Made by a program: the position numbers and the translations under genes
The notes under the pieces: model-generated
What the model was told of the DNA's origin: nothing
Databases searched by the model: none
What the model saw: the letters and a program-made list of their open reading frames with translations, nothing else
In this document: positions 1 to 34,386 of the stretch, piece by piece
How the letters are laid out: each line of letters opens with the position of its first letter
Position numbering within the stretch: the first letter of the stretch is position 1
IMG/VR virus record: IMGVR_UViG_3300022936_000194
Coordinates: 1-34,386 of that record
Reading direction: 5' to 3' (one strand)
Source of the DNA: a virus
Taxonomy: Duplodnaviria; Caudoviricetes
Length of the DNA: 34,386 nucleotides

Positions 1-2307
1 GCGGGTAAGCTCACGGTTAATATCATCTATTTGCTTACCATATTCCAGGGCTTTAGCGGCCTTAACATCGGCAATCTCTTTATCGCGTGCAGCCTCCAGT
101 TCTTTAAGGCGGGCGGTATGTGCCTTAAATTTTTCCAGTTCGGCAGCATACTTATTAGTGATCTGTTTAATTTCTTTCTCTATGCCCTTATACTGGCGCA
201 GCTCGCTGTCTTCCTGCGATTTTTTAAGCAGGGCCGTAATTTCCTTTTCCGCTGTCTTGAAAGCTTCTTTTTCTTCCTGCTTATGTGCCTCTAATAGTTC
301 AAGCTTCTTTTTATTTGCAGCTATCCGGGCTGTAATGTCTGCGAGATCGTTTTTATTGGTGTTGGTTTTAATTTCCTCATTATATTTCTCGACGATTTTC
401 ATTTGCCCCTCAAGACGTTTTTGCAATTCCAGTTGTTCCTTGGTAGCATCAATATTGCCTGCTCCAGCTTTAGCATAGCGTTCTTTGAGCACGCTCATGT
501 ATAATTCTTTAGCGGCTTCAAAGTCGTAACGTTCGCCAAGGGCTTTCTTTTGGCCGTCTAAAAAGCCTTTATAATTTTTAAGGTTGCTTTCATAAACCCT
601 TTTATCACTATCGCCCTGGCGCTGCTTGGCCCTAAGCTTATCTAAAGCGTCCTGCCCGTTAGTCATCACAAATAAAAAATCGTAGAACTCACGCTTTACA
701 GTACCAAAGAACAAAGAGAAATTTTTCTGCCAAGTCGCAAAACCCTTGCTGCCAAACGCACGTTCCTCTGCATCTGCAACTTCTTTCGCTTTATCGGCAA
801 GCTCAGTAAACCCCTTTTCTATTTCAGTAAGCGGCCTTTTTTGATTTTCAAGTGATTGGGTCACGGCCTGAAATATCTTTAGCGCACCGCCTGCATCCTC
901 ACCGGCACCTTTAAATAAATCTGCTGTTAATAATTGTGCCTGTTGGGCATTTAGACCAAGCCGCTTTGCTTCCTTACTAATTTCGAATAAAGCATCCTTT
1001 ACGCTAATGCTACCGTTTTTTACACCGGTAAGAATATATGATGTAAACTCCGGGCCAAAGGCATTCGTTAAAGCCTCGCTTGCTGCTTTGGTTTGCTCTG
1101 TTATTGCTAAACCAAATTCCTTTATAGCATCTGGTAGTTTATCCTGGTAAATAGAAAGATCGGCACCGGTGTTAAGTATATTTTGAAACTCTTTAGCAGA
1201 AAACCCCGCTTGTGCAAAAAAGGTTGGGTACTCCCTTAGGCTTTCTAAAAATTCTTCATTAGCATATCCGCCTTTGGTAAGACCATCCTGTATTCTGTCA
1301 AAGGCCTCCTCATAGCTAATACCAAATTCGCTAACCAGTGTAGAAGCCACATTTAATAATTGCTCGAAATCCTGGTCAAAAGTTTCGGCTAATACTGAAG
1401 CCCTTTTACGGGTATCATCAAGAGCCTCGCCAGATAGTTTTGTAATAGCAGCTGTAACCTGCGTAGCTTTTACAACCTCTGTATTATAATCATACCATGC
1501 CTTTGCCGCTAAAGCTATTCCTGCCAATGCAGCAATTGTAGCCCCGATGGGTGTGGCAATAAATGCCAAACCTGCTTTTGTTGTGGCAATGATAGCAGTC
1601 TTTATACCGGAAAGGCCGGCCGCTGCCATTGTGAGATCGCCGGATTTTAAACCGCTGAATAAATTAGAAAATGCGCCACGTGCTGCGCCGAGCTCTTCGG
1701 TGGTGCCGTGTATCTCTTCGCTCATTTGAGCCTGTTGTTTTTGCAAAGCGGCCTCTTCTTTTTGCAAGCGGCTTATTTCCTGCCGGTAGTTTGCACTGGT
1801 TTTGTCGAGATCACGCATTGCTTCCTTAACCTGCCCCAGTTCATGCTCTATACCATTAAGGGAATTTTTATTTACTTCCTGCTTTTTAGTCGTTAAAGAA
1901 ATATTATCTGAATATTCCTTTTGCTGCTTTTCGAGGGACGCATACTCTGTTTTAAGGCTGTGTAATGTCTTTTGATAATCTTCTGATTCAGCATCGAGCA
2001 ACCGTAGTTCTTTAGTTATTTCTCCCATGCGCTGCTCTACACCGGCGAGGCTTTTCATTGAGGTGCCCAATGCCTTATCGGTACCATTGATCTCATCCTT
2101 AAAGTAAGATTGGCGGGTAGTTAAATCGGCCAATGTTTTTTTTAAGGTAGAAAGCTTCTCATCATAGTCTTCAGAATCTCTATTAAGATTACCTATCTGG
2201 CCACGAACTTTACCCATCTCGCGGCTGATGCCCGAAAGGCTATTTACTACTTCTTTATCATTTATAAATATCGAGAGCTGGCGGGTAACTGTTTTTTTAT
2301 CTGCCAT
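1..2307 (-). CDS. Phage tail tape measure protein (N-terminal 769 aa; runs off the window)
   Basis: Own translation from ATG at 2307: MADKKTVTRQLSIFINDKEVVNSLSGISREMGKV..., the same frame is open at the left edge (...LEYGKQIDDINRELTR). Coiled-coil rich, with the tape-measure-like segment EEFLESLREYPTFFAQAGFSAKEF...DKLPDAIKEF. Absent from the ORF track. Confidence 0.88.
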   Translation of the reverse strand, partial: MADKKTVTRQLSIFINDKEVVNSLSGISREMGKVRGQIGNLNRDSEDYDEKLSTLKKTLADLTTRQSYFKDEINGTDKALGTSMKSLAGVEQRMGEITKELRLLDAESEDYQKTLHSLKTEYASLEKQQKEYSDNISLTTKKQEVNKNSLNGIEHELGQVKEAMRDLDKTSANYRQEISRLQKEEAALQKQQAQMSEEIHGTTEELGAARGAFSNLFSGLKSGDLTMAAAGLSGIKTAIIATTKAGLAFIATPIGATIAALAGIALAAKAWYDYNTEVVKATQVTAAITKLSGEALDDTRKRASVLAETFDQDFEQLLNVASTLVSEFGISYEEAFDRIQDGLTKGGYANEEFLESLREYPTFFAQAGFSAKEFQNILNTGADLSIYQDKLPDAIKEFGLAITEQTKAASEALTNAFGPEFTSYILTGVKNGSISVKDALFEISKEAKRLGLNAQQAQLLTADLFKGAGEDAGGALKIFQAVTQSLENQKRPLTEIEKGFTELADKAKEVADAEERAFGSKGFATWQKNFSLFFGTVKREFYDFLFVMTNGQDALDKLRAKQRQGDSDKRVYESNLKNYKGFLDGQKKALGERYDFEAAKELYMSVLKERYAKAGAGNIDATKEQLELQKRLEGQMKIVEKYNEEIKTNTNKNDLADITARIAANKKKLELLEAHKQEEKEAFKTAEKEITALLKKSQEDSELRQYKGIEKEIKQITNKYAAELEKFKAHTARLKELEAARDKEIADVKAAKALEYGKQIDDINRELTR

Positions 2308-2683
2308 TGTTCTCAATATTTATTTCTGCAATTATAGCCTCACCGCGTAGATCGGTGATCTGATCTGCGAGGTCTTCCAGTACATTGCTTTTATTAATTG
2401 CCCTTTGAAGCACATCTGTAGCGTTTAGGCGCATTGTGATGCCGTTCTTTTTAGTCCCTTCAAAACCAAAATTTTGTTTATAGATATAATCGGCGGCCAC
2501 AAATGTTAGCCTGTCTAATCTCCCTGATTTATATTTTGTCGTTACCGTTGCATTCTTTGCTTCCCCATCATCGGAAACATCGACAGCGTTCTTAATTGCA
2601 CGTTTAAATGCGGTTTTAAGTTTTGCTGCAGCTTGTTTACCAATTTGCCGTTCGAGCATTATACTGTCAATATTCCCAGCCAT
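2297..2683 (-). CDS. Putative tail component (possibly HK97 gp10-like)
   Basis: 128-aa ORF overlapping the tape-measure start, behind a TGTCC promoter. Function inferred from position only. Confidence 0.6.
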   Translation of the reverse strand: MAGNIDSIMLERQIGKQAAAKLKTAFKRAIKNAVDVSDDGEAKNATVTTKYKSGRLDRLTFVAADYIYKQNFGFEGTKKNGITMRLNATDVLQRAINKSNVLEDLADQITDLRGEAIIAEINIENNGR

Positions 2684-2700
2684 AATTACTTATTTAACAG

Positions 2701-2736
2701 CGAAGGTAGCCGCGCGAAAAACCGATAAATAGGACA
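2701..2736 (-). promoter_or_regulatory. TGTCCTA-type phage promoter driving the tail/tape-measure unit
   Basis: Minus-strand TGTCCTATT starts at 2736, with TACCTTCG starting exactly 28 nt later (2708). Confidence 0.65.
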
Positions 2737-2794
2737 GGCGCGGGGGGATGGTTGTTAGTTGCCGCGTGGTAGATTGCGATGTAATACCGGGATT

Positions 2795-2850
2795 TAGGAC
2801 AGGTAAAAAAAGGCTGTCCTAAGGGGTTGTTTTAAACTGTAATATATTTG
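2795..2850 (+). promoter_or_regulatory. Inverted TAGGACAG-N11-CTGTCCTA pair plus promoter for the 154-aa gene
   Basis: TAGGACAG 2795-2802 and CTGTCCTA 2814-2821; TATATTTG at 2843, 28 nt after the TGTCC start at 2815. Confidence 0.65.
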
Positions 2851-2912
2851 TATCAGTTAACAAAATTTTGGTAATATTTTTGCATATCTTTAACACTCAA
2901 TACACTGATTGA

Positions 2913-3377
2913 ATGGCTGTAGCACCCCTTATCTCGGTTTCTTTTCCTGTAAAGGCACATGTTCGTAAATACCTGCAAAGACAGTATGGGAGTGCCCATA
3001 TTGCTACAAAAACCACTATTCTGGGCATGCTTGTTTTGGGGAGCCTTGAGAAAACTTATGAAAAACCGGATAAGAAACTGCCTGCTTTTTTTTCTTACAG
3101 TGTTTTGGTACCGCAAGGCTATCTTAACAGGGTGGGTGCTACCCTGCCGCGTAACACGCAGCAGCACCTGGGCGAGCTGTGCACACACCTTTTTAACATG
3201 GCACTGTATGATCATCTGGATGCCGTGGCATGGGGTGGGGGGCAGGTGTACCCGGAACTGCGAAACTTTTTAGAGCGCTACGGTATTAATGAGGATGATA
3301 TGAAGGTAGAAAGTCTGTACAGAGCATACTCCAGGCACTGCAAAAAGAAGGAAATTTTCTATCCGGCGGTAAAATAA
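2913..3377 (+). CDS. Hypothetical protein, candidate DNA-binding late-gene regulator
   Basis: 154 aa. N-terminal strand-helix VSFPVKAHVRKYL and C-terminal helical, basic LRNFLERYGINEDDMKVESLYRAYSRHCKKK. First gene at the divergent late promoters. Confidence 0.6.
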   Translation: MAVAPLISVSFPVKAHVRKYLQRQYGSAHIATKTTILGMLVLGSLEKTYEKPDKKLPAFFSYSVLVPQGYLNRVGATLPRNTQQHLGELCTHLFNMALYDHLDAVAWGGGQVYPELRNFLERYGINEDDMKVESLYRAYSRHCKKKEIFYPAVK

Positions 3378-3442
3378 TGTTAAAATATCGGTTAACCCGC
3401 GTCATTAAAGGCGTAGCGGTGGGACACAATCGTAAAAATAAA
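3372..3442 (+). repeat. Copy 1 of a duplicated intergenic element flanking the 75-aa gene
   Basis: AAATAATGTTAAAAT ... GGACACAATCGTAAAAATAAA, matching 3669-3739. Confidence 0.75.
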
Positions 3443-3446
3443 ATTT

Positions 3447-3674
3447 ATGAAAATTGAAGGCTTTGAACATGTGGATTTACCGGACACAGGAAAAAGTAAC
3501 ACTGAGATTTTATTTTCTTTGGGTGTGCACCCTGAGCAAATAGGATCGGCCGTACCAAATTATCATGTGCCACATCATATTAAAGCCGCGGCATGGCTGG
3601 AAGTGGCCAATAGCATTGATGAGTTTAAAAGGCAGTTTTGGGAAAATCAATTTCAGATAAGCTACAGGAAATAA
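3447..3674 (+). CDS. 75-aa protein homologous to two permuted segments of the phage portal
   Basis: Residues 11-37 match portal 355-381 (12/27 identical, ungapped) and residues 43-73 match portal 244-274 (15/31 identical, ungapped). AT-rich initiation region. Confidence 0.8.
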   Translation: MKIEGFEHVDLPDTGKSNTEILFSLGVHPEQIGSAVPNYHVPHHIKAAAWLEVANSIDEFKRQFWENQFQISYRK

Positions 3675-3739
3675 TGTTAAAATCTTTGTCAAACCTTATT
3701 ATCATTGGCCGCGCGATCGGACACATTCGTAAAAATAAA
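3669..3739 (+). repeat. Copy 2 of the duplicated intergenic element
   Basis: AAATAATGTTAAAAT ... GGACACATTCGTAAAAATAAA. Confidence 0.75.
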
Positions 3740-3749
3740 TTATGCACTT

Positions 3750-4220
3750 ATGGTTTTTAATATAGAAGAGCAGCTGGGCGGTTTTGCATCGGTAGAGTTA
3801 TTCCTGATTTCTGAAACGGCCGACTGGCCACTGGTGGTAACTGATGCCAATGCCGGCAGTATTACACTTAACCCGGAGGTTAATGATGTAGACGGCACCA
3901 TTGAACCGGATAGCATAAACATAAGCGATGACCCTAAAACTGATGCAAGCGGACAGATTTGGCCAATAGATATACGTTACCGCTTCCTGGCACGCAACGC
4001 GGCCATGGAGCAGCTGCTGGAGCAGTATGCTAACAAGCCCTGCATTGTGCGTGGTTGTGGTAACGATGGCAACCGCAAGCAATGGGGAACTGACCAGGAA
4101 CCGCTGTACATGACCTACAAAAATATGTATGGTACCAAACGGCAGGATAGCCACGGTATTGACATTGCCATAAAAGGCGACCTGAGCAGCAGGCCGGTTT
4201 ACTTTATTGCAAATGAATAG
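3750..4220 (+). CDS. Putative virion protein, distant paralog of the tail-tube-like protein at 8281-8832
   Basis: Probable start ATG 3750 (MVFNIEEQLGG). Shared pattern EQLGG/EPVGG, CIVRGCGNDGNRKQWGT/YIVLAEEAGSGRLRQLGS and RPVYF/PAPIY. Confidence 0.65.
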   Translation: MVFNIEEQLGGFASVELFLISETADWPLVVTDANAGSITLNPEVNDVDGTIEPDSINISDDPKTDASGQIWPIDIRYRFLARNAAMEQLLEQYANKPCIVRGCGNDGNRKQWGTDQEPLYMTYKNMYGTKRQDSHGIDIAIKGDLSSRPVYFIANE

Positions 4221-4388
4221 GTTGAGGATATTTAGCTTATTTATATTAAATGATAATTTAATGTAAAATAGTATATAATTATATTCCCTTTTTTTGAGTA
4301 TTCAATAAATTTTATGATATATGTTAAATATGCTTTGTAATTATGTATTTTGGTATTGAATTATTAACCAATTTTTAACCTATTATTT

Positions 4389-4658
4389 ATGAAAAGAATT
4401 ATTGCTTTATTTTGCTTCTTGTTTATTTCGCTATTTGCAGATGCGAGAACGTGCGGTAAAGGGTGTGTTGGCACGCAAACTTCGACGATGATTGTAGCAA
4501 CAGGCTACGGCTGGCAGGTACCTAATAATGTAGCGTGTACGGGTCGTCCGCCTCAAGGTACACGTGTAAGTTATGCTGTGGCTGTACGAAACAGATCTAA
4601 CGGGGTTACCGTAATAGTTGAAACTGGAACGTGTAACCCAGATGACATGGACTGTTAA
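4389..4658 (+). CDS. Small secreted Cys-rich protein (moron)
   Basis: Sec signal MKRIIALFCFLFISLFADA with an AxA cleavage site and five Cys in the ~70-aa mature part. Preceded by a very AT-rich ~170-bp spacer. Confidence 0.75.
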   Translation: MKRIIALFCFLFISLFADARTCGKGCVGTQTSTMIVATGYGWQVPNNVACTGRPPQGTRVSYAVAVRNRSNGVTVIVETGTCNPDDMDC

Positions 4659-4668
4659 ATCAAAAAAT

Positions 4669-5325
4669 ATGAAAAACTTATTTATTAGTGCTTTATTAAT
4701 TAGCACACTATTATCATGTTCTGATGCAACAAATGAGACCAAGACAAATACTGTCGAGCCTGAAGCTATAGTTCCCGCACATCATTCCAATTCTTCTGCT
4801 GCACGTACTTATGCTCCAGGTTATCAAACACAATTGGCTTATATTACAGATGATGGCGTAGGTGTAACAACTTTTGAAGTTGATAATGATATACAAGCAA
4901 AGATCGAGGATCCTACTATTTCATGGACAACCTTTGATGCCATGTATACTTCATCCCTGGGAAGCTCAGTTAAACAGGATTTGGGGTATATTATACTTGG
5001 TCAAAAAAACCTTATTGGGATTGTGAATAATGATGTGAGCAACACAGCGAATGTGATAACCCTAAAAAAGTGGGTTGATAGACTAATAACTGAAAAATAT
5101 TATGGTTACACCCTACTTAATAGTGCTTTAAGGGCTATAAAACCGGTTGACGGTGCTTATGCAACATCACGAGCCGGTATGATTTCAACTTACGCTGTTA
5201 ACGATACATTTCATCAAAATACAATTAGCGGTGGAATAACCCCAACAGGATGGTTAACACAAGCAAAGATGAATTTGATTGTTGACAATTATAGCAAGCT
5301 TAGCCAGATACAGGCTTTACAATAG
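4669..5325 (+). CDS. Lipoprotein of unknown function (moron)
   Basis: Probable start 4669, MKNLFISALLISTLLS-C (lipobox-like). Followed by a terminator. Confidence 0.8.
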   Translation: MKNLFISALLISTLLSCSDATNETKTNTVEPEAIVPAHHSNSSAARTYAPGYQTQLAYITDDGVGVTTFEVDNDIQAKIEDPTISWTTFDAMYTSSLGSSVKQDLGYIILGQKNLIGIVNNDVSNTANVITLKKWVDRLITEKYYGYTLLNSALRAIKPVDGAYATSRAGMISTYAVNDTFHQNTISGGITPTGWLTQAKMNLIVDNYSKLSQIQALQ

Positions 5326-5345
5326 TAACTGTAAAACTGAATTTT

Positions 5346-5370
5346 AACCCGCCATTGTGCGGGTTTTTTT
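5346..5370 (+). terminator. Intrinsic terminator
   Basis: AACCCGC-CATTGT-GCGGGTT followed by a T-tract. Confidence 0.85.
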
Positions 5371-5407
5371 ATGCCCGGTTGCGACCTCCAGCAGGGGCAA
5401 AAAGGGC

Positions 5408-5443
5408 TGTCCTATTTAAAGGCAGGCCGTAAAAATAAGTTTG
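5408..5443 (+). promoter_or_regulatory. TGTCCTA-type promoter for the head operon
   Basis: TGTCCTATT at 5408 and a perfect TAAGTTTG at 5436. Confidence 0.75.
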
Positions 5444-5470
5444 TACCGTGCTTAAAACGCAACAGTACAA

Positions 5471-6805
5471 ATGAGTATAAATAACTTGCATTCACTTCTT
5501 AACGGCCGATACTTCATACACGAAGCATACGGTACCGCCTTACTACCTTCTCTTTTTGCATTAATGGACGGCAAGACCGCCACCATTTCCTCGTCTGACA
5601 AAAAGCATCCTGAACCTGTGGCCATGGGTCGCGGCGGGATGCCACTTGCGGCGGGACCAAAAAGCGGCGGTGGTAGTACAGAGTATGTATTGGTTTTAGA
5701 TATAAAGGACCCCATTTTTAAATACAGTCAGGATTGCGGGCCTCAGGGTACCAAGACAAAAATGCGCATCCTGGACATGTATAAAAATGATGCTGCCTGT
5801 GCCGGCGTTGTGCTGGATATTGATAGCGGCGGCGGCCAGGTTAGCGGGACCCCTGAATTTTATGATTACCTCCTTAACTACGGCAAGCCCGTGGTGGCTT
5901 ATACCGATGGGTACATGTGCAGCGCGGCTTACTACATAGGCAGTGCATCGCAATACATCGTGGCCAATAAACGTGCTGACCATATAGGGAGCATAGGTGC
6001 CATGGTGCATTTTGTAGATGTTACCGGCATGTATGAAGCGCAGGGCGCTAAGGTAATTACAGAGTATGCTACAAAATCGACGGCTAAGAACCGGGATTAT
6101 GAAAACCTGATTAAAGGCGATTCTAAAGGGTACATAAAAAACCAGTTAGACCCTATTGTGGAAGATTTCCACGCCGATATGAAATCGGCACGTACTACAC
6201 TTAGCGAAGAGACACTTACCGGCGGAACCTACAACGCCACCGACTCGCTAAAGCTTGGGCTTATTGATGCAATGGGCACCCTGCAAACGGCTGTAGATAA
6301 AGTTTTCGAACTCTCAGCCGCACAAAAAAGTAATCAAAACTCAAATAATATGTCAACACCGCGTGCAAAAGTGCAGGCTGTTTTGGGATTAACACAACCA
6401 CTGGCAGAGACTGACGGCGGAAGTTACCTGAACGCCACACAGCTTGATGCTATTGAAACCGACTTAACTACTAAAGATGGAACAATCGCCACACTTACAA
6501 CCGAGGCTGCAACCGCTGCAACCGCCCAAGCAACTGCTGAAACAAACCTTGCAGAAGCTCACACAACCCACACCACCACCATCTCAGCCCACGAAAGTTC
6601 TGTAGATGCAATTCTTACTGCTGCAGGGGTAACACCTACCGGTACACTAACCGAGAAAATTGCCGCCCTGGGCGCGCACCAGGCTACCCTTAACGCGAAG
6701 GATGGGGCTAAGCCTACAGCTGTGATCGTTGGCGCAGGAAACGATGCCGGAGGAGACAATAACATAGTATCAGGCATTGACCTGAACGAGGCGCTTAATT
6801 GCTAA
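5471..6805 (+). CDS. S49 (SppA-like) prohead protease with C-terminal scaffold region
   Basis: Motifs LDIDSGGG, CSAAYYIGS and IGSIG; Ala/Thr-rich helical C-terminus; directly upstream of the capsid gene. Confidence 0.9.
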   Translation: MSINNLHSLLNGRYFIHEAYGTALLPSLFALMDGKTATISSSDKKHPEPVAMGRGGMPLAAGPKSGGGSTEYVLVLDIKDPIFKYSQDCGPQGTKTKMRILDMYKNDAACAGVVLDIDSGGGQVSGTPEFYDYLLNYGKPVVAYTDGYMCSAAYYIGSASQYIVANKRADHIGSIGAMVHFVDVTGMYEAQGAKVITEYATKSTAKNRDYENLIKGDSKGYIKNQLDPIVEDFHADMKSARTTLSEETLTGGTYNATDSLKLGLIDAMGTLQTAVDKVFELSAAQKSNQNSNNMSTPRAKVQAVLGLTQPLAETDGGSYLNATQLDAIETDLTTKDGTIATLTTEAATAATAQATAETNLAEAHTTHTTTISAHESSVDAILTAAGVTPTGTLTEKIAALGAHQATLNAKDGAKPTAVIVGAGNDAGGDNNIVSGIDLNEALNC

Positions 6806-6826
6806 TTATTAAATAATCAATTCACT

Positions 6827-7789
6827 ATGAGTATAGTAAAAACTAATATAGTAACCGAATTCGGCGCGTACTATGTTAACCAGGGCCAGAACATGGAGAG
6901 CCTGAAAGATGAGATAAGGCAACCGGCCGTAACGCCGGGTTATGCTGAGCTCAACATTACCGAAAACGACATATACCGCTTCTCTAACACCTTTATGGGG
7001 GAGATCGTACAACAGTTTCAAAAAGCGTTTACACCTAAAGGCGACCTTACTTTTGAGCCTAATGAGATCAGGTTAAGAAACCTTAAGATTGACCTTGCCC
7101 TTTACCCGGATGATGTTAAAGCATCCTATCTTGGCTTTCTTGCCGGTAAAGAAAAAGCCGATCGTAAAGACTGGCCTATAGTGCGCTACATCATTGAGAA
7201 AAAAATCATACCGCAGCTTAAGCATGACATGGAAACCAGGGCTTACTTCACTGGATCGTGGGTTGCTCCAACTGCCGGTACTGCCGGTTCCGCCATTGGC
7301 ACTATAGACGGTGTTAAAAAGCTTCTTGATGCAGGCCTTGCTGAAACTAATTTAACTAAGCAGATGCATGCAGTTACCTTAAGTGCTGCACCCGGAGTAA
7401 ACAACTCTTTTGCAATGCTTGAGGAGTTTAGCGATAACATCGACGAACTTTTAGCAGCAACGCCAACCACGATTTACTGCTCTGTAAAACGTGTTAAGGC
7501 TTTCCTTAGGGATAAGCGTAACAAATATGGCGACAACATCAACTACGATGCGAACAAGCTTACCATTGATTTTGACAGCAACAAAAAAATTGTTGGCCTG
7601 CCATCAATGGGGAATTCTGACTACATCTGGGCTACTCCTGATTTCAATTTCTTATACCTGAGAAAATCAGGCGGACAGAGCGACCCAAAAGTAGAGGAAG
7701 CTTTAAGACAGGTTTTCTTAATGCTTGACTGGTGGGAAGGTATTGGCTTTGGCGCTAACCCATTAGTATACTGCTATAAACCAGCATAA
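6827..7789 (+). CDS. Putative major capsid protein
   Basis: 320 aa directly after the protease. AYFTG...DGVKK segment typical of HK97-type capsids. Assigned largely by synteny. Confidence 0.75.
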   Translation: MSIVKTNIVTEFGAYYVNQGQNMESLKDEIRQPAVTPGYAELNITENDIYRFSNTFMGEIVQQFQKAFTPKGDLTFEPNEIRLRNLKIDLALYPDDVKASYLGFLAGKEKADRKDWPIVRYIIEKKIIPQLKHDMETRAYFTGSWVAPTAGTAGSAIGTIDGVKKLLDAGLAETNLTKQMHAVTLSAAPGVNNSFAMLEEFSDNIDELLAATPTTIYCSVKRVKAFLRDKRNKYGDNINYDANKLTIDFDSNKKIVGLPSMGNSDYIWATPDFNFLYLRKSGGQSDPKVEEALRQVFLMLDWWEGIGFGANPLVYCYKPA

Positions 7790-7802
7790 TCTAAAAAAAT
7801 AT

Positions 7803-8279
7803 ATGTCACCAAAAGATAAACTTATAGCATTAGCAGTAACCTTCGGTATTATTACCGAGGGTTTAACTGCACCCCAGTTGCAGGAAGCGCTGGATGCTAA
7901 CGCCGGGTACCAGGTATTTGTGGACAAAGAAAAAGAACTTGCTCAGGCACTGTCTGACAAAGATACTGCAGCTGCAAAAGTGCTGGAGCTTGAAGCTGAT
8001 CTGCGAAAAACCAATCAGGAGGTGGCAGCACTTACCCAGGAGCTTGAGCAGGCTAATGAAACTATTAGCGATATGGCTGCAGCTGCAACTGTAACGGCTG
8101 AAGCAACAAATCCGGACGCGGTATTTTATACTGATGACAAAGGCGACACGCATGAAATCGTGCAGCCTACTTTCAGGTATAAGGGTACAGAGTACAAAAG
8201 TGCTGAGGCAGTAGAGAAGCACAGAGATGTGCTGCAGGAACTGCTGGAGGCAAAAGCATTCATTTTTAAACAGCAGTAA
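7803..8279 (+). CDS. Hypothetical coiled-coil protein (head-associated?)
   Basis: 158 aa with a heptad-rich centre, in the structural operon. Confidence 0.7.
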   Translation: MSPKDKLIALAVTFGIITEGLTAPQLQEALDANAGYQVFVDKEKELAQALSDKDTAAAKVLELEADLRKTNQEVAALTQELEQANETISDMAAAATVTAEATNPDAVFYTDDKGDTHEIVQPTFRYKGTEYKSAEAVEKHRDVLQELLEAKAFIFKQQ

Positions 8280-8280
8280 C

Positions 8281-8832
8281 ATGTGCGATATAAAAACTGA
8301 AGACGTAGGCGGCGAAAGCTGCGAGCCTGTAGGCGGTATCAATATTAATATCTATTACGCATTACGATCTGACTTCACAACGGTGGTAGACCCGCCGTTA
8401 TTTGGCGCTGTAGGGGCTTACGCTACTAAAGCGGCCATAGCAACGGCCCACACCTTTAAACAAGGTAAAGGCTTTAACAAAATTACCGTGGCCAGTAAGA
8501 CCGGTACCATAAAAAGTACCATGGGAGGCGAACGTAAACGCAGGGTTTACACTAATGAGCTTGCAGGCCAGATACAAGGCAGCGAAGCGGTAGTGCTGGG
8601 CTTTATGCGTATGGTTAAAAATGCCGACTACATTGTCCTGGCTGAAGAAGCAGGATCCGGAAGGTTAAGGCAATTGGGTTCTAACAGATCATTTGCTGAG
8701 TTTACCGCCCTGGAGCACTCTATTGAGGCAGACATGACTGGTAACAATGCATGTTCTTTTACCATTCAGGATACGCAACTTTGGCCAGCGCCAATATACA
8801 GCGGTACCGTAGTGGAAGAGCCTGAGGCATAA
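8281..8832 (+). CDS. Putative major tail (tube) protein
   Basis: Probable start ATG 8281 (MCDIKTEDVGG), 183 aa, beta-rich, last gene before a strong terminator. Confidence 0.6.
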   Translation: MCDIKTEDVGGESCEPVGGININIYYALRSDFTTVVDPPLFGAVGAYATKAAIATAHTFKQGKGFNKITVASKTGTIKSTMGGERKRRVYTNELAGQIQGSEAVVLGFMRMVKNADYIVLAEEAGSGRLRQLGSNRSFAEFTALEHSIEADMTGNNACSFTIQDTQLWPAPIYSGTVVEEPEA

Positions 8833-8853
8833 CAGCCGTTTTAATATTTATAT

Positions 8854-8883
8854 AAAAGCCCCGCAGCAATGTGGGGCTTTTTT
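8854..8883 (+). terminator. Intrinsic terminator
   Basis: AAAAGCCCCGCA-GCAA-TGTGGGGCTTTTTT. Confidence 0.85.
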
Positions 8884-8898
8884 GTTGCTAAAAAGCGC

Positions 8899-8934
8899 TG
8901 TCCTATTATGACGCGCGCGTACTTTCCATTTTTG
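8899..8934 (+). promoter_or_regulatory. TGTCCTA-type promoter
   Basis: TGTCCTATT at 8899 and CATTTTTG at 8927. Confidence 0.7.
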
Positions 8935-8945
8935 CAGTATTACAA

Positions 8946-9149
8946 ATGGATAGTATTATGAAACAATTGATTTGGTCAGCAGCTCAATGTGCCTTTTTTC
9001 TTACACTGATATTTTGGTGTATATATCTAACGATTTATTCCGGCACAGAACAGGAACATCTGTTATTTGAAGCAGTTTTTCTTGTGTACATTTTTATATC
9101 ATCCGTTGGGACTGGTATTGAGCTATGGAACAAAAATAAAAAGGAATAG
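8946..9149 (+). CDS. Small two-TM membrane protein
   Basis: Two hydrophobic stretches and a basic C-terminus, directly behind the promoter. Confidence 0.65.
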   Translation: MDSIMKQLIWSAAQCAFFLTLIFWCIYLTIYSGTEQEHLLFEAVFLVYIFISSVGTGIELWNKNKKE

Positions 9150-9151
9150 TT

Positions 9152-9232
9152 ATGGAAACCGCAACTGTACTTCTCGGCATCGCCGTACTTCTAACTATTG
9201 CCGATTGCATTACCCCGGATAAAAACCGTTAG
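9152..9232 (+). CDS. 26-aa hydrophobic peptide METATVLLGIAVLLTIADCITPDKNR
   Basis: Own translation. It fills the gap between 9149 and 9236 exactly and is below the ORF-track cutoff. Confidence 0.5.
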   Translation: METATVLLGIAVLLTIADCITPDKNR

Positions 9233-9235
9233 GCC

Positions 9236-9583
9236 ATGCTGGACTACCCTGAGCAGATAACGGCATTTATTACCGCCAACTTTACACCCAGTGACCCGGA
9301 CAGGGCAAACTTTAAGCGCACTACAGATGGTGTGCTGGCTTTCCTGTTTGCAACCTTCCCGGATGGCTGCATTAGCGATTACGAGCTTAACGATATCCTT
9401 TTAGAGTTGGGGTATGTTCGGTATACTTGGCTTAACGAGCACGTAGAAGTTAATTATATTGATGAAGCCGAAATAACAACCATTAATAAATCGCTTGTTA
9501 GTGGCTGGTGCATGCAATCTATTTTTGATTTAAACCCGGACATCTTTGAGGTGCCGGTAGAAAAGAAAACTAAGGGGAGGTAA
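9236..9583 (+). CDS. Hypothetical protein (possible winged-helix)
   Basis: 115 aa; ISDYELNDILLELGY helix pattern. Confidence 0.65.
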   Translation: MLDYPEQITAFITANFTPSDPDRANFKRTTDGVLAFLFATFPDGCISDYELNDILLELGYVRYTWLNEHVEVNYIDEAEITTINKSLVSGWCMQSIFDLNPDIFEVPVEKKTKGR

Positions 9584-9716
9584 AAAAGAAGTCCTCCAGC
9601 GTATTAAAAAACTTCTCACCATCTTTCAATAACATACCCGCAGGCTGCCGGAGGACAAATGTCTTCAGGCCTGCGGGTATTTTGCTATTGAAACCAATGG
9701 TGAGGCCGCAAATATA
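9584..9716 (-). ncRNA. Candidate structured antisense sRNA/attenuator over the methyltransferase leader
   Basis: Nested inverted repeats (8+8+12 bp), minus-strand TATATTTG at 9716-9709, and a GGAGGAC-TTC-TTTTTT end. Confidence 0.55.
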
Positions 9717-9744
9717 GTAAGGATAACTTTTCAAACAAATACAA

Positions 9745-10836
9745 ATGAATTTTAATTACAGGTGGTCGCTAAAAGATGCAGTTTTTACTAAAGACAAAGG
9801 TAAAGTGTTTAGCTGCTTTGCATGCGGTGGCGGCTCTACTATGGGCTACAAGCTCGCAGGGTTTGACGTTGTAGGCATTAACGAAATAGACCCGCGTATG
9901 GCAAAGCTGTATGTGGCCAACCATAAGCCCAAACATATATTTGTTGAAGGGATACAAAGCTTTAAACTGCGCAATGATCTGCCGGCAGAGTTATACAATT
10001 TAGATATACTGGATGGCTCCCCTCCCTGCAGCTCATTTTCTATGTCCGGGAACAGAGAATCTGACTGGGGCAAAGAAAAGAAGTTTACCGAGGGCCAGGC
10101 GTCGCAGGTTCTTGACACGCTGTTTTTTGATTTTATAGACCTGGCCGAAAAGCTGCAGCCGAAAGTAGTAGTGGCTGAGAACGTATCTGGCATACTTAAA
10201 GGCAATGCCCGAAACTATGTGCGCAAAATAATTGTGGCGTTTGACAAAGCCGGTTACCTGGTAAAAGAGTTTGAACTTAATAGCTCACAAATGGAGGTGC
10301 CACAGCGCCGGGAGCGCGTTTTCTTTGTTGCCATACGTAAAGATCTGGCAGAGCTGCTGCCTAAACCTTTTGGGCTACTATTCTGTGACTTTCCACATTT
10401 AAACATGAAGTTTGGCCGCACGGAAATCCCCTTTGCAGATATCAGGACAAAGGGGCTTAACGATGCGCCCTGGAGTGATCACGACCAAAGGATATGGGAC
10501 AGGCGTGTTATAGGCGACAGGAAATACTCTGATGTACTGGTGCGCACTGAAAACAGGATGTCAAATTTTAACAGCCAATTTGTCTATGCCAATGAAGCCA
10601 TCAGGACTATGGCAGCGTCGGAGGCAAGTAAAATGACCTTGTTTGATGAGCCCAGGCGAATGAACTCGACTGAAATGATCTACGCACAATCATTCCCTAC
10701 GGACTACGATTTTGGCAGTGATAAATGCAGTAAAATCCAGTATGTGCTGGGCATGAGCGTGCCGCCCGTTATGATGGCACACATAGCTGCCAGGCTTTAT
10801 AAAGAATGGCAGCCAATTTTTGAAAGTAGCCTATAG
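9745..10836 (+). CDS. DNA (cytosine-5)-methyltransferase, orphan
   Basis: Motif I variant FACGGG, catalytic GSPPC, ENV, QRRERVFF and C-terminal QSFP/SVPP motifs. Confidence 0.95.
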   Translation: MNFNYRWSLKDAVFTKDKGKVFSCFACGGGSTMGYKLAGFDVVGINEIDPRMAKLYVANHKPKHIFVEGIQSFKLRNDLPAELYNLDILDGSPPCSSFSMSGNRESDWGKEKKFTEGQASQVLDTLFFDFIDLAEKLQPKVVVAENVSGILKGNARNYVRKIIVAFDKAGYLVKEFELNSSQMEVPQRRERVFFVAIRKDLAELLPKPFGLLFCDFPHLNMKFGRTEIPFADIRTKGLNDAPWSDHDQRIWDRRVIGDRKYSDVLVRTENRMSNFNSQFVYANEAIRTMAASEASKMTLFDEPRRMNSTEMIYAQSFPTDYDFGSDKCSKIQYVLGMSVPPVMMAHIAARLYKEWQPIFESSL

Positions 10837-10859
10837 CTACAATAATTTTTAATTTTAAT

Positions 10860-11666
10860 ATGACCAAGATTGCAACGCCCAAAGGAAGGCTTAAAACTCC
10901 GATTTCTTATTACGGTGGTAAGCAGAGCATGCTTAAACACATTTTACCAATAATCCCGGAACATAAAACGTATGCCGAAATATTCTTTGGCGGCGGTGCG
11001 GTGTTTTGGGCAAAGCAGCCGGCAGAGGCTGAAATTATAAACGACTATAACGGCATGGTGGTTAACTTTTATGAACAGCTAAAGCTGAATTATGATGCCC
11101 TGAAGGCGGCTATTGATGCCACGCCTTACAGCAGGCAGACCTACCAAAAAGCAATGGTAGTTTATGAGCATCCGTACATTTATACTCCACTGGTTAAAGC
11201 CTGGGCGTTTTGGATAGGTACCGTACAGGGCTTTAGTAACAAGATAGGCAGCTGGAGGGCGAGCAACCCCACATCTAAAGAAGTATTGATGTGTGAGAAT
11301 AAAAAGCTGCTGATCACTCCGGAACTAAGCGCACGCCTGCGCCATGTGCAAATTGAATGTGTTGATGCCATAAGGCTTATTGAGCGCCTGGACAGCCCGG
11401 ATACTTTCTTTTACCTGGACCCGCCTTATGTGGATAGTGACCAGGGCCACTATGGCGGTTACACTCAGGAACATTTTAATAGCTTACTGGATGCGCTGAC
11501 CAGGATAAAAGGCAAATTCCTTTTGAGCAGCTACCCTAACGCGGTATTAGACCGGTACCGATCTGAACATGGGTGGGACAATGACGATAAGAACATGCAT
11601 TTATCGGTATCACAGAACAACCGCCGCAAAACTGAATGCCTTACCGCTAATTACCCTATTAGATAA
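10860..11666 (+). CDS. Dam/D12-class N6-adenine DNA methyltransferase, orphan
   Basis: YYGGK, FFGGGAV, IINDYN and catalytic DPPY. Confidence 0.95.
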   Translation: MTKIATPKGRLKTPISYYGGKQSMLKHILPIIPEHKTYAEIFFGGGAVFWAKQPAEAEIINDYNGMVVNFYEQLKLNYDALKAAIDATPYSRQTYQKAMVVYEHPYIYTPLVKAWAFWIGTVQGFSNKIGSWRASNPTSKEVLMCENKKLLITPELSARLRHVQIECVDAIRLIERLDSPDTFFYLDPPYVDSDQGHYGGYTQEHFNSLLDALTRIKGKFLLSSYPNAVLDRYRSEHGWDNDDKNMHLSVSQNNRRKTECLTANYPIR

Positions 11667-11669
11667 AAC

Positions 11670-11693
11670 AAGCCCTCCCAGTGAGGGCTTTTT
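11670..11693 (+). terminator. Intrinsic terminator
   Basis: AAGCCCTC-CCAGT-GAGGGCTT followed by TTT. Confidence 0.8.
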
Positions 11694-11695
11694 GC

Positions 11696-11731
11696 TGTCC
11701 TATTATTCGGCAATGCCGCTTTCCACTTTTG
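11696..11731 (+). promoter_or_regulatory. TGTCCTA-type promoter for the terminase operon
   Basis: TGTCCTATT at 11696, CACTTTTG at 11724, ATG 4 nt later. Confidence 0.7.
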
Positions 11732-11735
11732 CAAC

Positions 11736-12482
11736 ATGGAAAGTATCCAAAAATGGTTAGACACCGGTTGCAAATACCCTGAAGGCGTAGCATTGTATGC
11801 TGCTATACCCGGATGTATGCCGGCATTGCTTAAGCGCCTGCAGGAAGGCCAAAACCCCGTAAATCACGAGAAGCTTAAATACGAGCTCCGGAAGATTTTA
11901 AAGCAAAAGATTGTGCCGGCGCAAGTAGTGCCGGTGGCAATAGCTACTGCAGTAAAATCTGTGGCCGTAGTACCCCAGGCACCGGCAGAACCACCGGCGC
12001 AGGATGCAAAGCAAAAGCTGCTATTCCACCACTTGCCTGCGGAGCTGCGCCCGGTCCTGCAGGAAGCAAACGCCCTGTTTGCCGAAAAGTGTTTACTCAA
12101 GACACTGCTTAATGACCTGGCACCGGAAATGGAAAGTGAAGCGCTGGAGCTGTGTATCCGGATTTATGCATTAACCCAAAAGAATGCCCGCTGCTGGCAG
12201 AAAATAGACTACTGGCAGGAACATAGAAAAGTGCCACCACTTGAGGTACCCAAACATTCTACCCTGGGTGGCGCACAGCTGGCCAAGAAACAACAAAACC
12301 TTTTTAGCAGCATAAGCCGGCTTAAAAAACGCCTGGAACAAAATCGCCTGCAGTATGAAGCTGAAGAGCGACCGGCACAACGTGCGCGGCTACAACGTGG
12401 CTTAGCTAAAAAGGAGGGCAACCTGATAAAACAGGAAGACGAACTACTACAAATCACACAACTAATAGAGGCTAAGGCATGA
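11736..12482 (+). CDS. Hypothetical helical protein in the packaging operon
   Basis: 248-aa ORF with ATGA coupling to the next gene. Confidence 0.75.
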   Translation: MESIQKWLDTGCKYPEGVALYAAIPGCMPALLKRLQEGQNPVNHEKLKYELRKILKQKIVPAQVVPVAIATAVKSVAVVPQAPAEPPAQDAKQKLLFHHLPAELRPVLQEANALFAEKCLLKTLLNDLAPEMESEALELCIRIYALTQKNARCWQKIDYWQEHRKVPPLEVPKHSTLGGAQLAKKQQNLFSSISRLKKRLEQNRLQYEAEERPAQRARLQRGLAKKEGNLIKQEDELLQITQLIEAKA

Positions 12483-13069
12483 GCAGTAAACGAGAAATCG
12501 CGATAGTAAATCGTGAAGATAACACCTTTCAACACATACTGGCACACCACAGTAATCCGGACGCTTTTCCTCTTAACGTAAAGCAGCAGGAAATACTGGA
12601 CAGGTGGCGCAAGATCTTTACCCTGCAGCTGCGTAACCATAACCGAATGCGCATAGTGAATATCCTTATAACAGATGGTCTTTCGATGTCTCAGGCGTAT
12701 GCCGATATCAAAAATGTTGAATCTCTTTTTGGCAGTGTTATGAAAGCCGATAAGGAGTTTCAGCGCGTGCTATGGCTTGAGCGTGCTAATGATGGCTATG
12801 TAAGAGCATTACAAAAAGGGAAGGACGAACTGGCGCAAAAATATGAAGATATGATTGCCAAATACAGCGGCTTTAATGATAAAGATGACGCTGAGTTTAA
12901 TGCTGAAAAGCTTGAAAATGTAAAAATTGAATTTACGATGGATGCCAAGACCCAGAAAGCTTTAAAAAACCTGCCTCGAAAAGACAACATAGCTAATAAT
13001 GTTGTCGACTTTAATAATCTCAATGCTGTAGACACCGAATATATAAACGTTGAGTATGAAGAAGATTAA
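12479..13069 (+). CDS. Putative terminase small subunit
   Basis: HTH-like LSMSQAYADIK segment, immediately upstream of and overlapping the large subunit. Confidence 0.55.
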   Translation: MSSKREIAIVNREDNTFQHILAHHSNPDAFPLNVKQQEILDRWRKIFTLQLRNHNRMRIVNILITDGLSMSQAYADIKNVESLFGSVMKADKEFQRVLWLERANDGYVRALQKGKDELAQKYEDMIAKYSGFNDKDDAEFNAEKLENVKIEFTMDAKTQKALKNLPRKDNIANNVVDFNNLNAVDTEYINVEYEED

Positions 13070-14591
13070 GCGTCTGGCCCTTACAGCTCCTCAGGCAGAT
13101 GCTGTTTTAAGCACTCAAAAATATAAATATTTAGAGTGGGGGCGTGGTTCCGGCAAATCTTTTATCCTGGCATTTTTTATGATTGAGATGGTAAAGCAAA
13201 TGCCCTGCGCAACTTTTTTCCTTGCAGGTAACACCTATTCGCAAATGCTTTCTACAACATTGCCGTCTACAAAGAAAGGCCTTAAATCTTTCAATATTAT
13301 TGAAGATGTTGATTATGTAATTGGAAGGTGTGGAAAAAATAAAGGTTTTGCTATGCCCCTCGAGGCACCTAACATGTGGAATAACATTATCCATTTTAGT
13401 AATGGTGCTATTTTCGTGCTTATCTCTCAGGATAATCCTAATGCGGGCCGCGGATTAAATACCTACGGCGGTATTGGCGATGAGGCTGCGCTGCTGAACC
13501 CTACTAAACTATACAACCAAGCACAAACTACAAACAGGTCTGCAGGTATTGGCACTGCTAAAGAAGAAATATTTAAAAAAGCCCCATTGTTAGGCTGCGA
13601 GATATACGCCAGTTCTACACCGGTGACGAAAGCTGGTAAGTGGTTTACTGACATAGAGGCTAAGGCTCTTTTGCCTGAAAATAGAGATCGTTACTATTTT
13701 TCTAAGGCGAGCTCTCTTAGTAACCCAAATAATACCGATGAATGGTATCGCAGGGTTAAGGAGAATGCAGTATCTAAAATAATGTATGATGCCGAAATAC
13801 TTAACATTAGGCCCAAGACTATCACAGATGGTTATTATCCAAATCTTAACCACAAAATACATTACTATACTGATTATGATAATGTTTATTTAGAGGGGCA
13901 AATATGGATGCCTAATGAAAAGGATGGCGGCATTAAGCTTACTTGCAAACAGGATAACGACCTGCAGCGTGATGAGCCACTTATAGTATCACTGGATTTT
14001 GGTGTGTTTAATAGTTGCGTGGTATCTCAGGTGCACCGTGACCTTAACGAGTATCGGGTGCTTAATAACATGTGGGTAAAGAGTCCTGATCTATTAAGCG
14101 ATCTATTTGTCAAGAAATTTCTACCCTATTATAAAGATCACGGTGATAAGACAGTGCACCTGTATGGTGGCCATGATGGTAACAACGACCAGGTTAATGC
14201 CGCTAATACTTTGTTCGAACAAGTGGAAACTATCCTGCGCGCCCATGGATGGCGTGTATACACCTTGACCAGAGGCCAGGCAGCAAGGCATCATGCGAAG
14301 TACTTACTTATAAATGCCATTCTAAAGGAGACACAGCGCAACCTTCCGCGCATACGTATTAACAAGGGCAACTGTGCCGATCTTATTGTAGCCCTTGAGC
14401 ATGCCGAGGCTAAGGAAGGCAACAATGGTGTTGAGAAAGAAAAGAAGCATGAACGTAATAAGTCATTGCTGCAGCAACACACCACCCACTTAACCGATGC
14501 CTTTGATGTACCTATCTATGCCCTATACAATGATCTGTTTACGGGCAGCAACCTTACTGCAGGCGAGTCTGGCATCATATTGTTAGGCTAA
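13056..14591 (+). CDS. terL: Terminase large subunit
   Basis: Walker A GRGSGKS, GRGLN, Walker B GIGDEAA, coupling motif SSTP; nuclease acidic motifs SLDFG and HLTDAFD. Confidence 0.92.
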   Translation: MKKIKRLALTAPQADAVLSTQKYKYLEWGRGSGKSFILAFFMIEMVKQMPCATFFLAGNTYSQMLSTTLPSTKKGLKSFNIIEDVDYVIGRCGKNKGFAMPLEAPNMWNNIIHFSNGAIFVLISQDNPNAGRGLNTYGGIGDEAALLNPTKLYNQAQTTNRSAGIGTAKEEIFKKAPLLGCEIYASSTPVTKAGKWFTDIEAKALLPENRDRYYFSKASSLSNPNNTDEWYRRVKENAVSKIMYDAEILNIRPKTITDGYYPNLNHKIHYYTDYDNVYLEGQIWMPNEKDGGIKLTCKQDNDLQRDEPLIVSLDFGVFNSCVVSQVHRDLNEYRVLNNMWVKSPDLLSDLFVKKFLPYYKDHGDKTVHLYGGHDGNNDQVNAANTLFEQVETILRAHGWRVYTLTRGQAARHHAKYLLINAILKETQRNLPRIRINKGNCADLIVALEHAEAKEGNNGVEKEKKHERNKSLLQQHTTHLTDAFDVPIYALYNDLFTGSNLTAGESGIILLG

Positions 14592-14617
14592 CACTCTCCC
14601 TTTACAGACTTACCCGA

Positions 14618-14642
14618 ACCGCCCCTGCCACCCAGGGGCGGT
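14618..14642 (+). terminator. GC-rich hairpin after terL (no U-tract)
   Basis: ACCGCCCCTG-CCACC-CAGGGGCGGT. Confidence 0.45.
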
Positions 14643-14820
14643 GCCATTTCATATATCCTGAAATCTCGAAAATGGAAAGTGCAGAAATTTAAAGGACGTG
14701 GCGAGGTTGGCAGAGAGAAAATGGAAAAATCTGCGAGTTCGTGACGGTTATAAAATTGGTTATCAACTACTTTGGCTTTTTTGGTTCGGAAAAGGGTATG
14801 TGAACAGGCCTTAAAAGTGC

Positions 14821-14856
14821 TGTCCTATTTAAAAGATGTGGCAAATATGAATTTAG
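14821..14856 (+). promoter_or_regulatory. TGTCCTA-type promoter for the portal operon
   Basis: TGTCCTATT at 14821, GAATTTAG at 14849, ATG 4 nt later. Confidence 0.65.
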
Positions 14857-14860
14857 CCGC

Positions 14861-15205
14861 ATGGAAAATGGCACGATAACACTTTCAGAGGCATTAGAAA
14901 TAATGAGACGGCATGATGCTTACGGCAACCTCATACATTTTAATATCGCTTTCCGGACGTTTAGCGCTACCACAAAAAAGGGCGGCAAGCTAAAAGAAAT
15001 TGATGGCGCAATTTATATGTACCCGGCTAATCCGGATGCAGATAAGCCTATCAATATTTACAATCTGCTCGATCCCGTACTGACTGCCAAGAACCCGAAC
15101 CACTTTGAGAACCGCACCCGCAACATACAGCTGCCAAATGGCGACATCCGCAAAGTGAACATTGATTTCATAATCTCAATTAACGACCAAAAAGTTATTT
15201 ATTAA
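14861..15205 (+). CDS. Hypothetical protein preceding the portal
   Basis: 114 aa, KNPNHFENRTRNI segment, TAATG coupling to the portal gene. Confidence 0.75.
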   Translation: MENGTITLSEALEIMRRHDAYGNLIHFNIAFRTFSATTKKGGKLKEIDGAIYMYPANPDADKPINIYNLLDPVLTAKNPNHFENRTRNIQLPNGDIRKVNIDFIISINDQKVIY

Positions 15206-16563
15206 TGAACGATACAATATTTGTAGGCGACTTCGCTTTGAGTTCGTTTAAGGGGGGCGGCTCTGTCTATGCCTTTACCAATACCACCGCTAAGGGCGAG
15301 GATACCGTTACCACACTGCAGGTAGATACCAAAGACAAAGTGGGTACCATAGCCTCATGGGGTACCGCGAACGATTACCCTCAGGATATCCTGAAGCGCG
15401 TAAAACTTAACGGCGCTGCCACCAGTGCGCTCCGCCTGCTGCGCAAAGCACATTACGGCAATGGCCTTGTGCTAATGACGCACGGTGTTACCGAAGACGG
15501 TAAACATGATCATAAGATCGTGCCTACAGAAAGCCAGCCGGTCATAAAAGATTTCTTTAATAAATCCCAGATGAACCGTTTCTGGAAAGAAACAATAACC
15601 GACCTCGAGTATTTTTCCATTGCGTTCCCGGAGTACATCCTGTCGAATGACTATACCACAATAAACAGGGTTAAACGCCAAAAAGCTGCCTGGTGCCGCT
15701 TTGAGGTAATGAACGAAAAGAGCGGCCTGATTGAGAATGTTTACATCTCAGAGAAATTTGGTAAGACCAGCGTATCTACAGACTCTATTTACTGCGCCAC
15801 CGTGCCCGTTATAGATAGCTACTGGAGTGCTGAAGAGGTAAAAGAATATTGCCGGGTTAACAAAATACACAATTTTGTCCGTCCCGTTTTTTACCCGCTT
15901 ATAGATGAGGCTTACTACCCTGAAGCGGAATGGCACAGCATTACAAAATCGGGATGGCTCGATGTGGCCAACTCTATCCCGGAATATAAAAACAACCTGT
16001 TTAAAAACCAGGTATCGATAAAGTATCTCATCGAAATTGACGAGCGCTACTTCCAACAAATTTATTTAGATCAGTGGATAAAATTCAATCCTGAAGAGCG
16101 CAAGGCCATACGTAAAGCAGTAATCGATTCTATAAACGATCACTTATCAGGCAATGCAAATGCCGGCAAGTCTATCCAGTCAATGAAATTGGTAGATGCA
16201 AAAGGCGAAACCATTTCGGCCATCACTATAACCACCATCGATGACAAATTTAAAGATGGTTCCTACCTGCCTGAAGCCGAAGCGGCCAACTCCGAAATAT
16301 TATTTGCTATTGGTGTAGACCCCTCACTGGTGGGCGCAGGTATACCCGGTGGCAAACTTGGTGCCGGTTCCGGCTCCGATAAGAGTGCGGCCTTTAATAT
16401 CCTTTCAGCGCTCTTTAAAACAAACCGCGAAACTACACTGGAGATTTTCGATTTCATACGCGATTACAACGGGTGGGATGCAACTATTACCGGCGCTTTC
16501 GAAAATACCATACTAACCACCCTGGATAAAAACCCAACCGGGCAGGAAAAAGTTACCAACTAA
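15205..16563 (+). CDS. Portal protein
   Basis: 452 aa downstream of terL. WG..NDYP, HYGNG, NAGKS and EILFAIGVDPSLVG motifs resemble PBSX/P2-type portals. Confidence 0.8.
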   Translation: MNDTIFVGDFALSSFKGGGSVYAFTNTTAKGEDTVTTLQVDTKDKVGTIASWGTANDYPQDILKRVKLNGAATSALRLLRKAHYGNGLVLMTHGVTEDGKHDHKIVPTESQPVIKDFFNKSQMNRFWKETITDLEYFSIAFPEYILSNDYTTINRVKRQKAAWCRFEVMNEKSGLIENVYISEKFGKTSVSTDSIYCATVPVIDSYWSAEEVKEYCRVNKIHNFVRPVFYPLIDEAYYPEAEWHSITKSGWLDVANSIPEYKNNLFKNQVSIKYLIEIDERYFQQIYLDQWIKFNPEERKAIRKAVIDSINDHLSGNANAGKSIQSMKLVDAKGETISAITITTIDDKFKDGSYLPEAEAANSEILFAIGVDPSLVGAGIPGGKLGAGSGSDKSAAFNILSALFKTNRETTLEIFDFIRDYNGWDATITGAFENTILTTLDKNPTGQEKVTN

Positions 16564-17513
16564 TGATACTTAACAGCACCCTCGATTTAAAAAAGCACGT
16601 GTCAGTAGGTTCGAGCTTTATTTTTGAAGACTTGCAGCCATATATTACGCAGGCCGTTGATGAGTTTACGAGCAAATACGTAGGCGATCTGGACGAGATA
16701 CTGGCCAATGAAGCCGATGGCGAGAACATGGTTAAGCTTAATAAGGCACGGCACTACCTGCAGGCCGCTTTGGCAAACTTTGCCCTGTATTTATATACGC
16801 CCGTTGGTACCATTAATATAGATGGTAGCGGTATGACCAATACAGTTACAGAGAAACGTGCGCCATTGTCTTACGGCGAAAAGAAAGATGTGCAGCGCAC
16901 TTTTATTTCCGCAGGCCATAAGGCTATGGATAGGTTACTGGCCTACATGGAAAGGAACAAAGCAGCTTTCCCGGACTGGGCAGATTCTACCCAATATACC
17001 GAAAGCAAAAGGCTATTGGTAAATAATACGGCTGCCTTCAATGATATCTATAACATTTATGAAAGCCGTCAAACCTTCCTGGCGCTGCGCCCTGCGTTAC
17101 AACAGGTAGAGGATCAGTACATACGTACATTCCTGTGTCCGGAACTCCTAACTTTTTTAAAGACGGGCAATCCTACAGGCGCGCAGCTCGAGGTAAAAGA
17201 GTTCCTGCAGAAAGCAATCGTAGCCTACACCATTGCTAAAGTGGCGAGCGAAGGAATTTTTACCATAGATGCATCCAGCCTCATGCTAAAATTTGATGTG
17301 CTTAGTAACGATAAGCCTCAGGAAGTGCCTGCCCTTTGGCTTACTAATACCATTGCCACGCACAAAGCAAACGGCGACAGCTATCTCAAAATGGTATCCG
17401 ATCTCATCACCCAAAACATAGACCAGTTTAACCAGTGCGCTGTACCCATTATCGTAGCGGACAGTTCTGGCGGGTATCAGGCAATAGTTACCCAAAGTGT
17501 AGTCGGCCTTTAG
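16563..17513 (+). CDS. Putative head-completion/adaptor protein (DUF6712-like)
   Basis: 316-aa helical protein with two similar halves, coupled to the portal gene. Confidence 0.6.
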   Translation: MILNSTLDLKKHVSVGSSFIFEDLQPYITQAVDEFTSKYVGDLDEILANEADGENMVKLNKARHYLQAALANFALYLYTPVGTINIDGSGMTNTVTEKRAPLSYGEKKDVQRTFISAGHKAMDRLLAYMERNKAAFPDWADSTQYTESKRLLVNNTAAFNDIYNIYESRQTFLALRPALQQVEDQYIRTFLCPELLTFLKTGNPTGAQLEVKEFLQKAIVAYTIAKVASEGIFTIDASSLMLKFDVLSNDKPQEVPALWLTNTIATHKANGDSYLKMVSDLITQNIDQFNQCAVPIIVADSSGGYQAIVTQSVVGL

Positions 17514-17516
17514 GGC

Positions 17517-17552
17517 TGTCCTATTATAAAAATTCCAGTAAATCGAATTTTA
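17517..17552 (+). promoter_or_regulatory. TGTCCTA-type promoter for the fibre/lysis operon
   Basis: TGTCCTATT at 17517, GAATTTTA at 17545, ATG 4 nt later. Confidence 0.65.
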
Positions 17553-17556
17553 CACC

Positions 17557-19818
17557 ATGTCAGTAAACGCTTCAAACAGTCAAAACTCTTGCGGTACCTG
17601 CGGCGAAACTACGCCCGGTACCGGAACTGAATTTGAACAAAATAATAAACCAAAAATAATCAGGCTATCTTATTTGCCTTCGGATATTGTTAGCGCTTTT
17701 GCTCCTACGTTAAATATGGTTGCAACTATGTTTAACCGTGCGCAGCATACAATATCAGAGACAGATACTCCAGTAATTGTGAGAGTAATCCAATCTGTTA
17801 CAGTAGAAAATCCGATTGTATATATTTATTTGTTCACGGGGGGGAAAGGCGTTTATGGTGGTGAGAGTCTAACGCAGGCAGCTGCTAGCCACTTTTTTTA
17901 CCTTTTCCCGCAAAACCTTTCTATACAGGATGCAGAGAATGATAGTAACACGGTATTCTATTATTTAGCCAACTTGCCAACTGGTGATTACCTCACGGCG
18001 GCAAATGGAGAAGGGCGCGACCTGAGCGATGCCGCAAAAATTTACTTCTTTACTTATAATAAAGATGGTAAAAACTTCTTGGTAAAGTTTGAGGGTGAGC
18101 CCGGTTATTACGGCGGTGATTACGAAAACCAGCTTACAGCGGCAAACCTTATACCTTCAGGTATAAACGATGACGAAGGCCCTGCAGTTAACCAGGATAA
18201 TGAATTTATTACGAAACGCCTATATGTAAGCGATGGCTCTATAAATAACATTGCAAACATTTTAAAAGATGGGCCTTTATTTACCATTACAGAGACACAA
18301 AATTTGTTAGTTGTGGTAAATGTGCGTAACCCCGATGCTACCATTACGGTTAATAAATACCTGTTAATAAACGTAGGCAAGGGTACTTACGGTGAAGGGC
18401 GTTATCTATTATCGGCATTTAATTTAGAACTCATTTTTTCTAATGTCCCGGTGGTATCAGATGTTGAAGATGAACCTGAAACCGCTATTGTAAACTTTGG
18501 GGTGCTTAACTCACAAACTATAAGCCAGTACTTAAATGGGCGGTCAACTTTGATAGTTATCCAGCCTCAGGATGAAGGGTATACCTTGTTTAAAGGGACA
18601 GTAAGCGGGGTGGAAACTTCATATTTATGGATAGGCGCGCCCGGTACCTACGGTGCAGGAAATAGCCAAAGTACAATGGCCGATTTTCAGTTATTAAACC
18701 AGGCTGTTACACCCGGTGGTAGTTCTCTTCTTTTAGGGGACAATGCTGATAATGCCTATCCCGGCAACAAAGGTAAAGAAGCTTACGATCATGCTCATGC
18801 CACCGGCAATCCGCACGGTACGCAAATGAGCGATATCCCCAACCTTGATACTTACATGAACGCCCGGCTTGTGGGAACCAGGGCTGCAGATAGTGATGTG
18901 CAAGTAACAACATTGCCAACAACGCAAAATAGATTTGTCGACACCATACGCCTGTTTAATTTTTGGGCATGGATAAAGACCCAGGCCGCAACAATTTCCG
19001 GAGGCTGGAACTTTACCGGTACCCTTAAAAAAAATAACGTAGACATTGCCACGGTTAATGATGTGGCAGGAAAGCTTAACACAGGAACAAACACTGGCCT
19101 TGCCGGTACCGGCGTCAGGATACCTAAAGTATCAGCTGCAGGAACAATAACGGTTGATGATTTTTTAACCTGGGTAGCTGCCACACGCGAATTGATTATT
19201 GGTAGTGCCGGCGGTGCCGGTAGGTTAAATGTGTTTAGCCAGATATTTCAATTAGCGGTACAGGACAATATCGCTTCCGGCCAGGCTACTATACTTATTA
19301 ATGCAAACCAACAAGACGCACTGACTTTTAAAGATAAAAGTGGTAAGCCTTTCCTAACATTTACTACCACTACAGGCGGCGAGGGTTTGATAATAAAACA
19401 ACGGATAGTTTTTGATGAGGGCATTTTTTATCCGGTTCCTGCACGTCAGGGAGCTATTACAAGTGCCGGTGCCGGAGTAAAAGTATATGCGGTTAACTCC
19501 TTAGGTACTGTCGTTTCAATACCATTCACAGTAGATACAATGATAGCGATGTTTGACCTATCATTTATTGTTAAAAACTCATCCGCCTCTCAGGTTATTG
19601 CCGCAAAACTAAAAGCGGTTGTTAAAAGGGTGGGTGGTGTAATAACCGTAGTGCCGGAAGCTACAGAAGTATTGCTGAATAACTCATCAACACCTGGTTT
19701 CACTATAGGAATAGACGCTATTGCTAATAACAGCCTGCAATTCTTCTTTCAGCCGCAATCCACAGATTCTACCGCTTACACGGGGGCATTTTACGAAATC
19801 ATATATACCGTCAACTAA
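17557..19818 (+). CDS. Tail fibre / receptor-binding-like protein with a duplicated N-terminal domain
   Basis: Fibre motifs LGDNADNAYPGNKGK and GNPHG, TISGGWNF, and two ~185-aa repeats. Confidence 0.7.
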   Translation: MSVNASNSQNSCGTCGETTPGTGTEFEQNNKPKIIRLSYLPSDIVSAFAPTLNMVATMFNRAQHTISETDTPVIVRVIQSVTVENPIVYIYLFTGGKGVYGGESLTQAAASHFFYLFPQNLSIQDAENDSNTVFYYLANLPTGDYLTAANGEGRDLSDAAKIYFFTYNKDGKNFLVKFEGEPGYYGGDYENQLTAANLIPSGINDDEGPAVNQDNEFITKRLYVSDGSINNIANILKDGPLFTITETQNLLVVVNVRNPDATITVNKYLLINVGKGTYGEGRYLLSAFNLELIFSNVPVVSDVEDEPETAIVNFGVLNSQTISQYLNGRSTLIVIQPQDEGYTLFKGTVSGVETSYLWIGAPGTYGAGNSQSTMADFQLLNQAVTPGGSSLLLGDNADNAYPGNKGKEAYDHAHATGNPHGTQMSDIPNLDTYMNARLVGTRAADSDVQVTTLPTTQNRFVDTIRLFNFWAWIKTQAATISGGWNFTGTLKKNNVDIATVNDVAGKLNTGTNTGLAGTGVRIPKVSAAGTITVDDFLTWVAATRELIIGSAGGAGRLNVFSQIFQLAVQDNIASGQATILINANQQDALTFKDKSGKPFLTFTTTTGGEGLIIKQRIVFDEGIFYPVPARQGAITSAGAGVKVYAVNSLGTVVSIPFTVDTMIAMFDLSFIVKNSSASQVIAAKLKAVVKRVGGVITVVPEATEVLLNNSSTPGFTIGIDAIANNSLQFFFQPQSTDSTAYTGAFYEIIYTVN

Positions 19819-20621
19819 TGTATTTTCAAGGAGGTACAATTCAGGGAGTTACTTACGGCGGCGTATCGCCGCTTGATTACTCAGGCCTTGTTGGGTGGTA
19901 TAAGGCATCCCAAGGGGTAGATCTCATCAACGGCAGTTCTATAACCCGATGGAAAGATTTAAGTGGGAACAATAATCATTTAGTACCAAAAAATTTAACA
20001 GGGGGCACAGTGACCCAAATAGGTAGCTTGGTAAATACAGTTAATGGTTTAGGGATTACGCGCATATTATCGGCTGGAGGGTTAACCTGCGAAAATCCGG
20101 ATATGCATAAGCCTCTGATCGATGGTAGTCCTACAACTGTCATCCTTGTGCTGCGGACAAACAACATGACCTCCAGTAATACGCTACTTCAGGCCTTGCC
20201 GCAGTCATCTGCCAATACCTGGTTATTTGGGTTTAACCAGCCGGTATCTGCAAACCCTCCGCAAATATTAAACAGGGTGTATGATAATGCAGGTCTAAAA
20301 GTAAACATGCTATCTACGGCGGCATACGTGCAGCCCAGCCAGGGTGCGGTGCACTCTACTATAAATTATGGTTATAACAATGGGGTAATAAATCCTTTCA
20401 CATACCTATTCAATAATGAGGTTAAGGCAACCGCTGCTTACAGTGGGCCACCAGTATCTGTTACCGGTAACCCATTAGCTTTTTATCCTAATGCCCTTAT
20501 TTATTTGTACGAAATAATTATTTACAACAACACTGGCAAGCTTAAAGCGCAAATAGATTTGGAGCATACAACGCTGAATGTAGACTACATAAAACAACAA
20601 TACCCAAACCTCTTATTATAA
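19818..20621 (+). CDS. Lectin/LamG-like virion accessory protein
   Basis: LVGWYKAS...WKDLSGNNNHL and terminal YEIIIYN pattern of concanavalin-like domains. Confidence 0.65.
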   Translation: MYFQGGTIQGVTYGGVSPLDYSGLVGWYKASQGVDLINGSSITRWKDLSGNNNHLVPKNLTGGTVTQIGSLVNTVNGLGITRILSAGGLTCENPDMHKPLIDGSPTTVILVLRTNNMTSSNTLLQALPQSSANTWLFGFNQPVSANPPQILNRVYDNAGLKVNMLSTAAYVQPSQGAVHSTINYGYNNGVINPFTYLFNNEVKATAAYSGPPVSVTGNPLAFYPNALIYLYEIIIYNNTGKLKAQIDLEHTTLNVDYIKQQYPNLLL

Positions 20622-20908
20622 TGCCATACGTAATATACGAACCCGCAACCAAGGCCGCAATAAGGTATGTGCAAATAACAGAGGATGCTACAGATGCCAA
20701 TTTTTTAAATAATGGTGAGCAGTATGTAGATGTAATTTATCACCCTACAGAAAATAAGGCAGCACTACCCATTATTGTAATTGAGCCAATTTACTATAAC
20801 GGAATGCCCACCCAAAAATATGACTTCGGGATATTTTTTACCCCGCAGGAAGTTGCAAAATCAATCGAAGAACTCCCGGAAGACTGGGACTTAAACAGTA
20901 ACATTTAA
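20621..20908 (+). CDS. Hypothetical protein (possible fibre chaperone)
   Basis: 95 aa, coupled to the previous gene, ends ELPEDW. Confidence 0.65.
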   Translation: MPYVIYEPATKAAIRYVQITEDATDANFLNNGEQYVDVIYHPTENKAALPIIVIEPIYYNGMPTQKYDFGIFFTPQEVAKSIEELPEDWDLNSNI

Positions 20909-20919
20909 ACAATTATATA

Positions 20920-21387
20920 ATGAAAAAGTTTTTTAACGAGTATTTTAAAGATTTCTGGAAAGAGAGATTTCACGGAGATTTATTATTTGGTATATCGGTA
21001 CTGCTACTTATGGCCGGTTGCTTTGATAGCAAAGAAGATCCGGCGGGAAGCCTTTACCCAGTACTTTGTTTATGTGGGCCATTTGCCACTTTTGTTATCG
21101 CTTTTTTGGTTGACTGGTTCCAGGGGCAGGGACATAAAACGGCTGATAGGACGGATAAAGAGTGGCAAATGAAGCTAATAGGATCCGCGATAGGTCTTTG
21201 TATAGTTGTGCCGGTGTTTTTATTGTTTGAGATAGGAAGATGGAATCTACCTCTGTTAATATCTTCAGCTATATGCTTTCTTGCCTTTATTCAAATCACA
21301 GGGGTGGTACAGAATTACATTAAGAATAAGGCAAAAAAGAAAGCAGCGAAAGAAGCTGCAGCCAGAAAAGCGGCGGGACTAAAATAA
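20920..21387 (+). CDS. Four-TM membrane protein upstream of the holin
   Basis: Four hydrophobic segments and a Lys/Ala-rich tail. Confidence 0.7.
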   Translation: MKKFFNEYFKDFWKERFHGDLLFGISVLLLMAGCFDSKEDPAGSLYPVLCLCGPFATFVIAFLVDWFQGQGHKTADRTDKEWQMKLIGSAIGLCIVVPVFLLFEIGRWNLPLLISSAICFLAFIQITGVVQNYIKNKAKKKAAKEAAARKAAGLK

Positions 21388-21698
21388 TGAAAAACTATTT
21401 CCTGAACCTCGCTATTACCACCAGGTACTTTGGGTTTGATATAATTCTATTTATCGCCGGCATTGCCGGCGGTATAGTTTTTCTCAGTAAAGACAATAAG
21501 CTTTCGCCCTGGAAGAAATTTTTGTCGGTACTATCCGGAGGCTTAACCGCAAACTACCTAACGCCTATTGTAGGCCAGTGGCTTCACTTGTCAGATGACA
21601 CATTGTACGGCATTGCCTTTATGCTTGGCTATGGGGGCCTACGATCTGTAGAGGCAATTTTTATCGCATTTATTAACCGGGCAAAAAAAGCAGAATAA
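21387..21698 (+). CDS. Putative holin
   Basis: 103 aa with three TM segments (AGIAGG, ANYLTP, AFMLGYGG), directly before the endolysin. Confidence 0.8.
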   Translation: MKNYFLNLAITTRYFGFDIILFIAGIAGGIVFLSKDNKLSPWKKFLSVLSGGLTANYLTPIVGQWLHLSDDTLYGIAFMLGYGGLRSVEAIFIAFINRAKKAE

Positions 21699-22198
21699 TG
21701 ATGACACCCGAATTATATGTATCGAGCAGGCTACCGTATGCTAAGGTAGTGCAGCAAAAAAGAGGCTATCATTATTTGATACCGTTAACCCAGGGCGCAC
21801 TGGAGAGCGCGTGGGGCGAAAAATCTGTAGGCAACAACGACTTTGGTATTAAAGATACCGACGGTATAAACGGTAATGAGCAGCTAATCACTACAACCGA
21901 ATATTTAAAGACCGCCACAGCAAAGTTTCCTGTAGTAATTAAAATAGTGCGCGTGGGCAAACTTTTTAAATATACCGTTAAAGACTGGTTTAGAAAGTAT
22001 GCAAGTGTACAGCTATGCTTTGAAGATCATTGCGATTTTTTCGAACGCAACCCGCGCTACAAAGAAGCGCTAAAATATAAAATGGACCCGGACCGGTTCT
22101 TTGAAGAGATAGCGAAAGCCGGTTACGCGACAGCCCCCGATTATGCTAAGACCCTGAAACAAGTAAAACAATCAGTAATTAAACGCTTACCAAAATGA
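21698..22198 (+). CDS. Endolysin, GH73 glucosaminidase/FlgJ-like
   Basis: QGALESAWG, NNDFGIK, NPRY and AGYATAPDY motifs. Confidence 0.92.
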   Translation: MMTPELYVSSRLPYAKVVQQKRGYHYLIPLTQGALESAWGEKSVGNNDFGIKDTDGINGNEQLITTTEYLKTATAKFPVVIKIVRVGKLFKYTVKDWFRKYASVQLCFEDHCDFFERNPRYKEALKYKMDPDRFFEEIAKAGYATAPDYAKTLKQVKQSVIKRLPK

Positions 22199-22692
22199 AA
22201 ATCCTAACCTTTCTAATCGCAGCGCTGCTAATGCTCGGCTGCGGCGCACGCAAAACGAATACAGTTAATAGTGAATCTGAGATAAAAACAGAGGCTACTG
22301 TAAAAGAAAATACCACTACTGTAACAACAACCAACAAAAGCGAGCTGACCACTACAGAGCAGGACAATTTAGTCCTGGTACCCATTAATCCGGAAAAGGC
22401 TATTACCGTAGTTAAACCTAATGGAGAAACAACTTCAATTTTTAATGCCCGGATAGAGCATACTAAGACTAATACGTCAATTAAGGCAGATACTAAAATT
22501 AAAGATACCACTACTACGGCCAAAGCTGCAGCTGTAAAAACAGAAAGCAACGTGGCAACGGTTACCAAGGCTACAGATCGGGAAGGTATTAAATCCGGGC
22601 TATACATTATACTTTCAGGCGTTGCGGTGTTATTTCTGTTATGGCTTTTCATTTTGCGTAAAAAAAACACAAATGAAAGCGATATCGTTTAG
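22195..22692 (+). CDS. Putative unimolecular spanin
   Basis: N-terminal lipobox LMLG-C, Thr-rich periplasmic part, C-terminal TM helix followed by RKK; follows the endolysin. Confidence 0.75.
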   Translation: MKILTFLIAALLMLGCGARKTNTVNSESEIKTEATVKENTTTVTTTNKSELTTTEQDNLVLVPINPEKAITVVKPNGETTSIFNARIEHTKTNTSIKADTKIKDTTTTAKAAAVKTESNVATVTKATDREGIKSGLYIILSGVAVLFLLWLFILRKKNTNESDIV

Positions 22693-23419
22693 CATACCTA
22701 AAACGTGGGATGAGCTGAGCGTAGACCAACTCGAAAAAATTGCGTCGCTCGTACATTCGGGAAAGAAAGGCCCGGCGTTCGACTGGGCTGTTTTCATAAT
22801 CCTGGTTAACCTTCGTTGGTACACCTGGCTAAAAAATTACCGCGTGTATAAAGTTTTGGGCGATGTACCGCTGTCAGAACTCAGGCAGCATTTCAAATTT
22901 ATTTACAAAAGTGCCGACCGCACCATATTCCCAAAATCGTTATTAACGCCCTGGGATCGCTTAAAATTTTGGAAACGGTTACGTACACCCGGCGCACGCC
23001 TAAGCACGCTTACAGCGGCAGAGTTTGCCAGTACAGAGAGCATGGCCAAGCTGTGGGATAAGGAGAGGCACCGCAACCCATTACAATACATGGCGGCTAC
23101 CATCTACAAGCGCAGCGGCCATGTATTTGATAATACCGCGTTGCCCCATCTTGCAAAACAGTTTGATAATGTACCCCTGCACAAACTACTGGCCATGGAG
23201 CTCGCTTATAACGGCAGTAAGAATGCCCTGGTAAAACGTTTCCCGGTAGCGTTCCCTAAAAGCAGTGGCCCGCCAACCGGCGGCAAGCAGTACGGTTTTG
23301 GTAAAGCGGTGCTTACTATGGCAGGCGGCAAGTTTGGCAGCCATAAAGAAACGGGACAAACCAATATTTACACCTTCCTTGAAGAATTTGAGGAAAACAT
23401 AAAAGCAGCTAAACAATAA
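22673..23419 (+). CDS. Hypothetical protein (possible tail assembly chaperone)
   Basis: Probable start 22673 (MKAISFSIPKTWDELS). Confidence 0.6.
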   Translation: MKAISFSIPKTWDELSVDQLEKIASLVHSGKKGPAFDWAVFIILVNLRWYTWLKNYRVYKVLGDVPLSELRQHFKFIYKSADRTIFPKSLLTPWDRLKFWKRLRTPGARLSTLTAAEFASTESMAKLWDKERHRNPLQYMAATIYKRSGHVFDNTALPHLAKQFDNVPLHKLLAMELAYNGSKNALVKRFPVAFPKSSGPPTGGKQYGFGKAVLTMAGGKFGSHKETGQTNIYTFLEEFEENIKAAKQ

Positions 23420-23931
23420 TGGCAAGGATATCGCACACCCAGGTTACACAATTACACAGGCTTTTAGCCCAGTGGCATAAACAAATTAATGGTTTTTACC
23501 GTTTTGATATGGCCGAGCTTGCGGGCGAATTGCGTAATGGCATACAAAAGCCGGTGCTTATGCTGGAAAGCTACAGCAGCCAGATAAAAACCAACCCTAA
23601 CAAAAGCACCAACTTTAAAGACCGCGATATATCCTTTTTGCTATTAGACTTTGCCGGCAAGGCAGACGATTATGACAAGCATGACGAAGTGCTGTCGCGC
23701 CTGGAGGAAATTGGCGACGATATCGCCTCTATGCTCGACCGTTTAAGTAAAGACAGGAGCCACTGGCTATTTATGCTGTTTGATGCCGGCACGTTCCGTA
23801 TGGAAAAGGTAGGGCCGCTCATGGATGGCATGTATGGGTGGAATATTCTCTATACCCTGGGGAGCAGGAACCCGCTGTGCTTTGAGCCCGATAAATGGGA
23901 TATACCGGTGCCGGGCAATGAGCCGGCATAA
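23419..23931 (+). CDS. Hypothetical protein (possible tail terminator)
   Basis: 170 aa with a PVLMLES...YGW pattern; last gene of the late operon. Confidence 0.6.
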   Translation: MARISHTQVTQLHRLLAQWHKQINGFYRFDMAELAGELRNGIQKPVLMLESYSSQIKTNPNKSTNFKDRDISFLLLDFAGKADDYDKHDEVLSRLEEIGDDIASMLDRLSKDRSHWLFMLFDAGTFRMEKVGPLMDGMYGWNILYTLGSRNPLCFEPDKWDIPVPGNEPA

Positions 23932-23942
23932 GCAAAAACCGT

Positions 23943-23978
23943 TGTCCTATTAAAAAATACAGATCAAATCTACTTTTG
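23943..23978 (+). promoter_or_regulatory. TGTCCTA-type promoter followed by no sizeable ORF
   Basis: TGTCCTATT at 23943 and a perfect TACTTTTG at 23971. Confidence 0.65.
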
Positions 23979-24051
23979 AAATCTCTTTTACTCACTAATA
24001 CTTTTATCATGAAGTAATATTTTTTTGTCCATAGTATGTATCTTAATTTTT

Positions 24052-24087
24052 CCCGCCCTGGCCTGTAAGCCGGGGCGGGTTTTTTTT
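24052..24087 (+). terminator. Intrinsic terminator
   Basis: CCCGCCCTGGC-CTGTAA-GCCGGGGCGGG followed by T8. Confidence 0.88.
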
Positions 24088-24121
24088 GTTGTAAAAATTT
24101 ATAACTTTGTAAAAAGAGGTT

Positions 24122-24490
24122 ATGAGCATTCCCAGGCGAATTGAAGATGGCACACTGACTTTAGGCACGCTGAGCAAACTTGTAACAAGTAATGAGGTGC
24201 TATCTAAAGAATGGAAAGTTAAGTTAACCTGGGGCTTTAAACTGGGCAAGCTTTATGGTAAAGTAATCGATGGCCCGTTTGTGCAGGAAAAATTTTATGA
24301 AGGCGAATACACACATATATTGCTTGCCCGGATGCATTATGATTTTAGCCTGGCGCTGCAACCGCTTATAGATAAGAAAAAGCGCGAAATACGCCTGGCA
24401 AGCCTAAACCGCAAAAAAGATGGCGACGATGACATTAAAACGATGAGAGAACGTGCGCAGGAGATCAGGCACAGAGATAAAGAACAATAA
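24122..24490 (+). CDS. Hypothetical protein (moron)
   Basis: 122 aa with its own TAACTTTG box at about 24102. Confidence 0.7.
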   Translation: MSIPRRIEDGTLTLGTLSKLVTSNEVLSKEWKVKLTWGFKLGKLYGKVIDGPFVQEKFYEGEYTHILLARMHYDFSLALQPLIDKKKREIRLASLNRKKDGDDDIKTMRERAQEIRHRDKEQ

Positions 24491-24611
24491 TTTATTTAAT
24501 TTAAAGTAATTATTTGTTAATTTACTGTGTATATCTTAAAGAAATCTTAACCACTTTGATATTTTATATTGCTTTTTTTATTTTAGTGTTTCCAACAATA
24601 CCACCACATCT

Positions 24612-24899
24612 ATGGAAACACCACATCTTAAAATTATTAAAAAAGAGTGCGAGGTCATTATCAAACAAATAATTGAGGAAAATTCGAATAGGGGCGAGAA
24701 GTACCAGTTTTTTATGTTAACGGCAACTCTTGATTCGATCGAGTGGCATTTCAATAACCTCAAGGATAGATTAGTTACAAAATTTTCTAACGAGAATATC
24801 GAAGTTAATAAAAGGGAGCTTCAACAAATTATAATGGGCAATGCTAAAAAATGTATAGATTCATTAATGCGTGTAAAAGGAACAGTAAATATGGGATGA
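24612..24899 (+). CDS. Hypothetical protein (AT-rich moron)
   Basis: 95-aa helical ORF with AT-rich flanks. Confidence 0.6.
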   Translation: METPHLKIIKKECEVIIKQIIEENSNRGEKYQFFMLTATLDSIEWHFNNLKDRLVTKFSNENIEVNKRELQQIIMGNAKKCIDSLMRVKGTVNMG

Positions 24900-24986
24900 T
24901 TGTTAATGTATTGTGTTCTAATGTTAATGATTGCAATATGTTATAATTATAATCATAATTTTGAAGTACACTAAACCCTTAAAATC

Positions 24987-25217
24987 ATGTCAGATAGAAC
25001 AACTTACCATGTAAACCATGTAAATGGGCGATGGCAGGGGAAAATTGAAAATGCAGCTCGGGCATCATTTACTGCTGAAACTAAGGATGAAGCAATAGCA
25101 ACTGCCGTAGAACTTGCAAAACATAACATGCCCAGCTCTGTGCGAATTCATAAACTTGATGGCACCTTTGAAGACGAGCGAACATTTCAGGATGATCCGT
25201 TCCCACCCAGAGGGTAA
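24987..25217 (+). CDS. DUF2188-family protein
   Basis: YHV...W...RAS...TKDEAI...IHKLDG...DPFPPRG signature; TAATTTTG box upstream. Confidence 0.85.
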   Translation: MSDRTTYHVNHVNGRWQGKIENAARASFTAETKDEAIATAVELAKHNMPSSVRIHKLDGTFEDERTFQDDPFPPRG

Positions 25218-25220
25218 CAC

Positions 25221-25250
25221 AAAACCCCGCAATTAGCGGGGTTTATTTTT
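25221..25250. terminator. Bidirectional terminator between convergent units
   Basis: AAAACCCCGC-AATTA-GCGGGGTTT. Confidence 0.8.
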
Positions 25251-25360
25251 AACGGTAGCTACTATTATTCGCTACCGGCTGTGCAGGTTAAAGCTCCGAA
25301 CTTTATACAGGAAATTAAAAATTAGTAATGTTGCCTGCGGGGTAGGGTGGGGTTATTTCA

Positions 25361-25594
25361 TTATCTGCTATATTTTAAATGTTCTTCAATTGCTCTGTGT
25401 ATAATCCTTTCTAACTGGTCAAGCCTTGCATATTCGTCAGACAAATCAATACATTTAGATATGATCTGCCCGTCATCATAGTCATACCATTCAGAGCCCT
25501 TTTCTTTTAGTATCCTGTTTTTTATAACATTCATCCTTTTTTCTATTAGCGGCAACAGATAAGCTGTATGGTGTTTTTCGAGATCTATATACAT
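25361..25594 (-). CDS. Hypothetical protein
   Basis: 77 aa, starting 3 nt after the ParB-family gene stop. Confidence 0.65.
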   Translation of the reverse strand: MYIDLEKHHTAYLLPLIEKRMNVIKNRILKEKGSEWYDYDDGQIISKCIDLSDEYARLDQLERIIHRAIEEHLKYSR

Positions 25595-25597
25595 AAT

Positions 25598-27184
25598 TTA
25601 GATTTTTGCTTTTTTTATTTTTCCAACTGCAGGCGCAGCGGTTTTTAATGCGGCCAGTTTTTCGTTAGTACGCTCTATGCGCGTAGCTGCTATTACTGCC
25701 TGAGCATCCCTAATGAGTGCCACCGGTATATTTTTATTGCTGTCTGCGAGCTTGAGTATCATTTGGCCACCTATACCATGGCCATTACTGGATTGTTTAG
25801 ATTTTTCAAACATTATTACGGCCAGTATCCTTTTTTTATCTTCCGGGGAAAGCAGCGCCAGTTCGGCCTGCAGCTTTTCAAGCGACTGGTTGTGCTCGTC
25901 TATTTCAACGCCCATTTTTGTCAAGTATCGCCGCAGATACCACAAGCCCACATGCTGCATAGCAAAATAAATAAGCATGGTAAAAACAAAGTCGTTATCA
26001 AGTTCAAAGTTCAGCCCTGCCTTATCTTCAATTTCTGGCTTCAAAGCCTCAATAATACGCGCATGCACCTTCTCGTCATCAAGCTCAAGCGATCGCTTTG
26101 CGCGGGTTTCTATGCGCAAAATCTCGGCTTTAGTTTCCTTATCGTTGGCCGTTTCTTTTGCAACCGGTGCGCTTACCCACATCTTAGTAACTTTGCCTTT
26201 GTCCGGGCCTGAAACATGGTACACTTCCTTTTGCACTGCGCCCTCTTTTTTAACGGTAGAAAAGTCGCTGTCGCTTTTAAGGATAGGTATATTGTAATCT
26301 TTGGCTATACTGGCTATTTCCGGATTAACTTCATAACTAAAGTGCCTGCCAATGAGTACATCCTTAGCGGTGGTTACAATTTCCTGTACCTGGCTATGTA
26401 TATGTAAATCGGTTTTTAACGAATGGCACGTTTTATTAAAGCAGCTGTCCGTTGCCTGCATATCTGCAAAAAGTAACGGGTTGCTTTTGCTACGTTTGGG
26501 GCACACCACGCAGGCGGGGGCGTGGTCAAAAAGTTTGTCGAGCGGAAACTGCGCTTTGGCCAAGTCGACCGACTGGTTATGTACTTCCTGCGTTAACCTC
26601 TTAATGGTGCCGTATCCGGACACGTTGTATGAATTTTTATAACTCTTAAAAATGTACAGCTGCTGCTCTTCATCCAGTCGCGCAATAAGTACCGCATGGC
26701 CTACGCCCAGGTCATGGTTATAAAAATCCTGCTTAATATCTACAATAAGGTCGTTCAGCTTTAAACGCTGCAGTATATACGTTTCGGTCTTTGCCACCTT
26801 AGCGGCAATATCGGCAGTTTGGTACCGGCCGGTGTCAAGCATGCGCTTAAAGGCTTTGGCCTCATCAAGCGGGTGCACCTCTTTGCGCTGCAGGTTCTCA
26901 ATGATCTGCAACTCGAAAGCCTGGTCATCAGTCAGGTCGCGAATACTGGCCGGTATGGTGGTTCGCCCTACCATTATGGATGCGCGGTACCGGCGTTCGC
27001 CGCACACCAGTTCAAACCCGCCAATAACGCGGGGCCGAACGGTTATGGCCTGCAATACGCCAACTTCTTTAATGCTCTCTGCCAGTTCCTGCAGCTCTGC
27101 CGGGTTAAACTCTTCCCGGTAATTGGATGCGTAATGCACCTGGTCTAATTCCACATGCATCAATTCCGCTTCTTGTGTACTCAT
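25598..27184 (-). CDS. ParB/RepB/Spo0J-family protein with a long C-terminus
   Basis: LAESIKEVGVLQAI, GERRYRA, ENLQR, an HTH, and a Cys cluster CVVC...C....C. Confidence 0.92.
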   Translation of the reverse strand: MSTQEAELMHVELDQVHYASNYREEFNPAELQELAESIKEVGVLQAITVRPRVIGGFELVCGERRYRASIMVGRTTIPASIRDLTDDQAFELQIIENLQRKEVHPLDEAKAFKRMLDTGRYQTADIAAKVAKTETYILQRLKLNDLIVDIKQDFYNHDLGVGHAVLIARLDEEQQLYIFKSYKNSYNVSGYGTIKRLTQEVHNQSVDLAKAQFPLDKLFDHAPACVVCPKRSKSNPLLFADMQATDSCFNKTCHSLKTDLHIHSQVQEIVTTAKDVLIGRHFSYEVNPEIASIAKDYNIPILKSDSDFSTVKKEGAVQKEVYHVSGPDKGKVTKMWVSAPVAKETANDKETKAEILRIETRAKRSLELDDEKVHARIIEALKPEIEDKAGLNFELDNDFVFTMLIYFAMQHVGLWYLRRYLTKMGVEIDEHNQSLEKLQAELALLSPEDKKRILAVIMFEKSKQSSNGHGIGGQMILKLADSNKNIPVALIRDAQAVIAATRIERTNEKLAALKTAAPAVGKIKKAKI

Positions 27185-27622
27185 AATTCTATTGTTAAAG
27201 GGATTTATATTAACTGTTCTCGAGGTCGGCCATTTCTTCTTTAGACTTTTTTTCTATAAGTTTAATGTAGCTTTGTATACCTTCGATGGTATTGCGGTTC
27301 CTGGGGTAGTCGTGCCGGTTCTGAAGGTTGCGGTCCAGCTGGTGGTTAAAGCCTTCGCGAATTGCCCACCGGTAGCTAAGTATCAAATCGGAGGTTAGCA
27401 GATGGCGATTTACGGTTACCTTATCGGCTTTTTCGAGCGCTACGGTAATGTACCAGTCATAATCGCCGGCTTCATACTCTTTGGGATTGTGCTTAAATTT
27501 TATAAGCGATTCTTTAGCTCCAAACGATTTCCAGTGCCTGGAGTAAAAATCTTTGTCGTGGTTCAGGACATCGTCCATTGTCAATTTTTCCATAATTCTA
27601 TTTGTTAAAGGGATTTATATTA
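27185..27622 (-). repeat. 28-29 bp direct repeats (27185-27212, 27594-27622) flanking the 127-aa gene
   Basis: AATTCTA(T)TTGTTAAAGGGATTTATATTA twice, differing by one T. Confidence 0.85.
27210..27593 (-). CDS. Hypothetical protein
   Basis: 127-aa ORF in the early operon. Confidence 0.75.
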   Translation of the reverse strand: MEKLTMDDVLNHDKDFYSRHWKSFGAKESLIKFKHNPKEYEAGDYDWYITVALEKADKVTVNRHLLTSDLILSYRWAIREGFNHQLDRNLQNRHDYPRNRNTIEGIQSYIKLIEKKSKEEMADLENS

Positions 27623-27835
27623 GCGATCATTTGTTTCGGTATAGGAGCCACCAATGATTTTAGCACCACTGCTCATCTCCATATTTTGAACATTTAAATT
27701 GATATCAACTGATTTGAGTAGTAAAGTAGCTTCATGGGCAGTTATGGCTTTACTATCCAGTAAGCGCTGTACAATTGCATCTTTGTCGTTCATTTCGACA
27801 ATTTTGGCACTGGAAAAAATTTGCATCAAATTCAT
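27620..27835 (-). CDS. Hypothetical protein
   Basis: 71 aa, tightly packed, SHOCT-like helix pair. Confidence 0.6.
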   Translation of the reverse strand: MNLMQIFSSAKIVEMNDKDAIVQRLLDSKAITAHEATLLLKSVDINLNVQNMEMSSGAKIIGGSYTETNDR

Positions 27836-27839
27836 ACTG

Positions 27840-28055
27840 TTAAGTTTTAGATACTTTACTGCCCTGCACTCTATAATTTTGCTGTCCGGGTTCTTTGCTG
27901 TAGGTATCTATAATACCGGTTGCATTATCGGTTAATTTAAACCAAGGCTCATTTGCTGCAATCAGGTCCGTTACTTTAGCAAAGGCTTTGTCCTCATTAT
28001 CGGTGCGCAGCAGCTTCGTAGTTCTGTTTTCTATGATGTATTTTTTTGTGGCCAT
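27840..28055 (-). CDS. Hypothetical protein
   Basis: 71 aa, translationally coupled. Confidence 0.65.
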   Translation of the reverse strand: MATKKYIIENRTTKLLRTDNEDKAFAKVTDLIAANEPWFKLTDNATGIIDTYSKEPGQQNYRVQGSKVSKT

Positions 28056-28330
28056 TACCCGCGAGTGTTATGCGCCTGGGCTTCGCGCTTAATAGCAATT
28101 ATCTTACCTTTCAGTATGGCTACATCTTCCGTTACAAGCTTCTGTTTCTCTTTTCTTGCCTCTATTTTAGCATTTAATCTACGATCCATTTCCTCTGGAG
28201 TCTCTTTTTTAAAAGCCATTTCTAACATTGAAGTCATCATAAATCCTGACTGATCTTTGAATGGTAGGTGTTCCAATGCATCTAAAATCATGTCAAAATC
28301 TTTCGTGGTTAAATTTTTAAACTGTTCCAT
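28055..28330 (-). CDS. Hypothetical protein
   Basis: 91 aa, coupled, coiled-coil C-terminus. Confidence 0.65.
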   Translation of the reverse strand: MEQFKNLTTKDFDMILDALEHLPFKDQSGFMMTSMLEMAFKKETPEEMDRRLNAKIEARKEKQKLVTEDVAILKGKIIAIKREAQAHNTRG

Positions 28331-28550
28331 TTTTAGTATTTATTAAAGTTTGTAATTCTTCTATTTTTTCCTGCTTACGGGCGTTATACTTTGTAAGCAA
28401 TTCGTTTTTAAATTTTAGATCGTGGTACTTATCCAAGGCAAAAAGCAGTACATCGGTGGCGTTTTTTAAACCCTCTTCCTCTGATATCCTTTCGATTTGT
28501 GCTTTTTGCACTGGTGTAAATTGCCTTATATGTGCGCTCTTTTTTATCAT
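28317..28550 (-). CDS. Possible ribbon-helix-helix DNA-binding protein
   Basis: Strand-helix-helix pattern AHIRQF...QIERISEEEG...TDVLLFALDKY followed by a coiled coil. Confidence 0.55.
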   Translation of the reverse strand: MIKKSAHIRQFTPVQKAQIERISEEEGLKNATDVLLFALDKYHDLKFKNELLTKYNARKQEKIEELQTLINTKNGTV

Positions 28551-28583
28551 TTGTAGTCAAATTGCTGCTTATTTAAGTACAGG

Positions 28584-28781
28584 TTAGAAAATAAGTTTGT
28601 CGTTAAGACCTTCGCGAACCGTAAAAAATCCATCATCATACAGCGTGCGCAGGGCAGGGCTTAATTTTGCCATTGGCACATCCATTTCCTGCTGCAGTGC
28701 AATAATGCTCAACCCACAGCACGGGCCGCGCTGGTGGCGGTGGCCAATTATCGCAAGCTTTATGTTTTCTATGAGTTCCAT
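28584..28781 (-). CDS. Small winged-helix-like protein
   Basis: LSPALRTLYDDGFFTVREGLN pattern. Confidence 0.55.
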   Translation of the reverse strand: MELIENIKLAIIGHRHQRGPCCGLSIIALQQEMDVPMAKLSPALRTLYDDGFFTVREGLNDKLIF

Positions 28782-28786
28782 ACGGC

Positions 28787-29194
28787 TTATTTAAGTAATG
28801 GAGGTTGAGCATACAGACGCAGCGGCCCTTCGTTTGCACCGGGTTTGATAATTATCCGGCCTTTAAGGTCTTTGTCTATGGCAGCCATGTACTTTTTTAT
28901 GATCAGTATAGCGTATTCATTATCGGTCTTGATACAATGGTTAAGTGCATATACTAAAACCACCGCCTGCGGCACTTTAAGGCTTAATGAGAACTGCGAC
29001 AGCCGCCCTTCTATTTTGGTTCGCAGCAAAAACCACAGGTCGCTTAAAATATCCGTTTCCAACATTTGGTCATAAAACGTGATGGTAAGCTGCTGGTTAA
29101 TTTTTTCGTGTATAGAATCGCTGTATACCTTTACCATTTCCTGCAGTGAGGAAGCATCGCCCCGGCTCACCTTCTTTAAGCTAACCGGTGTCAT
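28787..29194 (-). CDS. Hypothetical protein
   Basis: 135 aa, ATGA coupling. Confidence 0.7.
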   Translation of the reverse strand: MTPVSLKKVSRGDASSLQEMVKVYSDSIHEKINQQLTITFYDQMLETDILSDLWFLLRTKIEGRLSQFSLSLKVPQAVVLVYALNHCIKTDNEYAILIIKKYMAAIDKDLKGRIIIKPGANEGPLRLYAQPPLLK

Positions 29195-29433
29195 CTGACA
29201 TCTTCTATTAAAAGGCCGGTCTTATTGTCGTAGAACTGCAGCACCTTGATTTTGTTAGCACGATCAGGATCTTTAAAAAAATTGTTTTTCATGTATTCAA
29301 TTATCCAGTGTTTATCCTTGCCGTTGTGTTTGTCGAAATTGAACCAGCAGATGTTATCTTTTTTATCGTCTGCGAGGCCTACCATTTTAATATCGTTGGT
29401 AGACGTTACCCCGTTCATTGCTTTAGTTGCCAT
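29191..29433 (-). CDS. Hypothetical protein
   Basis: Probable start 29433 (MATKAMNG). Confidence 0.65.
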   Translation of the reverse strand: MATKAMNGVTSTNDIKMVGLADDKKDNICWFNFDKHNGKDKHWIIEYMKNNFFKDPDRANKIKVLQFYDNKTGLLIEDVR

Positions 29434-29614
29434 TATTAAATGATTTTTTGAGTTCGTCAATTGCTTTTTGGCCTGCAGCTTCGTCGTGCATTTTTTTTTG
29501 AAAATGCGCGCCCTGGATAAGCATGTCTACTTCCATGAGTTCTGAGGGGGAGCACGCCTCCAAAAATTTTTCGGGGGTTACCTCGAGGGTCGTAAAATTT
29601 GTAATTGTTGGCAT
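29423..29614 (-). CDS. Hypothetical protein
   Basis: 63 aa (LEVTPEKFLEACSPSEL) preceded by the CCCTTTAAC box. Confidence 0.65.
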   Translation of the reverse strand: MPTITNFTTLEVTPEKFLEACSPSELMEVDMLIQGAHFQKKMHDEAAGQKAIDELKKSFNNGN

Positions 29615-29633
29615 ATATAAATTTGTTAAAGGG

Positions 29634-31397
29634 TTATGCGGTGTATGTAATTCCTATTTTTTTTGCTCGTTCAATAAAAATATTGACCAGCTCCAGCATG
29701 TACTCTGCAGGCAGGTTTTTCCTAACGTAGTCTTCAAGCTGCGCAAGTGGCATATCTCCGGAGAAATGTTTTTTAACGGCAGCGTCAAGCTTGCGCCTGT
29801 CGCTATTACGTGCTTTCCGTTTTTGCTTATCAAGTTCAGCGCGGCGTTTTAACTGCGAGTCGGCATCAATTTTTTGCTGTAGCTTTTGGTAATGGTCATC
29901 CCAAAATTTGTACGTGGTTTCAAAGCGTACACCCTCCTTGTCATGGGTATTCAGGTAGAAAGATGGGTATTGCGGGGTACCTTTTGCAGGGTCCTTACGG
30001 CGGCGGGCTTCAAACCAATTGCGCGCCTTGTTTATGCGCCAGATGTATTCATCCAGATAGCTGAAAATAGTTGCCTTGGTGTAGGTAAGGCCACCAGGTG
30101 TTTTAAATTTATTTTTCATCCAGTTCTCATAAGCCCGCTGCCATTCTACCTGGTAGATATCGCGACGGCCTTGGTATAACTGGCTGGCAATAATTTTAAA
30201 TAACATCTGTACAAACAGCGCTTTAAACTGGTCAGCGCTCAGGCTTTCGCCCCGGATGCTTTCGCGGCGAAGTACTTCAAAATCAATCGGGCGATACTCA
30301 TCATACATGCCACTGGCCATGTTGGTGGCAAACTCGTAAGGCAGTTCAATTTCATTGCGAAGTACCTCACTATCTGAAACTTTAACATTTTCGGCCGCGG
30401 CCCCCGGTGAATCTGACCCGGATTTTGCCACATTGCGGAGCGGGGTGACCCCGTTGCTCTTGCCTATACTGCCTTTCTCAGCACTGCCCTCTGCCTGTGG
30501 CATGGCGTGATCTTGTGACTGAGCGGCAGGCTCGGCCTGCACCTTATCAACAGAAACCGTTTCATGCGGTTTCCTCTTTTCTACTCTTTTAAGTGATCTT
30601 GAAGAGACAAAATTATCCTGCAACTCTTTGCTATTTCCCAAGGTAAGGGCGTGATTTTCAAGCCCTGATTTTTTCGGGGCGTTGGCATCAAAAACAACCA
30701 GGATTTCAGGGCTTATGCGCACGTGTACGCCGCTTTTGCTGCCCCGGTATACATAATCTGTCAAAACGCCTTTACGTTCGAAAATCTGCCGCTGTGAGCG
30801 CACAGTAGCGGTGCAAACATCAACACTATATACATCTTCCTCCCTTTTCATTTTAGTAATGTTCCGGGCGTTCAGGTCGATGGGTGGCAACGGCTCTAAC
30901 ACCCGCATGGGATAGTTTTCGCGCAGGGTATTTCGCGCCTCCAGTTGTTTGGAGTACATGTAAAGCATGGCACTAAAGGTTTGCTCATAGGCATATACCA
31001 GGTACTGCTCGCGGTGCATTTTTATAATAGGGCCATACAGGTCGCACGCCTTTTGCGCCGCCTCATTATATTCCATTACGCCCAGGTCTTTATTAAGCGC
31101 GGCAAACTGTATGCTGTAGGTAATTTTTGCAGGATCATTCTCGGTGGCCATGTGCGCCTTTACCGTTTTATTGTGGGTAATTACCTCTTTATTGTACTTT
31201 TTAACCATAGCCCTGTCCTGGGCAGCAACACGCCTGTAGTTTGTCATAGAGGCGGCAAAATCAATACGGGGCTTAAAGCCTTTAAATTCCGGTTTCTTTT
31301 GCTGGTCTGTAACAGGCGCCGGCGTTTTGCCAATATGGGCTACCTGGTGGTATACCGATGGGTGGACGGGTAACTTGGAGGGGTTAAACTGATTCAT
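29634..31397 (-). CDS. Large early protein, possible replication initiator
   Basis: 587 aa with a wHTH-like CTATVRSQRQIFERKGVL segment, a disordered linker and a helical C-domain (YPSFYLN). Function inferred. Confidence 0.6.
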   Translation of the reverse strand: MNQFNPSKLPVHPSVYHQVAHIGKTPAPVTDQQKKPEFKGFKPRIDFAASMTNYRRVAAQDRAMVKKYNKEVITHNKTVKAHMATENDPAKITYSIQFAALNKDLGVMEYNEAAQKACDLYGPIIKMHREQYLVYAYEQTFSAMLYMYSKQLEARNTLRENYPMRVLEPLPPIDLNARNITKMKREEDVYSVDVCTATVRSQRQIFERKGVLTDYVYRGSKSGVHVRISPEILVVFDANAPKKSGLENHALTLGNSKELQDNFVSSRSLKRVEKRKPHETVSVDKVQAEPAAQSQDHAMPQAEGSAEKGSIGKSNGVTPLRNVAKSGSDSPGAAAENVKVSDSEVLRNEIELPYEFATNMASGMYDEYRPIDFEVLRRESIRGESLSADQFKALFVQMLFKIIASQLYQGRRDIYQVEWQRAYENWMKNKFKTPGGLTYTKATIFSYLDEYIWRINKARNWFEARRRKDPAKGTPQYPSFYLNTHDKEGVRFETTYKFWDDHYQKLQQKIDADSQLKRRAELDKQKRKARNSDRRKLDAAVKKHFSGDMPLAQLEDYVRKNLPAEYMLELVNIFIERAKKIGITYTA

Positions 31398-31678
31398 ACC
31401 GTTATGCGTTTAGCGTTGGCCACTACGTTTTGTGTAGTTACAAGCTGCGGGTTTGGCCCTATGCTTATAATCTCTGTCAGCTCATAGTAAACCGTAACAA
31501 TGTTGCTCCCGTTAAGGCTTGCAAGTTGAACTACATTGCCCATCTTGATACGGTCGCCCACCTTTACAATGGCATCCTGAGCAATGGAGAACCTTATTTG
31601 TGGGGTTCCTGTCCACTCAAGCTCCGGTTTAGGGGCATTCCTAAGCAGAATGTCGATTTCGTTAGTAAAAGTGATCAT
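31394..31678 (-). CDS. Hypothetical protein
   Basis: Probable start 31678 (MITFTNEI), ATGA coupling to the 587-aa gene. Confidence 0.65.
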   Translation of the reverse strand: MITFTNEIDILLRNAPKPELEWTGTPQIRFSIAQDAIVKVGDRIKMGNVVQLASLNGSNIVTVYYELTEIISIGPNPQLVTTQNVVANAKRITV

Positions 31679-31787
31679 AGTGGTGTGTGTTTTAAAACCC
31701 TTTTCACCTTTCCGAACGGGCAAGAAAAGTCCTGCCCGGTTCATCCAGGAATTTAGGCAGATTGCGTCTGCGGGGTATTTTGTTAGC

Positions 31788-31870
31788 CGGGGGTGCGGGA
31801 ATCGAACCCGCCACGAGCTGCGGCTGGAGGCGTTCCTCCTTGCAGCTGGTCAACACCATTGTTACCCCTA
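31788..31870 (-). ncRNA. tRNA-like element A (no normal anticodon arm)
   Basis: Acceptor TAGGGGT/ACCCCCG, D-like AACA-ATGG-TGTT, long arm AGCTGC..GGAGG-AACG-CCTCC..GCAGCT, T-arm GCGGG-TTCGATT-CCCGC. Confidence 0.65.
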
Positions 31871-31927
31871 AAGTTGCCCGGCGCTTCCCCGGGCTGCGAA
31901 AATCAAATCAAGATAAAAAAACAGTTG

Positions 31928-32005
31928 CACGCGGGGCCGGAGTCGAATCGGCAGGGCTTGCGCCAAGGTGTTGGAGACCTCCTGATCCGCCAGTAACGCC
32001 CGCGC
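31928..32005 (-). tRNA. Atypical or pseudo tRNA-Trp(CCA)-like element B
   Basis: Acceptor GCGCGGG/CCCGCGT, anticodon arm GAGGT-CTCCAAC-ACCTT, variable hairpin GGC-GCAA-GCC, T-arm GCCGA-TTCGACT-CCGGC (one mismatch), poor D-arm, no encoded CCA end. Confidence 0.55.
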
Positions 32006-32079
32006 AGGTTGCCGGTCTTTCTCGGCTTGTCATTTCAAAAAACTAATAAATACAGAATGGCCCCCTCTGTGTGGGATTA

Positions 32080-32328
32080 TTATGCATTAACTATATTGCG
32101 CCGGCCACCGGTAAGCTGGCCGCGCAGTCGAGCCTTTTCGGCTTCGCTTAATTCGTGTTTTGGAGCCTTGCGGCCCCCGCCCTCGGAGTCTCCCAATTCC
32201 ATTAGGGCGGTGGTTGCTTCACTTTTGAGATGAGTAGCGGTATTTAAAAGTTGAGTGGCAAGCTCTATGCAGCTGTCTGCAGTAGCCTCCAATCGTTTAT
32301 ATTTTGCTTTTTCTTTTGCTATATTCAT
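32080..32328 (-). CDS. Hypothetical coiled-coil protein between tRNA-like elements
   Basis: 82 aa with an AT-rich start region. Confidence 0.65.
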   Translation of the reverse strand: MNIAKEKAKYKRLEATADSCIELATQLLNTATHLKSEATTALMELGDSEGGGRKAPKHELSEAEKARLRGQLTGGRRNIVNA

Positions 32329-32374
32329 GATATAGATTTGAGATTTTAGTATTCAGTATTCAGTACTACCTCGT

Positions 32375-32432
32375 TGCAGGTGCGGGGATCGAACCCGCCA
32401 GAACTCGTTACCTGGCACCGCTGCCACCTGCT
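32375..32432 (-). ncRNA. Minimal 58-nt tRNA-like element C
   Basis: Acceptor GCAGGT/ACCTGC, D-like GGCA-GCGG-TGCC, short middle arm, T-arm GCGGG-TTCGATC-CCCGC. Confidence 0.65.
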
Positions 32433-32502
32433 CCCAACTATTAACCTAAAAAAACTGTCCGCTACTTTTCCGGACTGGCCAAACTAATATAAAAGCGAAT
32501 TT

Positions 32503-33042
32503 TTATGCGCTTACTGCCCCGCCGCCATGGCCCCAGTGGCCAAAGCGCCGGCGCGGTTGGGGTATCCATTGTACTCTAATTGGTTCGGGTGGTGCTACGC
32601 CCAGGCATTTGCCCAGTGCAGTAATCTCTTCAATTGCCTTATCTGTAATGGCAGTAACTTTTGCCAGGCAATGGGTGTAATATTTATTAAGGATGTTTTT
32701 ATCTGCCTCACTAAAATTGACAGACGTTTTAAGCTTTTCCTGCTGCTGCTCTATTTTAAGGGCGCGTACTTCGGCGGCGGTATGCTGTTGCTGTATGTCG
32801 TGCATTTTTTGTAACAGGCCTGCAGCTGCAAAATAGGTTATGGCAGTAGCGCCGCCATCGGCAATAGTAAGGCAGTGCGACACGGCTTCCCGTAAGCCTA
32901 AAGGTGTCAGGTCGAGCTTATGTTCGCGCATTGCGTGTTTTATGTTGTAGGTGGCTTTATTTACAAACAGATGCCATTGTGTAGGGAACTCCTGCTGTAG
33001 GCGTAGCAACGCCTGGTCGTATGGGGGTAGTTGCTTTTTCAT
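32503..33042 (-). CDS. Hypothetical helical protein
   Basis: Probable start 33042 (MKKQLPPY), ATGA overlap with the upstream gene. Confidence 0.7.
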   Translation of the reverse strand: MKKQLPPYDQALLRLQQEFPTQWHLFVNKATYNIKHAMREHKLDLTPLGLREAVSHCLTIADGGATAITYFAAAGLLQKMHDIQQQHTAAEVRALKIEQQQEKLKTSVNFSEADKNILNKYYTHCLAKVTAITDKAIEEITALGKCLGVAPPEPIRVQWIPQPRRRFGHWGHGGGAVSA

Positions 33043-33245
33043 TGCCTTAGTGTTAGGGTTAATAGAAAAAGAACTGTAGATGTTAGCAACACCAAAAGCC
33101 ATATAGCTGCCGAAACGGATGTGTTGTGTGCCTGCTGCAGGTCATCGGCTTTAATGCGCAGCCTTATGTAGTACATGACGACAATAAATGATACCGGTAT
33201 GAGCGCCGCTGAAACGTAATAGAGGGCTATAATTGTATTTCCCAT
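33039..33245 (-). CDS. Small two-TM membrane protein
   Basis: Two hydrophobic helices, coupled in the operon. Confidence 0.65.
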   Translation of the reverse strand: MGNTIIALYYVSAALIPVSFIVVMYYIRLRIKADDLQQAHNTSVSAAIWLLVLLTSTVLFLLTLTLRQ

Positions 33246-33248
33246 AGC

Positions 33249-33845
33249 TTAAAATTGTATTACTTTATGTTTCATGGCCTTGCGTACAAATCCTGCCTTG
33301 CTGCCCACACCTGCCGCACTAAAAAGGTTTTGCTTATGGGTGTTAAGGGTACTTTGTGCCATATTAAGGCTTGCTGCAATGGCTTTATCGGGCTTATCGG
33401 TAGCCAGTTCCTGACTAATTTTAACCTGGTGCGGCGTGAGCTTGTGGCCGTTTAGCATAATACATTTGCTTTTCCATGCCAGGCAACGGCAATCGGCACT
33501 GCATCTAAAATTTTCAGATGGGCCGGCGGCGCCACTGGGTAAAAAGTCGGGGGTATTATCAGCATCGCCATACATACAGAATGCGAACTCCTCCAGAGCA
33601 GCATCATGATCCATATTGCGCAGGTCGTTCATGGCAATAGGGTCTTTAAGCATAAGCTCAAAAATCTCTGCTTTTTGCGCCGGGTTAATTTGGGCAAAGG
33701 GTATAGTGCGCCCGTTGCTCAGGGCAAATACCTTGCGGGTTTCGCGAATGCCAAACAGCTCTGTACGATGATCGCCGGGAATTAAGCCGGCAGGCAGTGT
33801 ATGCACTTGCGTTTCTTGTTTTTTAGTGTTACATTTGTCTTTCAT
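33249..33845 (-). CDS. Protein with a C-terminal LuxR-type HTH and a Cys cluster
   Basis: LTPHQVKI...DKAIAASLNMAQSTLNTHKQNLFSAAGVGSK, preceded by FRCSADCRC. Confidence 0.85.
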   Translation of the reverse strand: MKDKCNTKKQETQVHTLPAGLIPGDHRTELFGIRETRKVFALSNGRTIPFAQINPAQKAEIFELMLKDPIAMNDLRNMDHDAALEEFAFCMYGDADNTPDFLPSGAAGPSENFRCSADCRCLAWKSKCIMLNGHKLTPHQVKISQELATDKPDKAIAASLNMAQSTLNTHKQNLFSAAGVGSKAGFVRKAMKHKVIQF

Positions 33846-33879
33846 AAATTCTTTCGTTAAAGGGGATTTATAATTAAGG

Positions 33880-34008
33880 ACCTGATGTTTCGAGCATCAG
33901 GTTTTTTTGTGCCTAATAATTTTTTATATTTGCAGCTCTTCTGGTGTAATTTAATTGGTTTATTTTCTACCGAAGAGCTAACCTGGTGCGCAAGCGCCGG
34001 GTTTTTTT
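33880..34008 (+). promoter_or_regulatory. Structured region: terminator-like hairpin, -7 box, long hairpin, second terminator-like hairpin
   Basis: ACCTGATG-TTTCGAG-CATCAGGT plus T-run; TATATTTG 33925-33932; AGCTCTTC/GAAGAGCT; ACCTGGTGC-GCAA-GCGCCGGGT plus T-run. Confidence 0.55.
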
Positions 34009-34089
34009 ATTTTATAACAATTCTCGTAAATTCCTGTAATCCTTTATATTTCCTACTAATTATTTTTGCATTTATAAAACTACTCATAC

Positions 34090-34386
34090 ATGGATCAGGT
34101 TCTTGTTAGCGATTTTAAAGAAAAATGCAAAGTCATTTACAATTTCTACCGCGTACAAATGCTTAAACACACTCCCTATCTGCAGGGTAAGGCTACCGTT
34201 ACTCGTAAAGACTTTATTACATTTTTTAAATACCTCGAAAAGTCTGTAAGCGATATGGACAAACTTGCCGATCCTCTTATTGTGGGCAACCCTGAAATGC
34301 AGGACAGCCTTAATGCTATTATTTACTCTTACGTTACTAAATACAATGCTATTTCTAAAATGCTTAGAAAGCGATTTAAGAAATAG
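34090..34386 (+). CDS. Hypothetical protein
   Basis: 98 aa with a TATTTTTG box at 34061. Confidence 0.6.
   Translation: MDQVLVSDFKEKCKVIYNFYRVQMLKHTPYLQGKATVTRKDFITFFKYLEKSVSDMDKLADPLIVGNPEMQDSLNAIIYSYVTKYNAISKMLRKRFKK

Follow-up and report, generated by a model that had tools for sequence, protein, structure and literature searches.

What is the role of a short gene made of rearranged pieces of a portal protein, in a phage that also encodes a full portal? The question arises from a 75-aa open reading frame (orf), here called the mini, in a 34,386-base virus record; this whole stretch of DNA is referred to as the window. The record is classed as a provirus with a completeness of 67%, and contains tape measure, head protease, large terminase, holin, endolysin, and ParB-like genes. 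Two adjoining DNA methyltransferase genes (9745–11666) lie within the head-to-terminase region. A conserved neighbor gene of the mini is present in four bacterial records (three Flavobacterium and one Flavobacteriaceae) and the named relatives of the window portal come from Flavobacterium, so the host is likely Flavobacterium. The nearest isolate, in a comparison of the portal alone, is Polaribacter phage Leef_1 (Helgolandviridae), at 48%.

Features of the window discussed in the text (position 1 is the first base of the window).
Feature	Coordinates	Strand	Basis
Promoter-like TGTCC-N23-TAnnTTTG site ahead of the mini operon	2815..2850	+	Motif scan
Conserved 154-aa gene upstream of the slot	2913..3377	+	No Pfam, PHROG or NCBIfam match
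Leader copy 1, 71 nt, intergenic; contains the stop of the upstream gene and an A/T-rich run before the mini ATG	3372..3442	+	Direct repeat; alignment with relatives
Mini-gene, 75 aa, two portal pieces in swapped order	3447..3674	+	BLASTP; homolog P0002
First block, mini 11–37 = portal 355–381, predicted return stem helix and start of next loop	3477..3557	+	12/27; hhalign E 7.5e-8; secondary structure
Second block, mini 39–73 = portal 238–274, predicted outgoing stem helix up to first clip strand	3561..3665	+	Residues 43–73, 15/31; diverse profile extends to Tyr39
Leader copy 2, 71 nt; contains the mini stop, lies before the downstream gene	3669..3739	+	Direct repeat; alignment with relatives
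Conserved 156-aa gene downstream of the slot	3750..4220	+	Conserved across loci
Full portal gene, 452 aa, behind the large terminase; matching segments 15916–16026 and 16267–16347	15205..16563	+	Fold match; 48% to the Leef_1 portal

The mini was compared by BLASTP with the product of 15205–16563, and exactly two ungapped blocks were recovered, in swapped order: mini 43–73 with portal 244–274 (15/31 identical, E 1e-8) and mini 11–37 with portal 355–381 (12/27, E 8e-8). The ungapped scores of these blocks are 84 and 74; 500 shuffles of the mini have a mean of 27.9 and a maximum of 45, and the next-best real diagonal between the two proteins scores 25. The composition from two portal blocks proposed in the earlier note thus stands. 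The same note placed a 5-aa linker between the blocks, and a short joint is indeed present, but most of it is portal sequence: when a profile built from 21 diverse portals is used, the second block reaches back, across a 2-residue gap, to mini Tyr39 (portal Tyr238), so that the foreign linker is about 1 residue and the pieces are fused almost directly. About 62 of the 75 residues are portal-derived. Residues 3–11 are identical at 6 of 9 positions to residues 198–206 of one distant portal (L193), near the diagonal of the second block, a likeness that is within the shuffle range; the N-terminus of the mini may also be portal-derived. The mini lacks a complete wing-stem-clip-crown chain, since its 75 residues cover only portal 238–274 and 355–381, and it is encoded outside the packaging module, where the full portal occupies the expected place.

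That the product of 15205–16563 is a portal is borne out by its structural model (pLDDT 76.9), which matches the GTA portal with a Foldseek E-value of 7e-9 and a VIA Z of 19.7 (rmsd 4.8, 321 aligned); phage portals rank below. The model is laid out as helices 242–267, strand 274–278, helices 281–314, strands 328–344, helices 355–376, a loop, and helices 390–422. Portal stems, as described in the accessible portion of PMC12847820, consist of a pair of long helices, with a clip made up of three strands and one helix between them. By the order of the predicted elements, the two mini blocks would be these two stem helices with the clip omitted, as had been supposed. The end of the return helix would lie near the start of the outgoing helix in a fold of this kind, so a join in swapped order would make geometric sense. 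The model of the mini itself is poor (pLDDT 56), with helices at 18–24, 43–56 and 58–73 and no Foldseek match at E≤0.001.

The portal of this phage, to which the earlier note matched the blocks, need not be their source. The mini is identical to its own portal at 27 of the 58 aligned positions, and the best among 192 portals reaches 28; over the same positions the own portal shares a median of 43/58 with the portal family. Portals of the broad clade to which the phage belongs give the blocks their highest scores, and distant portals give lower ones. Because the mini is no closer to its own portal than to the family, the donor would have been a portal from within that clade, either old or foreign.

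Several comparisons argue that the mini protein has been under selection. Between the mini and its own portal the three codon positions are identical in 36, 41 and 20 of the 58 codons. Of the 27 identical residues, 17 are encoded by different codons, among them the Ser AGC/TCT pair cited earlier as a sign of such selection; pS is 0.74–0.84 and pN 0.32–0.36. In neutral runs that drifted from the own portal down to 27/58 identity, an average of 41/58 third positions remained identical (never fewer than 24 in 4000 open runs) and 13.9 of 20 core hydrophobics would be expected to persist, compared with the 19 that are kept (P 0.003). Part of the codon pattern would be accounted for by a foreign donor, since these simulations start at the own portal. 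One close protein was found, P0002, which is an intact homolog in the same swapped order (75 aa, 76% identity, ungapped). Its 18 differences are more conservative than those of neutral runs (P 0.013), and among 25 hydrophobic residues there is no change to a polar one (P 0.03). Aromatic retention is not significant by itself (P 0.26), and columns conserved among portals are not spared by the differences between P0001 and P0002 (Fisher p 0.76 and 0.36). Pro259, present in 21/21 diverse portals, is replaced in both the mini and P0002 with the core kept, which points to some change after capture. Loss of Gly250 was considered as a second such change and rejected, as distant portals also lack it. 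Saturated synonymous sites, the retained core and the conservative changes in P0002 support, with moderate confidence and from one homolog compared as protein, the view that the mini is kept by protein-level selection.

The mini occupies a slot between two conserved genes and is bounded by two copies of a leader that are 75% identical (direct repeat D3; blastn 78 nt, E 5e-8). Both copies include the stop of the preceding gene and an A/T-rich run before the start that follows. Twenty-five loci were examined, and both flanking genes are present in 24. The slot is empty in 19 of the 24, with the flanking genes 71–90 nt apart, and contains an insert in five. In each of the four closest relatives (flanks at least 81% alike) the leader is duplicated, and the insert is different in each; a contig of run X6 spans the slot with 210 other letters. 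The G+C content of the mini is 0.40, compared with 0.47 and 0.49 for its neighbors. Moron genes of temperate phages are accessory genes inserted between conserved neighbors, with variable content and lower G+C. The mini resembles them in all of these respects, the slot holding five different inserts between conserved neighbors as in accessory genes, and differs from them in its duplicated-leader bounds, in the origin of its content in a core structural gene, and in that consensus scans found neither a promoter of its own ahead of it nor a terminator behind the orf. A second variable slot (4389–5325) contains a lipoprotein-like orf together with an orf of 89 aa that includes cysteine and begins hydrophobically, and is followed by a terminator (5346–5365); G001, G002 and L074 carry other genes there.

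A candidate promoter lies ahead of the upstream conserved gene. Three TGTCC-N23-TAnnTTTG sites are present in the window (2815, 5408 and 23943), whereas 100 base shuffles give a mean of 0.38 and a maximum of 2, and the same arrangement precedes the protease/capsid operon; CTGTCCTATT is also found upstream of the portal and other structural blocks. The TAnnTTTG element at 2815–2850 is one that we take to be a Bacteroidota promoter box, and the site is likely a late promoter. A CTGTCCTA motif is repeated ahead of structural gene blocks, at window positions 2815, 5408, 8899, 11696, 14821, 17517 and 23943 on the plus strand and 2736 and 2801 on the minus strand; from its position, we would guess that the product of the 154-aa gene is an activator reading this motif. 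By a consensus scan the leader lacks a TAnnTTTG box, and six leader copies show no conserved RNA fold (z −0.96 to 1.87). The leader does carry a late-promoter-like motif in reverse orientation (window 3426 and 3723, minus strand), and in 24 of the 25 loci this stands immediately before the downstream gene. The motif may serve as a site for an activator, or as a promoter directed leftward, antisense to the slot.

Other portal pieces are present in the slot of close relatives. G002, whose portal is 98% identical, has an 80-aa orf there (L039:3687–3928, plus strand), the C-terminal part of which corresponds to portal 245–274 (hhalign E 4.9e-7). Its last nine codons are shared with the mini (24/27 bases), which points to a crossover near window position 3645. 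In G001 (portal 96% identical) the slot contains a 50-aa orf (L040:3740–3892, plus strand) matching portal 355–378 (E 2e-4), and an 85-aa orf 0.9 kb downstream (L040:4772–5029, plus strand) matches the whole clip, portal 273–349 (E 2.5e-10); this clip orf and the window mini together tile portal 238–381. Each of five minis (that of the window, P0002, P0127, P0136 and P0137) scores above 300 of 300 shuffles against a profile of 192 portals, and all five map inside portal 227–381. Six other slot inserts do not exceed their shuffles, and one insert each in L074 and L052 is not portal-like. Non-portal accessory genes are located in the same or the next slot at L074:738–902, L052:4753–5004 and L047:2482–3494. 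A search of 29 records and genomes with the portal alignment found a match in 24, with an extra piece in a short frame only in G001 and G002. The small orfs of the window, G001, G002, L073 and L074 gave no convincing piece match to capsid, terminase or adaptor, and other matches to large proteins are orthologs. On these alignments, every excerpt derives from the portal stem-clip-stem region and is restricted to one small clade.

Broader searches agree with a narrow distribution. A phmmer search of 1.84 billion representatives returned five rows: the mini, three repeat proteins that seem spurious, and one full portal. A profile search of short proteins returned 11, comprising two minis, P0127, and eight C-terminal portal fragments on short contigs. 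P0137 recovered only itself, A1 had no match among viral contigs, and no further copy was found in the additional contigs examined; the mini has no family match in PHROGs, Pfam, NCBIfam or Atlas. Three samples of 401 genomes (genus, family and phylum of G039) yielded 7, 12 and 5 genomes with a match, all of them portals except four weak matches, and no stand-alone copy. One weak match is a 66-aa frame that runs antisense to a long gene. The sole non-portal match of the mini profile in the genus sample is inside Avs4 (L153, residues 555–617, 19/66 identical); it was discarded, its E-value of 0.004 per genome being about chance in 401 genomes, and the stretch is matched by neither P0002 nor the portal profile.

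With portal pieces known only from the window, G001, G002 and one protein record, and with none standing alone in the genome samples, the minis might be short-lived recombination by-products of unsampled portals, or might have a function that has nothing to do with portal likeness. The duplicated leader provides start context and a stop, so such pieces would be read as orfs, and at the distance of P0002 a frame stays open by chance in 23% of neutral runs. This account is set against the retention of length and frame in P0002 with its conservative changes, the replacement of Pro259 in both copies with the core kept, and several captures of one portal region and of no other; we judge it unlikely. 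The mini is better regarded as a real gene of undescribed design and narrow distribution, likely selected.

As to function, the reading that we tentatively prefer, while granting it somewhat less than an even chance, is that the mini is expressed late and serves as a decoy, binding a portal sensor of the host without activating it. A portal segment would have been copied, with residue 381 at its end joined to residue 238 at its start; this junction is itself observed, and a tandem duplication of the stem-clip-stem segment, or its excision as a circle, could have produced it. The piece would have entered the slot between the two conserved genes with the second leader copy that is seen to give it start context and a stop. 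Purifying selection, for which there is statistical support, would then have held the hydrophobic core, with surface residues and synonymous sites drifting. Transcription from the late-type promoter at 2815–2850 would be simultaneous with that of the portal, and the product would bind unproductively to a stem-recognizing sensor such as Avs4 or Avs11, occupying it without triggering it as the real portal is made.

Such sensors have been described. According to the accessible portion of PMC12847820, Avs4 binds portal monomers at the stem and clip, also contacts the wing, and in binding monomers excludes ring formation, and SpbK docks on the portal clip. The available part of 10.1101/2025.11.14.688446 likewise has Avs4 reading portal monomers. 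Avs11 and RAZR are further sensors of portals, and Avs proteins are reported to enclose a fold in its entirety (10.64898/2026.01.04.697583 and PMC13017515, in the parts available). A decoy fits best because the copied region is where published sensors bind, is swapped fast in a variable slot, and is likely expressed late. Variable content and a slot that is usually empty are as expected for conflict genes, and with late co-expression poisoning of the phage's own assembly would be costly and a decoy useful. Against a decoy, Avs4 is rare in the likely host genus, where it is over the cut-off in two of 251 genomes, with weaker near-full-length matches in six more. Given that the mini lacks the clip and wing contacted by Avs4, and that whole folds are enveloped, 75 residues may be too few, or may trigger the sensor instead of blocking it.

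A different function, which we think improbable, is that of a dominant-negative subunit that is taken into the portal ring of a related phage, arriving by co-infection or superinfection, and stalls assembly. Stem helices contribute to subunit contacts (PMC12847820, in the portion available), the hydrophobic face of the mini is kept, its blocks are no nearer to its own portal than to others, and the record is a provirus. However, such a poison requires expression in the lysogen, and no promoter was found directly ahead of the mini; the operon promoter looks late, so the product would meet its own portal. Sister phages, moreover, hold quite different portal pieces.

The likely late co-expression would also suit a modulator of the phage's own portal assembly, a transient monomer partner that sets the timing of ring formation or shields monomers from sensors. 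Since Avs4, as described in the part of PMC12847820 cited above, binds monomers to the exclusion of rings, shielding of monomers would evade Avs4 too. An assembly factor is, however, hard to reconcile with a slot that is empty in 19 of 24 loci and with different pieces in phages whose portals are 96–98% identical, and we give this proposal only a slim chance. Least probable, and by our estimate very unlikely, is that the mini retains a moonlighting portal surface that inhibits a host enzyme such as RelA/SpoT: the T7 portal inhibits RelA and SpoT, with binding strengthened by clip removal and abolished by stem removal, but an intact ring and charged surfaces are required (PMC13483052, in the portion available), whereas the mini keeps hydrophobic positions and not charged ones.

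Under the preferred decoy reading the sensors Avs4, Avs11, SpbK and RAZR are the proposed targets, and the mini copies the stem/clip region that Avs4 and SpbK bind according to the partial accounts cited above. Like the portals of tailed phages (GTA 6te8/6toa, HK97 8cez, Leef_1), the mini has two predicted stem segments and a hydrophobic core. It differs from them in size (75 versus 452 aa), in the absence of wing, clip and crown, in the reversed order, in the loss of Pro259, and in its location in a variable slot 12 kb from the packaging genes. Nip (directed against SpbK), the anti-Avs proteins ORF55 and ORF83, and the antitoxin and DNA mimics are likewise products of accessory phage genes that blunt defence, some by mimicry; Nip binds the effector domain, and no copy or excerpt of a trigger protein is present among the anti-Avs and mimic proteins in the available parts of the 2026 review PMC13728456 and of EVADES (10.1101/2025.06.06.658234), whereas the mini is a rearranged trigger excerpt. 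The earlier note knew of no description of such a protein, and none was met in the family libraries or in a full-text literature search, which covered few subscription papers and no supplements (where the EVADES tables might bear) and in which no title or abstract opening mentions portal-fragment genes. We found no published description of this gene design, a swapped portal stem pair in a mini-gene.

The slot as a whole could be a cassette that takes up rearranged portal excerpts (the permuted stem pair, single stems and the clip), refines them and exchanges them for one another as decoys against fold-sensing receptors, and trigger-derived antagonists would then be a class of counter-defence; we offer this as a possibility a little less probable than its opposite. 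The success of portal sensors lies in their reliance on a fold that a phage cannot easily alter. If the minis poison portal rings instead, they would be natural leads for peptide inhibitors of portal assembly. If the decoy reading is true, there is an alternative means of escape, in which the portal is kept and the sensor is fed a non-activating copy. The natural set of permuted stem pair, single stems and clip provides probes for the portal surface that each sensor needs, and the same set tests whether sensor binding is separable from activation.

Follow-up and report, generated by a model that had tools for sequence, protein, structure and literature searches.

The stretch of DNA analyzed, referred to as the window, is a single virus record of 34,386 nt (34.4 kb). 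A PHROGs scan of its 49 proteins revealed a terminase, a protease, a tape-measure protein, an endolysin, a holin and ParB, and relatives of the phage were found in Flavobacterium and other Flavobacteriales. The window is a Flavobacterium-type prophage. The same phage is present with a longer left flank in locus L027, where a YceI host-type gene is followed by an att-like copy of the 3' part of a tRNA-Met(CAT), a divergent repressor-like gene and the luxR-type gene. This gene order suggests that the minus-strand genes from position 33845 onward form the early operon, in which the features of Table 1 are located. A function of the 587-aa protein as replication initiator is weakly suggested. No sigma-70-type or Bacteroidota-type promoter was found immediately upstream of units A, B and C. 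Bacteroidota-type promoter boxes occur on the plus strand at 33830-33837, 33925-33932 and 34061-34068, directed away from the early operon, and one of the three falls inside the start of the luxR-type gene.

Table 1 Features of the putative early operon that surround and include the tRNA-shaped units
Feature	Position	Strand	Remarks
LuxR-type HTH gene	33249..33845	-	near operon head; family marker
Leader hairpin of cassette A	32457..32475	-	longer-loop variant of the GAAAGA hairpin; 24 nt before unit A
Unit A	32374..32432 (32432-32374)	-	minimal tRNA-shaped RNA; N73 at 32374, C74 at 32373
82-aa ORF, no known family	32080..32328	-	between slot A and slot B/C; conserved flank to both swap sites
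Leader hairpin of cassette B	32011..32026	-	GAAAGAC loop, degenerate compared to L001; 5 nt before unit B
Unit B, atypical tRNA-Trp(CCA)	31928..32005 (32005-31928)	-	G73 at 31928, C74 at 31927
Leader hairpin of cassette C	31876..31894	-	5 nt before unit C
Unit C	31787..31870 (31870-31787)	-	G73 at 31787, C74 at 31786
587-aa gene	29634..31397	-	downstream of units; family marker

An earlier note on this DNA had described three cloverleaf-like units on the minus strand at 31788..32432. They are indeed found there, on the sense strand of the early operon, with sizes of 59 nt (A, including the discriminator), 78 nt (B) and 84 nt (C). A scanner searching for a TTCRANNC T-arm, a 7-bp acceptor and a D hairpin returned only units A, B and C from the whole window, all on the minus strand. 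In dinucleotide shuffles of the unit interval (n = 500) no unit was found in 499 and one unit in 1. The scanner demands the T-loop and rewards the D-loop GG, so the presence of either among scanner units is not a finding. The earlier note had also suggested running ARAGORN and Rfam. Neither recognized the units in the window, ARAGORN making no call for A, B or C and Rfam giving no match at E ≤ 5, RF00005 included, but ARAGORN did call the orthologues of unit B in L001, L004 and L030 tRNA-Trp.

Unit A is a linker-free four-way junction, with an acceptor of 6 bp plus an A-A mismatch, a T-loop starting at 32393 and a short middle hairpin replacing the anticodon arm. In unit C the acceptor consists of 5 bp, one mismatch and then U-G, the T-loop starts at 31806, and a 40-nt bulged hairpin (31851-31812) replaces the anticodon arm. 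As had been noticed before, A and C have the T-stem in common, and in both the D hairpin has 4 bp and an nnGG loop and connects to the acceptor without a linker. The D-stem difference between A and C had been taken for a compensatory change; the orthologues of A itself carry an unrelated D arm, so that this difference is no evidence of covariation. The term elbow-preserving was too strong as well, since the D-loop GG of the window's A is absent in all three A orthologues, one of which, the L030 copy, has also lost the TTCRA motif of the T-loop and was hence missed by the scanner.

Unit B is not a non-decoding mimic, whereas the earlier note had taken all three units for tRNA mimics. It has a short D arm, a 3-bp variable arm, a T-loop starting at 31947 and a 5-bp anticodon stem with a 7-nt loop (31976-31970) holding CCA, together with U33 and purine 37; A and C have no such arm. 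A codon-reading arm is thus present in B only. The CCA anticodon and G73 are identity elements of tRNA-Trp. Both are invariant in the four B sequences, and the host-type tRNA-Trp gene has both too. The four B sequences fold to a consensus cloverleaf, whereas the minimum of the window's own B is not a cloverleaf and its T-arm pair probability is 0. Pair 53-61 (31948) is A-C in the window and G-C in the three orthologues, indicating a damaged T-stem, and the B cassette differs from that of L001 at six places, T-stem and hairpin among them. Judged from these comparisons, unit B is a tRNA-Trp-type gene that is weakened in the window. Trp accounts for 1.0 % of the codons in 17 window ORFs. Global alignment of the units to the 40 tRNAs of a related Flavobacterium indicated no clear parent host tRNA. 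Folding of the single sequence also prefers an alternative for A, the cloverleaf not being the predicted minimum and the T-arm pair probabilities being 0.03-0.14; support for the cloverleaf of A and B therefore comes from comparisons. Shine-Dalgarno-like purine runs on the minus strand at 31842-31836 (C middle arm) and 31987-31977 (B anticodon stem) are held in paired stems and may be due to chance.

Each unit is preceded by a leader hairpin, and the two behave as one cassette, features that had been overlooked before, as had the tRNA-Trp nature of B. A cassette consists of a GC-rich hairpin with a GAAAGA loop, a spacer of about 5 nt (longer in A, Table 1) and the tRNA body. Near-identical phages exchange whole cassettes at identical boundaries. 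Swap edges at 31786/32028 were found in L002 and in contigs of two runs, and edges at 32360/32441 (slot A) in the contig of one run. In L002 and the two runs' contigs, everything from the B hairpin through the C discriminator is replaced by 91 other bases, which in L002 form another hairpin and tRNA-like unit. Units B and C are adjacent, no gene being located between them. Some further elements nearby were observed. The ORF at 31394-31744 on the minus strand, with a likely start near 31678, has diverged in L002 though its flanks are close, and resembles another swappable slot. Two more hairpins (31771-31714, minus strand) lie between unit C and the 116-aa gene and are well kept in L001, L002 and L030 regardless of the preceding cassette; they may be a terminator or leader. 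L030 holds an additional gene of ~245 codons (3108-3843) just upstream of slot A.

Related prophages were collected by the two flanking proteins, the 587-aa and the luxR-type protein. The 587-aa gene was present in 51 loci, of which 29 were distinct, and 20 of these had both genes in order. In the 34,223 nt of sense interval the scanner found 33 units, in 18 of the 20 distinct prophages. The antisense strand gave 1 unit, and none was found in 103,607 nt downstream on either strand, or in 684,460 nt of shuffles. Among the 33 units about four parses took the wrong 5' strand and the 49-nt unit of L091 is doubtful, while the L030 copy of A was not counted. A C at position 74, which the scanner does not require, was present in 29 of the 33 (background C 0.21, p 2e-16). 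The near-constant part of the units is formed by acceptor stem, T-arm and C74; the D-loop GG varies. A 7-nt anticodon loop was found in nine units only, five of them Trp(CCA) of two builds, and 24 have no usable anticodon arm. Trp(CCA) is also the commonest decoding type observed in the slots (L091, L078, L004, L030, L001 and the window). ARAGORN called 13 of the 33 units and missed the remainder. Standard tools thus miss most of these phage tRNA-like RNAs, and those of phage T5 have long been annotated as of unknown function. The middle regions are folded, range from a few nt to more than 130 nt, and their arms are not common across the family.

Ordinary tRNAs occupy the same slots as tRNA-shaped units in relatives. 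Locus L004 (3076-4100), from a cultured Flavobacterium, holds five units in 1 kb, four of them in a row with no gene between, and one of the five is a normal tRNA-Phe, another a body of 167 nt whose middle domain is large. In this family, two slots of a small prophage can house true tRNAs, minimal mimics or bodies that bear a cargo, and the cultured relative L004 is the best bench model. Neighbouring clades mostly lack units. An association with the 587-aa gene alone was considered and rejected: 27 Flavobacterium loci with this gene but without the luxR-type gene yielded 13 scanner matches, mostly host or att tRNAs, and one candidate unit. In 43 loci with the luxR-type but without the 587-aa gene, a redundant set with many short members, two units were found. 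Many Flavobacterium elements with the 587-aa gene and without the luxR-type gene (L249-L275) were seen, several of them 2-4 kb from a tRNA or att-like copy; these are possibly satellites or small integrative elements. No homologue was found among annotated phage records, and the literature searched, mostly open-access, yielded no description of hairpin-headed, swappable tRNA-body cassettes in such prophages.

Comparison of orthologues indicated that the stems are under constraint. The orthologue sets are small (4, 4 and 3 sequences) and related, and figures from shuffles are not probabilities. In B, four pairs have changed on both sides among four sequences, with at most one in slid controls. 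In A, seven have done so among four sequences, again with at most one in slid controls; one of the seven is in the leader hairpin of the cassette and one involves the poorly aligned D arm of the window. For C, all eight distinct natural changes, from L001 and a low-depth contig of run X7, keep all pairs, being in loops or junctions or giving G-U (p 0.002-0.01); one of these eight changes is in the middle stem. It could be argued that the slots merely gather tRNA genes by recombination, A and C being relics that are being lost. The six differences between the B cassettes of the window and L001, T-stem and hairpin included, the loss of the T-loop motif in the L030 copy of A, the two of 20 prophages lacking a unit and the scarcity of units in neighbouring clades are in line with such neutral decay. 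It is contradicted by the compensatory changes and by the C74 kept in anticodon-less units, by the eight pair-keeping changes in C, and by unit A in run X9, within which no change is listed while the adjacent gene's piece has 15 differing letters in ~300. The earlier note had regarded a lack of conservation and covariation among homologues as the mark of decaying pseudogenes; orthologues exist and they covary. The units, being family-wide and conserved with covarying stems, therefore do not appear to be simply decaying genes. Neutral decay is very improbable as a general explanation and already unlikely for the family, but it may plausibly apply to the window's own copy of B.

The features recognized by RNase P and in 3' maturation are a short leader, C74 and an acceptor that stacks on a T-arm (PMC11143913). 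All three units have the acceptor stacked on the T-arm, a short single-stranded leader and N73-C74, a combination that makes maturation likely. From the specificities of RNase P and the CCA enzyme it is predicted, with good confidence, that the units are matured by a 5' cut and CCA addition. The explanation that we prefer, at a probability of roughly 0.4, is that RNase P and CCA addition mature the units into stable RNAs serving as supplement or decoy against tRNA-targeting defence. Each unit would be a tRNA-bodied RNA gene behind a leader hairpin, in cassettes exchanged whole at fixed slots of the early operon. Host RNase P, 3' trimming and CCA addition would cut the units out. Released B would then be a tryptophan tRNA supplement, weakened here, and released A and C, unable to decode, would act as decoys for host enzymes with affinity for the acceptor stem and T-arm. 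The broken 53-61 pair and non-cloverleaf fold of the window's B, the non-minimum cloverleaf of A and the T-loop loss in L030 count against this explanation. Furthermore, the conserved features would be needed equally by a pure cutting signal, and do not single out an RNA product.

The main rival is indeed that the tRNA body is only a cleavage signal punctuating the transcript. RNase P would cut 5' of the body, so that the message upstream would acquire a protective hairpin at its end and the gene downstream would be set free, in the manner of mascRNA at MALAT1; the released RNA would be a by-product. The near-constancy of just the acceptor, T-arm and C74, the location of the units at gene boundaries, and the likeness of unit A to mascRNA in size and absent linkers (PMC11693755) are consistent with this. 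A survey of the leader hairpin in viral DNA bears on both explanations. In the viral collection searched, an estimated 3200 stretches contain the consensus hairpin, and 120 sites were sampled, one being the L001 contig. A tRNA or tRNA-like unit followed within 12 nt at 34 of the 120 sites (controls 0, 2 and 0.02), mostly with a spacer of 4-6 nt, and ARAGORN called a tRNA right behind the hairpin in 19 sampled loci. A scan for short spacing gave 50 stretches, 42 of them distinct; 25 of the 42 hold a unit, 22 of these of 49-66 nt, which agrees with a cutting signal. C74 was present in 32 of the 34 and 20 of the 25 units of these two further viral sets, as in the listed host-type tRNA genes. At the other 86 of the 120 sites no such unit follows, which shows that the hairpin is not specific to tRNAs. 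No Rfam family was assigned to it in 60 locus scans.

Several observations are difficult to reconcile with transcript punctuation. Tandem units lack an intervening gene, both B-C in the window and the four in L004, and structure is kept in the C middle arm, which RNase P does not need. Other cutting elements did not turn up in the same position either: no hammerhead was found by pattern in the family intervals or by Rfam in 17 loci, and Rfam recognized no ribozyme family in 20 hairpin loci without tRNA. A loose hammerhead core pattern matched 2 of the 120 hairpin sites. Punctuation is considered possible, though somewhat less likely than the preferred explanation. The variety of bodies in the same two slots, together with a cultured relative, makes the question whether the cut or the RNA product matters directly testable. 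A recurring element that has a T-arm but neither a 5'-3' acceptor nor an Rfam match stands behind the hairpin in six loci (L283, L292, L295, L297, L306 and L313), and in L105 and L173 a Proteo-phage-1 RNA (RF03044) is close to the hairpin.

Tandem units, true tRNAs in the same slots, the conserved fold of the C middle arm and rapid exchange together favour the RNA product, as does the tRNA or tRNA-like unit behind the hairpin at 34 of the 120 viral sites. Such a product could also be a regulatory RNA of the P1 C4 type, in which the tRNA body only stabilizes a middle arm and this arm binds one particular RNA or protein. The folded middle regions of a few to more than 130 nt, the middle hairpin of A that is kept in its orthologues while the D arm is replaced, and the kept pairs of the C middle arm would suit a scaffold of this type. 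It is opposed by the different loop of A in L030 and by the lack of common middle arms across the family. Within the rest of the phage sequence, the longest perfect complements are 8, 10 and 10 nt, no better than shuffles, and an antisense target in the phage was accordingly rejected. A scaffold function is judged improbable, though less so than decay. The three roles proposed in the earlier note, processing signal, sRNA scaffold with a cargo arm and decoy, are all live candidates still, and its interpretation is partly supported overall.

For the preferred matured RNAs, the counter-defence role is the part with least support; we infer it from early timing and cassette turnover, which suit counter-defence. 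Phage tRNAs are known to counter tRNA-cutting defences (PMC11555353, PMC10264068, PMC11464382). B and eight other units have an anticodon loop and could likewise supplement the host pool, whereas the 24 of 33 units without a usable anticodon arm could protect only by competition. Cas12a3 binds the acceptor stem, T-arm and CCA, and truncated tRNAs are still cut by it (PMC12851939). For retron-Eco7, rescue by a phage tRNA was reported to be abolished by a change of the anticodon or of the stem-loop; a translating tRNA and not a decoy was needed in this case, which counts against a decoy (PMC11555353). It may be speculated that temperate phages keep an exchangeable library of early-expressed, hairpin-headed, tRNA-shaped decoys sequestering defence toxins that bind tRNA, which would be a class of counter-defence made of RNA only; this is rather unlikely. 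If the RNA matters, the units would be a decoy-type counter-defence; if the cut matters, they would be a bacterial counterpart of mascRNA-type end formation.

P4 CI RNA is a phage RNA in an early operon, as are C4 of P1/P7 and the units here. C4 is an antisense RNA and a substrate of RNase P (PMC11143913). Rfam gave no C4 match and no complementary target was found in the phage operon, and an antisense RNA of the C4/CI type was rejected. YrlA, a bacterial Y RNA, has a tRNA-like module, and RNase P cleavage with CCA addition occurs in one member (PMC4201824). A Y RNA was rejected as well: there was no RF02553 match and no Ro60 (Rsr) among 49 proteins (PHROGs) or 19 (Pfam); unlike in YrlA, the RNA ends themselves form the acceptor in the units. 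The comparisons with P1 C4, P4 CI and YrlA made in the earlier note thus do not extend to membership of these families. ARAGORN and Rfam detected no tag reading frame with a tRNA-Ala-like domain, and tmRNA was rejected. In tRNA-dependent lysogeny, a short att core goes with a phage-borne tRNA whose type matches that of the host tRNA being disrupted (PMC10865867). The att-like copy in L027 repeats tRNA-Met(CAT) from anticodon arm to 3' end and no window unit is Met, so att tRNA replacement was also rejected.

The tRNA genes of Lak megaphages carry 'enigmatic introns' (10.1101/356790). These are Bacteroidota phage tRNA genes in which large inserts replace the normal anticodon arm, and the units of 100-170 nt in relatives of the window are similar to them. 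They differ in that the inserts are read as introns and, as far as the source describes them, in having no hairpin cassette. Furthermore, A is too short for such an intron and no split anticodon arm is visible in C.

The closest known systems are RNA1/RNA2 of phage T5 and mascRNA. In its record (NC_005859) the T5 RNAs are annotated as 'tRNA-like stable RNA with unknown functions'. Like the units, they have a tRNA body in which the acceptor, D and T arms are present while another folded region takes the place of the middle; they are located among true tRNA genes and small ORFs. T5 differs in being a lytic enterobacterial phage with a large tRNA region and no minimal 59-nt form, and the leader hairpin is absent from the 40 nt before its RNAs. 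A distant DNA search of 50,697 phage records gave no T5 match. The mascRNA and menRNA are ~58 nt, with a small D hairpin with GG, no linkers, a short middle arm and an intact T-arm, and are matured from a longer transcript by RNase P, RNase Z and CCA addition (PMC11693755). Unit A has this design (~58 nt, linker-free, D hairpin with GG, T-arm), the GG being absent in its three orthologues. In contrast to the units, mascRNA is vertebrate and, as far as the source describes it, from a single fixed locus with an upstream triple helix where a simple hairpin is found here. The likeness between mascRNA and unit A is one of design, with no sign of kinship.
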